The notes beneath the pieces were generated by a model that searched no databases, was not told where the DNA came from, and saw only the letters and a program-made list of their open reading frames with translations. Below, in pieces: positions 1 through 64,000 of a DNA stretch of 64,000 bases (position 1 is its first letter; the number at the start of each line of letters is the position of its first letter). A program made the position numbers and the translations under genes. The stretch lies in contig CAVUZH010000003.1 of NCBI GenBank assembly GCA_963745835.1, positions 1,184,001 through 1,248,000 on the forward strand, given 5' to 3'. This DNA comes from an uncultured delta proteobacterium. Lineage in GTDB: Bacteria > Desulfobacterota > Binatia > UBA9968.

Positions 1-782
1 CCCACCGCTGCTGCCAATCCCTCCTGGTCGACTTTGCCGCCGCCGAGCCGAATATTCTCGGCGTGGTGAGTGTTACGAAAAATATATGCGAGAAAAAGCT
101 TGTTGGCGTCGATAGCTTCACGCGGATTCTCTGAAACCGCTGCGGTGATAAAACCCGCTACATCGACCTTGTTCAGCGATTTGCCGGCTTTCGCCGCGCC
201 GCTCCGGATTTCGGTAATGCACCGCGTGATATATGCCGGAGAGCACCCGCCCGAAAGCAAGACGCCATCGCCGATTTCACCTGCCAGCTGAAGCATCCGA
301 GGACGCACCGCAGTGACATACATTGGAATTGGCGTCGACGGCACAAAGCCCATCTTTGGACCGTTCAGCTGAAACATCTCGCCTTTATAATCAACTGAAT
401 CTCCCTTCAACAATCGACGAAGGATGTCGACGTATTCACGCATCGTTTTCAAAGGGCGAGGCGACTCGATGCCGGCTTCTTTCAGCGCGGCGGCGTTGCC
501 AGTTCCCGGGCTGGCAATCACCCTCCCTGGCGCAAATTCCTCCATCGTAGCCAGCGACATGGCGGAGATGATCGGCGCGCGCGAATATGGACTCATCGGC
601 GCGGGCGCGACCTTGATCCGTTCAGTCGAAGCGAGCAGAGCCATCGAGGTCGTCAGCGAATCTCTGAAGCAAAGATGGTCGGACATCCAAAGCGACTCCA
701 TGCTAGCCTCATCGGCGAGCCGGGCGAGTTCGATCATCTCCTGAACTGAATAGAATCCGTCAAAGCATAAGCCCAACCGCAT
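1..782 (-). CDS. LLM-class (luciferase-like) flavin-dependent oxidoreductase, 3' end runs off the window
   Basis: Not in the ORF track. Hand translation from ATG at 782 gives MRLGLCFDGFYSVQEMIELARLADEASMESLWMSDH...PRMLQLAGEIGDGVLL, typical Mer/LLM motifs; frame open to the window edge. Confidence 0.85.
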   Translation of the reverse strand, partial: MRLGLCFDGFYSVQEMIELARLADEASMESLWMSDHLCFRDSLTTSMALLASTERIKVAPAPMSPYSRAPIISAMSLATMEEFAPGRVIASPGTGNAAALKEAGIESPRPLKTMREYVDILRRLLKGDSVDYKGEMFQLNGPKMGFVPSTPIPMYVTAVRPRMLQLAGEIGDGVLLSGGCSPAYITRCITEIRSGAAKAGKSLNKVDVAGFITAAVSENPREAIDANKLFLAYIFRNTHHAENIRLGGGKVDQEGLAAAV

Positions 783-860
783 AAAGCCACCTTCCCTTTT
801 TAGAGCCTTCCTGAACTCGCATGCTCTCGTGTCATTGCTTCGGATTATCGGTTAGAACTG

Positions 861-1973
861 CTAAAACCCATTCTGCAAAATAACCGGCAAGGTTTCCGCC
901 GTGATATGCGCAAGCCCGATTTTTTCTAAAGTTAAACCTTCTTTTGAGTAATCGATTCCATTAGCCACTGAAGCCAGCCTGATCAACGAGTTCATCACCG
1001 GAGTTTCAATACCAAAGAGCCGGCCAATTTCCGCCATCGGCACCAAGCCATAGCCAACATCTTCATGAAGATAGCGGTGATCAAGGCACGCCGGGGACTT
1101 GATCTTGAAGTTAGGCTCACTTTCATGAATCGCACGATAAATTGAACCGCTGGCCCGTGCTTCATCCGAAGTCAGCCCCGCTTGATAAAAGATATCGATG
1201 AAAGGTGTCGGTGCTTAAGCCTGAGGCTCTTAACAATCTGCTAAGCGCTCTTTATCGACCTCTTCGATCCACGCCGCGATCGCCGGGGTTATCTCCTTCG
1301 CGATAATACAAAAAATTACCGGCGGTGTTTTCGATCCAACCCGCGTTGCCGAGCATTCCCGCCGGATGCATGATGGCGTTGATATTCGACAAACCCGTTT
1401 CAAGCACGTTCTGAGCAACTGTGACATTGGGGTAAATACTCTGAATTTCGCCGATCAAATCGTCGGTGTATCGCGCGCGGGAAAAGCCGCGCAGCGCAGA
1501 TTCGTTGTGCGCCGATAGATTTCCACGTGCGCCGGTTTCAGCATGCGGCAAATATAGGTCAGGGTCACAGTCTCGCAAAGTCTGACGGTGGCTTTATTAC
1601 CGCACCGCCGCAGGATGTTGGCAAAATGCAGCGAGCCTCCAGTATGACCGGGATTTAAGAGAATAGATTGGCCGTCTCGGAGATGTGCTGCCATGCTTTG
1701 CGCCAGATATTCATGCGCAACCGCCGGCGCTGCAACAATAATCAGATCGACGCCATCAATAACCGGGACAATATGCGGGCTGTGAAAATAGGGAGCGGCA
1801 AACTTTTCTTCGCCGGCCTCTCAAAGCGTGATACCACCCTGCTTGATAATCGGCAGCAGAGTCGCATCGGACCGGGAAAACAGCCGAACTTCGTAGCCGC
1901 GCAGCGTCAAATCAGCCGCCGCTGCGCACCCGCCATTGCCTGCGCCCAAGACGGCGATTTTACGAATTGCCAT
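861..1973 (-). pseudogene. NAD/NADP octopine/nopaline (opine) dehydrogenase family gene, disrupted
   Basis: Starts MAIRKIAVLGAGNGG (Rossmann); later LNPGHTGG, NINAIMHP and RYLHEDVGYGLVP motifs. One in-frame TGA (1821-1823) and frame changes near 1470, 1290 and 1215-1240. Confidence 0.8.
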
Positions 1974-2059
1974 ACGTCACGAATATGCTTGACGCCTAAT
2001 ATTCTAAGAACTTAGACCAGGAATATTCGAAACTACTCGAACTCGTGGGAGTCTGCTAA

Positions 2060-3217
2060 TTAGGACTTGATTCGATAGTGTTCCAGTTTGTCTTCATCCA
2101 GTTCGATGCCCAGTCCCGGTTTGGCTGAAACAATGATATCGCCGTTGTCGAAAGCGAACGGTTCGCTGATGATGTCGTCCTGGTAATAAATTCCTGCGAT
2201 GCCTTTTTTCGATTTCTCCTTGGGCGAAGAAACCGGCACCACACAGCCGTATGTAACAACCCCCGTCGATGCGGCCAGATGCAGATTGGCGGCGTTACCG
2301 ACTCCCGTTTCTACTGATCCGTTTACATTGCACGGCAATCCCGCGGCTTCAGCAATGGCGGCAACCTTTTTAGCTTTGAACATTCCGCCCGGCTTGGTCG
2401 TGTAAATCGAAATGATATCGGCCGCCTTCTTTTGAACAATCTCGAGCACGTCTTGCGCTGTCCAGGCGCTTTCATCGGCCATGATCGGTGTATTGACGCG
2501 GCGAGCAACCTCGGCCATGTGATCGATACCCTCCACCGGTTGCTCCATGTAGAAGAGATCGTATTCTTCCATGGCTTCGATTATTCTAACCGCCATCTTG
2601 ACGGTGGGATAACCCTGATTGGCATCGACGCAGATATGCAAATCGCGACCAATGGCCTTTCTGATCTGCTTAACCAGCTCGACGTCCCGCTCGTGATCGA
2701 CCCCGCCTTTGAGCTTGATCGTCTTGACGCCTTCGGCTTTGGCCTGAATCGCTTCCTTTACGGCCTTGTCGATTTCCATTAGCCCCAGACTGTGCGCGAT
2801 GCTGACCCGCTCGCGAAAACAACCACCGAGCAACTGGTACGCAGGAACGTTCAGAGCCTTGCCGACGACGTCATAAAGCGCGGCATCGATAGCCGCTTTA
2901 CAATAAGGATATCCTTTGACGGCTTTGTCCATGAGAGCATGGACCGCTTCGAAGCGGCGCGGATCTTGGTCTTTCAATGCCGGCGCGAGAATATCATCGA
3001 TGATGTGAATCGTGCTCTGCGGCGTTTCCCCGAAATATCTGCCATAATCACCGCCCCAATCCTTCAGCACCGGCGCTTCGCCGAGGCCGACCAAACCATC
3101 GTCGGTGTGCAATTTGATGATCACGTAGACACCGATAGGTGTCGTCAGACTGGCCCACTGGTGCACCCTGCGCGTCGGCAGGCGAATCGGGATGGTCTCT
3201 ACAAACGTAATCTTCAT
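2060..3217 (-). CDS. Enolase-superfamily protein, muconate cycloisomerase-like
   Basis: KLKGG (KxK), DANQG, EQP and MADES metal-ligand motifs. Start moved to MKITFVET (3217) to avoid overlap with the upstream gene. Confidence 0.85.
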   Translation of the reverse strand: MKITFVETIPIRLPTRRVHQWASLTTPIGVYVIIKLHTDDGLVGLGEAPVLKDWGGDYGRYFGETPQSTIHIIDDILAPALKDQDPRRFEAVHALMDKAVKGYPYCKAAIDAALYDVVGKALNVPAYQLLGGCFRERVSIAHSLGLMEIDKAVKEAIQAKAEGVKTIKLKGGVDHERDVELVKQIRKAIGRDLHICVDANQGYPTVKMAVRIIEAMEEYDLFYMEQPVEGIDHMAEVARRVNTPIMADESAWTAQDVLEIVQKKAADIISIYTTKPGGMFKAKKVAAIAEAAGLPCNVNGSVETGVGNAANLHLAASTGVVTYGCVVPVSSPKEKSKKGIAGIYYQDDIISEPFAFDNGDIIVSAKPGLGIELDEDKLEHYRIKS

Positions 3218-3222
3218 GCTTG

Positions 3223-4335
3223 TCAACCGACTCTTAACAAGGTGTCGGCCGGTGTGTAATCGGACAGCAACTCGCAACCTTTTTGGGAAACGCAAAACAT
3301 ATCCTTGTTTTGCATGCCGAAGCGTCCGGTAATATAAACCAACGGTTCGAAAGCTCCGACCATTCCGGCTTCGACAATCTCGTCGCCGTAACGGCCCATA
3401 TAGGGCTCCTCGTGGAGATGCAGGCCGATCCCATGGGCGACGAAGCTGATCGGGTCGAAACCCAACTCGCTAAACTTCGCCAGGAAGCTTTGGTAAATCT
3501 CCTTACAGCGAGCGCCGGGTTTGATTAAATCCATCACCAGATATTTGCATTCAATCAAGTTGGCCCAGATTTTCTCCTGCTCGGAAGTTGCCTGCCCGAC
3601 CACAGCGGTGCGGCACACTCCGGCCAAATAACCATTCTTCTGGCCGAAGATTTCCATGCGAATCAGATCGCCTTTTTGCAGCTTGCGTTCAGTAGGTCCA
3701 ACGTTGGGAAATTGGCTGCGTTCGCCGGACGCGATGATCATGAGCTTGTAGTTTTCTGCGCCGCCGGCAAACAGTTCGGTCAATAATCGGCCGGCTAGCT
3801 CTAGCTCGCTGATACCGGGGTTGGCCCGCACCAAGGTATCGCCAATCGCCTTGTCCGTCAGCTTACTGAGTGATCTTAGCAGCGAAAGCTCACCGGCTGT
3901 TTTTATCTGACGGGCCTTATTAAAGACCGCATCGCCGGCGCTCCAGCGGGCATTAGGAAGAAGTCTCTGCAGAGTCGCGAAATCTTTAGCCGGTAGATAT
4001 TCGATCTCGATCGCGAGGCTACCTCTAGCGAGATCAAGATCTGTTAGCGCCTCCGCTAGTTTCTCCATCGGATCATCGCTGAACTCGCGATAAATACGCA
4101 GATCATCGATGCCCGCGTGCGCTTTGACTGTGCTCGCTTCCATGTCAATGGCGACCATGGTTAGCTGCCCATCGCAGGTGACTATACAGATCGCATGACG
4201 CCAGCGCATCAACGATTGCGAAGGCACCACAAATCCGGAGACATAGGTTACGTTCTCGGGAGAGATTGCAATCAGCGCGTCGAGTCCTTGGTTGGCGATG
4301 CGCTGCTTAAGGCGAGCGACGATTTCTTGGTCCAT
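3223..4335 (-). CDS. Xaa-Pro peptidase (M24)/creatinase-like family protein
   Basis: Creatinase-like N-terminal domain; HGIGLHLHEEP and FEP motifs. Confidence 0.85.
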   Translation of the reverse strand: MDQEIVARLKQRIANQGLDALIAISPENVTYVSGFVVPSQSLMRWRHAICIVTCDGQLTMVAIDMEASTVKAHAGIDDLRIYREFSDDPMEKLAEALTDLDLARGSLAIEIEYLPAKDFATLQRLLPNARWSAGDAVFNKARQIKTAGELSLLRSLSKLTDKAIGDTLVRANPGISELELAGRLLTELFAGGAENYKLMIIASGERSQFPNVGPTERKLQKGDLIRMEIFGQKNGYLAGVCRTAVVGQATSEQEKIWANLIECKYLVMDLIKPGARCKEIYQSFLAKFSELGFDPISFVAHGIGLHLHEEPYMGRYGDEIVEAGMVGAFEPLVYITGRFGMQNKDMFCVSQKGCELLSDYTPADTLLRVG

Positions 4336-4554
4336 AACTAGCGGTGTGAATGCTTCAAGAAACTTGACTAATCAAATGCCATGAATGTCCCGGAGAATAG
4401 CTGCTGTGATTTGGACCGTCAAGGAGAGCAGCCGAACGCTCAGCGTTGTTTTGATATTCTGGGCTGGCAGAAAAAAGGGCTGCACAGTTTCCACGCGCTA
4501 TCTTTAAATTGCAAGTTTATCGACAGTAACTGCGAGCAGTTAGGCTTTAGAGTT

Positions 4555-5673
4555 TTAGTAAAAGCCGGCAAAATGATCGAAAGAGACTTTTCTGTCAGCC
4601 ACCGCTGACCCGACGGCTTGGAGATCGGCAATATACTCGATGGAGTCAAGTTGCTGCACGTTCTTGGGCTCGATGCCCGGAAGTCCGAGACCATCCAGCC
4701 CGTGCCGCGTCAACTCGGCATTGTATCGCAGATAGGTAAAAAGCCTTGCTTGGACAGGGCCTCTCGTGCCGATCATATTGCCGACTTCGCGATCCAGCGG
4801 ATCTCCGGCCAGGCATTTACCAAATACTCTGCATAGAAAATCCTGCTCGTTCAGCGCCGCTGCCATTAATGCCGATGGTATCGAGCTGGCGTTGTAAAGC
4901 ACGTTCATTTCATCCGGCCGCAGGTCGGCGTTCGCGTCCGGGCTCGTTCCGGTCCCAACTGATACAACGAGCAGATTATCTTCGCCCACCGGCCAGTTCA
5001 GATTAAACGCTTCCACCGTGGCCATCAGGAAGGCCTGGAACGCCGGGTTGTTGTACATCGTGATACCGCCATCGACAAAGATGAATTCCTTCTGTCCGAC
5101 CCGCACCACTTCGGGCGGAAAATAGGTTGGCGCGGCGGTACTGGCCCGAACCAACTGCCACAGCGGCAAATTCAGATTGCAATCCGCGCGCGCGCAATCG
5201 TTGTATTTGGCGCGTGGATTATTCGATATCGGCCAAGGTGAATCGGTCGAAGCGTTGCGCATGACCATCATCAGCAACCCGTCGATCTTTTCACTCCCGA
5301 GGGTGGTGTCGGCGCCAAACTCCTGGCGCAGCCGGGTAGAGAGTTTTTGATCTTCGAATTTATGCCGGTAGTAGCGATTCAGTAATGACGCTTTATCGAA
5401 CATCTCCCGGCCGTTTTGCAGGTAAAAGTCACGAATACGATCGATGCTCATTCGCCAGGAGAGACAGGCGGCAATGATCGCGCCGGTGCTGGTGCCGGCA
5501 AAAAAATCAAAATAATCCGCCAGCACAAAATCGTTGCCCCGCCCCAAATTGTGTCGCAGCATATGTTCTATCTTCGCCAGCACTTCCACGGTCAAAATGC
5601 CGCGAATGCCGCCGCCGTCCAGCGCTAATATTTTCTTCGGTCCTATGCTTTTGATCTTATCCGCCAAACTCAT
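4555..5673 (-). CDS. Patatin-like phospholipase
   Basis: DGGGIRG oxyanion loop, GTSTG nucleophile, ASTAAPTYF and DGG catalytic Asp are all intact. Confidence 0.92.
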   Translation of the reverse strand: MSLADKIKSIGPKKILALDGGGIRGILTVEVLAKIEHMLRHNLGRGNDFVLADYFDFFAGTSTGAIIAACLSWRMSIDRIRDFYLQNGREMFDKASLLNRYYRHKFEDQKLSTRLRQEFGADTTLGSEKIDGLLMMVMRNASTDSPWPISNNPRAKYNDCARADCNLNLPLWQLVRASTAAPTYFPPEVVRVGQKEFIFVDGGITMYNNPAFQAFLMATVEAFNLNWPVGEDNLLVVSVGTGTSPDANADLRPDEMNVLYNASSIPSALMAAALNEQDFLCRVFGKCLAGDPLDREVGNMIGTRGPVQARLFTYLRYNAELTRHGLDGLGLPGIEPKNVQQLDSIEYIADLQAVGSAVADRKVSFDHFAGFY

Positions 5674-5686
5674 TGCCGATCTCCCA

Positions 5687-7651
5687 TCACCACAAAGTCG
5701 TTGTGTCGATCACATAAACCCTGCCTGAATATTTCTGCACGGTCTCAAACATATGCTGAGTGCCGCCGGGGCCGTCGCCGCCGCTGCGGTTCCAAAGACA
5801 AACAAAGCGCACCTTCTCTGGCCCCCATGCCAGCGAAGTGTAAAGTTGCCAAAGGTTTAGCCGCGCGAACGGGTTTGCTTCCGCGGGTAGCGGTCCTAGC
5901 ACTTCGGGCATCACCAACGTTGTGGTATTTGGATGAGCTTTAACTTTGAAGTAGCGTTCCGTCCAGTTGCCCGGAGCGAAGGAGACCGACTTCCGCAAAA
6001 ACGTCGGCTCGTCCAAGGCTAATCGTAGTTCGAGTTTGGCTCCGCGCTGAAGGACGGCTTCGGCAAACAACAGGTCGCCGCCGCATGCGCCGCCGCAGAG
6101 AGCCAGGTCCGCGGACCCCGCGTCCAAGTTTTCCAGGGTAGCCGCTATCGCCGCCGCGGCGATTTTTTCTTTATCGGCAGGAAATCGCGGCTCGGGTCGG
6201 TCCGGAGCATCGATCATATGACCGCTGAATAGCAAAACCTGTCGTGGCGCCCAGGTCTTATCCGGTGGATTGAGCCGGCTTAACGCACGATCGAGAACCG
6301 CCAGTCCAGCTTCAACTTCCTCCGGACGAAAACCCAAAAGTCCCAGGAGCTCGAGCTGCTGGCGTGATGAATTGAGTTTGAACCAGTCCTTATCAGCCAC
6401 CGCGACGGCATTTTTGTATGCCGCATCGACCGCTTGCTTCGCCTCCACCAAAACTTCCAATTCGGCTAAGCTGATGCGCGCCCAGTAATCTTTGGGATTT
6501 CTCTCGAGAGCGCCACGGATCGCCCAGCGCACTCCGCCTTCCATTTCCGCGCGCAGCACATCGGCTTTCAGCTCATCGGTCGACAGGTGAGCCAACAGAT
6601 GCAGCAAGGTCACAGCATTGATTCCTGAGTAGTAGTGCGCCGGATCTTTGCGGAATCCGGTGGAGTATGCGTTGATTGCTTCGCATAGGGTTGCGCTTTC
6701 GCTCTCCGCTTCCCGGCACATATCGACCACAGATCTTCCGTCCTGTTTCCAGCAATCCACCCACGCGTCTTTTTCCACGCGCCCGCGCATCGCCCAGCTC
6801 TCGGCATCTTGAGGGAATTCATCGATCAAATCTTCGATGCACTCTTTGGCATCGTCATGCTTTTTTAGCCGGCCGAGTAATAGGCACTTCTGCCGGCGAC
6901 TCTCCAGATCTCTAGGTCGGATCGCCAGCGCCTCTTCATACTGTGCCAGAGCCAACTTGAATTGGCCTACTGAAAGCAGCGCCCGGCCGGCCTTCTGGAG
7001 TGCTTCGAGGTGAAAAACGCGAGTAGGCGCCTCGCCGGCCAGAACAAGAATATCGCCAGGACGATTGCCTCTCCTGGCTATCTCGATCCGGTCCGCCCAT
7101 ACTTCATATTGCTCCCAAAACTCTTTGGCTTCTTCGATCCGGAGAGACTTCCAATCAGGCTCGTCCAAATAGCGTAGTAGATGATAGACTGGACTCACCT
7201 TGCGTCCATACCAGGCATTGATCGTATGAGTAGCGACCTCCGATAAATTTTTCTTGTCATCCTCCAGGTACTGCGCATCGGGAACCGCTGCGGCCGGGGT
7301 GTTTTTGGCGATTCGGTAACGAACCGAACGTTCGGTAAGAACATCGAAGGGCGTTTGATCGCGCCGGCAGGTAATCTGAACTACGCCCCGCTTCCTGAGC
7401 GCATGGCGCACGCCAAGTTCGTACCAGACGTTAGGATTGTCAATGGACAAGTCGGCGACCACGAGATCCGCGAGCAGTAGTTCCTGGAACATATCTGTGC
7501 GGATATTGCCGGCGCGCATCTCTTCATCGGCGCGAAATACTTCAAAGCCCGCGCCTTCCAAAGCCGGTTTGATCAAATCACGAAATACCGCATTGAAGTC
7601 AATATCTTCCTTGATGCCAAAAGGCATCGCGACAAACGCATGGTGCGCCAT
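5687..7651 (-). CDS. Multidomain protein: deoxyribohydrolase/NDT-like domain + TPR (DUF4071/ASK1 TRAF-binding-like) + C-terminal SLOG-like domain
   Basis: N-term AFVAMPFG...RADE...ADLVVADLSIDNPNVWYELGVRHA; central TPR helices with YYSGINAVTL; C-term LLFSGHMIDAP...ACGGDLLFAEA...GPGGT. Confidence 0.75.
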   Translation of the reverse strand: MAHHAFVAMPFGIKEDIDFNAVFRDLIKPALEGAGFEVFRADEEMRAGNIRTDMFQELLLADLVVADLSIDNPNVWYELGVRHALRKRGVVQITCRRDQTPFDVLTERSVRYRIAKNTPAAAVPDAQYLEDDKKNLSEVATHTINAWYGRKVSPVYHLLRYLDEPDWKSLRIEEAKEFWEQYEVWADRIEIARRGNRPGDILVLAGEAPTRVFHLEALQKAGRALLSVGQFKLALAQYEEALAIRPRDLESRRQKCLLLGRLKKHDDAKECIEDLIDEFPQDAESWAMRGRVEKDAWVDCWKQDGRSVVDMCREAESESATLCEAINAYSTGFRKDPAHYYSGINAVTLLHLLAHLSTDELKADVLRAEMEGGVRWAIRGALERNPKDYWARISLAELEVLVEAKQAVDAAYKNAVAVADKDWFKLNSSRQQLELLGLLGFRPEEVEAGLAVLDRALSRLNPPDKTWAPRQVLLFSGHMIDAPDRPEPRFPADKEKIAAAAIAATLENLDAGSADLALCGGACGGDLLFAEAVLQRGAKLELRLALDEPTFLRKSVSFAPGNWTERYFKVKAHPNTTTLVMPEVLGPLPAEANPFARLNLWQLYTSLAWGPEKVRFVCLWNRSGGDGPGGTQHMFETVQKYSGRVYVIDTTTLW

Positions 7652-8066
7652 GTCATTTCACCTCATCCGTGTCGGCGATCTTAATCCAATGTCGGCCGAC
7701 GTAGCGCTATCATCTTTCCGCACCAATCGGCCTCCGCGCCACATTGAAGTAGCATGTTCCGCTGAAAACCCTTCAGTTAAGATAAATACTCTCAACTAGT
7801 CCGCAAGTATAGTTTTGTTGCCTGGGAAACGCCCGCTAATTCCAACAATATGACTCACGTTGAGCTAAGCTCCAATTGGAATAACGGAATAAGCGGAAGG
7901 AGCCATGATTCTGTGATCCTTCATAACTGAATCGATATGCCTGTGGGCACGGGAACATAGATCGGATTTATCACCTGCCTCGAGAGCCATCCCGTCATTA
8001 CTTTTGCGCTTGGCTTTCTAGCAAAAAATTGCTAACTAATTTAGATTCTCAACTTGGAGGGTTAAG

Positions 8067-8240
8067 GTGAATAGGAAAGAGCTGGAAATGCGCATTTGGG
8101 GCAAGACGATAGCGTCTGCGAAGAAAAAAGGAATTATTTCGGAAGAGGAAGCGCAGTTCCTGCTAGATGAATATCTTAAAGAATTTAAGGTTAAAAATGG
8201 ATGGGATGGAGTAAGTCATTTCATCCCCAGGGTTTTCTGA
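8067..8240 (+). CDS. Small hypothetical protein (57 aa), AT-rich
   Basis: Below the ORF-track cutoff. GGAGG lies 6 nt before GTG 8067; reads MNRKELEMRIWGKTIASAKKKGIISEEEAQFLLDEYLKEF... Confidence 0.4.
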   Translation: MNRKELEMRIWGKTIASAKKKGIISEEEAQFLLDEYLKEFKVKNGWDGVSHFIPRVF

Positions 8241-8448
8241 ATTCTTTACCCGCGAAACGGCTAGCTACTATAACGCTTTGGGTTTCTGCCGTCTTTTGTC
8301 GAAATCAAATTAGCTTCTCGTTTTCTAATGGGGCGTCGATTCCGGACTAAACTTAATTTGTCTTCCGTTCGGCGATCTCTTCGGCTGCGCTCTCACATCT
8401 TCTCGATCGCTGAACTCGCCCGACAACTTGATAGGAGTCTGGCTTCTG

Positions 8449-8913
8449 CTATTGATTTTCCCCGGCCCGAGATTGTTGAATCGCCTCGACAATTGCGTCG
8501 GCTTCAAGACCCAGTTCCAGGGTCTCGATCAGGTCACTGTAACGATCAGGATCTATGATCGCCTTCACTTCCGGCTCGAAGACGTGATATACGGGTAAAC
8601 CCAATTCGACGCCACCGAGCGGCCCGGCATAGGTCGGATCGCCGCGGGTCATGGTTTCGAACTGCACGCGCGCCGCATCGACGTTGGGTGCGCCGAGTAG
8701 CACGACGAGATCATCCGCACCGTATTCCTCTGCGAGTTGTTTGACTCGACCTTGAACCTCAAGGTCCACCGCGCCGGCGGCAGTTCAAACAAAGCACTGG
8801 GTGGTCGCGTAAACTACCTCAGCGCCGAGATTCTCGATGGCCTGTTCAATGGTATGGGCGGGCACCCCGTCGCGTTCGCCGAGGATCGCGATTTTCTTCC
8901 CTCGAAGTTCCAT
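8449..8913 (-). CDS. grdA: Glycine/sarcosine/betaine reductase selenoprotein A (154 aa, Sec at codon 43)
   Basis: ATG 8913 gives MELRGKKIAILGERDGVP...TQCFV-TGA(8787-8785)-TAAGAVDLEVQ...GDPTYAGPL. This is the GrdA CFVUTAAGA signature; the ORF track shows only the part after UGA. Confidence 0.95.
8748..8766 (-). promoter_or_regulatory. Candidate bacterial SECIS hairpin of grdA
   Basis: GACCTTGA-GGT-TCAAGGTC, a perfect 8-bp stem with a G-starting loop, beginning 18 nt after the UGA. Confidence 0.75.
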
Positions 8914-8955
8914 GGAGTTCCTCTCAATCTAAGTTAGCTTGGAAGTTGATTCCGG

Positions 8956-9077
8956 TTATTCCTGTCGTTCCAACATCACCGATATGCCATTTCATTTGTT
9001 ATCACTGTCGTTCTCACCTCACTAACATGCCCATTTCATCTATTATGCCTGTCGCTCCAACATCACCGACATACCAT
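8956..9077. repeat. Three degenerate tandem copies (43-44 bp period) of the grdC 3' end
   Basis: 8956-8990 matches 9043-9077 at 31/35 positions; a more diverged middle copy starts at 8999. Confidence 0.8.
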
Positions 9078-10488
9078 CGCTCAGTTGCGTCATCTGCCCC
9101 AAAAATAAACTAGCTCGGGCAAAAAGAAAACAGCGCTTGAATTGTCCCTGGGTTAGTTCTTGGACTGCATGCGGCATATAAGCCATTGCGGAGGCGATAT
9201 GGCCCTGGGTTGGCGCATAGCCGGGCAATCCCTTTTCTTTCATGAATGCCGCAAGATCGCTTTTTGCCAGCTTGCCCGCCTTGACCAGGACGGCCCCGAG
9301 CATCCGGTAATTTCGCTCCGCAACGTCGCCGCCGTTCGCCGGCAAGGTGATCTCCGGGTTGTGCAATTCGGTGACAAATTTATCGATCGCCGGCACGCCC
9401 AGCTCTAGCCGGTTCAGCGGGTCGACAACCAGTGATTTCAGCTGCTGATCCAATGACGCGCCGGCCGATACCGGATGACGGCCGACGCCGGCCAGATTGA
9501 TAATCGGGCTTTTGCCGTCATCCCGGCCGACCCAGACCGCAACTGCCGCCTGCATGTCTTCCAACACCGGAATGTTTTTTTCAAGATGGTAGAGAAACTT
9601 CATGCCGAGCTTGGGCAGAGACGATCCACCGACAACAATGATATTTTCCGCGACACCGCTTAGCACGAGCGCGGCGGCGGTGACCATCGCAGGAATCGGC
9701 GCGGCGCAAAAATCTTTAACGTCGAAACCGGAAGCCATCTCACAACCGGAAAACTCGGCGATCGCTTTGGCTAAATTGCCGCCGCCGCGCTGATAACGGT
9801 CGCCGACGGCCTCCTCCGAACAGCCCAACACAAAATCGACCTCTTGCTTCTTCAGGCCCGGGTTTCCGGCAAAGATTTCCTCAAGCGACAAAGCCGCCGA
9901 GACCTTGCCACAGAGATTCTCCAACAACACTGTCGCAGATAGAGACTCATCTTCGTGATGCCCGTTGGCGATCCAGCCCACCGGTTCGATCTCACTGCCA
10001 ATAAACAGCGGCAGGCCGTCACCTTGAGCGATAATCGTCTTCAGCTTGTTTGAGTCAACAAGATTCGGAGCAGTCGTTGCAAGCGATCTACAAACGGTCG
10101 ATTGCTGCAGAGGCGCTGCAATCTCATTCCAGAAACGGTCGAGCAAGGCAACATGTTTGAACGGATCCGCCAGCGCGATCAGCGCGAGAAACAATCTTTC
10201 GTCGACGATGCTGCCGAAGGTCTTTCGCTCCTCCGTGAGTGTCGCCTGCTCTCCGAACCACGGTCGGCTGACTGACAATAGTTTCTCAGGCGCTTGCTGC
10301 CCGATGAAAACCTGATTGGGCAAGTAGCCCTGCGCTTGCTGAAAGGACCTAAGACTTCGGTTCAAGTCCGCGAGACGCGCTGGATTGGCGGCAATTTCCC
10401 GTTGCGGTTTTGACCCATACCGTGTCAGACTCGGGGTATGGATCAGGACGCTGGAGGCTGCTTTTACCACGGGTAAAAAATTTGCCAT
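9043..10488 (-). CDS. grdC: Glycine/sarcosine/betaine reductase component C subunit beta (FabH-like)
   Basis: YLPNQVFIG, CSEEAVGDRYQRGGGNLAKAIAE, FCAAP, ELHNPEIT and GYAPTQGHI motifs. Start set at MANFLP. Confidence 0.92.
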   Translation of the reverse strand: MANFLPVVKAASSVLIHTPSLTRYGSKPQREIAANPARLADLNRSLRSFQQAQGYLPNQVFIGQQAPEKLLSVSRPWFGEQATLTEERKTFGSIVDERLFLALIALADPFKHVALLDRFWNEIAAPLQQSTVCRSLATTAPNLVDSNKLKTIIAQGDGLPLFIGSEIEPVGWIANGHHEDESLSATVLLENLCGKVSAALSLEEIFAGNPGLKKQEVDFVLGCSEEAVGDRYQRGGGNLAKAIAEFSGCEMASGFDVKDFCAAPIPAMVTAAALVLSGVAENIIVVGGSSLPKLGMKFLYHLEKNIPVLEDMQAAVAVWVGRDDGKSPIINLAGVGRHPVSAGASLDQQLKSLVVDPLNRLELGVPAIDKFVTELHNPEITLPANGGDVAERNYRMLGAVLVKAGKLAKSDLAAFMKEKGLPGYAPTQGHIASAMAYMPHAVQELTQGQFKRCFLFARASLFLGQMTQLSDGMSVMLERQA

Positions 10489-10621
10489 GCTTGTTACTTC
10501 ACGTTGTATATATTGCGACACTGTCGCTCGAGCGGAGCATAGAGGAATAAAAAATGTTGAACGAAGAACGCTGTAACGAGTGATTTGTCAGGACAGGCAG
10601 GTTGATGACAAATGTCGATTG

Positions 10622-10748
10622 CAGGCTGCTCAAAAAGAGCTCAGAGCCGAGGCGCGCGAAAAATCGGCGAGCGGAGGCGTACTGAGCGGGTACGTTGTAG
10701 CGAGATGATCGAGCGCAACGAAGGATATGAGACTTTTTCAGCAGTCTG
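10622..10748. repeat. MITE/REP-like ~127-bp element, intact copy
   Basis: Terminal inverted repeats CAGGCTGCTCAAAAAG / CTTTTTCAGCAGTCTG (14/16); internal CGTAC-N7-GTACG hairpin. A second copy at 13537-15161 is split by the IS110. Confidence 0.85.
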
Positions 10749-12053
10749 TTAGTAAGCATTGCAGATCCAAGATTCCTTACCCCAATTATCGACACCGCCA
10801 ATCACCATATCGCGCGCGTCAAAGGTTAGTTTTCCTTCGGCCTGGGCAACCGGCGCACCAGGATAGCTGAGAATCTGCACCCGATCGTATGGGCCGACCA
10901 GACGTTGAGCTTCGGGCAGCTCCAACCAGCGGTCGCGGCTCCCAGTGCTTACCACGGCATCGGCTTCCGGAACATAGAACAGCAGCGGCGAATCGACGCC
11001 GTCCTTGCCACCGTACTCATAGGTTACCAGCACCGTGGCGATGCCGCGCCGTTCACACGCGCGCACCGTCAGCATCACGTCCACGAAGGCGTTACCGGAA
11101 CCTAGCCAGGTCACGACCGCCCCCTGCGCGCCGAGAGTCGCAGCCAATTGCGCGGCGTTTTGGGCGATCACTTCCTTGCCATGAAAAGTCTCGTAACGAA
11201 TGCGTTGCAAAATCATACCGCTGAAATTCAAGCGCCGGCCGTGATCGCGGTAAAGCGCGAGCATCAGAGGATGATTCTGCCAATCCCAGGTAATCGGAAA
11301 ATAACCGATGCCGCGAGTGGCATTGACTGCCATGGCACAGTCGAGCAACTCGTTGGGATGTACCACGGTCGAGAGCGATTCTCGTATCGGCAGACCGTAA
11401 TAGCTCACGCCTGAATGAACATGATGATCGTCGGTCAAACAGCCTTGAATTAAGACCACGTTCGGCAAATCCGCATGCCTTTGGCTGAGATCGAAAACCT
11501 CTACGTTCACGGCCTCAATGTCGATGGTCGTCTCGGCGAGACGGCGGGCAACTTGGAACTCAGCGGCTTGAATTGCCGTGTGCGCATCGAGTTCCGAAAG
11601 CCCTTCGCGCAGCTTCATGATCAACACCAGATGCGAAAGGCCGCCAAATTTTGACGCCGCCGCGCCCGCTCCCCACGTATCGAGGAGGGCGCTTCGCTGC
11701 ACGCCCAGTCCGGCTCTAACGGTTCCCTCGTACGCCGCCGTCGCGATCACAGCCATGCCGGATAAGCGATGGGTGCGACCGGCGCCGACCGCTTCCACCG
11801 GTCCGAGTATTCCGGCAAACACCTGACCGTTGCCGCTAACTTTCACCCGGGGCTCAACGATGTCGCGAATACCGGTGATGCGCACCTTGTCGCCAGGACA
11901 AACCACAGCCAAGGATGCTTCGGCGATTCGCTCGTCACGCAGGATTATTTCCTCCACCGCAGGTTGATCGATCGCGAGCGTTCCCGCGCGGTATTCAAAT
12001 GTCCGGCCCAGACGGATCTCTTTGACCGGGTAATCAGCCAGTTCGAGTCGCAT
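10749..12053 (-). CDS. Reductase component B non-Sec subunit (GrdE/GrdI-like), paralog 1
   Basis: MRLELADYPVKEI, PGDKVRITGIRDIVEPRVK, GRTHRLSG, HPNELLD, QNHP and DAVVSTG motifs. Confidence 0.88.
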   Translation of the reverse strand: MRLELADYPVKEIRLGRTFEYRAGTLAIDQPAVEEIILRDERIAEASLAVVCPGDKVRITGIRDIVEPRVKVSGNGQVFAGILGPVEAVGAGRTHRLSGMAVIATAAYEGTVRAGLGVQRSALLDTWGAGAAASKFGGLSHLVLIMKLREGLSELDAHTAIQAAEFQVARRLAETTIDIEAVNVEVFDLSQRHADLPNVVLIQGCLTDDHHVHSGVSYYGLPIRESLSTVVHPNELLDCAMAVNATRGIGYFPITWDWQNHPLMLALYRDHGRRLNFSGMILQRIRYETFHGKEVIAQNAAQLAATLGAQGAVVTWLGSGNAFVDVMLTVRACERRGIATVLVTYEYGGKDGVDSPLLFYVPEADAVVSTGSRDRWLELPEAQRLVGPYDRVQILSYPGAPVAQAEGKLTFDARDMVIGGVDNWGKESWICNAY

Positions 12054-12059
12054 ACTTGC

Positions 12060-13400
12060 TTACCCGCTCACCGCCATATTCGGGGTAAATAGCGTCGGTC
12101 CCGTGACTTCGGATTCGAGCGCTTTCAACGCGGTTTGAACGATCTCGCGCCGCAGCCGCGCATCGAGATCTTGCGGCAGACTCGGATCGCCGCAAGGATG
12201 AGGTATGCTGACGCCTTTAACGATGCGGGTGGCTCGCACCTGCTCGGCCACAGGATACATCGCGCTTACCAGGGCTACGGGAAGTCCCGCCTTCTCGAGT
12301 TCTTTGCTCATCACAGCGCCGCTGCGACTACAAGTCCCTCACGTCGCGACAAAGAGCACGCCCTCGACATTGTCCTTCTTCAGATCGGCGGCAATTTCCT
12401 GGCCGACGCGGCGCATCACCGCGGGGGAGCCCTGATTACCTGGAATAACGTAATAGGCCGGATACAGTTTGCCGGCGCCGATCACCCCTTCCGATTCTAA
12501 CGACCGAAGCGCATCCAGCGGCACGCCATAGTGCGGATTCTTGTTCATGTAGGCGACATTATAGCCGCCGTGAACAGCTTCCCATTTTCCCGGTTCAAGC
12601 TCTTTGAGCTCGGCGATATTGTATTTACGCCAATGGGTGTTGCGGTAGGTTTTGAACCGATCCGGATTGCCCCAGGGGACGACGCCGCTGGTGGTGATGA
12701 CGGCAATGTTGCGGGCTTTTAAATTATCGAGAGGCGGAGCCGGCGCAATATCGTCCCAGGCCTCCATCGGCACTTCAGTAGTGAAGGGCTCGTGATTGAT
12801 TTTTTTCAGCAACATATCGATGGCGCGATCGGCGCCGCTCCGATCAGTCTTTTCCAAACGCCGGATACCGCGGCTAAAGTAACCTTCCTGCAACGCCGGC
12901 CCGATGTTCTCGCCTCGAGCCAGGCGAGAGACTAATTTCGCCAGCGCCTTGAGCGCATCGGTCATGCCGGCGGCGGTCTCTGTTGTCGGTAAACAGAAAA
13001 CCCGAGGATCGGCCAGGTCGCGATAAGTGCCGATGGCGGGATTTTCTTCGTGCATTGCGGTGACGCAGGGAATTTCCAGGGTCGTGGCAACGGCGTGACA
13101 AATCTCGATGCAGCTCATGCCATATCGCCCGGAATTAAACGCCGGACCGGCGACTAGCGCTTGCGCTCCTCGAGAGCGAACCGCTTCGAGGATTGCCTTG
13201 ATGGCTTCCTCACTATGCTCGTGAAAGTAGTTGTCGCCATAATAGATCGTGCATGCGACCTTAGTTTCAGCGCCGAGCTGCGACTGCAGCCCGCGCGCCG
13301 CGCCGGCGGTCTCTTCGATCACGCCGACAGACATGCCCGCCTTCTCTTCGCCTCCAAACCCGGCAAAGAACTGATTAACGACATGGACGATTGTGGTCAT
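12060..13400 (-). CDS. grdB: Glycine/sarcosine/betaine reductase selenoprotein B (446 aa, UxxC)
   Basis: NQFFAGFGGEEKA, GPAFNSGRYG, HGGY. ORFs 12339-13400 and 12060-12314 join in frame through TGA 12341-12339 as VAT-U-GTCSRSGAVMSKELEKAG...IPHPCGDP. The substrate class (GrdB/F/H) is not assignable. Confidence 0.95.
12307..12334 (-). promoter_or_regulatory. Candidate bacterial SECIS hairpin of grdB
   Basis: GTCGCAGC-GGC-GCTGTGAT stem (two G-U pairs) with a G-starting loop 18 nt after the UGA. Confidence 0.65.
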
Positions 13401-13628
13401 CGAGAAATCCTCCTTTGCAGCGATCCGTTAAATAGAAGCACCCTATCATCTTTCGCGTATTCATCGATAGCTCGTGGCCGCGCCGAAAGGCTTGCTCCTT
13501 GGCTCCGGTTTCGGAATCCCCCAGTCCAGTAGTGTCCAAGATGCTCAAAAAGACCTCAGAGGTAAGGCGCGCGAAGTTCGATGAGCTGAGACTTTCTATG
13601 AGCCCTGTCAAGCCCCATCGATTTTATT

Positions 13629-14855
13629 TCACGCTGCCTGGCGCAATTTCTGTCGTGCAATGTTGGCCAAGTGGTGGGTTTCGTCATAAGGTTTATGATC
13701 TCTCCACAGCACAAAAATAATTTTCAACCACTTCGCTCCCAAAGCCCGAAGTGCTTGGGGATGGCTGTGTCCTCTGGCCCGTTGGTCTCGATAAAAGGCC
13801 TTGGCCCACTGGCTGCGGTTTATCGAGATAAAAGCAAACCAGTAGACGGCGTAGCGCAATTGTTTGTTACAAGAAAACCGAAACTCAACAATGCGACTCT
13901 TGCCACTCGATTTGGTCACCGGGACTGCTCCCGCTTCGGCCTGAAGGTGCTTAAAGGATTCCCATCGAGCTGGGGCATCTCCCAGCTCGGCCCAAAGGGC
14001 CGGCAGCAACGTTCCGCTTTTCCCTCCCGGCAGCTTCTCCACAAGCCTAGCGGCCGGTGTAGAGGCGAAAAAACGTTCGACCTTGTCGCTGTACTTCTCA
14101 ATGCTTCGCAGCGAAGCCTCAAGCTGATCGAGCAGCACTTCGAGCAACTGCGCCTTGGCTCTGACGACGTGATCGGGAACCACAAGTTGCGGCTTTTTCA
14201 GCTCCTCCCACCGCTTGGCACTGCGTGCTTTACCAAGATGAGGATGCTGCTGGGCAAATCGGCTCCACTGCTTACGGCTAAGCTTCGAGAGCGCCGTTGG
14301 CGTCGAATACTGCTTGAGAAAGTCTACTGCTATACGAGCCTCCAGATCCCCAAAAACCTCCACCGGTCGAGGATAGTACTCCTTGAGAGTGAACTTGAGC
14401 TGATTGAGCAAACGCGTTTTGTGACGCACCATTCTTTGCTGATCCCGGGTAAGCAGCTTAAGCTCCTGGGCCTGCTCAGAGCTTGGCCGAAGGGGCCTGA
14501 GGTGACCGTGGTCGGTTCGAAGAAAGTCCGACAGTACCCAAGCGTCAAAGGGGTCGCTCTTGGATTGACTCATGCGAAACCGGTCCCGAGCACGATCCAA
14601 GACCTTGGGATTGACCGGATAAACCACTACCCCATGATCCAAAAGAAAATCCACAATGCGCCCGTGCGGCTTCTCGATCGCCGCCCACAGCTCCACCTGC
14701 TCAGCTCTGCTCTGATTGAGCCAATGCGCCAACTCCGCCAGCCCTTCAGGGTTCTCTTGGACTTTCATCTCCATTACCTTTATCCCGTTCTCGTCGCCAC
14801 CGTAGAGCTGGTGTACTCGGTCTGCCCAATCTACTCCCAGATAATATCGTGGCAC
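13629..14855 (-). CDS. IS110 DEDD recombinase/transposase
   Basis: LGVDWA (D), AIEKP (E), KSDPFDA (DD), and the C-terminal domain with AGAVPVTKSSG; AAGGAGG precedes the GTG start. Confidence 0.95.
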   Translation of the reverse strand: MPRYYLGVDWADRVHQLYGGDENGIKVMEMKVQENPEGLAELAHWLNQSRAEQVELWAAIEKPHGRIVDFLLDHGVVVYPVNPKVLDRARDRFRMSQSKSDPFDAWVLSDFLRTDHGHLRPLRPSSEQAQELKLLTRDQQRMVRHKTRLLNQLKFTLKEYYPRPVEVFGDLEARIAVDFLKQYSTPTALSKLSRKQWSRFAQQHPHLGKARSAKRWEELKKPQLVVPDHVVRAKAQLLEVLLDQLEASLRSIEKYSDKVERFFASTPAARLVEKLPGGKSGTLLPALWAELGDAPARWESFKHLQAEAGAVPVTKSSGKSRIVEFRFSCNKQLRYAVYWFAFISINRSQWAKAFYRDQRARGHSHPQALRALGAKWLKIIFVLWRDHKPYDETHHLANIARQKLRQAA

Positions 14856-14894
14856 TTTGTTGTCCTCCTTCTTTGCTTACTTTACTCCAATAGC

Positions 14895-15080
14895 TGTGAA
14901 CGGAACGTTAGCCTTATATCGGTCCTCGACGGGACAACTTTCCATAGAACTTTTGACTCCGTTCTTTTGCTGGTCGGGACAGTCTCAGCTAGATCCTCTA
15001 ACGGAATCGCGTACGTAAGGTCCTCTAACCAGCAAGCTTCTTGGACGACAATGCAATATCTATCATCGAGTATGACTACA
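14895..15080 (-). ncRNA. Putative IS110 bridge RNA in the non-coding left end (boundaries approximate)
   Basis: Two stem-internal-loop-hairpin units whose loops match the target site (15009-15015, 14984-14990) and the donor junction (14937-14943, 14913-14919). Confidence 0.85.
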
Positions 15081-15161
15081 GTAATATAAGGCGTACGCTT
15101 CAGTACGTTGAAGCGCGTCGCCCGAGCGCAACGACGCCTATGAGACTTTTTCAGCAGCTTA

Positions 15162-16469
15162 CTAGTAATCAATGCATACCCATCTCTGCTCGCCCCAAAT
15201 GTCGGCTCCACCGATGATCACATCCCTTGCTTCCAACGACAGAGCGCCGCGGGCGGGACTCGCCGGCACGCCCGGATAGGATAATATTTTGATCTCATCG
15301 TACGGACCGATTACTTTGTCCATCGCCGGCAGCTCGACGGCGCGATCCAAGCTGCCGGTCGTGACCACGCCATCGGCTTCCGGCAAATAGAAAAGCAGCG
15401 GGCTATCGCGGCCTTCCTTGCCGCCATGTTCATAGGTTACCAACACTGTCCTAATTCCATTACGCTCGCACGCCTGCACCGTCAACATGACGTCGACGAA
15501 AGCATTGCCGCCGCCGATCCAGGTGAGCAGCGCTCCGTCGGCGCGAAACATTTTCGCCAGACGCGCAGCATTCTGCGCGCCCACTTCTTTCCCGTGGGCG
15601 GTCTCGAAACGGATGCGCTGCAAAATCACGCCGGCAAAGTTGAGATCTTTTCCATGGGCTTCGTACAGCCGCAGCACCAGCGGATGATTCTGCCAGTCCC
15701 ATGTAGTTGGATAGTATCCGCGGCCTGAACGAGTGGTGTCCACTGTGATCGCGCCGTCAAAGAGCTCATTGGGATGGACGAAGGTCGCCATCGATTGGCG
15801 CAGCGACAGGCCATAGTAGCCAACACCCGAGTGAACATGTTGCGGATCGGTAATACAGCCTTGGACCAGCATCACTCTGGGCAGGCCGGGAGTTTCCACG
15901 CTCAAATCGAAGCTGCGAACCGATTCAGGCGAGAGTTCAGCTGTTACTTGCGCCAGCCGCCGGGCAACTTTGTATTCGGCCAATTGAATCGCGGTATGCG
16001 CGTCCAATTCTCCCAGGCCAGAGGCGAGGCGAAAGCTCACCACCAGATGCGCGTGCGCGCTGAAGCGCGAGATCTCTGCCGCGGCTCCCGTCATATCTAA
16101 AATAGCACTGCGCTGCACGGTGGTGCCGGCGCGGATAGTGCCTTCGTATGCCGCCGCTGCAATCACCGTCATTCCAGAAAGCCGGTGCGTCGTCCCCTCT
16201 CCCACATCCACAACCGGCCCGAGAACGCCAGGAAAGACCTGGCCGTTTCCCGAAACCTTATAACGCGGCTCGACGATATCGCGAATGCCGGTGATCCGGG
16301 TTTTCTCCCCCGGCATGACTACGGCGAGCGAAGCGTTACTTATGCGCGGATCCTGGAGCACGAGACCCACCAATTCCCCTTCGTCCACTTCTAACGTGCC
16401 GTTTCGGTATGCGAAACGCCCTCCCAAGCGTAAATGCTTGACCGGAAATTCGGCGAGCTCTAGTTTCAT
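15162..16469 (-). CDS. Reductase component B non-Sec subunit (GrdE/GrdI-like), paralog 2
   Basis: Colinear with paralog 1: PGEKTRITGIRDIVEPR, HPNELFDGA, QNHP. Confidence 0.88.
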   Translation of the reverse strand: MKLELAEFPVKHLRLGGRFAYRNGTLEVDEGELVGLVLQDPRISNASLAVVMPGEKTRITGIRDIVEPRYKVSGNGQVFPGVLGPVVDVGEGTTHRLSGMTVIAAAAYEGTIRAGTTVQRSAILDMTGAAAEISRFSAHAHLVVSFRLASGLGELDAHTAIQLAEYKVARRLAQVTAELSPESVRSFDLSVETPGLPRVMLVQGCITDPQHVHSGVGYYGLSLRQSMATFVHPNELFDGAITVDTTRSGRGYYPTTWDWQNHPLVLRLYEAHGKDLNFAGVILQRIRFETAHGKEVGAQNAARLAKMFRADGALLTWIGGGNAFVDVMLTVQACERNGIRTVLVTYEHGGKEGRDSPLLFYLPEADGVVTTGSLDRAVELPAMDKVIGPYDEIKILSYPGVPASPARGALSLEARDVIIGGADIWGEQRWVCIDY

Positions 16470-16500
16470 AATCTAGCGTGCATTGTTCACCAACGAACGA

Positions 16501-16678
16501 CGATCAAGGGGCGAACCCTCCGGAACCAAGGCGATGGGCCTTTGCCTTGAGGCGGCCTGCGAACTGAAGTTCGGGACCAAGCGCCTAGGAAGTAATTTGA
16601 CTTCACTGCCAAACGCTAAACATCATTTGAAGCTGTTCAGCTCCGCGCCTTCGCTCCTCCGAGTTCTCCCCTTGATCG
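16501..16678. repeat. 178-bp element bounded by imperfect inverted repeats (second MITE-like type)
   Basis: CGATCAAGGGGCGAAC at 16501 versus GTTCTCCCCTTGATCG ending at 16678 (15/16); similarity extends to about 33 nt. Confidence 0.6.
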
Positions 16679-16707
16679 AGACCCCTGTCGTGAGCGTAAC
16701 CGACCCC

Positions 16708-17781
16708 CTATCGCGCACCGACTATCTTGGCAAATTCCTCGATGTAGGTTTTGAGATTGGGCCCGAGCTTGGGAGTTACCACGTAGTCAGGTGGAAGTTG
16801 AAATTCCTGAAATTTGCTGCGCACCCCCTTCATCGCAACCCCTTTCCCGAGTTTGCCTGCCAACACTGTTTGCCCTTCTTCCGAAAGAACCCAATCGGCG
16901 AAAAGCAATGCCGCATGCGGATGCGGCGAGTTCCTGGCAAGAAACAAACCCTCGGGCTTTACGATCTTCGGCGCTAATACTTTGAATCCCAACGGCGCTC
17001 CCTTATCGCGTATGGCCGCGGAGGTTTCGCCATTGATAGCGATGCCGATGGGATACTCGCCTGAACTCACCACCTGAGTGGTCAAAGCGCCGCCGCGCCT
17101 GAAGCTGAGATCCTGCTTGCGCAGCTTCGTCAGATAGTCTACCGCCTTTTCCCGTCCCCATGCCTGCTCCATCGCTGCCAGAATGTAGCCGGCTTCGGGA
17201 TCGAACAGCAGTTTGCCTTTCCACGACGGATCGAGAAGCGCGTCATAAGTTTGCGGCACCGACTCGGGCTTGACCAAAGTTGTGTTGTAAATCAACGCGG
17301 TGGTCAAATAATACATGCTGTGCCACGAGCCGCTCGGATCGTAAGTACCATCATAGAATCGATCCCGAGCGGCCAAGGCGTATGGATGGACTAAATTTTC
17401 ATTGATGAGCTGGTAACCGTAGCTCGAATCGACCTGGATCGCGTCCACGGCATGGCTGCCGGCGCGCGCCTCGGTGAGCGAGCGGTTAAGAATTCCCTCG
17501 CGTGGCGCGTAGTAGTGTTTTAGATTCAAGAATGGGTAGCGCGCATTGAAAGCCTTGCCGAGCTCGCTAAACTCATTGACCAAAATAGTTCCGTAATAAA
17601 CCAGCTCGCCTTCCTTTTGAGCTCCCTTGACGAGAAAATTCTGTTTGTCCTGAGGATTGAGCGTGCTGACTTTCGCCGTCACCTCCGCGATAGTCGCGGC
17701 GTCAATCCTGGCCGCGATAAGGATGACCAGCAATGACTGGCATAACGTTAAAACTCGGAGGGCCTTGACCGTTTTACGCAC
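16708..17781 (-). CDS. ABC transporter extracellular solute-binding protein (Fe3+/thiamine-type fold)
   Basis: Signal peptide; GAQKEGELVYY, LLDPSWKGKL and PHPHAALLFADWVLSEEGQ motifs. Confidence 0.85.
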   Translation of the reverse strand: MRKTVKALRVLTLCQSLLVILIAARIDAATIAEVTAKVSTLNPQDKQNFLVKGAQKEGELVYYGTILVNEFSELGKAFNARYPFLNLKHYYAPREGILNRSLTEARAGSHAVDAIQVDSSYGYQLINENLVHPYALAARDRFYDGTYDPSGSWHSMYYLTTALIYNTTLVKPESVPQTYDALLDPSWKGKLLFDPEAGYILAAMEQAWGREKAVDYLTKLRKQDLSFRRGGALTTQVVSSGEYPIGIAINGETSAAIRDKGAPLGFKVLAPKIVKPEGLFLARNSPHPHAALLFADWVLSEEGQTVLAGKLGKGVAMKGVRSKFQEFQLPPDYVVTPKLGPNLKTYIEEFAKIVGAR

Positions 17782-17924
17782 CGTTGTACCTGCCTTTCAC
17801 TCACCTAATATGATCGAACCAGTGTCATTCAAATTCATCCGTAGATGCTTCAGCCAAAATCCGCAGGATCGATACTGCATGCTTCCCGCTTGATGCTTGC
17901 GTCGGTTGAACTGCAGTAACCGGT

Positions 17925-19229
17925 TCAGTAAGCATTGCATCGCCAGCTTTGACTCCCCCAATTATCGACGCCGCCGATCAACATGTCGCGCGCATCCAGG
18001 GTTATTTTCCCCATCGCTGGAACAACCGGCGCTCCGGGGTAAGTCAAAATCGAAAATTCCTTATACGGTCCGACCACACGCTCGGGCACGGGAAGTTCGA
18101 GCCAACGATCTCTGCTGCCACTGCTGACTACCGCATCGGCCTGCGACAGGTAGTAAAGCAACGGTGAATCGACACCGTCCTTGCCACCGAACTCGTAGGT
18201 GACCAGCACGGTTTTGATGCGGCGCTGTTCGCAAGCGCGAATGGTCAGCATCAATTCAACGAATGCATTGCCGGAACCAATCCACGCAACCAGCGCGCCG
18301 GCGGCCCCGAGGGTCGCTGCCAGCTGAGACGCGCTGTGCGCCGCCACCTCTTTCCCCAGGAAAGTGTCGAACTGAATGCGTTCGAGGATCACCCCGAGAA
18401 AATTAATCTGCTTGCCGTGCTGGCGGCACAATCCCAGTGCCAACGGATGATTTTGCCAGTCCCAAGTAATCGGGAAATGGCCAACCGCTCGAGTGGCGGT
18501 CACGGTGATCGCGCCGTCGAGTAGTTCGTTCGGGTGCACAAACGTCGCCAGTGAATCGCGAATCGGCAAGCCGTAGTAACTCACGCCCGAGTGAACGTTA
18601 TGGCTATCCGTGAGACAACCTTGAATCAACACGACCGCCGGCAAGTCCGGCCGCGTATCGTTTAGATCGAAGGCTTCGGTGCTTTCGGCGTGGGTGCCGA
18701 CGGTGAGTTCGGCAAGTCGCTGCGCCACCTTCAGCTCCGCGCCTTGAATCGCCTGATGCGCGTCGAGATCTGAGAGCCCTTGTTTAAGCCGTATCACAAG
18801 CACCAGCCCAAGCAGGGAACTAAACCGCGAAGCATCCGCGCCCGGTCCCCACATATCCAGAAGCGCGCTTCGCTGCACCGCCAGGCCGGCGCGGACTGTT
18901 CCCTCGTAGGCAGCGGTGGCTATTACTGCCATTCCAGAGAGACGATGGGTTGTGCCCTCACCGACATGCTCTACCGGGTTTAACGTACCCGGAAACACCT
19001 GAGTTTGGCAGCCCACTTTTACCCGTGGCTCGACGATATCGCGGATCCCTGTCACCCGGACTTTCTCGCCTGGATGAACCACCGCCAGGGACGCATCTTC
19101 GATGCGTCGGTCCTCCAACATTAGATCCGTCAAGGCTCGCTGATCCACTTCCACAATCCCGCGGTCATAATGAAACCTTTTTCCCAGGTTAATCTGTTTC
19201 ACAGGAAAGTCGGCGAGATCTAGCCGCAT
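17925..19229 (-). CDS. Reductase component B non-Sec subunit (GrdE/GrdI-like), paralog 3
   Basis: Colinear with paralogs 1 and 2; start set at MRLDLADF by that alignment. Confidence 0.88.
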   Translation of the reverse strand: MRLDLADFPVKQINLGKRFHYDRGIVEVDQRALTDLMLEDRRIEDASLAVVHPGEKVRVTGIRDIVEPRVKVGCQTQVFPGTLNPVEHVGEGTTHRLSGMAVIATAAYEGTVRAGLAVQRSALLDMWGPGADASRFSSLLGLVLVIRLKQGLSDLDAHQAIQGAELKVAQRLAELTVGTHAESTEAFDLNDTRPDLPAVVLIQGCLTDSHNVHSGVSYYGLPIRDSLATFVHPNELLDGAITVTATRAVGHFPITWDWQNHPLALGLCRQHGKQINFLGVILERIQFDTFLGKEVAAHSASQLAATLGAAGALVAWIGSGNAFVELMLTIRACEQRRIKTVLVTYEFGGKDGVDSPLLYYLSQADAVVSSGSRDRWLELPVPERVVGPYKEFSILTYPGAPVVPAMGKITLDARDMLIGGVDNWGSQSWRCNAY

Positions 19230-19233
19230 CGGT

Positions 19234-20238
19234 TTACCGCGAACGTTCAAAGGCACCTTCTTTCTCTAGCTTGCGGACGAGCCGATCGTCGACCAAGTCT
19301 TCGGCTTTGAGCTGGCGAATTTTCTCGTTGCTGGTTCCGAGCAAGCGGATGGCATTGCGGATGCCATCGGCGTTCGGATAAATGCGCCGCTCATAAAGCG
19401 TCCGCATGAGCTCATAGCCTTCTTCAGCATCCTGGAAGCGCGCCAAGCGCAGTCCTTTATGGAGACTGGTCATGACACTGGTCTTGTTTTCCGGCTTCTC
19501 GATGTATGCCGTAGCCTGGGTCATCGCTCGAAGCACCTTTTCAACCGTTTCCGGTGACGATTTGAGAAAGCTCCGCCGCACGAAAACGCCGGTGCTTTGA
19601 TAAGGGATCTTCAAGCTGGCAAGATCGCCGAGCACATTGAATCCCTGACGCTTCATGAGCGCTCCGAAGGTATAGCCCAAGTAAGTACCCTCGATCAGGT
19701 TGGTGGCCAGCGCCTGCGCTAGAACCGCTTCATCGCCGACGATTCTCAGGTTGATTCCGTCACGTTTGGGCTCGATGCCCCAGTGATCCAACACCAGCAT
19801 CGTAATCATCCAGATGCCGCCGCCGATGCTTTGGACGCCGATGTTGCGGCCTTTCAACTGTGCGGGAGTTTTGATCTGCGGATGAACGACGAAAGTACCG
19901 GTAAGCCGATTGACCAAGCCGGCAACGAATACACCGTCCAAGCCGCCGGCCACCGCACCAAGCGTAACGCCGGTGCCGGAACCGAAATAAAATTGAGACT
20001 CACCTGCGGCTAACGCCGAAAGCGCAACGTTCCCCGCGCGGACATATACAAGGCGCGCGTCCAGATCCTGTTTGCGGAAAAATCCCTGGTCCTCGGCGAC
20101 CAGAAGAGCGCCCGCGGTCCGTTCATTGAAACTGGCGTATGAAATCACCGTCTGCGTAGCCGCTTGGACGTATGAAGCTATAACTAGCAGCGCAATGGTG
20201 AAACTTATTCGAAGACGCATGATCAACCTCCACTTCAA
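19234..20238 (-). CDS. ABC substrate-binding protein, NMT1/TauA/SsuA-like
   Basis: Signal peptide; AEDQGFFRKQDLD and LKGRNIGV motifs. Start may be 20220. Confidence 0.82.
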   Translation of the reverse strand: MKWRLIMRLRISFTIALLVIASYVQAATQTVISYASFNERTAGALLVAEDQGFFRKQDLDARLVYVRAGNVALSALAAGESQFYFGSGTGVTLGAVAGGLDGVFVAGLVNRLTGTFVVHPQIKTPAQLKGRNIGVQSIGGGIWMITMLVLDHWGIEPKRDGINLRIVGDEAVLAQALATNLIEGTYLGYTFGALMKRQGFNVLGDLASLKIPYQSTGVFVRRSFLKSSPETVEKVLRAMTQATAYIEKPENKTSVMTSLHKGLRLARFQDAEEGYELMRTLYERRIYPNADGIRNAIRLLGTSNEKIRQLKAEDLVDDRLVRKLEKEGAFERSR

Positions 20239-20310
20239 CTACCTGCTTATACTGATCACCTCGAAGGTGTGTCAATCATCCGTTTAACGGTTCAACGTCA
20301 AAAGATGCAG

Positions 20311-20523
20311 GTTCCAACCGTTCCACTCGTTCCAACCGTTCCAATCGTCAAGAAGCCGGATCGGATTGACGGTTTTGCTTGTGAACATTTGGAACCACAG
20401 CAGATTCGTCATTGAGCGTTTGCGCTGTTGAACGGAATACCGGTGCCAGGCGAGGAAGAAAGGCTCGTATATGAGGCGCGGATAACGATTTGAACGATCG
20501 GAACCATTGGAACGTTTGGAACG
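20311..20523. repeat. Inverted pair of 9-nt tandem arrays (GTTCCAACC-like / TTGGAACGT-like) around ~145 bp
   Basis: Four units at 20311-20345 and four complementary units at 20490-20523. Confidence 0.75.
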
Positions 20524-20537
20524 ACGTGAGCACCCGC

Positions 20538-21983
20538 TCACGCCCAATAAGTGGTGCGGTCAACGGGAATATGCTGCAGAATCTCTCCCGGCACATATTC
20601 TTCGAGGCGGATTCTGGCGAGAGCCTCTTCCGGACATTTGGACACCGGCGAGAACGGCCTGTCGAGCGGGCGGGTGGCGTCGATAATCATTGCCGAGGTT
20701 AAGCGCGGGCTGTCAAGCGATGGATCGATGAGACTGGCGCGCATGATTTCGCCAATGATCGAGACTTGGCGGTGGGGCTGAACCCGTGTCGCCAGCGCCC
20801 AGAGAATTTCCGTTGGATTATAAACATCGATGTCCTCGTCGAAGACGAAGACATTCTTACACCAATCCCATGTCAAAACCGCGGCGGCGGCGCGACCGGG
20901 ATCTCCTTCGGACATTTTTTTCATTGAGATAAACACATTCAACAGAGCATGGCGGCCACTGGTACACACGGCTTGAACGTTGGGCACCGCCTCGCGGCAT
21001 CGGCGCAGATACGCGCCTTCGCGCGCCAGATCCATCCACGGCTTGTCGCCCTCCGGCGTGAGAATTGACATGTGCATCGCGTCCCGGCGGCGCGTAATCG
21101 CCCGCACTTCGTAACAAGCCGATTGCTGAAATCCCTGCATCCCCAGATAGCCGTTCACCTCGCCGAACGGACCTTCGACGATTCGCTTTCCCGGCAGCAA
21201 CGCACCTTCGATGACTATTTCGGCATCAGCGGGAACGAGTAGACGCTCGCCCCAGGTTTCCGAAGGCGTCAAGCGTAGCGGCTCCTGCAGATAGCCACCG
21301 ATAATTTCGTACTCGCTGATCTCGAACGGGCCGCCATAGCAGGCGCCCATTTGATAGCCAGGATGATGGCCGATCACGGTGGCTACCGGGCATTCTTCGT
21401 TGGCTTCTTCGTAGCCGCGGAAAATGCGCCACATATGCTGCAAGGTCATAAGGAAGCCGGCATGGTTTCGATCCTTGACTTCCATCCGATGATACGAAGC
21501 GTTGTAGACGCCGCTGTTGCGATCCCGAGCAACGCTCGACATATCGATATAAGGCCCGCCATCCATCTCGTGATGGCGCATCAACGGCAACTGGTAAAGA
21601 TCGACGTCTTCGGCGTTCTGAATGACTTCTTTAACCGGCGCCGCCCTTCTATCGACGAGAATAGGCGCGATCCTGCCTGCTTCGCGGCGCAGGATTTCGC
21701 GCGCCATTTCGGCGCGATCCATCTCCTTGGGCACACCCAACGCCACCTGGACCTTCTTCTGAGTGTTTTCGGTGCCGATGACAAGGTGGATCCCGTTCAG
21801 CTGCCCGTATGGGTTTAACGGATTATTGAAGATTAAAATAGGAAAACGCTTGATCGCTCCAAGCTGTTTTACAATCGCAGTCACATCGTAAGTAAGCGGA
21901 TTGACGGTCTTGGAAATCGTCACGACTTCGCTGGGATAAGTCCGGCGCATGTCATCTAGGAACGTGCGTAGGTTTTTCGGCAT
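20538..21983 (-). CDS. UbiD-family (prFMN-dependent) decarboxylase
   Basis: DGGPY, YNASYHR, VPADAEIVIEG, EGPFGE and DEDID...WALATR motifs. Confidence 0.92.
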   Translation of the reverse strand: MPKNLRTFLDDMRRTYPSEVVTISKTVNPLTYDVTAIVKQLGAIKRFPILIFNNPLNPYGQLNGIHLVIGTENTQKKVQVALGVPKEMDRAEMAREILRREAGRIAPILVDRRAAPVKEVIQNAEDVDLYQLPLMRHHEMDGGPYIDMSSVARDRNSGVYNASYHRMEVKDRNHAGFLMTLQHMWRIFRGYEEANEECPVATVIGHHPGYQMGACYGGPFEISEYEIIGGYLQEPLRLTPSETWGERLLVPADAEIVIEGALLPGKRIVEGPFGEVNGYLGMQGFQQSACYEVRAITRRRDAMHMSILTPEGDKPWMDLAREGAYLRRCREAVPNVQAVCTSGRHALLNVFISMKKMSEGDPGRAAAAVLTWDWCKNVFVFDEDIDVYNPTEILWALATRVQPHRQVSIIGEIMRASLIDPSLDSPRLTSAMIIDATRPLDRPFSPVSKCPEEALARIRLEEYVPGEILQHIPVDRTTYWA

Positions 21984-21985
21984 GT

Positions 21986-22013
21986 TGAATGGATAATGGA
22001 GAATTGAGAATGG
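21986..22013. repeat. 7-nt tandem repeat (AGAATGG-like x4)
   Basis: TGAATGG ATAATGG AGAATTG AGAATGG. Confidence 0.7.
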
Positions 22014-22017
22014 CTGA

Positions 22018-22225
22018 CTATTCGAAGCGCTTTGCTACCTTGGAAGTCTTTACCATAGCGGGTAGTTTGATTAGCTCTCCGCTTTCCGATCCGGTTGCCT
22101 AAAAGTGCTGCTCGTCAATGTACTCGCCTTGATGTAACAGATCCAGCCAATACAACGTTTCCTTTGCTTCCTTGAGCGCGATGCTCATCAAGTGGATAAA
22201 ATCGGCTGCTCCCGGCGTGCTCTGC
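22018..22225 (-). pseudogene. Four-helix-bundle (23S rRNA intervening-sequence protein-like) gene remnant
   Basis: Hand translation: AEHAGS/ADFIHLMSIALKEAKETLYWLDLLHQGEYIDEQHF*...ELIKL. Has a frameshift, an internal stop and no 5' half. Confidence 0.75.
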
Positions 22226-22318
22226 CTACCTTATCAACACGGCCACCCTTACCATGCAACCGACAATCTGCTTCTGAAGTTCGGAAAAAACGAGCGATTG
22301 TCAGAGACCGAACCTCTT

Positions 22319-23314
22319 CTATTGTTCCAGAACCGAAGGCGCGAACATCTCCTCGATCTTCACCAGGCGCGGGGTCAGCCCCTGCTCGAACGAATACTGC
22401 GCCGTGGTCTCCAGCACCTTGCGATTGGCCGCGATACCGTGGCGGATGAGTGGCGTCGCCAACGCTTTGCGCGCTTCGGGCGGGAGTAAACCCGTTTCAA
22501 GGTGATAAGCGACCGCCTCCATGCGCGCCTTCTCGGCGGCCTCGTTCGCTCGCACGAATGCCTTGAAGAGATTGAGGACCGTCCATGGGTGCCTATCGAC
22601 GATCTCGCGCTTGATCACCATGCAATGGTTGATGGGGTAGATTCCCGTCTTTTGATAGAACCGTACGCCTTCGGCGTGGGGGTCGGGGAAGAGGGTCTTG
22701 AAATCAGGATGGCGATACAGATCCACCGTCGAACGGTCCACCAGATTGTCCGTGCCGGCCAGATAACGTAGTGCGCCGTCGAGCCTACCCTGCATCAGCA
22801 TTTCTCCCATGTTGGTGTCGTTCGGAATGAAATTAAGCTTCACGTCTGGCGGCGGTTTGAAACCCACCGCGGCACTTTGGCTGTGATCGTCGTTGCGCTC
22901 CATCCAGAATTCCATGTCACGTGGATGAACACCATACTCGTGCTGCAGGTAACCGCGCGTCCATAACGCCGCGGTCTGCTGATATTCAGGCACCCCCATC
23001 TTCTTGCCGACGAGGTCGGCGGGCTTTTCGATGCCCCTGTCCTTGCGCACAAGGACCCCGACATTGAACATCCGGCGCGTGGTGAAGACCGGCAGGCCGA
23101 CCCAGCGCGTATCGCCGCCCGCCACAGCCATCAGGAATGACGACATGGACATTTCCGAAACGTCGAAGTCGCCGAACCGGAGCTGTCGCCAGAACAGCTC
23201 GGAGGCGTGCAGAGGCGTGCAGATCAGAGAAATCCCGTCGGCCTTGACCTTGTCTTCAAAGATCGCCCGCGTGCGCGGATTGTTGGCCATGGCAATACTG
23301 AGTTGCAAATCCAT
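22319..23314 (-). CDS. 4,5-dihydroxyphthalate decarboxylase-like protein (SBP fold)
   Basis: FDVSEMSMSS, GVPEYQQTAALWTRG and TGIYPINH motifs. Confidence 0.82.
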   Translation of the reverse strand: MDLQLSIAMANNPRTRAIFEDKVKADGISLICTPLHASELFWRQLRFGDFDVSEMSMSSFLMAVAGGDTRWVGLPVFTTRRMFNVGVLVRKDRGIEKPADLVGKKMGVPEYQQTAALWTRGYLQHEYGVHPRDMEFWMERNDDHSQSAAVGFKPPPDVKLNFIPNDTNMGEMLMQGRLDGALRYLAGTDNLVDRSTVDLYRHPDFKTLFPDPHAEGVRFYQKTGIYPINHCMVIKREIVDRHPWTVLNLFKAFVRANEAAEKARMEAVAYHLETGLLPPEARKALATPLIRHGIAANRKVLETTAQYSFEQGLTPRLVKIEEMFAPSVLEQ

Positions 23315-23368
23315 GCTCTGCCTTTCTTGAACTATAGCCCAACAGCCGTCATGCGGCCGAAGCTGCGC

Positions 23369-24391
23369 CTACTCCCAGTTAGCGAAGGCCATGCCGCAGC
23401 CGGTGCCGGCTTCGGAGCGACAGGAGGGCACATAATCGATCAAATTCATCTCAAGGTCGGTCTCCGCCAGGATGCCGGCAACCGTGATCCAGTTTTTCGT
23501 TTCTGAGGTGCCTGATCGAAACATGTTGTCCGGCTCGGCAAATATCGTTTTTGTGTCGCGGTTCTTGATCGCGGTGAGTATTCGGGTGTCAAACTCCTCG
23601 TCGATAACGAAGTGGCTGATGCCGCCCGACGCACAGATTGCGACCCGCTTGTTCCCGTTCTCGCCATTCCAGCTCGCGATTGCGCGCCCGATCGATCTGC
23701 CAAATTCGTAGCACCGCTTCGGCGTGGGTTGATTGGGCGGGAAATAGGTATTGAGCAGGATCGGAATCACCGGCACCGGTCGGTCCTTGAGTATGCGTCG
23801 GTAGATGAAACCGACCGCATGACCTATACCGATGGGTCCCTTGGGGCCTGCCCGCTGCGTCGCCGAGATCGCCACGTCGAACTCATCCGTGATCGCGCCT
23901 TGGATAATGGCATGGGCGAGATCTTTCGGTACTGGATAGATGTGATCTTCGGCCGGGTAGTACGCCGACATCGCCACGGCGATACCCGGAGATTTCGTCT
24001 TCATCTTCTCCTGGTCAAGCGCGGTGTTGATGACCTGTTCACCGCAATAGATCGTGAATGAGGGCTGGATGTCATCGAGAAACCACTCATGCTGGTCATC
24101 GCCCACGACCACGAGAATGTCAGGATCAACATCGGCAACCTTCTCGCCGAGCCGGTCCAAGGCGCGCTGGTTGCGCTCGTGCCGGCTGCAACGGACTTCT
24201 ATCGACATTTCCCTGTGGAAGTCCTTCTCCCCCCTTCGAAGGTCGACCAACTCGGGGAAAGTATAGGCGCTGCCGCGGAACGGATGCTGCGGGTTCTTCC
24301 GGTCATCCGCAGCACGCAGATCCCATCGTTCGGGCGGTGTCGACAGCAACGGTCCGTGTGACGAGCCGAATCCATAAACGATCTTAGCCAT
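23369..24391 (-). CDS. LigB-like class III extradiol ring-cleavage dioxygenase
   Basis: SSHGPLL, VGDDQHE, GHA, SGGISHFVIDEEFD and SGTSETKNW motifs. Confidence 0.85.
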   Translation of the reverse strand: MAKIVYGFGSSHGPLLSTPPERWDLRAADDRKNPQHPFRGSAYTFPELVDLRRGEKDFHREMSIEVRCSRHERNQRALDRLGEKVADVDPDILVVVGDDQHEWFLDDIQPSFTIYCGEQVINTALDQEKMKTKSPGIAVAMSAYYPAEDHIYPVPKDLAHAIIQGAITDEFDVAISATQRAGPKGPIGIGHAVGFIYRRILKDRPVPVIPILLNTYFPPNQPTPKRCYEFGRSIGRAIASWNGENGNKRVAICASGGISHFVIDEEFDTRILTAIKNRDTKTIFAEPDNMFRSGTSETKNWITVAGILAETDLEMNLIDYVPSCRSEAGTGCGMAFANWE

Positions 24392-24403
24392 TTTTTCCTC
24401 GTT

Positions 24404-24930
24404 TCAGCCCATCAGGGCGCGGCAGCGCTCGGGCGGCAGCTCGATGCGCACCGTATCGCCTTGGGACATCGCCGTGGACGAATGCAGCTTGAGGCGCAGC
24501 ATCGTGTCCTTGATGGTGACCCGGAACTCGGTCGAATCACCCATGAAGAGCGATGTGGAAACCCGGCCCTCGATGATGTTGCCGCTCCCTGCCGACAACG
24601 GTCCCGGGACGAGGTTCAGGTCTTCGGGCCGGATCACGATCAGAACCTTGTCAGCTTTACGGAGGGATAGCGCTCCCTGAAGGCCGCTGTCATGGTGGGG
24701 AATTGCTTATCGTCCCACGTACCCAGGATGACAACCTCTTTCTCTTTGGCGGCGCCGTCCAACCATGCCTTGGGCACAGCGAGCTCCGCGTCGAGCCCTT
24801 CTAGCATCGAGGCGTTGAGCTTCAGCTCGGCAAGCGCTTTTTGAGTCGCTTTCGGGAGTTCTGCCGCTCCCGTGCCGTGGGCCAGGGTCAGGGCGAGGGC
24901 GGATACACCTAGAAAAATCCGATTGTACAT
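24404..24930 (-). pseudogene. Deletion chimera: 5' end of an ABC solute-binding gene joined to the 3' TOBE end of an ABC ATPase gene
   Basis: Signal peptide...GAAKEKEVVILG...FRERYPSVKL switches near 24652 to DKVLIVIRPEDL...FMGDSTEFRV in another frame. Confidence 0.8.
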
Positions 24931-24975
24931 GTCGTGTGTACTTCCCCTTGCACGATTGCGTTCTGGTATTCTCTT

Positions 24976-25479
24976 TTAATTAGACGTCTTCAGCACGGGA
25001 TCGCCGCCATACAGTCCCATCTCTGAGCCGCGGTTAGCCTTACCCCGCTCCAGCACCTCGGCTGCTTCCTCTCCGGTGGGGTAGCGAGCTTCAACCTCCA
25101 CCCGGTAATCGTCAGGATCGAGAAAGAACCAGTTGACAATTCCTTCCTCACGCTTATGCCCCACCGGTCCTTCGACTTTGATGCCGAGTGACTTGATATA
25201 ATCCACCGTCTCCTCCGCCTTGGCGGGATCAACGCGATAGGCCCAGTGAATGGCGTGTGGAATCTCCATTTTTGGCATCTCCGGCGGCCGCTTGATGATG
25301 GAAAGGCCGAAGTCGCCGATATACACCTTCATCAGCGGATTCTTCGATTTATCATTGCGCCAAGCCACACGCGCGCCGAGCACTTTCATGTAAAAGTCTG
25401 TGGTGCGGTCCAGATCCTCCACGTAAAACCCGCTGTGACTAATACCCGTGATGCTCTCGCGAAGTAATTTATCGTCCAT
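24976..25479 (-). CDS. VOC/glyoxalase family protein
   Basis: ISHSGFYVEDLDRTTDFY, HWAY and FLDPDDYRVE motifs. Confidence 0.88.
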   Translation of the reverse strand: MDDKLLRESITGISHSGFYVEDLDRTTDFYMKVLGARVAWRNDKSKNPLMKVYIGDFGLSIIKRPPEMPKMEIPHAIHWAYRVDPAKAEETVDYIKSLGIKVEGPVGHKREEGIVNWFFLDPDDYRVEVEARYPTGEEAAEVLERGKANRGSEMGLYGGDPVLKTSN

Positions 25480-25562
25480 GACTTTTCTCCTCCCTAAGAG
25501 CGAACAAGCCGATCCCAATACTAATTAACGATGCCCGGCGCCGATTCCACGACTGTCACGTC

Positions 25563-26828
25563 CTACTCTGCCGCCGCTTTGCCGGCCAGAACACGCCGAC
25601 AGAAGCTGGGCCCGTCCTCGTTGTCTTCGATGTAGCCCGAAGTACAAATAAAATCAGCGAATTGCGTGTTCGCTGGATCGCGGATCAGGCCCGGCGCTTC
25701 CGCACCATCCTGTATTTGCTTGATGGCCTTGAACAGCGTCTTGCGTACCGCCGCGATGACAATATCGGACGAACCGAGACGCTCCTTGGTGCGGTCTTGG
25801 ATAGGGCCCTGAGTTTCGATCGCAAAGGCATCCTGCGACGGGAAGTGCAGTCCCATGCCACCCCAGCTGTCGCCACGCTTGAGTGCCTCACGATCCTGCA
25901 GATATCGATTTTCTTGACGACGTATATGCCGATTGTCGGGTCCGACATTCTCCGCGCGATTCTTTCGCAGCTTTTCCTTATCCAAGGGCTGCGAATGCCG
26001 ATAAAAGAACTCAAATCGGCAATGCCTAAAATCGTCGATGGGAACATACCAACGTCCCTGATATCCGGCTTCGCCGGTCGACGTCGATGGCGTCGCGCCG
26101 CATGGATAAACGTAGTTGTTGACCCGCAGGTACTTGCGGTTATTTGGAGAATTGTGCAGCGCATAAATCCGCGTGCCGTAGCTCGTGTTCTCCGTGCCGA
26201 TCTCGGGCGGCTCGACGCCTCTCAGGGCGTTGACATCGTTGTCTGAGCGCGCACTGAGCGTTCCAGGGGGTCTGCGATGCAAGAAGGTCGTATGCACCGG
26301 GTCGGTGGAGCTTTCCAACCCCTGCAACCAGTTGCACATCTGTATGACGCGGAACGCCAAGCGGTTCGGTTCGGGCGCCGTCAGGAACTGGAAATCGGGA
26401 ATCAGCGGCGGCTCACCTTGGCCCAAATACGCCCAGATGGCGCCACCTTTCTCCTGCACCGGATATGCGACGTGCCGCACCGTGTCGCAGAACTTCTTGT
26501 CTTCGGGCTGCGCCGGCTGATCGAGGCACTTTCCTTGGATGTCGAAGAGCCAGCCATGATAAAGGCAGCGCAATCCACCGTCCTCGACCCGACCATAAGA
26601 GAGATCCGTGCCACGATGGGGGCAAAACTGGCCGATCAGACCGAGCCGGTCCTTGTCATCGCGGAACAATACAAGATCTTCGCTCATGATTCTGATCGGC
26701 ATCGGCTCAGCTCCGATCGGCATTTCCTCCGCGGTAGCGATGGGCTGCCAATAACTCCGCAACAATCGCCCGCACGGCGTGCCAGGGCCGGTCTGCGTGA
26801 GCAAGTCGTTTTGCACCTGCGTCAACAT
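25563..26828 (-). CDS. Rieske non-heme iron oxygenase alpha subunit (phthalate 4,5-dioxygenase/LigX-like)
   Basis: CPHRG...CLYHGW Rieske ligands; DPVHTTFLH and QD mononuclear iron site. Confidence 0.92.
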   Translation of the reverse strand: MLTQVQNDLLTQTGPGTPCGRLLRSYWQPIATAEEMPIGAEPMPIRIMSEDLVLFRDDKDRLGLIGQFCPHRGTDLSYGRVEDGGLRCLYHGWLFDIQGKCLDQPAQPEDKKFCDTVRHVAYPVQEKGGAIWAYLGQGEPPLIPDFQFLTAPEPNRLAFRVIQMCNWLQGLESSTDPVHTTFLHRRPPGTLSARSDNDVNALRGVEPPEIGTENTSYGTRIYALHNSPNNRKYLRVNNYVYPCGATPSTSTGEAGYQGRWYVPIDDFRHCRFEFFYRHSQPLDKEKLRKNRAENVGPDNRHIRRQENRYLQDREALKRGDSWGGMGLHFPSQDAFAIETQGPIQDRTKERLGSSDIVIAAVRKTLFKAIKQIQDGAEAPGLIRDPANTQFADFICTSGYIEDNEDGPSFCRRVLAGKAAAE

Positions 26829-26898
26829 ACTAAAAGGTTCCTCCTTGCTACTTTCTACCGGATTCAGCAGGTCGATAGCTCATAGCGTTCAGCTAAAA

Positions 26899-27027
26899 TC
26901 AACTCGCCACCCCTCTCTCACGAGAGCTCTTGGTGAGACAATCGCGAGCGGCGGCGACGCCATTAGGTGCGTGCGATACGCCGGCGTCGCAGAGAGCCAT
27001 CTCTATTCCGGCCAGAGCGCCCATCAG
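26899..27027 (-). pseudogene. 3' remnant of a class V (serine-glyoxylate-like) aminotransferase gene
   Basis: Hand translation LMGALAGIEMALCDAGVSHAPNGVAAARDCL...* resembles the SgaA C-terminal helix pair. Confidence 0.55.
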
Positions 27028-27186
27028 GCGGAAGACGCGAGCGTCTGCCATTCCGTCAGGGCACCGCTTTTTCTATGTCCGCAGGTGTAACCAGTAGCGT
27101 TGGTGAGTCTAGCACCAATATACCTGACCCATCCATTCGATTCACAGGCCATCGCTGCAATTTAGTTTCCTGCTTCAACTAAACTT

Positions 27187-27930
27187 TCAGTGAAAGACGC
27201 TCCCGCCATCCACCACAATCGTCTGACCCGTCATGAAGTCGCTGTCTGACGAACAGAGGAACACCAGTGTGCCCATCAAATCTTCCGGCGTCTGCAGTCG
27301 CTTGATCGAGCGTTCTTTGAGCTGCAGTTCGGTCAGCGCCTTGGGCGCGTTCTGACCTTCGTGCTCGACCAGGCCTGGGGCGATGGCGTTGACGCATATG
27401 CCAAACTCGCCAACCTCCCGCGCCAGTGATCGGGTCATGCCGATCAGCGCAGCTTTGGAGGCGACGTAGTGAAGAAAGTTGGGCGTTCCCCAATAGGCAG
27501 TCGAAGAAGATATATTGATGATCTTGCCGTTCTTCTGCTCTTTCATTTGTGGAAAGACGGCTTTTGCGCACAGGAACGGGCCCTTTATGTTGACCGCCGA
27601 GACCCGGTCCCATTCTTCCGCAGTGATCTCATAGAACGGATGGCGCTGTATGTTGATAAAGATCGCCGCGTTATTCACCAGAATATCGATTCGGCCAAAA
27701 GCCTTCGCCGTCTCCACCGCCATTCGGCGGCTGTCCGCTTCGTCGGAGACATCGATCTTGAGCGCCAGCGCTTTACGGCCCGCTGCGCGGATCTCGTCTG
27801 CTATCGGCTCACCATCGAGAATATCGGCAATGACAACCGCCGCACCTTCCTCGGCCAACTTGCGAGCGTACGCGGCGCCTATGTGGCGCGCCCCGCCGGT
27901 GACGATAGCCACACGCCCGCTCAACCTCAC
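27187..27930 (-). CDS. Short-chain dehydrogenase/reductase
   Basis: TGGARHIG, NNAA and YVASK motifs. Confidence 0.93.
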   Translation of the reverse strand: MRLSGRVAIVTGGARHIGAAYARKLAEEGAAVVIADILDGEPIADEIRAAGRKALALKIDVSDEADSRRMAVETAKAFGRIDILVNNAAIFINIQRHPFYEITAEEWDRVSAVNIKGPFLCAKAVFPQMKEQKNGKIINISSSTAYWGTPNFLHYVASKAALIGMTRSLAREVGEFGICVNAIAPGLVEHEGQNAPKALTELQLKERSIKRLQTPEDLMGTLVFLCSSDSDFMTGQTIVVDGGSVFH

Positions 27931-27941
27931 CGGCCCCTCCA

Positions 27942-28018
27942 GGAGTATTGGAGTAATGGGATGGAGGAGTGATGACTCCGGAACCCAATACTCCAGTACT
28001 TGAGTACTCCATTACTCC
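27942..28018. repeat. Inverted pair of 8-nt tandem arrays (GGAGTATT/GGAGTAAT versus AATACTCC/ATTACTCC)
   Basis: Fills the intergenic gap between the FAD oxidoreductase and SDR genes. Confidence 0.7.
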
Positions 28019-28024
28019 GATTAT

Positions 28025-29647
28025 TCATCCGAGTCCTTTCAGGTGCTCGCTCATGTCGACCGGCTTCCACCAAGTTTCCAATCCGAGCGACTCGGCGATC
28101 ACCCGCGCGGCATTGTATCCAGGCGCGCCGGTAATGTTTCCGCCGGGATGGCACGACGAACCGCATAGATATAACCCGTCAATGGGAGTGCGATAATTTC
28201 CCCACCCTGGGAACGGCCGATTTTCCAGTGCTTGATCGCCCGCGTACTCGCCGACCATCCAATCGCCGCAATACATGTTCCTATCGTGGCGTTCAATGTC
28301 CAATGGCGTGGTTGAATCAGTTGAAAGGATATTGGTTTCATCCAGGTTGGGGGCGAAACGCCGCCAAACCGCCAGCTGCTTGTCGAACCATTCGCCGCGC
28401 ATCTTGTCCCAGTTTTGCGGGTTACCCCAGAGATTATAAGTCGCCAGCTGCCACATAAACGCAGTGGCCTTGCCGGGAGGCGCCTGCGTCGGGTCGTGAA
28501 AAGACGGCGTCGCGCCATTCATAAATGGCTTGCGCGGCAACTGCCCCGTACGACAGTCTTCGAACAAATCGCGCAGATCGTCGTATTCCTCCAATCCGAC
28601 AATGTGCATGAACGAACCGGCGACCTCGGGGTATTTTTTTTCGGTGATGTATTTCGGCCGTTCGTTCAAGGCCAGATTGGTCGCAAAGATCGGCGTCGTT
28701 TTGGAGAATCGGAAATTATTCGCCATCTCGGCAAATTTCGGCTCCAATTTTTCGCGTCCAACCAGCCTTATGAATGTTTCCACCGGATTGACGTTAGAGG
28801 CGATGAACTTACGCGCCTTGATTACCGTGCCATCTTCGAGCACTACCGCCGTCGCTTGTCCCTTGTCGACGAGAATTCGCTCGACTCCGTTGGACTCGAC
28901 ATAATCGATACCGTTGTGCGACATCATGTGCGCCAGGTTGTCTCCCAATGCGTGGGATGTGCCGCGGCAGAGTTGCGGATTGACGCCCCATGCGATCATC
29001 GCCGGGATTAGATAACCTGTGTTGGGCGCGTCCAGCTCGTAACCGCGCATTACGCCTAAGAAAGCGATAAACGCCCGCACCCGTGGATGGTCAAAGTGAC
29101 GCAGCACGAACTCTTCCGGTGTGGTGTCGAAGTACCTCAGGTACTCGCGGCCTTCGGCGGTTCTTTCGAGCAAGGGCCGCTTTTCCTCGAAGGGTATGGG
29201 AACCGCATAGGTTTCCGGGAAAACAATATTTTTCACCACCGGCTGCCAGCGGCTCCAGATATCGAGAAACGTTGCCGCGTCTTTTTTCGAGAACCTCGCA
29301 ATCGTCTCCGCAGTTCGATTCACATCGGCAAACCAGCCTAGGTACGTGTCATCAAGAAAGTGGTGCACCACGCCCGGATCGGGCTTGTAGTAATGGATGC
29401 CGAAATTCTCCAGCTCCAGATCTTTGTACCAGGGAAGCATCATCAGGCCGCGATGAAACACCGAATGAATGTTGTGCCAGAAGCCCGGATAGTCGCGGTC
29501 CTCATGGGAGTCCAGACCGCCGCCCACCTCCATGTTCTTTTCCACGACCATAATTTTCTGGCCGCACTTGGCTAAATAGCCGGCGCAGATCATGCCGTTG
29601 TGACCCGCGCCGATGACAACACCGTCGTATTCTAGGATTTTCCCCAT
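28025..29647 (-). CDS. Phytoene desaturase-like NAD(P)/FAD-dependent oxidoreductase
   Basis: IGAGHNG; C-terminal YRTPIDGLYLCGSSCHPGGNITGAPGYNAA. Confidence 0.88.
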   Translation of the reverse strand: MGKILEYDGVVIGAGHNGMICAGYLAKCGQKIMVVEKNMEVGGGLDSHEDRDYPGFWHNIHSVFHRGLMMLPWYKDLELENFGIHYYKPDPGVVHHFLDDTYLGWFADVNRTAETIARFSKKDAATFLDIWSRWQPVVKNIVFPETYAVPIPFEEKRPLLERTAEGREYLRYFDTTPEEFVLRHFDHPRVRAFIAFLGVMRGYELDAPNTGYLIPAMIAWGVNPQLCRGTSHALGDNLAHMMSHNGIDYVESNGVERILVDKGQATAVVLEDGTVIKARKFIASNVNPVETFIRLVGREKLEPKFAEMANNFRFSKTTPIFATNLALNERPKYITEKKYPEVAGSFMHIVGLEEYDDLRDLFEDCRTGQLPRKPFMNGATPSFHDPTQAPPGKATAFMWQLATYNLWGNPQNWDKMRGEWFDKQLAVWRRFAPNLDETNILSTDSTTPLDIERHDRNMYCGDWMVGEYAGDQALENRPFPGWGNYRTPIDGLYLCGSSCHPGGNITGAPGYNAARVIAESLGLETWWKPVDMSEHLKGLG

Positions 29648-29669
29648 ATTCTTTGTCTCTGCTCAGGTT

Positions 29670-29788
29670 AGGTTCCAATTGTTCCAGTCGTTCCAACGGT
29701 TCCAATAGTAAAGAACAAACACCCGTGATACCTACCTCGGGGACTGAGAAACGTCTGGAACGGCTGGAACAATTGGAACGTTTGGAAC
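29670..29788. repeat. Inverted pair of 9-nt tandem arrays (GTTCCA.. / ..TGGAAC) around ~50 bp
   Basis: Four units at 29670-29705 and four at 29755-29788; same unit family as 20311-20523. Confidence 0.75.
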
Positions 29789-29792
29789 ATTC

Positions 29793-31367
29793 TTATAGTT
29801 TCAAATCTTCCTTCATAATCCGCCAGCAGTTATACCCGGAGCCGGCGATTACCGCATCGGCCGGATGGGTGGCGATGCCGACTTGGTAGAGACCGGCGAT
29901 CGGCGTGCGGTAACCAGACAACTGTTCGTTGGGCCGGTTTGCTCCCATTTGCCCTGCGGATTTGCGCGCTACCCAAACCGAACCACGGCGCATGTTGGGC
30001 CACCGGCCAGCGAGGTAAAATGGATCCATGGCAACTTTCATTTCGATGTTGTCACCGGTCAAATTGGTCGCGTAGCGACGCCAGATATCTAGAATCGTCT
30101 CCATAAAACCGCGCTTGAGCTTGACCCAATCCTCCGGCCGTTTCCCTTTCAACTGATAAGGCACGGGCATAAACAATGATGCCGCATGCTTGCCCCTGGG
30201 CGCTTGGAGCGCATCGAAAACCGTTGGGCAAATCGCGTGAAGACAGACATGCTGTGGAAATTCACCGGCACGAATCTCTTTCCACATCTCATTAAGGTCG
30301 TCAGGTTTCTCCGGTCCAATGTTGACGTTCATTGCCCGGGCCACGGCTGGATCTTCCGCTTCATGAAATGCATAGCGGACCGGAGCCTTTAGCGCCAGGT
30401 GAATTTGGAAATAGGAAAACTCATCGGGTTCGATGTCTTCGATTGGCTTGGTGAAGTCACGGGGCAGATGCTCCTGATCAATCAACTCCCTGAAGGTCGA
30501 GTACGGATCGGTGTTGGAAACGACGGCAAGCTTTGCCTTCCATTCGCGCCCGTCACGCAGGCGAACTCCCACGGCTTTGTTTTTTTCAACGAGAATTTTA
30601 TCGACGTGATGCACGGCGCGGATTTGCCCGCCGGCATGAACGTAGGCGCGCTGCAGCACTTGGGCGATGGAATGGGATCCGCCACGGGCGAGCTCGGGTT
30701 TTTCATCGCCGGCGATCAGCTTGAGAACCTCGATCGCGCCGCCCGGATAATCCATGGCAACGCCCCGTGGAATAGCCATTTGCGACAGGACGAGAGTTTT
30801 CACTGCGTCACTCTCGAACAACTCGTCAACCAATTGATCGGGAGTCATGCGCCAAAGTCGGCTGAATTCCTGGCCATGAGGCTTGGATCCCAACTTTTTA
30901 TCGAAGTCGCTGTCCGAAATCGGCGAGTGATAATAATAAGTAATCAAACAATCGCGAATCAGCATGTGGAATTTGTCATGGGTCTGCCGCCATGCTTCGG
31001 CGTCTTTCGGCGAAAACCGCACAATCGAGCTGAGCGTGTCGTGTAACGTTTGATGGTGCGAAACCGCGCGGCCGTTGGCCAGCAGCAACGAGCTTATTAC
31101 CGGCGGCGACACGAACTCGGCGTGATAGCCATTATCCCATCTGAGTTCTCTCCACACTGGGGAGATCTCGCGGTTATCTTGGAAATAAGCCAGCGTGTTG
31201 TGCCAGTAACCCGGAATAGTGATTTCTTCACTGGCCAAGCGGCCACCGTTTTCCAGACGGCTCTCGCAAATCACCGTCCGCAGGCCAGCACGGCCGAGAT
31301 AGGTTCCGAGAGCGAAGTTGTTTTGCCCCGCTCCGATTAGAATAACGTCCCACTCACTGTCGATCAA
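29793..31367 (-). CDS. Phytoene desaturase-like NAD(P)/FAD-dependent oxidoreductase (paralog)
   Basis: IGAGQNN; C-terminal YRTPIAGLYQVGIATHP. Confidence 0.85.
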   Translation of the reverse strand: MIDSEWDVILIGAGQNNFALGTYLGRAGLRTVICESRLENGGRLASEEITIPGYWHNTLAYFQDNREISPVWRELRWDNGYHAEFVSPPVISSLLLANGRAVSHHQTLHDTLSSIVRFSPKDAEAWRQTHDKFHMLIRDCLITYYYHSPISDSDFDKKLGSKPHGQEFSRLWRMTPDQLVDELFESDAVKTLVLSQMAIPRGVAMDYPGGAIEVLKLIAGDEKPELARGGSHSIAQVLQRAYVHAGGQIRAVHHVDKILVEKNKAVGVRLRDGREWKAKLAVVSNTDPYSTFRELIDQEHLPRDFTKPIEDIEPDEFSYFQIHLALKAPVRYAFHEAEDPAVARAMNVNIGPEKPDDLNEMWKEIRAGEFPQHVCLHAICPTVFDALQAPRGKHAASLFMPVPYQLKGKRPEDWVKLKRGFMETILDIWRRYATNLTGDNIEMKVAMDPFYLAGRWPNMRRGSVWVARKSAGQMGANRPNEQLSGYRTPIAGLYQVGIATHPADAVIAGSGYNCWRIMKEDLKL

Positions 31368-31379
31368 AAGCGCCTCCAG

Positions 31380-32399
31380 CTAGTTGTGCAAAAAGATCTT
31401 TCGATACTCCGCCATTTTTTCCGCGTAGGCTTGTTTATCCATGTCGATCATTTCAACCAGTTCGATTTTATCGGCATCCGGAAGGGGCGGATAGATCCCC
31501 TTGCGGGTGACGAACTCGCCGATCCCCGCCATCAGTTTCAGGCCTTCTTCGCCGATAAAGAAATCGACGAATGCTTTGCCGGCACTGGGATGGGGCGGCT
31601 TGGCGCCGATGGCTACCGCCTGTCCGTCGCCCATGAATTTGCCCAGCCGCACGTAATCCAGCGGAACTCCCTTTTTACCGTAGAACACCACGTTTTTAAG
31701 AAAGGCGATGCCTATGGGTCTTTCGCCGGTGGTAATCCGTTCTCCCGCCGGAGTCAAAGATTCCACCAATAAGGGCTTTGTCGCCGCCAGATCGCGGAGA
31801 AATTTGTCGGCCTTTTCTTTGCCGCCCATTACTTTGTGTAGGCTCGCCATCCATTGCGCCGTGGTCGTATGCTGGCTGGCATCGGGGATTACCAGCTTAC
31901 CCGCATACTGCGGCTTGAGCAGATCTTCCAGCGACTTTGGCGCCTCCGCCGGTTTGATGATGCCGGCGTGATAGACGATGCCGATGACGCTGTTGCGATA
32001 TTGCGGGCCGAGATTTGGGTGCATCACTTCTTTTGGAAATGATTTTGCCGACGGCGAATCGTATTTCGCCAGCGCCCCTTCGTTGAACATGAACTCCATC
32101 GGCGCGGTATTGGTCAGCACCACATCGTAGAGCGGCTTGCCGGTGCGCATCTCGTTAAGCACCCGGTCCATGACCTTGGTGCTGGAGGAACGCCAGAATT
32201 CGGTTTCTAGTCCGGTTTTCTTCTTGAGCGCGGCGGCGATGAGGTCCATGGTGTCGTTCTCGATGGAGCCATAGACGACAACCTTGCCGCCCTCCTTCTT
32301 GGCGCCTTCGACCAGCTTAGCATCCTGACCATAGAGCGAGCCCGGCAGAGCGAACAGCGCCGCCAGCCAAATCATAGAGAAGATTTTCACCGTCGGCAT
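31380..32399 (-). CDS. ABC transporter extracellular solute-binding protein
   Basis: Signal peptide, GAKKEGGKVVVYGS and PHPSAGKAFVDFF; start set at MPTVK after a GAGGAGG. Confidence 0.85.
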   Translation of the reverse strand: MPTVKIFSMIWLAALFALPGSLYGQDAKLVEGAKKEGGKVVVYGSIENDTMDLIAAALKKKTGLETEFWRSSSTKVMDRVLNEMRTGKPLYDVVLTNTAPMEFMFNEGALAKYDSPSAKSFPKEVMHPNLGPQYRNSVIGIVYHAGIIKPAEAPKSLEDLLKPQYAGKLVIPDASQHTTTAQWMASLHKVMGGKEKADKFLRDLAATKPLLVESLTPAGERITTGERPIGIAFLKNVVFYGKKGVPLDYVRLGKFMGDGQAVAIGAKPPHPSAGKAFVDFFIGEEGLKLMAGIGEFVTRKGIYPPLPDADKIELVEMIDMDKQAYAEKMAEYRKIFLHN

Positions 32400-32502
32400 A
32401 AGCGAACCCTCCTCGGTTACATGCAATGTTTCCTCAATATCTAAATGGTCGGCGGATGTCTATTTGTTTCTAACAGGGCCATTTGGTAACTTTATCCAGA
32501 CG

Positions 32503-33621
32503 ATGACTGGACAACAAAAGCTCAAGAAGATCCGCGAAGAGCTGCGGCAAACTTTTCTCGAGCGGCTCGATTTGATCGATGGGGCGCTCGCCGCGCTGCT
32601 CTCTTCCCATCACTTATTGATCATCGGACCGCCCGGCACCGCCAAGTCCATGCTTGCCGATGAGCTATGTCGCCGCATCGAAGGCGGCAGGTATTTTCAA
32701 TGGCTGCTTACCCGTTTTACCACTCCGGAGGAAATCTTTGGAGCGGTCAGTTTAAAGGCGCTGGAACAGGATGATTACCGGCGAGTCACCAGTGATAAAC
32801 TCCCCGAAGCCCAGATCGCCTTTCTCGATGAAATCTTTAAAGCCAACTCATCGATTCTGAATTCGATTCTCACCCTGCTCAACGAGCGGCTCTTTCACAA
32901 TGGCAAAACCGTCGCTCGGGTGCCATTGCTGACGCTGTTCGGCGCCAGCAATGAGCTGCCCGAAGAAGAAGAGCTCACCGCGCTCTACGATCGCTTTCTG
33001 CTGCGCTTCGTGGTCGATTATATCGCCGAGGATTTTCGCTTTTTGCGCATGCTGGAATCCCAGAAACAGCCCGAACGGACAACTCTCAGCTTGGCCGAGC
33101 TCGAGGACCTTCAGAATCAGGTAAAGGCGGTATTGATTCCATCGCACGTTTATCGCGGCATCGCCGATATCCGGCGCGAATTGAACAAGAAAAATATTGT
33201 CGCCTCCGACCGCCGCTATCGTCAGTCTCTGACATTGCTTCAGGCGCATGCGTTTTTGGAGGGCGAAAAGGAAGTCGCGGAAAAAGATCTATTTTTTCTT
33301 GAGCATGTTTTATGGCGCGACCCCGCCGAGCACGAGCAGGTGCGCACCACGATTCGCGATTTGATCCTGGGATACGAGGAAGAGATTTCCGAACTGCTCT
33401 ACGAGTCGCGCGAGATCCGCGATTCCGCCACTCGTCCATGGGCCACCAGCGATGAGAAAGCGCGCGCGCTCATCGAATTTCACACCAAGCTACGCAACAT
33501 TCTCGCTAAGGTCGATCAGATCGTCGACAAGGCCAAGCGCTTGGGGCGTCCGGTGGAACGAGTCAACACCGTGCGGAGTGAAATCGAGCAGTTACAGAAA
33601 CAGATGCTGGAGCAGTTCTGA
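32503..33621 (+). CDS. MoxR-family AAA+ ATPase, RavA-like
   Basis: Walker A GPPGTAKS, Walker B FLDEIFKANS, GASNELP, ALYDRF and SDRR motifs. Confidence 0.9.
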   Translation: MTGQQKLKKIREELRQTFLERLDLIDGALAALLSSHHLLIIGPPGTAKSMLADELCRRIEGGRYFQWLLTRFTTPEEIFGAVSLKALEQDDYRRVTSDKLPEAQIAFLDEIFKANSSILNSILTLLNERLFHNGKTVARVPLLTLFGASNELPEEEELTALYDRFLLRFVVDYIAEDFRFLRMLESQKQPERTTLSLAELEDLQNQVKAVLIPSHVYRGIADIRRELNKKNIVASDRRYRQSLTLLQAHAFLEGEKEVAEKDLFFLEHVLWRDPAEHEQVRTTIRDLILGYEEEISELLYESREIRDSATRPWATSDEKARALIEFHTKLRNILAKVDQIVDKAKRLGRPVERVNTVRSEIEQLQKQMLEQF

Positions 33622-35195
33622 TGCCTCCGCGAAGAGCAAAAAAGACACCGATCAAACGGGTCTTTCAACCTCTGCCACAAAATACCTTCTGGATTGACAG
33701 CGATGCCTACGACCGGCGCGCTTACGGCCAGCTCCGCTCCGATTCGCCATCGCTGCGAATCTTAGAAGAACAGGGCAGCACTCTCCTGCCCCACTTCGGT
33801 TCCTTACTTCAGGATGTTTTTTCGCTGTTATTCAAGGCCAATATCATCTATCACAAGGAGGCCGAAGTTCTTCCCAGCGCTCTACTTAACGAGAGATTTC
33901 TCAAAGCCATCGGACAAGGGAGCCAATACGACTTCCTGCGCGAGCAAACTCTACTGAACGAGGCCCGCGCCGGGCTCTCGACCTTGTTGCTAGGCGAGCG
34001 TCTGCTAGCGCAGATACGCGAGGAGAAATTTCTCAACCGGCGCGATTTGCGCGATCTCTGGGACATTCAGAAACAGGAAGAGATTCTCAATCAAAAGCGC
34101 GACGAGTACGAAAACGCCGACACGATCCCGGAAGAGAATCTCTCCCAAGACGGGAAAAAGGCCTTGGATAAAGCCAAAGAGCGCATGGGCGGGGAGGTTC
34201 AAGGCGCCGAAGCATCGTTGCGGCACAAAACCGCCCAACTCAAAGAAGACCTGAAGCAAATCGATGCGCAGGCAACCAATCGGATGCAGGCCGAAGCGAT
34301 CAAAGTCGCTCAACAGTTGGAGGACGCCACCGAAGAAGCCGAAACATGGGGAACGACACTCGGCACCGGGCAGAAGTCGCCGCCCGGTCAAAAGCTCGAA
34401 CTGGGAAGGCGTCTCGCCGGAAACGAGAAGCTTAAAAAGCTGGCGCGCCTGGTGGGCCGGATGAAGTTTCATGCCATGGCACTGCGCAAGAAGGCTTTCG
34501 AACGCTCCAACGAAGAAGTGCTCGAAGTCGAACGCGGCGATTCGATTCACCGTCTGCTGCCGCACGAGATGTTAACCTTGCATCATCCCACCCTGCGCAA
34601 AGATTTTTTGCGCCGTTATCTTGACCAGGAACTGATTCAGTACTCGCTGCGCGGCGTCGAAGAAAAAGGCAAAGGTCCGATGATCGTCTGTCTAGACGGC
34701 AGCTCGTCCATGGCGGGCGATAAGGAAATCTGGTCCAAAGCCGTTACTCTCACCTTGCTTGAGATAGCAAGACGCCAGCGCAGACTCTTCCGATCGATTT
34801 GCTTCTCTTCTGAAGAGACGCCCTTGCAAATTCTCGATATGAATTCCAGGGATCGTTACCAGATCGAGACCAAGATCGTAATGGATCTTGCGGAATATTT
34901 TCCGGGCGGCGGGACCGACTTCCAACGACCTTTGGACGCGGCGCTGGAGTGCTTGAAGCATGCTCGCTTCAAAAAAGGCGATGTTGTCTTTATCACTGAC
35001 GGCGAATGTCAAGTGGCGCCGGAATGGGCGGAGGAATTCCGAAAAGAAAAGGAGCGCTTGGGCTTTTCGCTTTTTTCGATCCTGATCGACGTCGGCTCCG
35101 CATCTCTCGGCACCCTCACCGAATTCAGCGATCGCATCACCACAATCAAGCAACTGACGGGGGACGAAGCCAAAGATATTTTTGTGAAGTTTTAG
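33621..35195 (+). CDS. ViaA-like VWA domain protein
   Basis: MIDAS motif DGSSSM, GGGTDF and ITDG; TGATG overlap with the ATPase gene. Confidence 0.88.
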   Translation: MPPRRAKKTPIKRVFQPLPQNTFWIDSDAYDRRAYGQLRSDSPSLRILEEQGSTLLPHFGSLLQDVFSLLFKANIIYHKEAEVLPSALLNERFLKAIGQGSQYDFLREQTLLNEARAGLSTLLLGERLLAQIREEKFLNRRDLRDLWDIQKQEEILNQKRDEYENADTIPEENLSQDGKKALDKAKERMGGEVQGAEASLRHKTAQLKEDLKQIDAQATNRMQAEAIKVAQQLEDATEEAETWGTTLGTGQKSPPGQKLELGRRLAGNEKLKKLARLVGRMKFHAMALRKKAFERSNEEVLEVERGDSIHRLLPHEMLTLHHPTLRKDFLRRYLDQELIQYSLRGVEEKGKGPMIVCLDGSSSMAGDKEIWSKAVTLTLLEIARRQRRLFRSICFSSEETPLQILDMNSRDRYQIETKIVMDLAEYFPGGGTDFQRPLDAALECLKHARFKKGDVVFITDGECQVAPEWAEEFRKEKERLGFSLFSILIDVGSASLGTLTEFSDRITTIKQLTGDEAKDIFVKF

Positions 35196-35206
35196 GGGCT
35201 CGTGCC

Positions 35207-35761
35207 ATGGCCAGCCAATTTTCGCTCAGCATGGAAGCTTTCCTGGACGGCATCAACGACGTTCTCGGGCGCGGATTTACCACCGAGGACATTCATGCTC
35301 ATCTGCAGAGAACGCTGATCGAGCCGGATTCCCTGCAGCGCTACATCTTTTTTCGTCCGGAGCGCTACACCCGTAATCTAGTCTTCAAAAACGAGTTCTT
35401 TGAGTTGCTGGTTATTTGCTGGAACATCGGCCAGCGGGCGCCGGTCCACGGCCATGAAGGCGAGCGTTGCTGGAGCCGGGTCGAGCAAGGCAGCCTGTTA
35501 TTGTGCAACTATCGCGAATTTTCCGAGAACCCATTAGTGGTGCGGCAAATTGGCGAACCTTATCGCGGCGAGCGCGGTCATCTCGACGGCCCGGCCGATA
35601 TTCACAGCGTCGCGAATCCGTCAATGGTGCCCGCGGTTAGCCTGCACCTCTATTCTCATCCCTACGATCAATGCGATATTTATGATCTTGAGAACAATCT
35701 AAAGCAGCGCGTCCGGCTACGTTACGACAGCATTGACGGCAAGGTTGTCGAACCGTTCTAG
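35207..35761 (+). CDS. Cysteine/thiol dioxygenase family protein
   Basis: YTRNL, PVHGH, IHSVAN and SLHLYS motifs; start set at MASQF, 11 nt after the VWA stop. Confidence 0.88.
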   Translation: MASQFSLSMEAFLDGINDVLGRGFTTEDIHAHLQRTLIEPDSLQRYIFFRPERYTRNLVFKNEFFELLVICWNIGQRAPVHGHEGERCWSRVEQGSLLLCNYREFSENPLVVRQIGEPYRGERGHLDGPADIHSVANPSMVPAVSLHLYSHPYDQCDIYDLENNLKQRVRLRYDSIDGKVVEPF

Positions 35762-36150
35762 ATCGCCGAGCCGCCAACGTTTGAATGCGGCATTCTCCGG
35801 CGGAGCACGAATTGCTCCTGCGGTGAAATCAATCAGACCCACTGCCCAAGCCGCCATTAACTACAACCAAAACGCGGTAGGAACCCAACTCTGCGGTCGA
35901 TTTGCGACCCAACCCGCACGCCTCGATCATTCGCCGATTTGCCAATTGCATTCGACGGCTGGTCTTGGCGACACATACACTCTCGATAGTGACACTCACG
36001 TCCGGCGCATACGCAAGTGCACATGTTGCGTCAGTGATTATGCAATTGCGCAAGTCTTGTAAATGGGACAATGCAATCTCTCAAAGAGCATGATTCGGAC
36101 GTGCTGACGGGCATACCCTATTATAGGAATACCATTTCGCGCCTACTCTC

Positions 36151-36166
36151 TGGCACCTGCTTTGCT
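36151..36166 (+). promoter_or_regulatory. Sigma54 -24/-12 promoter
   Basis: TGGCAC-N5-TTGCT, 23 nt before the hemerythrin ORF. Confidence 0.8.
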
Positions 36167-36189
36167 CGGAGCAGCGGTATTCCAGTCAT

Positions 36190-36654
36190 ATGGAGGTGGA
36201 GATGAACGTTTTAGATCTACTTACCCAGGATCATCAGAAGGTAAGGCAGCTCTTCGAGCAGGTGCAACAGATTCGTGATAATGACGAAAAAAAAGAGCTG
36301 TTTGATCAGATCGACACCGAATTAGCTGTCCACGCTGAGATTGAAGAGACGATTTTCTATCCAGCCTTAGAGGAACACGACGAATTGAAAGACATGGTGC
36401 GGGAGTCGCGCGAGGAGCACGAGCAGGTTGAGCAGCTACTTCTAGAAATAGAGGATCTAGCGACAGAGGACACTGATTTCACTTCCCAGCTCGCGCAATT
36501 GGAGAAGACCGTTGAGCATCACGTTGCTGAGGAAGAAGAGGAGATGTTCCCCAAGGTCCGTGAGATCTTCGATAAGGCCGCCCTTGAGCGACTGGGCAAA
36601 GAGCTCGAATCGGCTAAGGGAAACCAGATGAATCCGGGGAAACAGATTGCCTGA
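36190..36654 (+). CDS. Hemerythrin/HHE domain protein
   Basis: DH, HAEIEETIFYP, EH and HHVAEEEEEMFP motifs; start may be 36202. Confidence 0.9.
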   Translation: MEVEMNVLDLLTQDHQKVRQLFEQVQQIRDNDEKKELFDQIDTELAVHAEIEETIFYPALEEHDELKDMVRESREEHEQVEQLLLEIEDLATEDTDFTSQLAQLEKTVEHHVAEEEEEMFPKVREIFDKAALERLGKELESAKGNQMNPGKQIA

Positions 36655-36774
36655 GATAGTTGTGATTGTAGGTTCACCGCTGTTCGGTTCACTATCCGCA
36701 CCACTCCTGCAAAACATTTCTCTCAGGTTCGGGTGCAGATTGAGTGACGGTGTTCCTTCGAGTGGAATATAGAT

Positions 36775-37140
36775 ATGGCTCGAAGCGTTTTGCTAGTTGA
36801 AGATAGCTCACCTGCGCGGCGAAATATTGCTACATTTCTCGAGCGCGCCGGTTACCAAGTGGCTCAGGCAGATACAGGAGAAGATGCCGTTCGTTTGATT
36901 GAAGCCAGCGGCAATTTCGACGTGGTCGTAAGCGATCTGCGCATGCCGGGGATGATTAATGGTCTAGACGTTCTATCCTTTCAAAATCGCATCACTCCCC
37001 ACGCAGGGTCGATTCTGATGACCGCCTTCGGCTCGGATCAGATAAGAGATCAGACAAGACGGCTCGGCGCGGCTTATATCGAAAAGCCCGTCAAATTGAA
37101 TTCACTTCTGCTGGAGATTGAAAAACACACCCGCCGTTAG
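36775..37140 (+). CDS. Single-domain response regulator (receiver)
   Basis: LLVED, SDLRMPG, MTAF and EKP motifs. Confidence 0.92.
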   Translation: MARSVLLVEDSSPARRNIATFLERAGYQVAQADTGEDAVRLIEASGNFDVVVSDLRMPGMINGLDVLSFQNRITPHAGSILMTAFGSDQIRDQTRRLGAAYIEKPVKLNSLLLEIEKHTRR

Positions 37141-37194
37141 CCCGTAATTCATCGGGACAACGCGGACGTTAAGAATCGCCTTGGAGTCGCATCA

Positions 37195-38298
37195 TTGACG
37201 CTTGACGAAGTCAAACTGATCACCGAACTCTTACCGGACGCTTTCATTTTGCTCTCCGAGTCGGGGTCGATTCTAACCGCCAACCCGGCAGCCCATGAGT
37301 TGTTTCGTACGGATCATCTTGTCGGTCTGGCGTTGGCTGATCTAATAACCGATCCGCCGTCAAAGGTTAGCGATTGCTTAGACCATTGGAGCTCCAGCCG
37401 GAGAATGATCGCCAATTCATTCAACTTGCAGTCAGACGGCACAGGTGTTCCAGTTCGCTGTGAGGGCGGCCTTCTTCAAGCTGGAAACACAAACAACTCT
37501 GCTCTGATTCTGGCTCGCTGCAGCCGTGAGAACGACGCCCCGGCCGCCGAGATAGTCGATCAGTTAAAAACAGAGATAGAGTTGTTGCAAAGGCAGCTGG
37601 TCCAACAAAAGGCTCAAGATAGCCAACAGATAGCTGTTCTGCGCACTGCCGCCGCTGTTTTTGCGCACGAGATCGCCAATCCTTTAAATGCGGTGTCCAC
37701 CTGTATGCAAATTCTCCAAACGGAGAGTGAGCGCCACGATGATCGGAATTCAGTTGTTCAGGAGATGATCGAAAGCGCAGCTATCGAGATCGAAAGGCTG
37801 ACGAGACTGCTAAACGACTTCCGCTCCTTCGCCCGGCCTCAAACCATCGATTTCAGACCGACCCAGATAAAGAAAGTTATCGAAGAAGCCCTCGCCTTGT
37901 ATACAGCCGCCCTGAGCGCCAGGGGCATTGCTGTTGATCTTTATCTACAAACGTTGCCGCCACTGATGCTTGATAGCGACAAAATGAGAGAAGCTATCTT
38001 AAACGTATTGAAGAATGCTGAAGAAGCGATGCCCGGCGGCGGGCGCCTGACGATAACGGGCCATGTGCGGGAGGAGGAAAACGTCGCGGCTGTGGAAGTC
38101 AGTGACACCGGGATTGGCGTGCCCGCGGGAGTTGACGTTTTTCAACTGTTTATGACGACCAAGCCCGGCGCATCCGGCTTAGGTTTACCGATCGCAGCTC
38201 AGATCATTGCGGCACATGGCGGGCGTATACAACGAATCGCAGAACGGGCGCCGGGAACAACCTTCGAGATCTTGCTACCGCTTTCACGAGCTTCATAA
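37195..38298 (+). CDS. PAS-domain sensor histidine kinase
   Basis: AHEIANPL H-box, NVLKNA, DTGIG and GLGL boxes. Confidence 0.92.
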   Translation: MTLDEVKLITELLPDAFILLSESGSILTANPAAHELFRTDHLVGLALADLITDPPSKVSDCLDHWSSSRRMIANSFNLQSDGTGVPVRCEGGLLQAGNTNNSALILARCSRENDAPAAEIVDQLKTEIELLQRQLVQQKAQDSQQIAVLRTAAAVFAHEIANPLNAVSTCMQILQTESERHDDRNSVVQEMIESAAIEIERLTRLLNDFRSFARPQTIDFRPTQIKKVIEEALALYTAALSARGIAVDLYLQTLPPLMLDSDKMREAILNVLKNAEEAMPGGGRLTITGHVREEENVAAVEVSDTGIGVPAGVDVFQLFMTTKPGASGLGLPIAAQIIAAHGGRIQRIAERAPGTTFEILLPLSRAS

Positions 38299-38463
38299 AC
38301 CTTCTTCATTCCATGTGTCGATAGAATCCGAATAGTCTAGCATATTAACGCTACTCTAACCTGACTACTTATTTTAGAACTAAGTCTTAGGCTTGCGACA
38401 GCTGCTTCGAGCCATCTGTCTAGACTTTGGAACGAAGGCGGGCGTCGAACCGCATTCAGTGCG

Positions 38464-38479
38464 TGGCACCGGCATTGCT
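38464..38479 (+). promoter_or_regulatory. Sigma54 -24/-12 promoter
   Basis: TGGCAC-N5-TTGCT just upstream of the SRPBCC gene. Confidence 0.75.
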
Positions 38480-38496
38480 CTTTGTCGCTCGTGGCA

Positions 38497-38940
38497 ATGA
38501 AGATCATACTTAAAGCCATCGAAGTGGATTCTCCGGTCCATCAGGTCTACAGCCAGTGGACCCGATTTGAAGATTTCCCGCACTTCATGCAGGGCGTCAA
38601 GAAGGTGATCCTGCTCGATGATCAGAGGCTTCACTGGGAGACAGAGTTCACTGGCACTACAAAGGAATGGTTCGCAACCATCACAGATCTAACCCCGGAT
38701 CAGCGAATCGCGTGGGAAAGCGAGGATGGCGAATACGTTGCAGGGATCGTCACCTTCGAGCCTATTGGAACAAGCCGCACCAGACTGAATCTCAAACTGT
38801 TCTACGATAGCAAAGGTTCCCGGCGAGCGGAGGAAAGGTTTCTTTCGTCTGCCGGCGATCGCATCGAGAAGGACCTGGAGAGGTTTAGAAAATTTATTGA
38901 GAAGCAGGATACTGTGAACAATGCCGCAGGGGGTCAGTAA
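38497..38940 (+). CDS. SRPBCC/polyketide cyclase-like family protein
   Basis: VYSQWTRFEDFPHFM, PDQRIAWES and DLERFRKFIE motifs. Confidence 0.88.
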   Translation: MKIILKAIEVDSPVHQVYSQWTRFEDFPHFMQGVKKVILLDDQRLHWETEFTGTTKEWFATITDLTPDQRIAWESEDGEYVAGIVTFEPIGTSRTRLNLKLFYDSKGSRRAEERFLSSAGDRIEKDLERFRKFIEKQDTVNNAAGGQ

Positions 38941-39137
38941 TGAAGTTCAAAGGCGGCATCTCTAAACCAGCAGGCCGTAAGCTTCTCCACCGACCGGACC
39001 CTGGACCCGGTCCAATTCCCGATCCCGATTCACCACAGCCACCACCCCACCCGTTCCCTACTCCACCGATCCCTCCTGAGCCGCCAGTTTCAAGCTTAGT
39101 TCGCTCAACCTCCCGCGGAGAGTTCTATATCACTCGC

Positions 39138-39153
39138 TGGCATATGCGTTGCT
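39138..39153 (+). promoter_or_regulatory. Sigma54 -24/-12 promoter
   Basis: TGGCAT-N5-TTGCT, 48 nt before the lipoprotein ATG. Confidence 0.75.
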
Positions 39154-39201
39154 TTTAGTAGAGCAAGCGTAACGGTGAGACCCGAGGGAGAGGAGGAAAT
39201 C

Positions 39202-39471
39202 ATGAGAAAAGGGATTTCATTGGGCACAGCGATCATTCTGGCGGGATTTCTTGGGATTACATTGCCGGGTTGCTCGGATGATAAAAATACATCAGGAACC
39301 GGAGGAGACGCGGCAAAGAGCAGCGGCGGCGCTACAGGTTCCAAATCGAGTCCAGGGGGTGGTTCCAGCGCGAGTGGAACAGGGTCAGGAACTACCGGAC
39401 CCGGAAGCAGTGGATCAGCGGGAAGCAGCTCTGGAGGTAGCGGAACAGGCTCTGGGGGAAGTGGATCATAG
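39202..39471 (+). CDS. Small Gly/Ser-rich lipoprotein
   Basis: GAGGAGG RBS, signal peptide ending in lipobox LPGC, low-complexity G/S/T tail. Confidence 0.75.
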   Translation: MRKGISLGTAIILAGFLGITLPGCSDDKNTSGTGGDAAKSSGGATGSKSSPGGGSSASGTGSGTTGPGSSGSAGSSSGGSGTGSGGSGS

Positions 39472-40121
39472 ACTAGCTCTGCAAGATAGCAGGTCGAGCC
39501 GTTGCGCTATTATCCATAAATTTTTGAGCCGCGCATTTCATATATGGGACTACAGGAGTTAGCGCGGCTTGGCGAAGTGTCGCACATTCAACACGGTGCG
39601 CTCTAACGCAGACCGAAGCCGATCAGATTTTCAAGTCGAGCTTGGGAACTATCAACAACCACTCGACCAGGCGATCTCCGCCGAAAATGCTTGCGTAGGC
39701 TCCGGTAACTCCCAACGGGAAGAACAGCCATGTAAGAAGCCAGGCCTGCCAAGTGGCTTCATAGCCGATCCAACCAAGCAGATAAGGAACCGCGGCGACC
39801 TCCAGGCAGATGCCGCTGCTAAAAGTTAAAAGATCTCTTTTCCACTTACTGGACTGGAGACGTATTGCTTCTGAGTCGCGAAGGCACAGAAAAAAACCCT
39901 GTAGCAAACCTGGTTCGGAACGCTTCATCTTTGTGGAACCTTTCAACGATATTTGCGATTGGACGCCGTTGTCCGGCCGGTGGATCGCACGAGGCACAAT
40001 GTTAAGGCGCTATCGACGATAATGCAAATTCCTCGGCTAAAATCGCCGGGATTTCTTCTCTCCAGGACTTCGAAAAAAGCGTTTTGTGGCTGGATTAACC
40101 GGCGGCCGGTCCCCTAGTAGG

Positions 40122-40511
40122 TTAAGCTAGCTTCGCGCCGTGCTCAAGAAGGAGCTGTCGTAAAGCGGAGCGATGACAGCGCGCCTCGTCTTGACAGTAG
40201 CCAGCCTAACGAGAAATTCGTCTGTGATGAGAGTCCGGCCAGCAATGTGATAATGCGGCGCCGGACCGGCTGGCGCATCTCTTGCCGGTAGCGGCGCTCG
40301 AATAGAGACCAGCGCTTCGGGATGAACGGCTCGGAAAGAACCCAGGAAACAAGCTTGGCGCTGGGCGCCAGCTCCGCATCCAAACATCGTAATAGTCGAG
40401 CTTGGAATAATCTTCCTTGCGCACGCCTCGCGGCGGGCGCCTGACGGTGCCAATGCGTAAGCCCTCGTCTGGATTCCGGGCCGTCCCCAGCTGGACTATG
40501 CAAATTGCCAT
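40122..40511 (-). pseudogene. DUF488-family gene with two frameshifts
   Basis: GLRIGTVRRPPRGV...YYDVW, ELAPS...RYRQEM...NFSLG and RCHRSALRQLL lie in three frames. Confidence 0.75.
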
Positions 40512-40594
40512 CGAGGAGTATTCTTGCTGGACTCCGGGGCTATTGATGCAACAAAGTCACAGGAGTTCATTTATGATGTTATCGGCACAACGGC

Positions 40595-41128
40595 TCAGCT
40601 CACGTCACGCAACCGTTTGAACAGATGCCCCAGTCCAAAAAAAATTGCCGACGGCAGCCAAACCCATTTCAATTCGCTCAGGATCACTGTGACTCCTCTG
40701 GGCGAAAAGAAAGCGCCGACTCCAATCGGTGAAACCTCTATGGGCTGGTAACGAAAAAAGTATCGTTGGTTGCTGAATGGGGCGAATAACCCGACTCCCA
40801 GGCCGCCATTTGTAAGCGCATCCAGCACCGGGTGCGATAATGTTGATAAAAAGAGAAACAGAAAAATAGTCAACGGACTGCCATGGTTCTGGAAAAATAC
40901 GAAGGCGACCAACCCCGCAAGTAGCACAGCAAAGAATATCGAATGTGTAAAGCCGCGATGCCCGAGCATATCGCCGTACTTGATCCCGAACTCAAATCCG
41001 ATAACGTCCAGATCCGGAATCACGGAGCAAAGGGCGGCAGCGATCAACAATGACGACGAAGCTGTGTCCTGTGGAAGCAGCACGGATAAGGCGATGGGTA
41101 CAGCAGGATGAGTTATGACTGTACACAT
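40595..41128 (-). CDS. YdjM-like membrane metal-dependent hydrolase
   Basis: IPDLD, GHRGFTHS and SHPVLDALTNGG motifs; start set at MCTVITH. Confidence 0.88.
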   Translation of the reverse strand: MCTVITHPAVPIALSVLLPQDTASSSLLIAAALCSVIPDLDVIGFEFGIKYGDMLGHRGFTHSIFFAVLLAGLVAFVFFQNHGSPLTIFLFLFLSTLSHPVLDALTNGGLGVGLFAPFSNQRYFFRYQPIEVSPIGVGAFFSPRGVTVILSELKWVWLPSAIFFGLGHLFKRLRDVS

Positions 41129-41177
41129 GAGCTGATATTTGCACCAAGGCCGGGCAAAGCTCAACCCTTCATCTATG

Positions 41178-41891
41178 CTAGCTGATAACCTCGGCACTCC
41201 TGATTTGACGAAAGTCATTGGCGAACTTGGGTCCGGTGGCTTCGTCTTCGTGTTTGAAGAAAACATAGGCATGATCCCAAGCTTGCGAGCAAATCCTCTG
41301 TTTCCAGTGCAGCAGGTCGGCGCGACTATATTCTCGACGCCGCAGTCGCAAATAACCCCAAGTCGCAGTGCCGATCAAATCACAAACTTCGCCCTCATCA
41401 GTGTCGGTCACACAGAACGCGCAGTTGCGCATTCGCAGCGAGGCAAAGACCTCCTCGTCCACCCAGGATGAATCCCGGAACTCAAACGCTACATGCCGAT
41501 CAGCGGGCAGAAGTGATAGGAATGATCGCAGTCGCTCGAGGTCCTTTTTGAAATTGGGCGGAAGTTGGAAAAGAATGGCGCCCTGGCTTGATCCCAGCGC
41601 CGTTGCTACGCTAAACAGATCGTCGACTTCCACCGCGGCATCTTTAAGCCTCCGCGTATGGGTGATTCTTCGCGGTGCCTTAAGCACAAACCGGAACTCG
41701 GGCGGCACCTGCTCTGCCCACGACCGAAGAACAGTTTGCGTGGGGAGCCGGTAAAAACTATTGTTGATCTCGACAGCCGCGAACCGCGAGGCATAAAAGC
41801 GCAGCATCTCCTTGGCAGGGAAGCGCTCCGGATAAAACTTGCCACGCCATTCTTTGTAGCCGAAGCCGCTGGTGCCGACCCAGAGCCTCAC
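41178..41891 (-). CDS. DUF72 domain protein
   Basis: VGTSGF, VEINNSFY, LFQLPP and EFR motifs. Confidence 0.92.
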   Translation of the reverse strand: MRLWVGTSGFGYKEWRGKFYPERFPAKEMLRFYASRFAAVEINNSFYRLPTQTVLRSWAEQVPPEFRFVLKAPRRITHTRRLKDAAVEVDDLFSVATALGSSQGAILFQLPPNFKKDLERLRSFLSLLPADRHVAFEFRDSSWVDEEVFASLRMRNCAFCVTDTDEGEVCDLIGTATWGYLRLRRREYSRADLLHWKQRICSQAWDHAYVFFKHEDEATGPKFANDFRQIRSAEVIS

Positions 41892-42145
41892 GTGTATTCG
41901 AGCTTTCTACGATAGACGTTCAATGCGGCGAGATCGCGCATAGAGTTATTGTTATCATAGATTGGCCGCGGAGCCAGGACGGTTATTTGTTATGTGGTAG
42001 TGGCGGCAGTGAGTCGGCTAAACGAGCGTTTTAGGGGAGCGCCGAGAACTCGCCAAAGACTTTAACAGAAAAATATTTACGGAATTGCTCAACGCCTTTC
42101 GGCATCTCATTGACCTGTTTTTTTACTAATGAGAAATAGGGTAAA

Positions 42146-43157
42146 GAAGTGATTCGTTCCAAGAAGGCAAGGAACGACATGGAAGAGAAGCAGGAGGTGA
42201 GGACGGTGCGGCGGATGTTTAACCCGGAGCAAAAGTTCGACGGCCGAGGAACGGGATCTGATTGACGAGGTCCAAGCGAAACACCCGCAGTACCGCCATC
42301 GGCGTATCCAGAGGATGTTACAGCAAAAGGGATCTATCTTTCGGCCTCGGCGATCTATGGTCATCTAAAAGAGCTGGGCAGATCAAGCCCAATGAGCGGC
42401 GGGTGGCGCCGTGGAAGAGCTCTCGGTATGAGGTATGGCAGAGAAACCTGACGTGGGGCAGCGACTGGAGCAAGCTCTCGGCGGGCGGAGTGCGGTGGTA
42501 TTTGCTGACGGTGATCGATCTCTTTTCCCGATGGATCGTTGCCTATGATGTGGTGCCGAGGGGCGCATGCGGGATCGGTCAAAGCGATTTATCAGGCGGG
42601 ACTCAACAATCACGGGATTTCCTTTCACAGTTAGAGCAAGCCCGAGCTCAGAGTGGATCGGGGCTCGCCCAATACATCGGGGGTGACCCAAGAGTTTTTC
42701 AAGCCTTAGGGGGCCGAATTATCCTTTGCCTGGATAAGCAGCCCACCGACAATGCGCTGACCGAGCGGATCTATGGGAGGGTGAAACAGGAAGAGATCTA
42801 TCTGTTAGGGAACTATCCCGATGAACAATGGCACGCGACGAACTTGGCCGTTACATCGAGTCCTACAATCAGTGTCGGCCCACCAGGCGTTGTTTAATTT
42901 CACTCCGGCCCATGTGCACCAGCTCAATAACAAAAGCGTGCTGATGCGAGAACTCGACGAGATGAAAAGACAAACCCGAGAGAAGCGAAAAGCGTACTGG
43001 GCTGAGCAGCAAAAAATCAGTCAACCGTCTACCGAGGGCGGATACCGAGGTAAGGGTCGAACCGAGATCGTTGATCCTGGGGCAAATACGGAAGCCGTTT
43101 CAACACCGACAACCGGATTCTTACAGTGAGAGTCCCACAACCAAAAACGACTCACTT
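42146..43157 (+). mobile_element. Decayed IS3-like element (DDE integrase core, frameshifted and internally deleted)
   Basis: RRMFNPEQKF OrfA-like start, WGSDW...YLLTVIDLFSR and PTDNALTER...KQE. Short inverted match AAGTGATTCGTT/AACGACTCACTT near the ends; boundaries approximate. Confidence 0.7.
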
Positions 43158-43228
43158 GATTCCTCAATTTTGTGCCGGATTGTCTTTTTAGATGCGCAGG
43201 ATTATCTCTTTAATGACCAGGAGGAGCT

Positions 43229-43864
43229 ATGAAAAACAATATTTCAGTTGGGTTGTTCTCCTTGATTCTGCTCTTTTCGGGTTGCGCCGGTTTCCAAGCC
43301 GCTCGAGAAGTCAACTCAGGAAGACAGGCTTACCTTATCGGCAACAACGAAGCCGCCTATGCACACTTCCAAAAGGCTGCGCAGACGGATCCGCAATACG
43401 TCTATGGTACCGCGTTGCGCCAGGGAATCTGGAGTTACGTGGGTCGGGTCGATTATGACATGGGACGGCTCCCGCAGGCGCGCCAGGCACTTGAACGAGC
43501 CCTTGCCGCTAATCGTCAAGAAGATCTTACCAGACTTTATTTCGGCCTTGCATTAGCTCGAGAGGGCGACCGCCAGCAAGGTCTCAAGGAAATAGAAGGT
43601 GGCCTGCGGGGAATGCATGAATGGTTGGAGTATGTGGATCAGAACCACGGCTCGTCCTTTGGAAGATTCTGGGATCCGGCGCGCGAGATACGTTCGGCGA
43701 TTCAGACGGACCTAGCTTTAATCTCCGGTAGAGACATCGATTGGCAAAAGCTCATCGCCTCCAGTGAATGGGTTGGCAAACGACTGGAACTTGAAAGCGA
43801 TCTTGCGAGACGCGACGAAACGATCGAGCGAAACAGAGAGAGCGACAGCCGGGGTACTCGCTAA
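43229..43864 (+). CDS. TPR-containing lipoprotein
   Basis: AGGAG RBS, lipobox FSGC and TPR-like helices. Confidence 0.8.
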   Translation: MKNNISVGLFSLILLFSGCAGFQAAREVNSGRQAYLIGNNEAAYAHFQKAAQTDPQYVYGTALRQGIWSYVGRVDYDMGRLPQARQALERALAANRQEDLTRLYFGLALAREGDRQQGLKEIEGGLRGMHEWLEYVDQNHGSSFGRFWDPAREIRSAIQTDLALISGRDIDWQKLIASSEWVGKRLELESDLARRDETIERNRESDSRGTR

Positions 43865-43940
43865 CAGAATGCTAGTTGTAAATCTGCCGATTGTTTTGCA
43901 GCAGCGCGTTCTTGTGAAATTCGACAAGCGCTAAGACACA

Positions 43941-44384
43941 TTATTGACCTGGACCGTATTCTCCTTCTCCTCCGGGCCTTCGGCCAGGAGAAGTGCAGCG
44001 TTGATGAATGTCCCCGACGAGGTGTGCGACGAACCGCAGAGCAATACGCTTCTCATGCGCGGGGCATCCGGTAAGCTGAGCACAGTCAAGGTACCACGGA
44101 ATAGCTTCAATGATGCAGTTACGCAGCTCGTAATCTCGCTGCTGATCGTATGTGTTCGCTTCCTTTGGGAAGTTGATAAAGTAGCACAGGTCCATTTCGG
44201 GAATCTGACGGCCAGCCTTGTCCGGCCATGTCGATGCGTCGGGTAACGTCGTACCTTGCGGGAGCCTCCTTTGATGCGTTCGCGTGCAGCGGTGGTGAGC
44301 TGAGGCTCGGCGATAGCCGCGATGATTTGTATAAATCAACGTCTGATCTGACGGTCATGGCAAAGGTTCTCGTTGTCAGCCATG
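43941..44384 (-). pseudogene. S1/P1 nuclease gene remnant
   Basis: ASTWPD and ALRFVAHLVGDIHQ motifs in a broken, truncated frame. Confidence 0.7.
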
Positions 44385-44397
44385 GTTGATTGTCCAC

Positions 44398-44598
44398 TCA
44401 CGCCGCGATCATTTTTTCTTTAGCCAACGCAACGCTGTCGACAAACGTCTGCATCGGAGTTTTCCCATAATACCGCCTGCCCTGATGGGGTCGTTCTTCA
44501 TTGTACCGCTTGAGCCATGCCTCCAGATCACTTTGGAGTTCTTCGAGTGTTTTGGAGATCTTCTGGCGAAACGCTACCCGGTAGAACTCATTGAGCAC
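44398..44598 (-). mobile_element. IS481-family transposase C-terminal remnant
   Basis: EFYRVAFR...LEELQSDLEAWLKRYNEERPHQGR...GKTPMQTF. Confidence 0.8.
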
Positions 44599-45372
44599 CG
44601 TAGTGTAAAGCGCTCACAAACCCCATGAGTCTGGGGACTCTTGGCCTTCGTCCGGGTTTGGTCGCCGATGTGGCTTATGATAGTTGGCAAGACAAGCTAT
44701 CGCACCCGCTGCCGAGGTATGGGATCTCCGAAGCTGAGTGGAACGCATAGATCCATGCGTCGTCCTGCTATCTACAGCGCGGATTACGAACGCAGACACG
44801 GAGCATACAATGGAAGCGGAAAGAGGCCCGCTTCAAAAGATCAGCCAGCCAAACTTGTATCGGGGATAAGAAAAGCGCACAAAGCACCAAAGCGCAACGA
44901 TCAAGATGTCTTTTCGATTTCGCTTCCAGAAATTGCGGAAGCCATACATGGTATCCAGCTCCTTCTGATCCACGCAACAGCCACGTTAGTGAGACAAAAG
45001 CGATCACCGCCGACGCTGCAATCGTCACTGCCACCCCAATGATTACGTCAAATAATACTACCGTCATGATGTTTTCTTACATGCCCCAGTGACCGTCCCC
45101 TGCCGCGCAGTTGCTAGGGTACGAGCTACGGTAATGACCGCGAAATAGAAACTCCAAGAGCTCTTCCTTGAATCTCGCTGACGCAGCGCCTTTGAATAGG
45201 TCCACCGAAGGAAGGCGGGTTGTCGCTGCGCAGCGAGGGCGCGCTTCATAGCACAATAGATACGGGTCGATCAAAGGCCGGTGAGTTCGCCACGATCAAG
45301 AGCCGAGATTATCCAGGACGTAGCTTTTTTCGCGCCACCAACTCGGCTGTCTGTGATATGATACGCGGCGCT

Positions 45373-45642
45373 ATGGCTGTCCTGCACATCACCTACAACC
45401 ACAATCCACAGACATCCAAAGCGTGCTATGATGGTTTCTATAAAGTGATAACAAGCTACCAATACCGAAGGTTGTCTCAATCGAATTGGACGATCAACAC
45501 AGAGGAGTCGCCGCAAGCGGTCTGGCAGAAACTCAAAGAATACATCGACCCGAGCGACTACTTTCTTCTGATGCCCCTTGATCCGACTTGGTTCTCTGCA
45601 AAGGACCGGAGGGTTCTTGGTTGGTTAGCGGCGGGGCCATAG
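45373..45642 (+). CDS. Small protein, possibly Cas2/VapD-like ferredoxin fold
   Basis: MAVLHITYN...Y..FYKVI...RLSQSNW...PQAVWQKLKEYIDPSDYFLL pattern, recalled from stand-alone Cas2-like proteins. Confidence 0.55.
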   Translation: MAVLHITYNHNPQTSKACYDGFYKVITSYQYRRLSQSNWTINTEESPQAVWQKLKEYIDPSDYFLLMPLDPTWFSAKDRRVLGWLAAGP

Positions 45643-45811
45643 GCGAGCGCCGAGCCGTCTGATCCAACACAACCTGAAAGATTGTCGGCCATACTTGTTG
45701 ATGGATCAATGGCCAATGCCGGTCGTTGCGAGAAGCCTGGCCGACCCGAGTCCATTTTTGAGATTGCGTGTAAGCGAACACTGTTTAGACCCAAGCGATT
45801 ATAAGTGACAA

Positions 45812-46486
45812 CTAATTGAGGCGGCTGCTGAAATACTCCCACACGCGGTTTGACACCTCTTCTCCGGAAACTTGCGGATAGATGGTTTCGAGCTCCTCGG
45901 CGGTGAAATAACGCGGTTTTCCGGCGGACATCGCTCGCAATTGGTAGTTGGCCGCTTCCTCCATCCACAAGGTCATGACACATACGCGCCGGACGTCCTT
46001 ATCGGCTACATTGACCCCGTGGCCGCGCAGTAACATGGCGCCGTGATCACCCAAGGTGCTCGCCACTGCATCGCCCAGCTCGCGGGTCCTGATCAGAGTA
46101 ATCCGATCGTACACCTGGACATCGTTTCGAAAAATCGCTCCCGAGGCATGCACAGGCCGAATCGTTTCACCCAGCGAGCTCAAAACCACGCAGCTCGGCG
46201 GATGGACATGGCAAATCGCCTGAACATCCGGTCTGGCTTTGTAAATCCGGGCGTGTATCCAAAATTCAGTGTTGGGACGGCCATCACCGGAGAGTTGATT
46301 TCCTTCAACATCGAGCTCGAGCAAATTGTCGGCGCGCACCAGAGCCGGGCTCATTCGTGGAGGAAAGATAAAAGTACCCGTCCCAGGAATACGCGCGCTC
46401 ACATGCCCGAACGCCGCGGCGATACCTTGTTGATGTAGTATGTGGCTGGCCTTGACCACGTCACTTTTGATCAGCTCAAGATCCAT
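45812..46486 (-). CDS. Class II aldolase/adducin family protein
   Basis: FGHVSAR, EFWIHARIYKARPDV, HVHP and LLRGHG motifs. Confidence 0.92.
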   Translation of the reverse strand: MDLELIKSDVVKASHILHQQGIAAAFGHVSARIPGTGTFIFPPRMSPALVRADNLLELDVEGNQLSGDGRPNTEFWIHARIYKARPDVQAICHVHPPSCVVLSSLGETIRPVHASGAIFRNDVQVYDRITLIRTRELGDAVASTLGDHGAMLLRGHGVNVADKDVRRVCVMTLWMEEAANYQLRAMSAGKPRYFTAEELETIYPQVSGEEVSNRVWEYFSSRLN

Positions 46487-46541
46487 CAGTTACCTTCCGA
46501 TGTTTGGATAAGGAACACTGGCGATGCGGTGATCGGTTTGA

Positions 46542-46835
46542 CTACCGCTTCATTTCATTTCCGATCAGCCGCAATACTTCATTGAACTGGCGCTGCATGG
46601 CGATCATCTGCTCGCGCATATTGAGAACCACTTCGGCGCCTTCGAAATTCACCCCCATCTCTTGAATGAGAAGGTTGGCAATACGAATGCGGTCAACCTG
46701 ATCGCGCGGATAAAGCTTGCGCCTTCGTTGCACCACCGGCCGAATCACGCTCTCTCGCTCGAGCTGTTGGATAAAATTCCTGTCAACCTTGCAAGTTTTG
46801 ATTACCTCTGTAATTTGAAAATATTTTCGTCCCAT
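46542..46835 (-). CDS. CbpM/HspR-like MerR-fold chaperone modulator
   Basis: RIRIANLLIQEMGVNFEGAEVVLNMR; lies directly downstream of dnaJ. Confidence 0.8.
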   Translation of the reverse strand: MGRKYFQITEVIKTCKVDRNFIQQLERESVIRPVVQRRRKLYPRDQVDRIRIANLLIQEMGVNFEGAEVVLNMREQMIAMQRQFNEVLRLIGNEMKR

Positions 46836-46847
46836 CGCTTGCTCTCG

Positions 46848-47973
46848 TTATAGTCGGACGTCTTTGCGCACGTCCTCGGCGTAGGCTCCATCGATTTTGT
46901 CGATCACGTCTGCAGAGATATTATTGTCGCCGGGCACGCGAATCATAAGCCGTAAGTACAGATCTCCAGCAGGGCTTTGCCCGTGAGCGGAAACGCCCTT
47001 GCCCCTGAGGCGTAGTCGTTGCCCGCTTTGCGCGCCCGGCAGGAATCTTAACTTTGAGCTTGCCCATCGCTGTCGGCACTTCCACCGTCGCTCCCCGAAG
47101 CGCTTCACCGATTGTGATCGGCAGGTCCATGGATAGATCCTTGCCCGACCGTGTGAGCAGCGGGTGAGGCCGGATTCGCGGTACGATATAGAGATCGCCT
47201 GGCGGCCCACCTCTCACTCCGGCCTCGCCCTTGCCGCGCAAGCGAATTCGCTTCGAAGGCTCGGCTCCCGGAGGGATATTGACCCGAATCGTATCGGGCC
47301 GCAGCACTCGGCCAGAGCCTCGGCACACCGCGCAAGGATCGCCCGGCAGTTTTCCGCTGCCCATGCAACGCGGACAGTTCTGGCGAAACTGGAGCGGACC
47401 CTGCGCCACCGATATACTGCCGCTGCCGCCGCACTCCGGGCACTGGGTGGGGGTGCTGCCCGGCTTAGTTCCGGAACCATTACAGGTATCGCAGGTGACC
47501 GGTCGCTGCAGAGTGATCGAGGTTTGAAAGCCGCGGACAGCGTCGAGGAAATCGATGTCCATAGATGACTCGATATCTTCGCCACGCATCGGCCCTTGCC
47601 GGGTTCTTCTACCGCGGCCTCCCATGCCTCCCAATCCGCCGAAGAGCTCGCTCAGATCGTCCATATTGAATTCGTAACCGCCACCTGCCCCAGCGGACTG
47701 TTGCTGCCATTGTTGATAGCTACGCGCCTTGTCAGCATCGAAACCGGCCGCCAATCCCGCCTCACCGAATTCATCGTACAGCTTGCGCTTCTTCTCATCG
47801 CCTAATACGTCGTAGGCGGTCGAAATTTCTTTGAATTTATTTTCGGCCTCTTTGTTGCCTGGGTTGATATCGGGATGGTATTTGCGGGCAAGCTTGCGAT
47901 AAGCTTTGCGGATATCATCATGAGAGGCGCCGCGTTCGACACCGAGAATTTGATAGTAGTTACTTTCAGCCAT
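46848..47973 (-). CDS. dnaJ: DnaJ-class chaperone with zinc finger; frameshift near 47040
   Basis: J domain with HPD and four CxxCxGxG repeats. The C-terminus [15 protein letters not shown]...GDLY continues in another frame. Confidence 0.85.
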
Positions 47974-48059
47974 TGTACATTAGAATATCTTTGGCGCAGC
48001 CGGTTGCAAGGGGATGTACCATCTTGGAGTCACCATAATGCTCAGACCTGTCGAATAAG

Positions 48060-48374
48060 CTATGGGAAGCGTAGAAGTACAATTCCAATCACCACCAAGG
48101 TGATCCCGGCGGCAGCACGTCCGGATAATTGCTCACCGAACAAGAGCATTCCCAGTATAATAGCCAGCAGCGCCTCCAGCCCTAATACCAGGATGTAGCT
48201 CGAGCCGAGCTGTTCGTAGCGCATGGCGCGCGCTTGTATCAACGCCCCCGTGCTGAACAGCGCAGTGAGGCCCAAGGTCGGCAAAGCCTGCGTCAATCCC
48301 TGCGAATATTTCATTAGTGCACCGCCGGTGACATACATGATCGCGGCAATGGAATAGAGTACAAGCGTCTTCAT
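48060..48374 (-). CDS. SMR/DMT family small multidrug transporter
   Basis: 104 aa, four hydrophobic helices; MKYSQG and LFGEQLS motifs. Confidence 0.85.
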   Translation of the reverse strand: MKTLVLYSIAAIMYVTGGALMKYSQGLTQALPTLGLTALFSTGALIQARAMRYEQLGSSYILVLGLEALLAIILGMLLFGEQLSGRAAAGITLVVIGIVLLRFP

Positions 48375-48519
48375 TGGTGGGTCCGGTAAAGCTTAAATTG
48401 AGCGCTGAAGTTATGAGACCAAGTCGGGGATATTCCGTCGGCAAACAACAAGCACACCGGCAGGAGCGTAGCCCATGTCGCACTCAATCAGAGAATGCTC
48501 GAACTCGAAAGGATTTCGA

Positions 48520-48903
48520 TTAGCGCGCGTTCTTAGCCGCACGCGATAATGATCTTTTCGAAGCGGCGCGGCGGCCTTCACGGCGCAGCGCCTTTAAAGA
48601 TGCCCGTAAGCGCTTTTTCGAGACTGCTTTCTTTTTGGCGCAAGCCGGCCGCGTTTGACGTCCGCGGCGGCTTTCTTCCTGTTCGATTCCGACGTCTTCC
48701 CTCTGGCGGGCGGCGGGAGCTTCACCCCTTCTCGCCGCGCTTGGATAGTCCAATCGCAATCGCCTGATTTGTCGAACGCGCGCCGTGCTTGCCGCGGCGA
48801 ACGTGCTCAATCTCCCCCCGGACGAACTCCCCTGCTTGCGTGGACGGAGCCTTTCCTTCCGCTTGGCTTTGCGCGCTCTTCTGAGAGTTTGTTTCTCGGG
48901 CAT
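48520..48903 (-). pseudogene. Basic putative DNA-binding protein (DUF6496-like), frameshifted
   Basis: MPEKQTLRRA / GKAPSTQAGEFV.EEIEHVR.GKHGARS..QAIAIGLSK pattern split across frames; GGAGG RBS. Confidence 0.7.
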
Positions 48904-49042
48904 TGACGCACCTCCCATGTATCTTAACTCTCTCGAATTGTATTTCCATGCCGCTGCAGTACGGAGAGCCGGGACCAAGAGGGCTAAAGCTTGGCGCCAA
49001 TGAACCTGCCTCGATCGTTAGAAGCAACGACTCAGGGTAGGC

Positions 49043-49486
49043 TCATTCCTCTCTCGCCCAGATTTGGGTTCTACCTAGTAAAGAAATGCCGATGAAACCG
49101 CGGACGTGCAAGGTCTTGCCGCCGTCTTCAAGCTTCATCTTAGCGCGGTAGATCTTGCCGTTCTCTGGATCCAAAACTTCCCCGTTTTGATACTCCTCGC
49201 CTTGCTTCGTCATTCCCCACAAGATGGTCATGCCGATCACCGGCTGATCCCGGCGCGAACCGCTGCACTTATCGCACTTCGGATTGGGATCTTCACCAGG
49301 CTGCGGAAACGTCTTCTCTAATCTTCCTTGATATTGGCCGTTCACCTCGGTGATTCGGACTAGTCCCCGCGGCTTGCCGGTGCTGTCATCAATAGTTCTC
49401 CACAAACCTGTCGGCGAAGGCTCGGCCGCCAATGCGCGGGACGACCAAAGCGCGAGAATCAGCAGTAGCTGAACGAGCAGACCCAT
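49043..49486 (-). CDS. DUF2147 secreted protein
   Basis: PTGLWRTIDD, CDKC, LDPENGKIY and VRGFIGISLLGRTQIW motifs. Confidence 0.9.
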   Translation of the reverse strand: MGLLVQLLLILALWSSRALAAEPSPTGLWRTIDDSTGKPRGLVRITEVNGQYQGRLEKTFPQPGEDPNPKCDKCSGSRRDQPVIGMTILWGMTKQGEEYQNGEVLDPENGKIYRAKMKLEDGGKTLHVRGFIGISLLGRTQIWAREE

Positions 49487-49638
49487 AGATAACGTAAGTC
49501 GTCCTGTAGCGGTTCTGTTGCGGTAGGCGATGCCGGTGATCCGAAATCTCACAAAGCGTGACTGCTGGCGGCGCGCCGATAATCTTTTGAGTAGCGGCAC
49601 GACCCGGTCTGAACCGATGCGATCACGCAGTGGTCGAT

Positions 49639-50703
49639 CTATTTATTCACGCCATCGATCTTAAGGTTGTACAAATTGATGACGTTCTCGCGAACGACCT
49701 TCCTTAACACGTCTTTGGGCAGATGACCGAGCTCTTCGGCGATGACTTTACGGGAATCGGGCCATGTCGATGCCGCATGAGGATAGTCATTGGACCACAT
49801 AAACGTATCCTGGCCAAAATGATCCATCAGCCATCCGCCGGTGGGATCGCTGAAGAAGGTTGCGTAGACTTGCTCCGTGACATACTCGCCAGGAAGCTTT
49901 TCCATGAAAGGAAGCGGCATCTTGGTGCGAAAACGTTTGTAATATTTATCCCATTCATGCACGAAGAACGGCAGCCACGCGACTTCATTTTCAACGTAAA
50001 CCAATTTGAGTTTGGGGAAGCGCGCCAGGACGCCACCAAAAACTAAATCGAACAGACTATTGGCGGCATCCGTAAGCTTGGTATTGACAGCGGTGCGATA
50101 GGTATCGAGTCCCGTGCGTTCGAAACGGCTATAGTTGAATCCCGTCAGAATGTGCAGATTGACCGGCATACTCATATCCTGCGCCGCTTCCCAGAATGGA
50201 TCGTAATAGTCGCTGGTAAAGGGCAGATGCTCGGGCGGAACTTGCCAGATCAAGCAGCCGACCAAGCCTTCCTTCTTACAACGTTCCAACTCTCTGATGC
50301 CATTTTTGATGTTGTAAAGAGAGATCATCGGAATGCCCACGAGGCGCCCCGGAACGGTCTGGCAATATTCGATCAGCCAATCGTTCGCGATACGGAAACA
50401 CGCCTCCTGAAGTTCTGCATCCTCGAGCGCGAACAAGCGCAGCCCCAAAGTCGGATAAAGCACCTCCGCGGACACACCGTCAATTTCCATCTCATCGATG
50501 CGCGCCCGGGGGTTCCATCCTCCGGGTTTTTCACCGGGGGAATTTCGCGCGGGAAACTTTGGGTATTTCTCTTTGAGACCCGGCGGCAAATTCCTGTCCC
50601 ACAAATCCGCCGGCTCGATCACGTGTGAATCTGCCGATATGATGCGCTCGTTCCCCAGGACCGACTCTGGCGTCCGCAAAGCAGCAGCTGTGCTCATAGC
50701 CAT
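49639..50703 (-). CDS. Amidohydrolase_2 family protein
   Basis: ISADSHVIEP, LYPT and WSNDYPH motifs. Confidence 0.92.
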   Translation of the reverse strand: MAMSTAAALRTPESVLGNERIISADSHVIEPADLWDRNLPPGLKEKYPKFPARNSPGEKPGGWNPRARIDEMEIDGVSAEVLYPTLGLRLFALEDAELQEACFRIANDWLIEYCQTVPGRLVGIPMISLYNIKNGIRELERCKKEGLVGCLIWQVPPEHLPFTSDYYDPFWEAAQDMSMPVNLHILTGFNYSRFERTGLDTYRTAVNTKLTDAANSLFDLVFGGVLARFPKLKLVYVENEVAWLPFFVHEWDKYYKRFRTKMPLPFMEKLPGEYVTEQVYATFFSDPTGGWLMDHFGQDTFMWSNDYPHAASTWPDSRKVIAEELGHLPKDVLRKVVRENVINLYNLKIDGVNK

Positions 50704-50917
50704 ACCTCTCCTTCCCGTGATTGTCTCTTGTTTAGTCCATCCAAATCCGTTTGTCTACGAAAGGAGCCATCGGATAATTGAAGAGGGCAGCTTTCGACCG
50801 GTTCTTCGAATACTGAAGGAGAGATGGTTTACATGCTTCTCTTGAAGATGCGAGCATGACAGTTGCCATCGTTTCAACGATTGATGGCTCGGCAAACATT
50901 CGTGCAACAACGAGACA

Positions 50918-51616
50918 GTGACAACCGAATACCATCAACATCACGTAACCGGATCACGCCGTAGAATCTGGATCGCCATAGGAGTCCTCGTGGCGCTGCT
51001 GGGGATGGCAGCGGCATGGCGTTGGACGCCGTTGGCCGATCAGATCGACATCGGCAAAATTACCGCATGGGCTATTGCGCTGCGAAGGAACCCATCCCGT
51101 GTATCGATCATTCTTGGCGCCTATCTTTTCGGTAGTATTGTTTCGCTTCCGATTACGATTTTAATCCTCGCTACCGCCCTGGTGTTCGGCCCGATGGAGG
51201 GAATCATTTACTCGTTCATCGGATGTATGATCGGCGCCGGAGCAACCTACGCAATGGGCTATTTTCTTGGTAGCGACTTCATCCGAAAACTCACGGGAGC
51301 TAGATGGAAAATGTTGGAACGCAAGATCAACCAGACGGGAATCTTGGCGGTGGCAGCTCTACGCGCGATTCCGATCGCGCCGTTCACTGTAGTCAATATA
51401 ATCTCCGGCGCCTTTCAGGTGCCCGTTCGAGATTACCTACTCGGATCGCTGCTCGGTCTGGCGCCCGGAATAATCCTCACCAATCTCTTCGCGCACCAGT
51501 TACAGAGCGCCATCCGCAACCCCGGATTGGGCAGCTTTGTCTTGTTGGCCGTATTGGTGATCGTCAGCATTTTGGGAACCATCTGGTTGAGACGCAAGTT
51601 CAAGAGCAAAGACTGA
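50918..51616 (+). CDS. TVP38/TMEM64 (VTT, DedA-like) membrane protein
   Basis: LRAIPIAPFTVVN and YLLGSLLGLAPG motifs. Confidence 0.88.
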   Translation: MTTEYHQHHVTGSRRRIWIAIGVLVALLGMAAAWRWTPLADQIDIGKITAWAIALRRNPSRVSIILGAYLFGSIVSLPITILILATALVFGPMEGIIYSFIGCMIGAGATYAMGYFLGSDFIRKLTGARWKMLERKINQTGILAVAALRAIPIAPFTVVNIISGAFQVPVRDYLLGSLLGLAPGIILTNLFAHQLQSAIRNPGLGSFVLLAVLVIVSILGTIWLRRKFKSKD

Positions 51617-51657
51617 ACATGGCGCGCAGATGTGGCAGCAGCGAATCCCTTCTGTAA

Positions 51658-52407
51658 TCAGGGCCCTGTCAAGCGCATCCCTGCGTCCACCGGCAAAATT
51701 GCCGCAGTCACATAGGAAGCTTCATCCGATGCCAAATACAGCGCCGCATAGGCCACATCGTCAGGCTCGCCGATGCGACCAAGCGGAACTCGCGTCGTGT
51801 AGCGCGCCAATTTCTCCGGCGTCGATGTATCCACCATCGGCGTTCGGACGGGTCCCGGGCAGATGCAGTTCACTCTGATCTTGTCTTTGGCATGATCCAT
51901 TGCCATCGCCTCAGTCAACCTGATCAAGCCGCCCTTCGAAGCACAATAAGCAGCTCGCCCTGCCTGCCCGAGCATGCCGGACCGCGCGCCGATATGAAGA
52001 ATGACACCGCCGCCGCGCTTTTTCATTTCCGGTATTGCTAGACGCGAAACGACAAATGCTCCTTTCAGATTAACGTCCAACGTGCGGTCCCAAGCTTCCT
52101 CAGAAATTTCTGTGATACTCCCGTTGGTTCTGACTCCAGCGCTGTTTACGACGATATCGAGTCCCCCATACTGCTGGACGGCCGCCGCGATCAACGATTG
52201 CATCTGGTCTGAATCCCCAACATCTCCGGGACGGAACAGCGCTTTTCCTCCGTGTTTCTCGATCATGGCAACGGTTTCTTTACCCTTAGACTCGGTCGTC
52301 GAGGTTCCGGCTACAGCTGCTCCCTCCTTGGCAAACATCACAGCGATAGCCTGTCCGAGTCCTGATCCAAAACCGGTGATGAAGGCGACTTTTCCGTTCA
52401 ATTTCAT
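51658..52407 (-). CDS. Short-chain dehydrogenase/reductase
   Basis: TGFGSGLG, NSAG and YCASK motifs. Confidence 0.93.
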   Translation of the reverse strand: MKLNGKVAFITGFGSGLGQAIAVMFAKEGAAVAGTSTTESKGKETVAMIEKHGGKALFRPGDVGDSDQMQSLIAAAVQQYGGLDIVVNSAGVRTNGSITEISEEAWDRTLDVNLKGAFVVSRLAIPEMKKRGGGVILHIGARSGMLGQAGRAAYCASKGGLIRLTEAMAMDHAKDKIRVNCICPGPVRTPMVDTSTPEKLARYTTRVPLGRIGEPDDVAYAALYLASDEASYVTAAILPVDAGMRLTGP

Positions 52408-52721
52408 AATGTACGTTCCTCCTCAGTTGATGAGCATACAATCGACTGTTTCTCACGGTCAACTCGTTTGTACTAAAGGGTGATCCGTCGGGAAACATTT
52501 TAACAAACCACATGCCCCAGCACCTGAGAGACACGCAAATCTGACCTCAAAACGCCTTCGGCGGATTGATCTTTGTATCGGTGTGCCGCCCAGGATAAGA
52601 CTTGCCTGACCGCTGATAGCGGCGCCGAGCACCTTCGGCCATGCAACCGGCGGCGCCTTTCATTGACTGCATGCAACCGCCGTGTTACGAAGCACGGATT
52701 AATTTGTGCAACAGAAGTATA

Positions 52722-54182
52722 GTGAAAACCCCTGAATTCGAAGAACTCAAGTCACTGGACCTGCGCCAATGCGAGAGTGTCGGCGATATCGTCGCCGCTA
52801 TGAGATACTGCGCCTTCGGTGCAAGGATGCTGGGAGAAGTGGCCAATACGATTCGCCAGATGATCGTATCGAACGAGAACCAGATTATCATCTATGATGG
52901 CGTGGAAGACTCTCAACTCGGCTTGCTTTTGCGCGAATTCGTGAAAAACAAATGGGCTCGGAAGATACTTCTTCCGTCTCAATATGCCAAGCAAAAACCC
53001 AGCGGCGAAAACATCCTTGTCGTCGGGGGATTTTCAGAAAGATACGCCGACGCCATTTACACAAAGCCGGCGCGGGCGATTTTCATAAATCCATTCGACA
53101 TGGCTCGCCCGGGGCAGATCAAGGACGGTTACTTTCCCGATGCCGTTTTTGCCGATCCGCGCTACGTGGTGCCCGTGATTTACCGGGCGCTGGACGAATG
53201 GATCAACGGCCCGCGGACCTCTGTTGACACTCTCGTTACCGATCTCGCACGGTATGGCGGTGTCGCGACGCAAGTCTCGCGGGCAGCAAAAGCGTTGCAA
53301 GCGATGGTGCGCGACAGCGGGTGCGTGCGATTTCTGACTGTCAGCGGAGCCATGACGGTCGGCAAAATGGATTTAGTAATTTGCGATATGATCGAAATGG
53401 GTTTCGTTCAAGCCGTTTCCTCAACCGGCGCGCTCATGGCTCATGGGCTTGTTTCATCCATCGGACTTAAACATTACAAATACAATCCCGCTTATGATGA
53501 TACCGCTCTGGCCCGCCACAAGTTGAACCGGGTGACGGACACGCTCGAGCCAGAAACCAATCTAGACACTGTCGAGAAGGTGGTCGGCGAAGTCATCAAG
53601 CACATTGATGGCGATCGTTCGATTAGCCCGACCCAGCTAAATAAGGCGATCGGCAAATACCTCGCCGAGCATTATCCAAAAGATCGCGGTATTCTTAAGT
53701 CGGCTTACCTCCATGGCGTGCCGGTATTCGTGCCTGCTTTCGTCGACTCAGAACTCGGCAACGATCTTTATATTCACAACGTCCGGCGCAAGCGGCGTCG
53801 GAAGCAACCGATCGTGATGGATTTAGAGCTCGACAGCAAATTATTAATCGAGCTGGTCACAAACAATAAGCGATTCGGTATTTTATCGATTGGCGGCGGC
53901 GTGCCGCGAAACAACGTGCAAAACGTTGCGCCACTAATCGAGATCATCAACGAGCGGTTGGGAAGGACGTATCCTGAGCGCCGCTTTACCTACGGAATCA
54001 GGGTGTGCCCTGATCGTCCCCATTTCGGTCACCTATCCGGCTGCACCTATTCAGAAAACGAATCATGGCGCAAAGCAGTGAAGAACGGCATCTATGCCGA
54101 AGTTTTAGCGGACGCGACTCAAGTTTGGCCGTTTCTGGTCAAGTACCTTATGGGGAAACAAAAGGCCGGCGGCGTGAAATAA
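52722..54182 (+). CDS. Deoxyhypusine synthase family protein with extra N-terminal domain
   Basis: FLTVSGAM, STGA, NRVTD, PAFVDSELG, GGGVPRN and GHLSGCTYSENESWRK motifs; start set at GTG 52722 (uncertain). Confidence 0.85.
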   Translation: MKTPEFEELKSLDLRQCESVGDIVAAMRYCAFGARMLGEVANTIRQMIVSNENQIIIYDGVEDSQLGLLLREFVKNKWARKILLPSQYAKQKPSGENILVVGGFSERYADAIYTKPARAIFINPFDMARPGQIKDGYFPDAVFADPRYVVPVIYRALDEWINGPRTSVDTLVTDLARYGGVATQVSRAAKALQAMVRDSGCVRFLTVSGAMTVGKMDLVICDMIEMGFVQAVSSTGALMAHGLVSSIGLKHYKYNPAYDDTALARHKLNRVTDTLEPETNLDTVEKVVGEVIKHIDGDRSISPTQLNKAIGKYLAEHYPKDRGILKSAYLHGVPVFVPAFVDSELGNDLYIHNVRRKRRRKQPIVMDLELDSKLLIELVTNNKRFGILSIGGGVPRNNVQNVAPLIEIINERLGRTYPERRFTYGIRVCPDRPHFGHLSGCTYSENESWRKAVKNGIYAEVLADATQVWPFLVKYLMGKQKAGGVK

Positions 54183-54372
54183 ACGAATCCCCCCTGATAA
54201 ACAAATCTGATACATCAGAATTTACAGATCCCAGAGCGAGATCGAGCCGGACCTTACAGAGACTAAACGGCAGATACTGAGCGGTTGAGCGGAAGCTTAG
54301 AAAAGGCGCGCCGTATGCGGTTGAAGCCAGTAAAGCGGAGGCGAATCAGCAGGCAGTACGAGTTGTCAATCG

Positions 54373-54972
54373 CTACTTTTGTATTCCTAAAAGCTTTCGG
54401 CCGTATTCTTTAACCAGTTGCTCACGCTCTTCCGAAGGCGGCAAAGTTTTCAGACGGTCTTCGATGCGCCCGCGCTCTTCCTGTTTGAGGTCGCCCCAGC
54501 GTTCCAATCCCTTCTGAAGCGTGTCACGCTCTTCCGGGTCGAGAGGTTGAACAACTGGTTCGGCCATCTGACTGGAATCCGCCACAACAACCGCCGCTCG
54601 GTCAACTTGAGATCCCAGCACGACCGCCCGGTTAGGACGCCCGCGCTCATCATAGATGAGAGCGAAGTTCCTAAACCCAATGTTAGAAAGAAGGGAATAC
54701 ACGGCCGGCTCCAGCGGCGAACGTTCTAGCCGGAGATTCAACAATTTACTGTCAGCTGATGATGGCAGAGTAAACTGAAAGCCGGTCTTCTGTCGGAAAG
54801 CCTGAAGCGCGACAACGACAGGAATCTGATCGAAAGCAAAGGAAATATGGTCGTCGCGATATTCAACCCACTGCGGATAGAATTCCGAGGTTTGCGCGAC
54901 GGCTGCTTGGATACCGACACTAGCTAGAGCTAGACACCCGGCGATGGAGGCAATTATGGAATGTTTTTTCAT
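54373..54972 (-). CDS. Hypothetical secreted protein
   Basis: Signal peptide (AAVA-Q), GAGGTG RBS, helical charged C-terminus. Confidence 0.7.
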   Translation of the reverse strand: MKKHSIIASIAGCLALASVGIQAAVAQTSEFYPQWVEYRDDHISFAFDQIPVVVALQAFRQKTGFQFTLPSSADSKLLNLRLERSPLEPAVYSLLSNIGFRNFALIYDERGRPNRAVVLGSQVDRAAVVVADSSQMAEPVVQPLDPEERDTLQKGLERWGDLKQEERGRIEDRLKTLPPSEEREQLVKEYGRKLLGIQK

Positions 54973-54997
54973 CGATCACCTCTTTTCAGGGCCGAGC

Positions 54998-55013
54998 AGC
55001 AAGTCCTGTGCCC
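54998..55013 (-). promoter_or_regulatory. Sigma54 -24/-12 promoter
   Basis: GGGCAC-N5-TTGCT on the minus strand, 25 nt before the ATG at 54972. Confidence 0.6.
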
Positions 55014-55562
55014 CGTCCTGCGCAATCGAAAATCGTTATAGAATTACTTGCTTGGAAGCTTTTAGCGGACGAGCCTCTATAGCCCTGAAGGGAGAAAAAG
55101 AACACTTTTGTAGCACAAAGGAGTAAAGCAGCCAAAGCCACCAGCTGGGAGAAATATCTTCGATGTGGCTGGAGCGCTGGTACCGTAAAACAAGAAATTG
55201 CTGCGGTGTTTACTCCTAGGCCGAAGGAGCAGACGTTCTTTCCTTTGTAAACACTTGTCACCGTCGACATGCGACAGCGATGCCCCTGCTGCTGACAGCA
55301 ACGATGCGAAGACTCCTCCAAAATCGACCGACAAAGAAAGTTACCGTTTCGTTTATCGCAGGAGTCCTCTCTTCGTCTGAAGAATAGTTTGACGCTCTAA
55401 TAACGCAGCTATCTTCGATGAATATCGCTAACATCTCAGAGCCTTTCACGATTGCCGATTTTTTCCACTGCCTGTGTGGCTTAGTTTCGCTGCCGCAGAG
55501 ATCTTTGCTGGCTGTCTAAAGAGAAGTTTGCTAATAATGAAGTCGCCCGCGCACATCCTCGA

Positions 55563-56849
55563 TTGCAGGAAAAATTTTTGGAAGAACAACTCACAGAGTC
55601 CGTAGCAACTTCAAGTCAGGCACTCCCTAAGCGTTTCCAATTTCGAACTTTTTCGTCCCTTGGCTACCTAGACTACCGCTATCTTTGGACCGGGACTCTC
55701 ATGATGAGCGCCGGGCAATGGGTTCAACAGGTAGCGCTGGGCTGGCTCGTCTATGAACTAACCGGCTCTTCGGTATTGCTGGGATTATTGAACGGGCTGC
55801 GTGCTCTTCCCTTTCTAGTGACCGGACCGATAGCGGGTGTGGCCGCGGATCGCATGGACCGGCGACAGTTGATGCTGCGCACGCAGTATGTGCTGATCGG
55901 TACCGCATTCCTCATGGGCGCGCTCGTGGCATCCGGGTGGTTACAGGTGTGGCACATTTTTCTGTTTACTTTGATTACGGGAATAGGTTGGTCGTTTAGC
56001 GAACCCGTGCGCCAGAGCCTGATTCCTAGCGTTGTTCCTAAAGCTGAACTCGCCAACGCCATCGCGCTCAACTCCGCGGGCTTCAATCTTATGAAAGTTC
56101 TCGGGCCGGCGCTTGGGGGGGCGATGATCGCAGTTTTCGGCGCCGCCGGAAATTTTTGGGTGCAGGGCGCGGCATACGTCGTTGTTCTGTGGATGATTCA
56201 ATTGATGCACGTCCCCCCGACCCACGCCAACGCGCTCCGCGCTTCCGCGTTGGCCAATCTCAAAGAAGGATTCGCATATGTGCGGTCTACGCCTACCGTA
56301 CTGGCGCTGATGATCCTGGCCTACGTTCCACGCATTTTCGCCGTGCCCTACCAAACCTTGATGCCGGTTTTCCAAAAGGACGTGTTGCAAGTCGGTCCTG
56401 AAGGGCTGGGTCTGTTGATGGCTGCGCCGGGGCTCGGAGCGGTGTTAGCGGTGCTGACGCTCGCATCGATATCGAGCAGGGTCAAACGGCAAGGATTGAT
56501 GCTAATCGCAAGCACGATCATGCTTGGCTTATCACTCGTAGTATTTTCCCAAATAACCTCTTTTCATTTGGCGCTCATTGTTCTAGTCATCGCCGGCGCA
56601 TTTCAAATGGTGTTTCTTGCGAGTACCAGCACAATGCTGCAGCTCATAGTTCCGGACGAGCTACGGGGCCGGGTGATGAGCCTGTACATGCTTGATCGCG
56701 GTCTGATGCCCGCAGGCGCATTGTTTGCCGGAGTTGTCGCGCACGTCATCGGCGCGCCGTTGGCCGTGACTTCTATGGGAGCGATTGTTGTTGTACTTAC
56801 GCTGCTGGTAGCGTGGCGCGTCCCTCACATCAGGACTCTTGAGAGCTAA
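55563..56849 (+). CDS. MFS transporter (MFS_3/DHA3-like)
   Basis: About 12 TM helices; AGVAADRMDRR and VPDELRGRVMS motifs. Confidence 0.92.
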   Translation: MQEKFLEEQLTESVATSSQALPKRFQFRTFSSLGYLDYRYLWTGTLMMSAGQWVQQVALGWLVYELTGSSVLLGLLNGLRALPFLVTGPIAGVAADRMDRRQLMLRTQYVLIGTAFLMGALVASGWLQVWHIFLFTLITGIGWSFSEPVRQSLIPSVVPKAELANAIALNSAGFNLMKVLGPALGGAMIAVFGAAGNFWVQGAAYVVVLWMIQLMHVPPTHANALRASALANLKEGFAYVRSTPTVLALMILAYVPRIFAVPYQTLMPVFQKDVLQVGPEGLGLLMAAPGLGAVLAVLTLASISSRVKRQGLMLIASTIMLGLSLVVFSQITSFHLALIVLVIAGAFQMVFLASTSTMLQLIVPDELRGRVMSLYMLDRGLMPAGALFAGVVAHVIGAPLAVTSMGAIVVVLTLLVAWRVPHIRTLES

Positions 56850-56966
56850 ACGGAGTGAAGATCTTTTTTGTTTATCAAGACGCGAGCAGCTGAAGCTGGG
56901 ATGACATCCTAACCTACCGACGTGCTCTACGGCCCGACACCGGTCATCGCGAATGAAGACGCAGGT

Positions 56967-57617
56967 TTAACCTGCCGCTGACTTTGGCGGCACTTGGCCC
57001 TGCTGCAATGCCGAGATCACTTCTTCGTCCTCAATCTGAGAAAAGTCGGCGAAGAACTGTCCTACAGCGTGAAATTTGCTTGGCACTTTTAGACAGAACG
57101 CAGCGTCACATTCTCGGGCTATCGCCCGCGCCGCTTCGGGCGAAGCTACCGCCACTGCCGCGATGAGCTCCTTCGGTATCTGGGCACGGACTGCTCGCAA
57201 CGCCGCAACCATTGTCGAGCCCGTAGCTACGCCATCATCGACCACGATGACAATGCGACCTTGAGGATCGATGGGCGGACGCAAGGGTGTGTACCGGGCG
57301 CGACGCTGCCGCAAAGCTGCAAGCTGCCGCTGCTTCTCCGACTCGAGATACTCCGGATCCACCCGAGCGGCGTAGTCGGTTACGATCGCGTTCCCGCTGT
57401 CGTCGATTGCGCCGATCGCCAGCTCGAGTTCCTCTGGGTGACTAAGCTTATGAACTAGGACGACATCCAAATCGCCTCCGAGCGCGTCAGCAATGACCTT
57501 TGCCATCGGCACAGCGCCCCTCGGAATTCCGAGAACCAACGGATGCTTGTTCTTATAGACTCTCAGCTTTCGAGCCAGCAAGCGCCCGGCGTGGCGTCGG
57601 TTTCGAAATAGCCCCAT
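56967..57617 (-). CDS. Phosphoribosyltransferase family protein
   Basis: FRNRRHAG, IPRGAVP and VVDDGVATGST motifs. Confidence 0.92.
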   Translation of the reverse strand: MGLFRNRRHAGRLLARKLRVYKNKHPLVLGIPRGAVPMAKVIADALGGDLDVVLVHKLSHPEELELAIGAIDDSGNAIVTDYAARVDPEYLESEKQRQLAALRQRRARYTPLRPPIDPQGRIVIVVDDGVATGSTMVAALRAVRAQIPKELIAAVAVASPEAARAIARECDAAFCLKVPSKFHAVGQFFADFSQIEDEEVISALQQGQVPPKSAAG

Positions 57618-57958
57618 TGTCCGATTTACATCCGTTTGCTTATGGCAGGTTCAACTTGGTTAACCGCGATTTCGCAAAATCGATCAGAGGACCGTCGCCG
57701 CCGGGAGGTCATGCCTTCTTCCTCTCTAAACTCCACACGAATTGCAACGTCAAGATCGCCCAACGCTAAGGCTTTATCCAACGCCATTCGACGTGCGGCG
57801 GCAATCGGTTATGACAATCGGCCCAGCCAACGGTGCTTCGACAAAGTCGAGCTGCGCGGTGATCAAGCACGCGCCTACTTCTGAAAGCGCTCAGCCTTCC
57901 GACGAGGATTATATGAAAGACCCACTGACCCGTGCTTGAGATTTGATGTGGCAGAAAA

Positions 57959-58049
57959 TGGCGGAGAGAGAGGGATTTGAACCCTCGGTACCCTTTTGAG
58001 GTACACACGCTTAGCAGGCGTGCGCCTTAGACCACTCGGCCATCTCTCC
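57959..58049 (-). tRNA. tRNA-Ser(GCT)
   Basis: GGAGAGA/TCTCTCC acceptor stem plus GCCA, anticodon arm CACGC-CTGCTAA-GCGTG, long variable arm, GGTTCAAATCC T-arm. Confidence 0.97.
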
Positions 58050-58295
58050 TTGAAGGCAACTAATGATGATCGGCAATATGACCGGAAACGAATTGAGCCC
58101 TTGGGCGTTCCGATACCACTCCCGGAACTCATTTCAAGCTAGCATAGGACCGCCCGATTCCACAATCCCCAGCAGTCCTGTTCACCCGCTGCCGAATTAC
58201 GTTTCTGCTTACGCCAACTCTGCCGCGGTGAACCTACGCATCATCCAAGTACTGCCGGGCGAGGGTTTCCATCAGGATGCGCGCCGCAACACGGC

Positions 58296-58338
58296 AAAAA
58301 ACGATGAAAGCTGGTTCCGCAGGTGAACCAGCTTTCAT
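58296..58338 (-). terminator. Intrinsic terminator after the ABC operon
   Basis: 14-bp perfect stem ATGAAAGCTGGTTC/GAACCAGCTTTCAT followed by a T-tract on the minus strand. Confidence 0.75.
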
Positions 58339-58365
58339 TACAGCCATCGGACAACCTGGCGGAAT

Positions 58366-59491
58366 TCAGCCCTCCCAGATCGGCTTCACATTGGTATCGA
58401 GCCACTTCTTGGGATCTTCGAGGTACAGTTTGTCAGTCACCGGGATCGCCTTCGTCCCTTTCGGGAACGCCACCTCGATCGAGGTCTTGGATTCGAAATC
58501 ATTCCGGGAAGACTCTCGGCCCACGGCGTCGATGACCTTTTGCCCCTCATCGGAAATCAGCCACTCGGCAAAAAGTTTCGCCGCATTCGGGTGAGGCGCC
58601 TTGGCGTAAATACCCGCCTGTCGCGGGAAAACGACTGGCGGAACGCTCTTTACATAATCAATCGGCGTTCCTTTCTCCTTGTCGTGTATCACGTCGTGCA
58701 ATAATGCCGGCATACAGATCGCATACTCACCGGCGACAACAAGCCTGAACATGGCGCTCGTGCTTTTGTGAACCGGCACGTTCAGCGTCTTGAGCCCCTT
58801 GACGAACTTATTGAATCTCGTTTGATCGTTCCACTGCGTCCACAGCCCGGCCAACATCGAACTCAGTGGTCCGGCTCTCATGGGATCGTCGAGCGCTACC
58901 TGTCCTTTGTACTTGGGGTTGGCGACATCTTCCCAGCTTTTTGGAAGATCGGCGGCCTTAAGCTTCTTGGTATTGTAAGTCAACGCTTGCACCTGCAGAC
59001 TTACCGTCGGCAAAGTTGGGTCATGGAGTACCAACACGTCTTTCTGAACGGTTTCATAAGACGCCATGGCACCGGCGGCGCGCAGCACTGATGGCGCATT
59101 GTCGGACAGAATGGTATCGACACTCGGTTGACCGCCCTGAAATTCCGTCAAAACCCGCGTGACGATCTCGGGATTGCGACCCTGCCAATAGGTCGTTTTG
59201 ATGCCCGGGTAGCGCTTTGCAAAGGCATCCGTGACTGCGCGGATATGCTCCACATCCCATACCGAGTAGACGATCAAATTCCCTTCCTGTTTCGCTTTTG
59301 GGTAGAGTTCCTTGCTGACTTTTTCGAACGCCTTGGCGGCGTTGGCCGTGGCGTTGGACGACCGCTTTCTGGCCGCTGCTCTTAGCCTCCTTGCCCGCCT
59401 TGGAAGGCGCGTCTGCCGCTTGCCCCGGGGCGCTGAAGTAAATGGCCCCCGAGAGTGCGATAGCTGTTACTATCAAATAGTTCTTTTTCAT
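58366..59491 (-). CDS. ABC solute-binding protein; frameshift near 59385
   Basis: The signal peptide MKKNYLIV... is in one frame; AKQEGNLIVYS...PHPNAAKLFAEWLISDEGQ is in another. Confidence 0.8.
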
Positions 59492-59530
59492 TTTCGCTCC
59501 CCCTTGTTGATGCTGTTTATAAGTCTCATC

Positions 59531-61291
59531 TCACAAACTGAACTTCATTTTGAACGCAAACTTGGCGATGGATACTGCGATAATTAGGATAATCAGATAG
59601 ATCACGCCGCCGGCCGCTGCTTCCGCCCATTGTCCTACTCGGAAATATTCAAAGAGAGTAACTGGTCCATATTCTTTGCCGGGCGAGGTCAACAATATGG
59701 CAACGTCAACGTTGCGGATGGACTCGATAAAAATATAGAACAGCGCACCGCCCACCGACGGTTTCAAAATCGGTAACGTGATCTTGAAGAACACATGGCG
59801 CCAGCGCGCGCCATGCACCCAGGCGGCCTCGTCGAGTTCTTTATGGATATTCACAATGGCACCGGATGCATTGCGAAAAGCGTATGGAAAATACGCCACA
59901 AAGAGTCCGAGCCCTAGCGCCAATAAACTGTTGTAAAGCGGGGTACCCAAGAAAATGATCACCAGCCCAACCGAAAGCACCAGGGGCGGAAACGCCAGCG
60001 GCAAGGTGCCGATAAATTCAAATATTTTGGTGCCGTGGGCGCGGGTTCGATAAATCGTGAACGCCATGATGATCCCCGACAACACCGTGACGACGGCAAT
60101 GGTCACCGACAGGGTCAGTGAATTGTAAAGACCATTAACGAAACTTGGATGCTTCATCACCGTAAAGTAGTTGGTCAAGACGGCATTGGTAGGAAACTGC
60201 ATGAAAGTCGAATAATCGAAATAAGGTATCATCGAGACTACAATGAGCACGATGAACGGGATGGCGATGCCCACCAGAAAATAAAATAGCACGGCGAGAA
60301 ATGTGATGTACTTCCAGGGGCCGATATCGATCACTTTGACACGATAGCCCTTGCCGGTAATCGTCGCGTAGCGCTCTGAAAAACGTGTGGCTCGGATATA
60401 GAACATCAGAGTAATAACCGAAAGAGCCACCAGAACCATGCTGTAAGAGGTCGCTAGCCCGGTGTTGAATTCCAAAGCCATGGAGTCGTAAACGCGCGCG
60501 ACGAAAACATTGATACCGCCCGGCGTGCCTTGTAACACCGGTGTCTCGAACCCGCGCAGGCCGCGCAAAAAGTTAAGGACAAAGGCCGAGAGGAACGCGG
60601 GGACCGCCAGCGGAAAGGTTATGTGTAGCATCGTATGAACCGGCTTGCTGCCCGCGATATACGCGCTTTCCTCGAGTGACGGATCGAACGATAGAAACAC
60701 TGGCAGCAAGAAAAGATAGCCTAATGGCACGCAGGCCAGGCCGAACACCCAAATCATTCCAGCCAAACTGAAGGCGTTAAACCACAGCGGATTGGTCCCG
60801 GTAAGCTGCTCGATCATATTGTTGAGGATGCCGGATTTAGGTGCCAGCAACAGAATCCACGCGATGTTTTTCATGATTGGAGGCATCAAGATAGGATAAA
60901 GCGGCATCAGCTCGACCAGGCGTTTCCCAGGGGTATTCGTGCGCGCGACGATCCAGGCCAGCATTGCCCCGATGCCAGTACCCAGGGCCGCCGATCCGGC
61001 CGCGTACAAAATAGAATTGTTGAGCAGTGACCAGATCTGTTGGTCGGCAAAAACGCGCAGATAGTTCTCCGCAGAAAATCCGATGGCAGCGCCGAGCTTG
61101 CCCGTGGTGACGCTGCGCAGCAACACAACGATGACCGGAGTAATGATTGCACCCCCGGCAATCAGGCTTGCCAAGATCGGCACAAAGGTTCCTTGGCGGT
61201 ACGCAAGTTTGAAGGAATTCCAGCTAATTGTCGTTTCTCCTGGTATGCAGTTTCGCGCGTAATCGATGGAAGGCGTCCGCAACAATCTCAA
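59531..61291 (-). CDS. ABC permease, FbpB-type with two TM domains
   Basis: Two EAA loops (LEESAYIAG, LDEAAWVHGA). Start uncertain; TTG 61291 overlaps the ATPase stop. Confidence 0.88.
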   Translation of the reverse strand: MRLLRTPSIDYARNCIPGETTISWNSFKLAYRQGTFVPILASLIAGGAIITPVIVVLLRSVTTGKLGAAIGFSAENYLRVFADQQIWSLLNNSILYAAGSAALGTGIGAMLAWIVARTNTPGKRLVELMPLYPILMPPIMKNIAWILLLAPKSGILNNMIEQLTGTNPLWFNAFSLAGMIWVFGLACVPLGYLFLLPVFLSFDPSLEESAYIAGSKPVHTMLHITFPLAVPAFLSAFVLNFLRGLRGFETPVLQGTPGGINVFVARVYDSMALEFNTGLATSYSMVLVALSVITLMFYIRATRFSERYATITGKGYRVKVIDIGPWKYITFLAVLFYFLVGIAIPFIVLIVVSMIPYFDYSTFMQFPTNAVLTNYFTVMKHPSFVNGLYNSLTLSVTIAVVTVLSGIIMAFTIYRTRAHGTKIFEFIGTLPLAFPPLVLSVGLVIIFLGTPLYNSLLALGLGLFVAYFPYAFRNASGAIVNIHKELDEAAWVHGARWRHVFFKITLPILKPSVGGALFYIFIESIRNVDVAILLTSPGKEYGPVTLFEYFRVGQWAEAAAGGVIYLIILIIAVSIAKFAFKMKFSL

Positions 61292-62385
61292 ACGATAATG
61301 CTGATGGCGGATGGGTCGATCAAGAGAAAGGTCTTGCCGCGCTCTCCATCCACGTTGATCATGGGACACAACTTATGCGAGGTAACCACCAGCTCACGTG
61401 AGCCGATTTGAATATGGTGATCGGTAAGACCGCCGCGAGATTCTCGACTGGTCATCTGTCCTTGGAGCATATTATCGCTCCCGGCTGCAAAAGCTTCATG
61501 ACTCAAGCGGATCTCACTGGTGCGGATAACCACCTGACACGCTTGGCCCGGTACCACCCGCGGGACCGCCGGAGACCGCAGCGTGGCTCCGTCGAACTCG
61601 GCGATCGTCACCAAGCAATTCGCCCCATGGACCTCGACGATTTTGCCTTCAACTAAAGTCGAGTGGCCAATGAAGGAGGCGACAAACGAATGAGCCGGAC
61701 GGTTATAGATTTCGTCGGGAGATCCATATTGCAGAATCTTGCCACTTTCCATGACGATAACTGAATCCGATATGGTGAAGGCCTCCTCCTGATCATGGGT
61801 GACATAGAGCGCGCTAATACCGACCTTCTTGATTAGCTTTTTAAGCTCGCTACGCATCTCTTCGCGCAGTTTGGCGTCGAGATTGCTCAGCGGCTCGTCG
61901 AGCAAGATGAGTCGCGGCTCCAGCGCTAAACTTCGCGCCAATGCTACGCGTTGCTGTTGGCCCCCGCTCAACTGTGAAGGATAGCGTTCCTCCTTACCCT
62001 GTAAACCGACCAGCTCAAGGGCATTCAAAACCTTGCGTCGAACCTCGTCTGTCGGCAGCTTTCGTAGCTTCAGACCAAACGCAACATTCTTGAACACGGT
62101 CATGTGCGGCCAAAGCGCGTAATTCTGAAAAACGAAACCAATCTCCCTGGCATAAGGCGGGATAAGGATACCCTGCTCAATCGACGTCTGAACCTGATCG
62201 GCGATGGAGATGGAACCCCCATCGGGAACCTCAAGGCCTGCAATAGATCTGAGTAAGGTGGTTTTCCCGCACCCAGAAGGCCCGAGAAAGGAAAGAATGC
62301 CGTGGTCAAATTCAAAGCTCACGTCGTCGAGAGCCTGAACCTCATTGAACCGCTTACGCAATCGTTCGATCTTTAAGATAGCCAT
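61288..62385 (-). CDS. ABC transporter ATP-binding protein (FbpC/PotA-like)
   Basis: GPSGCGKT, LSGGQQQRVALAR and LLDEPLSNLD motifs. Confidence 0.95.
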   Translation of the reverse strand: MAILKIERLRKRFNEVQALDDVSFEFDHGILSFLGPSGCGKTTLLRSIAGLEVPDGGSISIADQVQTSIEQGILIPPYAREIGFVFQNYALWPHMTVFKNVAFGLKLRKLPTDEVRRKVLNALELVGLQGKEERYPSQLSGGQQQRVALARSLALEPRLILLDEPLSNLDAKLREEMRSELKKLIKKVGISALYVTHDQEEAFTISDSVIVMESGKILQYGSPDEIYNRPAHSFVASFIGHSTLVEGKIVEVHGANCLVTIAEFDGATLRSPAVPRVVPGQACQVVIRTSEIRLSHEAFAAGSDNMLQGQMTSRESRGGLTDHHIQIGSRELVVTSHKLCPMINVDGERGKTFLLIDPSAISIIV

Positions 62386-63715
62386 GGCTTGCGGGCAAAA
62401 AGCTCGAGCACAAACAATGTCAACACCGATCCATTATTTGCTTCAATGTAAGTTCTGGTTGAAGATATCAAAGCCAAATTCAGTATTCCCTGCTCATCAC
62501 GTCCTGACCGAATGTTGGTTGTTTAACTGCTTAGTGGTGCATCACGGAATTCGACACCAGCATGATGTACCGTTCTTGCCCCGGGCGATAAGCCACCAGC
62601 GACGAACTGAAATTCTTCTACTCTAAAGGCGACGAAAATGGAAACCAAATCGTGCAGAGCGAATCCAGTATCGGGATCAACAAGAACAATGCAAACCCGC
62701 ATCAGCGAGTTGCTGGGCAATTCTTTTCTGACTTAAAGCTATCATCGCCAATTTGAACTCGTTGCGAGCGCCAGATTCTCCTGCTTCCGTACCCCTTGCC
62801 AAAAATAAATCCTGTGATACATAACCCGTCCGTTTTTGGTTCGGAGATTCTTAGATGGGGGTACTCATCTGATCAAGATGCGGAAATTTCTATCGAAATT
62901 CAGGGAAGACTTATTGCCTGTTTCTCTTTTAATGCTTTTTTTTCTGGGGCTCTACCTGCTGCTGGCTGCATTCTTAATCACCACGTTCCAAGGAGACTAC
63001 GTCACAAGTTCGGCGACCCCGCCGGCGTGCGATCCTCCCAACGCTCTCTTGAGGAGGACGCCCCGCTCTAAGATGACAGCTCCGCAATCGCTCTGCACAT
63101 AGTTGGAGGACACTTAGCCCCTTACTCATATTAAGGGAGCGACGCGTGATGTAATCCATAGAAATTCTTCAATATCGGAGGTACAACATGGTAATAGACT
63201 CGGTACTAAGAATATCGATGCTTTTTGGAGTACTGGCATCACTGATACTATGGCTCTTTCTGTAGTTGCGCGGGCCTAGGAAGATCTATTGTAAAATTCT
63301 ATGGAGGCTATTGAATAATACTTCGAGCCCGGTACATTGAAGGCATGGATTTTATCGACCTGATGTTGGCAGTTCTAGGAGCTGTGTCGGCCGGATTTGG
63401 TGTTGTTCTCATGATTCATGAGTGGCGAAACCTTGACTCGTTCAGGCGTCGTCTCACTCCATCCAATAAAGCCATTCTTCGTGAATAACATCCACGGCGA
63501 AACACCTGCAGCTTCGCCGAATCGTCAGCACCGCAATCGCTTACCTAAGTTGGAAGCCACTTGTTCGATGGTGCCGCTTAATAGTCAATGGACACGGCTT
63601 GTCTAGTCGATACAGTATTGTAGGTCCACCAGGTAGAGCCGCGACTCAGAGGCCATCGGCATAGCTGCGGCATGAACAGCTTGGACTCGGGTCAACGATT
63701 CAAATGGGGCCCGAG

Positions 63716-64000
63716 TTAGTCCGCAACCTTGATGATTTTTGATTTCTTCAAGGCTTTCCAGTCCTGATCTTTTTCGAGCAGCTCCACTGGGAACTGTCGC
63801 TGGATCCTCTCAAAGACAATTCCTTTCTTGGCGTCGTAAGTAGCATGCACCAGCAGCGCTGATGTCCAACCACCTTCCTTTAGCCTTCTTAGTCGCAATA
63901 ATTCGGTGAATGAGCCGTTGCGCGCGAATATGGAGATATTGTATCGAATGTACTCTTCCTTGGGATCGATGGGGTACACGCCTAAGGGTTGCCACAAGTC
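63716..64000 (-). CDS. Hypothetical protein, probably 5'-truncated by the window edge
   Basis: Open frame up to the window end with protein-like composition; no recognisable motif. Confidence 0.45.
   Translation of the reverse strand, partial: DLWQPLGVYPIDPKEEYIRYNISIFARNGSFTELLRLRRLKEGGWTSALLVHATYDAKKGIVFERIQRQFPVELLEKDQDWKALKKSKIIKVAD

What the first reader, a model, noticed from the sequence alone, without database searches (positions are those of the whole stretch)
13589..15090. IS110 with a fully readable bridge RNA: all four guide segments match its target and donor
Seen on the minus strand: reconstituted target CGTACGC-CT-CAGCT; donor junction AGAAAGT-CT-TATAT. The non-coding end has stem TTGCTGGT/ACCAGCAA (15035-15028/14974-14967) enclosing CGTACGC (15015-15009, equals left target 7/7), a small hairpin, and AGCTGAG (14990-14984, reverse complement of CTCAGCT 7/7). 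A second stem GAACGGA/TCCGTTC (14964-14958/14904-14898) encloses GGAAAGT (14943-14937, left donor 6/7, G-T wobble), hairpin GTCC-N6-GGAC, and ATATAAG (14919-14913, reverse complement of CTTATAT 7/7). Established: this is the bispecific bridge-RNA architecture of IS621-type IS110s. Notable: the CT core appears only in the right guides (7+7 layout), whereas I recall the IS621 left guides including the core. Inference: an intact, reprogrammable 408-aa bridge recombinase ortholog.
Basis: partly seen in the sequence, partly recalled or inferred. Interest (0 to 1): 0.8.

Follow-up and report, generated by a model that had tools for sequence, protein, structure and literature searches.

The report
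IS110 insertion sequence with bridge RNA
This is an intact 1.5-kb IS110-type jumping gene whose own non-coding RNA carries short guides that match both its insertion site, a repeat found many times in the genome, and its own joined ends. It is a well-supported new member of the known bridge-recombinase class, not a new kind of system.

Summary
Observation confirmed. Window 13589-15090 (minus strand) is a 1502-bp IS110-group element with a CT core at each end. It has a 235-nt left end and a 408-aa DEDD/Ser recombinase.

Three copies in this genome sit in the same ~146-bp repeat. The reconstituted target 14-mer occurs 16 more times unoccupied.

In 81 related elements with both flanks there are 47 distinct target-loop types.
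- The right target guide matches its own flank at 5/5 non-core bases in 56 and 4/5 in 23.
- The left guide matches at 6-7/7 in 58.
- Permuted pairings reach the observed totals in 0/10,000 trials.

The donor loop, a circle-junction promoter (TTGACA-17-TATATT, 84/87) and handshake-type bases are conserved. Stems are 96.9% paired, with compensatory and G-U changes.

The left guides lack core pairing here, and this varies across the clade.

RNA expression and activity remain untested: only contigs were available and no circle junction was seen.

Verdict: new member of a known kind, moderate interest.

The parts
13589..15090 (-). Whole IS110-group insertion sequence, 1502 bp counting the CT core at both ends
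   Evidence: Three copies have identical ends. Flanks joined in a script align with uninterrupted repeat copies.
15091..15097 (-). Left target (LT) CGTACGC in the flanking repeat
13584..13588 (-). Right target (RT) CAGCT in the flanking repeat, directly after the right-hand CT core (13590-13589)
15083..15088 (-). TATATT, the -10 half of the circle-junction promoter (IS positions 3-8). It overlaps the right donor TATAT.
   Evidence: All 88 related left ends begin CTTATATT.
13606..13611 (-). TTGACA, the -35 half of the circle-junction promoter, exactly 17 nt from the right end
   Evidence: Same hexamer and spacing in 84 of 87 relatives. No promoter-like site on this strand in the integrated state.
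14967..15035 (-). Target-binding loop module: outer stem 15035-15028/14974-14967, and an inner stem GGAC 15023-20 / GUCC 14980-77
   Evidence: Folds. Pair counts: helix 1 is 98% paired, with 3 pairs showing changes on both sides.
15009..15015 (-). Left target guide CGUACGC (same sense as LT, so it would pair with the bottom strand). It is followed directly by the hairpin stem, with no CU for the core.
   Evidence: Covariation. Core analysis.
14992..15008 (-). Small hairpin inside the target loop (GAUUC / GGAUC)
   Evidence: Helix 2 is 88% paired. Its outermost pair forms in only 38 of 75 relatives.
14984..14990 (-). Right target guide AGCUGAG, the reverse complement of CT+CAGCT (7/7)
   Evidence: Own-flank match is 5/5 or 4/5 non-core bases in 79 of 81 relatives.
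14981..14983 (-). ACU after the right target guide. Candidate handshake guide, complementary to donor positions 5-7 (AGT).
   Evidence: ACT in 78 of 81 relatives. Concept from PMC11208158. Inference.
14898..14964 (-). Donor-binding loop module: outer stem 14964-14958/14904-14898, and hairpin GUCC-N6-GGAC 14935-14922
   Evidence: Helices 3 and 4 are 99-100% paired.
14937..14943 (-). Left donor guide GGAAAGU against left donor AGAAAGT (13597-13591): 6/7, with the G able to wobble-pair with the bottom-strand T. Followed by UG, not CU.
   Evidence: AUAGAAAGU in 77 relatives and AUGGAAAGU in 3 of 80. The next two bases are never CT.
14913..14919 (-). Right donor guide AUAUAAG, the reverse complement of CT+TATAT (7/7)
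   Evidence: Invariant in 80 of 80 relatives.
14911..14912 (-). GC after the right donor guide. Candidate handshake guide, complementary to target positions 7-6 (C, G).
   Evidence: GC in 80 of 80 relatives. Target position 7 is C in 78 and T in 3 of 81. Inference.
13591..13597 (-). Left donor (LD) AGAAAGT at the right end of the element
14864..14869 (-). AGGAGG ribosome-binding site, 8 nt before the GTG start codon
13629..14855 (-). Recombinase gene, 408 aa. It has a DEDD RuvC-like domain, a long helical linker and a Tnp domain with Ser317-Gly318.
13539..13588 (-). Right part of the ~146-bp repeat that was the insertion target (approximate outer limit)
15091..15160 (-). Left part of the same repeat (approximate outer limit). 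It contains the small palindrome CGTAC-N6-GTACG that overlaps LT.

Best explanation
Window 13589-15090 is an intact copy of an IS110-group insertion sequence that targets DNA through a bridge RNA encoded in its 235-nt left end.

**Inferred cycle, by analogy with IS621**
1. The element excises as a circle.
2. Joining the right end to the left end across the CT core creates the promoter TTGACA-17 nt-TATATT.
3. This promoter transcribes a roughly 190-nt RNA, and probably the recombinase mRNA behind it.
4. The RNA folds into two stem-enclosed internal loops.
5. The first loop reads the target CGTACGC-CT-CAGCT. The left guide CGUACGC pairs with the bottom strand. The right guide AGCUGAG pairs with the top strand, including the core.
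6. The second loop reads the circle junction AGAAAGT-CT-TATAT in the same way.
7. A tetramer of the 408-aa recombinase (D9, E61, D101, D104 plus S317) exchanges strands at the CT cores. This inserts the element into a ~146-bp repeat present about 177 times in this genome.

**Shown here**
- The anatomy and the exact boundaries.
- A multi-copy target.
- Covariation between the target guides and flanking DNA across the clade.
- Conservation of the split promoter.
- Support for the RNA stems.
- Catalytic residues and fold.

**Inferred**
- Transcription of the RNA.
- Binding of the RNA by the protein.
- The chemistry of strand exchange.
- The handshake pairing.
For: 1. **Anatomy.** All elements are at the stated coordinates.

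2. **Copies and target.**
- There are three copies with identical left ends, plus a 90-bp remnant. All lie in the same repeat.
- The target 14-mer occurs 16 times uninterrupted.
- Empty sites modelled by joining the flanks align perfectly with those copies.
- The repeat family has 177 nhmmer hits.

3. **Covariation.** 81 related elements have both flanks, giving 47 distinct target-loop types.
- The right target guide matches its own flank at 5/5 non-core bases in 56 elements and 4/5 in 23.
- The left guide matches at 7/7 in 26 and 6/7 in 32.
- Among the 47 type representatives, the mean own-flank score is 4.60 of 5 against 1.90 for other flanks (right guide), and 5.83 of 7 against 3.71 (left guide).
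- Permuted pairings reached the observed sums in 0 of 10,000 trials for each guide.
- Sister elements with 85-97% identical protein (L034-L036) carry guides changed to AGUACGC / AGCGGAG. They sit in AGTACGC-CT-CCG(C/T)T sites. This is a sub-variant of the same repeat that also occurs 10 times in this genome.

4. **Chance.** All four guide matches occurred together in 0 of 20,000 shuffles.

5. **Promoter.** TTGACA lies exactly 17 nt from the right end in 84 of 87 elements, and CTTATATT begins the left end in 88 of 88. No promoter-like site was found on this strand in the integrated state.

6. **RNA structure.** 96.9% of cells are paired, against 20-55% when partners are slid. Eight pairs show changes on both sides. 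Many changes are UA to UG or GC to GU, which fit only this strand read as RNA. Shuffles reached the observed values in 0 of 500.

7. **Protein.**
- Pfam PF01548 at 7e-31 and PF02371 at 2e-10.
- KSDPFDA aligns to the IS621 D102/D105 motif, and SSG to S241/G242.
- D9, E61, D101, D104, S317 and G318 are invariant in 31 of 31 relatives.
- The top 10 Foldseek hits are ISCro4/IS621 chains at E 5e-9 to 5e-8.

8. **Handshake-type bases.** ACU follows the right target guide in 78 of 81 and is complementary to donor AGT. GC follows the right donor guide in 80 of 80, and target position 7 is C or T in 81 of 81. The model is from PMC11208158.

9. **Mobility.** The distribution is patchy: 11 of 31 related genomes, counting this one, have a match.
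Against: - **No direct evidence of the RNA.** All runs available were assembled contigs. Contigs from three RNA libraries do cover the left end, but they cannot show strand, start or level, and DNA carry-over is possible.
- **No circle junction.** None was found in the assembly (0 hits) or in the four runs laid.
- **Folding energy is not unusual.** z is -0.68 and -1.46.
- **No Rfam family matches**.
- **The donor loop is invariant in the clade.** Donor recognition therefore rests on complementarity alone. The 6/7 left-donor match is not significant by itself (13,905 of 20,000 shuffles).
- **Left-guide matches are looser than right-guide matches.** 17 elements score 5/7 and 6 score 4/7 or less. 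That score is also the best of three registers.
- **Two elements (L065, L099) have flanks that do not fit their guides**.
- **The left guides of this copy do not pair with the core.** IS621 strongly prefers that pairing (PMC11208160).
- **One of the three copies (contig C16) is frameshifted**.
- **The permutation test does not fully remove shared ancestry between elements.**
Confidence: 0.92

Rival explanations
1. The element is a genuine IS110, but this copy and this clade are fossils. The guide matches record past activity, and the RNA or enzyme no longer works.
For: - The C16 copy carries a 1-bp deletion that truncates the frame at residue 94.
- No circle junction was found in the assembly or in the runs laid.
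- The left guides lack the core pairing that IS621 strongly prefers.
Against: - The window copy and the C14 copy keep full 408-aa frames and differ at only 6 of 1502 bases. All three left ends are identical.
- Catalytic residues are intact.
- Sixteen perfect free targets remain.
- 47 guide types track their own flanks across the clade, which needs continuing selection on guide-target matching.
Confidence: 0.05
2. The guide segments act as DNA rather than RNA. On this reading the structured left-end DNA pairs with the target, as the subterminal guide sequences of IS200/IS605 elements do (IS200/IS605 mechanism recalled, from no call). The bridge-RNA reading would then be wrong for this clade.
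For: No read-level RNA evidence was obtainable. Complementarity alone cannot tell RNA from single-stranded DNA.
Against: - The -35/-10 promoter split across the ends is conserved in 84 of 87 elements.
- Stem changes are dominated by G-U-compatible substitutions (26, 32 and 27 sequences at three pairs). These would be A-C mismatches on the other strand, and G-T pairs are less well tolerated in DNA hairpins.
- The enzyme's nearest solved relatives are IS621 and ISCro4, both solved with bridge RNA.
- IS110 enzymes are DEDD/Ser recombinases, not HUH enzymes that act on single-stranded DNA.
Confidence: 0.02
3. The conserved left end is mainly a leader that regulates recombinase expression. Its resemblance to the target would be a by-product of preferred insertion into one repeat.
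For: - The structured region lies directly upstream of the ribosome-binding site and start codon.
- Small RNAs of the IS110 member ISPpu9 were once thought to modulate recombinase expression (statement in PMC11208160).
Against: - A leader would not need one segment in the sense of the left flank and another in the antisense of the right flank.
- A leader would not need these segments to change in step with flanks in 47 variants while the scaffold stays fixed.
- The donor-junction matches are likewise unexplained by a leader role.
Confidence: 0.01

Closest known systems
IS621 (E. coli) bridge recombinase and bridge RNA (PMC11208160; PMC11208158)
   Same: - Both are IS110-group elements with a CT core.
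- The non-coding RNA is in the left end, behind a promoter rebuilt at the circle junction.
- There are two internal loops. The left guide has the sense of the top strand and the right guide is antisense.
- Bases following the right guides are complementary to positions 6-7 of the other substrate.
- The protein has DEDD plus Ser-Gly catalytic residues and the same fold.
   Different: - The protein match is distant: phmmer E 4e-8 and 16-19% identity in Foldseek alignments.
- The protein is 408 aa against 326 aa. The extra length falls between the two long linker helices, at about residues 161-227 in a medium-confidence model.
- The right target guide is 7 nt, against 4 nt in IS621.
- The left target and left donor guides of this copy do not pair with the core, whereas in IS621 all four pairings include it.
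- No Rfam or other RNA model links the two RNAs.
ISCro4 / IS622 (Citrobacter rodentium) (PDB 9t56; bioRxiv 10.1101/2025.05.14.653916, passages)
   Same: It is the best PDB sequence and fold match. It recognises 14 nt in target and donor, in a 7 + CT + 5 layout, as this element does.
   Different: It is 88% identical to IS621 and therefore equally distant from this protein. It comes from an enterobacterial host.
ISPpu9 / ISPpu10 (Pseudomonas putida), IS110 members that insert in repetitive extragenic palindromes (PMC12288879; bioRxiv 10.64898/2026.03.19.712850; search listing and abstract starts only)
   Same: The target is a multi-copy intergenic repeat, with several insertions at identical positions. 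Here the left target also overlaps a small palindrome, CGTAC-N6-GTACG.
   Different: The repeat here is ~146 bp with terminal inverted repeats, which is more like a miniature transposon than a short REP. No sequence comparison with the Pseudomonas elements was made.
IS1111-group elements with seekRNA (PMC11187229; search listing and abstract start only)
   Same: Same DEDD recombinase superfamily and RNA-guided target choice.
   Different: According to PMC11208160, IS1111 elements have long right ends that hold the RNA and long subterminal inverted repeats. This element has the RNA in a long left end and a 40-nt right end.

Membership tests
IS110 family, IS110 group | N-terminal RuvC-like DEDD domain | tested here: met
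   - PF01548 at 7.2e-31 over residues 6-162.
- KSDPFDA aligns to the IS621 D102/D105 motif.
- D9, E61, D101 and D104 are invariant in 31/31 relatives.
- The pairwise alignment places E61 two residues off IS621 E60, in a low-confidence stretch.
IS110 family, IS110 group | C-terminal Tnp domain with a catalytic Ser followed by Gly | tested here: met
   PF02371 at 2e-10. S317-G318 align to IS621 S241-G242 and are invariant in 31/31 relatives. The AF2 model is poor in this loop, with pLDDT below 50.
IS110 family, IS110 group | No terminal inverted repeats. A 2-bp core is shared by the element ends and the target, with no longer duplication. | tested here: met
   The ends are CTTATAT... and ...AGAAAGTCT. 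Only CT is repeated. Empty sites contain a single CT.
IS110 family, IS110 group | Long left end holding the non-coding RNA, with a short right end | tested here: met
   The left end is 235 nt and the right end 40 nt. The criterion is from PMC11208160.
IS110 family, IS110 group | Promoter reconstituted across the joined ends of the circle | tested here: met
   Met at sequence level only. TTGACA-17-TATATT is present in 84/87 elements, and there is no such site in the integrated state. Transcription was not shown.
Bridge RNA (IS621 type) | Target-binding loop whose two guides covary with the left and right target | tested here: met
   81 elements and 47 loop types. 0/10,000 permutations reached the observed match for either guide.
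Bridge RNA (IS621 type) | Donor-binding loop whose guides are complementary to, and covary with, the element's joined ends | tested here: inconclusive
   Complementarity is 7/7 for the right guide and 6/7 plus a wobble for the left. The loop and the ends are both invariant across the clade, so covariation cannot be tested.
Bridge RNA (IS621 type) | [quoted passage not shown] | tested here: not met
   - The right guides end in AG in 81/81 and 80/80 elements.
- In this copy the left target guide is followed by GA and the left donor guide by UG.
- Across the clade the left donor guide is never followed by CU (0/80).
- The left target guide matches 0, 1 or 2 core bases in 8, 20 and 11 of 39 loop types.
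Bridge RNA (IS621 type) | Handshake guides that pair with positions 6-7 of the non-cognate DNA | tested here: met
   Met at sequence level. ACU faces donor AGT in 78/81. GC faces target positions 7-6, where position 7 is C in 78 and T in 3 of 81. Function was not tested.
Bridge RNA (IS621 type) | A discrete RNA is expressed and bound by the recombinase | not testable with these tools
   Only assembled contigs of public runs were available.
Rfam RNA families | Match to a curated covariance model | tested here: not met
   No family matched the left end at E <= 1. The only hit was a chance snoRNA match outside the element.

The most novel reading that the evidence does not exclude
- The left donor guide never pairs with the full core (0 of 80).
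- The left target guide sits in any of three registers within a target loop of mostly the same length (10 nt in the members checked). It covers 0, 1 or 2 core bases.
- Elements of all three kinds are found inserted at matching sites.

If real, bottom-strand core recognition and Holliday-junction resolution tolerate an unpaired core here. IS621 does not appear to tolerate this. The clade would then offer a natural series for learning how guide register and core pairing set cleavage position and efficiency.
Probability: 0.35. Interest if true: 0.5.

Novelty: new member of a known kind. Interest (0 to 1): 0.4.

Why it matters
Bridge recombinases are a recently described class of RNA-guided DNA recombinases, and only close relatives of IS621 have been studied in depth. 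This element belongs to a distant clade: 16-19% identity to IS621 in structural alignment and a 408-aa enzyme.

For this clade the genome and public contigs supply an unusually clean natural data set.
- The boundaries are exact.
- The target is multi-copy.
- 47 naturally reprogrammed target loops sit on a fixed scaffold.
- The split promoter is conserved.

That makes it a ready candidate for ortholog testing. It is also a test bed for two design questions: how long the right guide should be, and whether the left guides must pair with the core.

For the host, the element marks a ~146-bp repeat family as a landing pad. It also sits between two genes of a glycine/sarcosine/betaine-reductase-type operon, where it could affect expression of the downstream selenoprotein gene.

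Tried and rejected
**Searches and tests that gave nothing useful**
- Rfam scan of 13300-15400 at E <= 1 gave only a chance snoRNA hit outside the element.
- Single-sequence folding energy is not significant: z -0.68 for 235 nt and -1.46 for 144 nt. I do not use thermodynamic stability as evidence.
- RNAalifold on the 75-sequence left-end alignment paired the first 8 bases (CUUAUAUU) with the right donor guide instead of forming the donor-loop outer stem. That pairing merely restates guide-donor complementarity, and the first bases lie within or upstream of the -10 box. I therefore tested my own structure.
- Public runs were all kept as contigs.
  - No 'goes back' joint (circle junction) appeared in any of the 4 runs laid.
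  - Joints that skip about 1500 bases have short sides (18-30 nt) and were found at 90% likeness. They are best read as other copies of the repeat, not as excision.
  - One RNA-library contig of a relative (X19, record 29) covers IS positions 23-211. Contig ends are not RNA ends, so I draw no transcript boundary from it.
- The junction 14-mer was not found in the assembly (0 hits).
- Whether the 65-aa helical insert in the linker is special: IS110-family proteins of about 400 aa are common (recalled, not tested), so I make no claim.

**My own errors, and how they were corrected**
- My first regular expression for the right end failed for most loci. It was corrected.
- My first ungapped comparison of the C16 copy was meaningless because of an indel. 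It was replaced by an alignment.

**Limits on the literature check**
- No paper in the library holds all three terms 'bridge RNA', 'IS110' and 'Binatia' (0 occurrences of 'Binatia' in every paper listed, and papers holding more terms are listed first).
- Supplements of the papers were not opened. Supplementary tables in Durrant et al. 2024 may hold further orthologues, which could include this clade.
Full report
**1. Observation**

Reading 13400-15300 on the minus strand shows every feature at the coordinates given.
- The left flank ends in CGTACGC (15097-15091).
- The element begins CT-TATAT (15090 onward) and ends AGAAAGT-CT (13597-13589). The right flank continues CAGCT (13588-13584).
- Inside the 235-nt left end, the stem TTGCTGGT/ACCAGCAA encloses CGTACGC (15015-15009) and AGCTGAG (14990-14984).
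- The stem GAACGGA/TCCGTTC encloses GGAAAGT (14943-14937), the hairpin GTCC-N6-GGAC, and ATATAAG (14919-14913).
- The 408-aa frame 13629-14855 follows an AGGAGG site.

In 20,000 dinucleotide-preserving shuffles of the left end, the three exact heptamers appeared in 156, 452 and 360 shuffles. The 6/7 left-donor match appeared in 13,905, so it is not significant alone. All four appeared together in none.

**2. Boundaries and target**

The genome holds three full copies, on contigs C3 (the window), C14 and C16, plus a 90-bp left-end remnant.
- All lie at the same position of the same repeat.
- The reconstituted 14-mer CGTACGCCTCAGCT occurs 16 times uninterrupted. On random expectation for a 7.3-Mb genome this should be far below one.
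- Empty sites modelled by joining the flanks align base for base with those copies. This fixes the ends and the single CT core.
- A profile of the repeat finds 177 hits, 145 of them near full length. They have terminal inverted repeats, and the target lies near the middle.
- The left target overlaps a small palindrome, CGTAC-N6-GTACG.
- The window copy and the C14 copy have intact frames and differ at 6 bases.
- The C16 copy has a 1-bp deletion at IS position 462 that ends the frame at residue 94.
- The left ends of all three copies are identical.

**3. Protein**

- Pfam gives DEDD_Tnp_IS110 (7e-31) and Transposase_20 (2e-10).
- The only solved relatives by sequence are ISCro4 and IS621 (7e-9 and 4e-8).
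- In those alignments KSDPFDA matches the D102/D105 motif and SSG matches S241/G242. PDB chain numbering is offset by two. Residue roles are from PMC11208158.
- D9, E61, D101, D104, S317 and G318 are invariant in 31 of 31 relatives.
- An AlphaFold2 model built on that alignment is of medium quality (pLDDT 70.2). It shows a RuvC-like sheet, two long helices (127-160 and 228-264) with a helical insert between them, and a poorly modelled Ser loop.
- Its ten best Foldseek matches are all ISCro4/IS621 chains (E 5e-9 to 5e-8; TM only 0.24-0.33). Nop5 proteins follow. That fits the published IS110-Nop5 link, for which I saw only the abstract start.

**4. Relatives and covariation**

Scans returned 29 loci from genomes and 80 from metagenomes, out of 238 relatives found. 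The nearest named records are titled Candidatus Binatia and 'Deltaproteobacteria' MAGs, with a few Verrucomicrobiia.

The left and right ends align well.
- CTTATATT starts the left end in 88 of 88.
- TTGACA lies exactly 17 nt before the right end in 84 of 87.
- Only the circle therefore carries TTGACA-17-TATATT. The integrated copy has no promoter-like site on this strand.

Anchoring on the invariant scaffold, 95 elements gave a target loop. 83 of these have both flanks, or 81 without the two extra own-genome copies. Results:
- There are 47 distinct target-loop types, with 21 right-guide heptamers and 43 left-guide loops.
- The five non-core bases of the right guide match the element's own right flank at 5/5 in 56 elements, 4/5 in 23 and 1/5 or less in 2 (L065, L099).
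- The left guide, scored as the best of three registers, matches at 7/7 in 26, 6/7 in 32, 5/7 in 17, 4/7 in 4 and 2/7 in 2.
- Among the 47 type representatives, own-flank means are 4.60/5 and 5.83/7, against 1.90/5 and 3.71/7 for other elements' flanks.
- 0 of 10,000 permutations reached the observed sums.

A close sister lineage makes the point concretely. L034-L036 have 85-97% protein identity. Their guides are AGUACGC and AGCGGAG, and they sit in AGTACGC-CT-CCG(C/T)T. This is a sub-variant of the same repeat that also occurs 10 times in this genome.

The donor loop is almost invariant.
- The right donor guide plus GC is identical in 80 of 80.
- The left donor guide is AUAGAAAGU in 77 and AUGGAAAGU in 3.

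Donor recognition therefore rests on complementarity, not covariation.

**5. RNA structure**

- 96.9% of cells pair, against 20-55% when partners are slid.
- Eight pairs carry changes on both sides.
- No shuffle of 500 reaches any of the five measures.
- Many single-side changes are UA to UG or GC to GU (26, 32 and 27 sequences at three pairs). These are neutral only for RNA of this strand.

**6. Comparison with IS621**

Passages of PMC11208160 state the following.
- IS621 has a nine-base left target guide that includes the core, and a four-base right guide.
- The core is included in all four pairings, and pairing with both core strands is strongly preferred.
- Some orthologues have longer right guides.
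- The circle rebuilds a sigma-70 promoter.

PMC11208158 defines handshake guides. These are the bases after the right guides, and they pair with positions 6-7 of the other DNA after strand exchange.

Here the layout is 7 + CT + 5, as described for IS622. The bases after the right guides fit the handshake idea.
- ACU faces donor AGT in 78 of 81.
- GC faces target positions 7-6. Target position 7 is C in 78 and T in 3 of 81.

- The left target guide of this copy runs straight into the hairpin stem (G83-C99 paired).
- The left donor guide is followed by UG.
- Across the clade the left donor guide is never followed by CU (0 of 80).
- Among 39 loop types with a left match of at least 6/7, the bases after the matched heptamer cover 0, 1 or 2 core bases in 8, 20 and 11 types.
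- Consistently, the outermost hairpin pair forms in only 38 of 75 sequences.
- How a target loop of mostly the same length (10 nt in the members I checked by eye; L017 has 11) accommodates three registers is unexplained.

**7. Expression**

Twenty public runs hold part of the stretch, six of them RNA libraries with small shares. Laid at 90% likeness, contigs of all three RNA runs chosen cover the left end.
- X15 has a 1253-nt contig over 13896-15096.
- X17 has a 245-nt contig over 14876-15115.
- X19 has a 215-nt contig over 14880-15068.

They carry 3-5% differences, so they come from relatives. Contigs show neither strand nor ends, and DNA may be present in such libraries. I count this as no more than compatible with transcription.

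**8. Verdict**

This is a correct and unusually complete reading of an IS110-group element with a bridge RNA, in a clade distant from the studied ones.
- It is a new member of a known kind.
- The mechanism is inferred by homology plus strong comparative evidence.
- The untested steps are transcription, RNA binding and catalysis.
- The most novel defensible point is the reduced and variable core pairing of the left guides.

The element is patchily present in relatives: 11 of 31 genomes counting this one, a tally that includes two unpublished genomes. The host genome also has five other IS110-family loci.

Noticed in passing
window 12060-13400 (-), TGA at 12341-12339: The gene just downstream of the element is a GrdB-type selenoprotein (Pfam GRDB, 6.8e-116). 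Reading its 'stop' TGA at codon 354 as selenocysteine extends the frame from 353 to 446 residues through a VAT-U-GTC motif.
   Followed up: partly
window 13401-15161: The element sits in the spacer between a Gly_reductase component-B gene (15162-16469) and the GrdB-like gene. It has the same orientation as both, so it may have polar or promoter effects on the selenoprotein gene.
   Followed up: no
genome-wide; in the window 15091-15160 and 13539-13588: A ~146-bp repeat family with terminal inverted repeats gives 177 nhmmer hits. Of these, 16 have the perfect free target. Another 10 carry the sub-variant AGTACGCCTCCGCT, which matches the guides of sister elements L034-L036.
   Followed up: partly
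G000 contig C16:89929-91430: The third copy of the element has a 1-bp deletion at IS position 462, which gives a stop at residue 94, and a 1-bp insertion near the stop codon. It is either a decaying copy or an assembly error.
   Followed up: partly
G000 contig C14:580170-580259 (locus L004): A solo remnant of the first 90 bp of the left end abuts a repeat copy whose left target is TGTACGC. It breaks off inside the target-loop hairpin, and unrelated sequence follows. The origin (deletion or aberrant recombination) was not worked out.
   Followed up: no
loci L065 and L099: Two relatives have flanks that do not fit their guides. In L099 the left flank fits 7/7 and the right 1/5. In L065 neither side fits. 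This may reflect rearrangements between copies.
   Followed up: no
window 13671-15089 (+): A 472-codon open frame runs antisense across almost the whole element. It has no family support and is most likely a mirror frame of the recombinase gene.
   Followed up: no
G000 contigs C13, C22, C19, C5, C15: Five further IS110-family DEDD loci of other lineages are present in the same genome, one of them with an in-frame TAG. None lies in the window.
   Followed up: no
model m0e36c86935d3 against the PDB: After the IS621/ISCro4 chains, the next fold matches are Nop5/Nop56-58 proteins of box C/D RNPs (E from 8e-4). This echoes the proposed IS110-Nop5 relationship.
   Followed up: no
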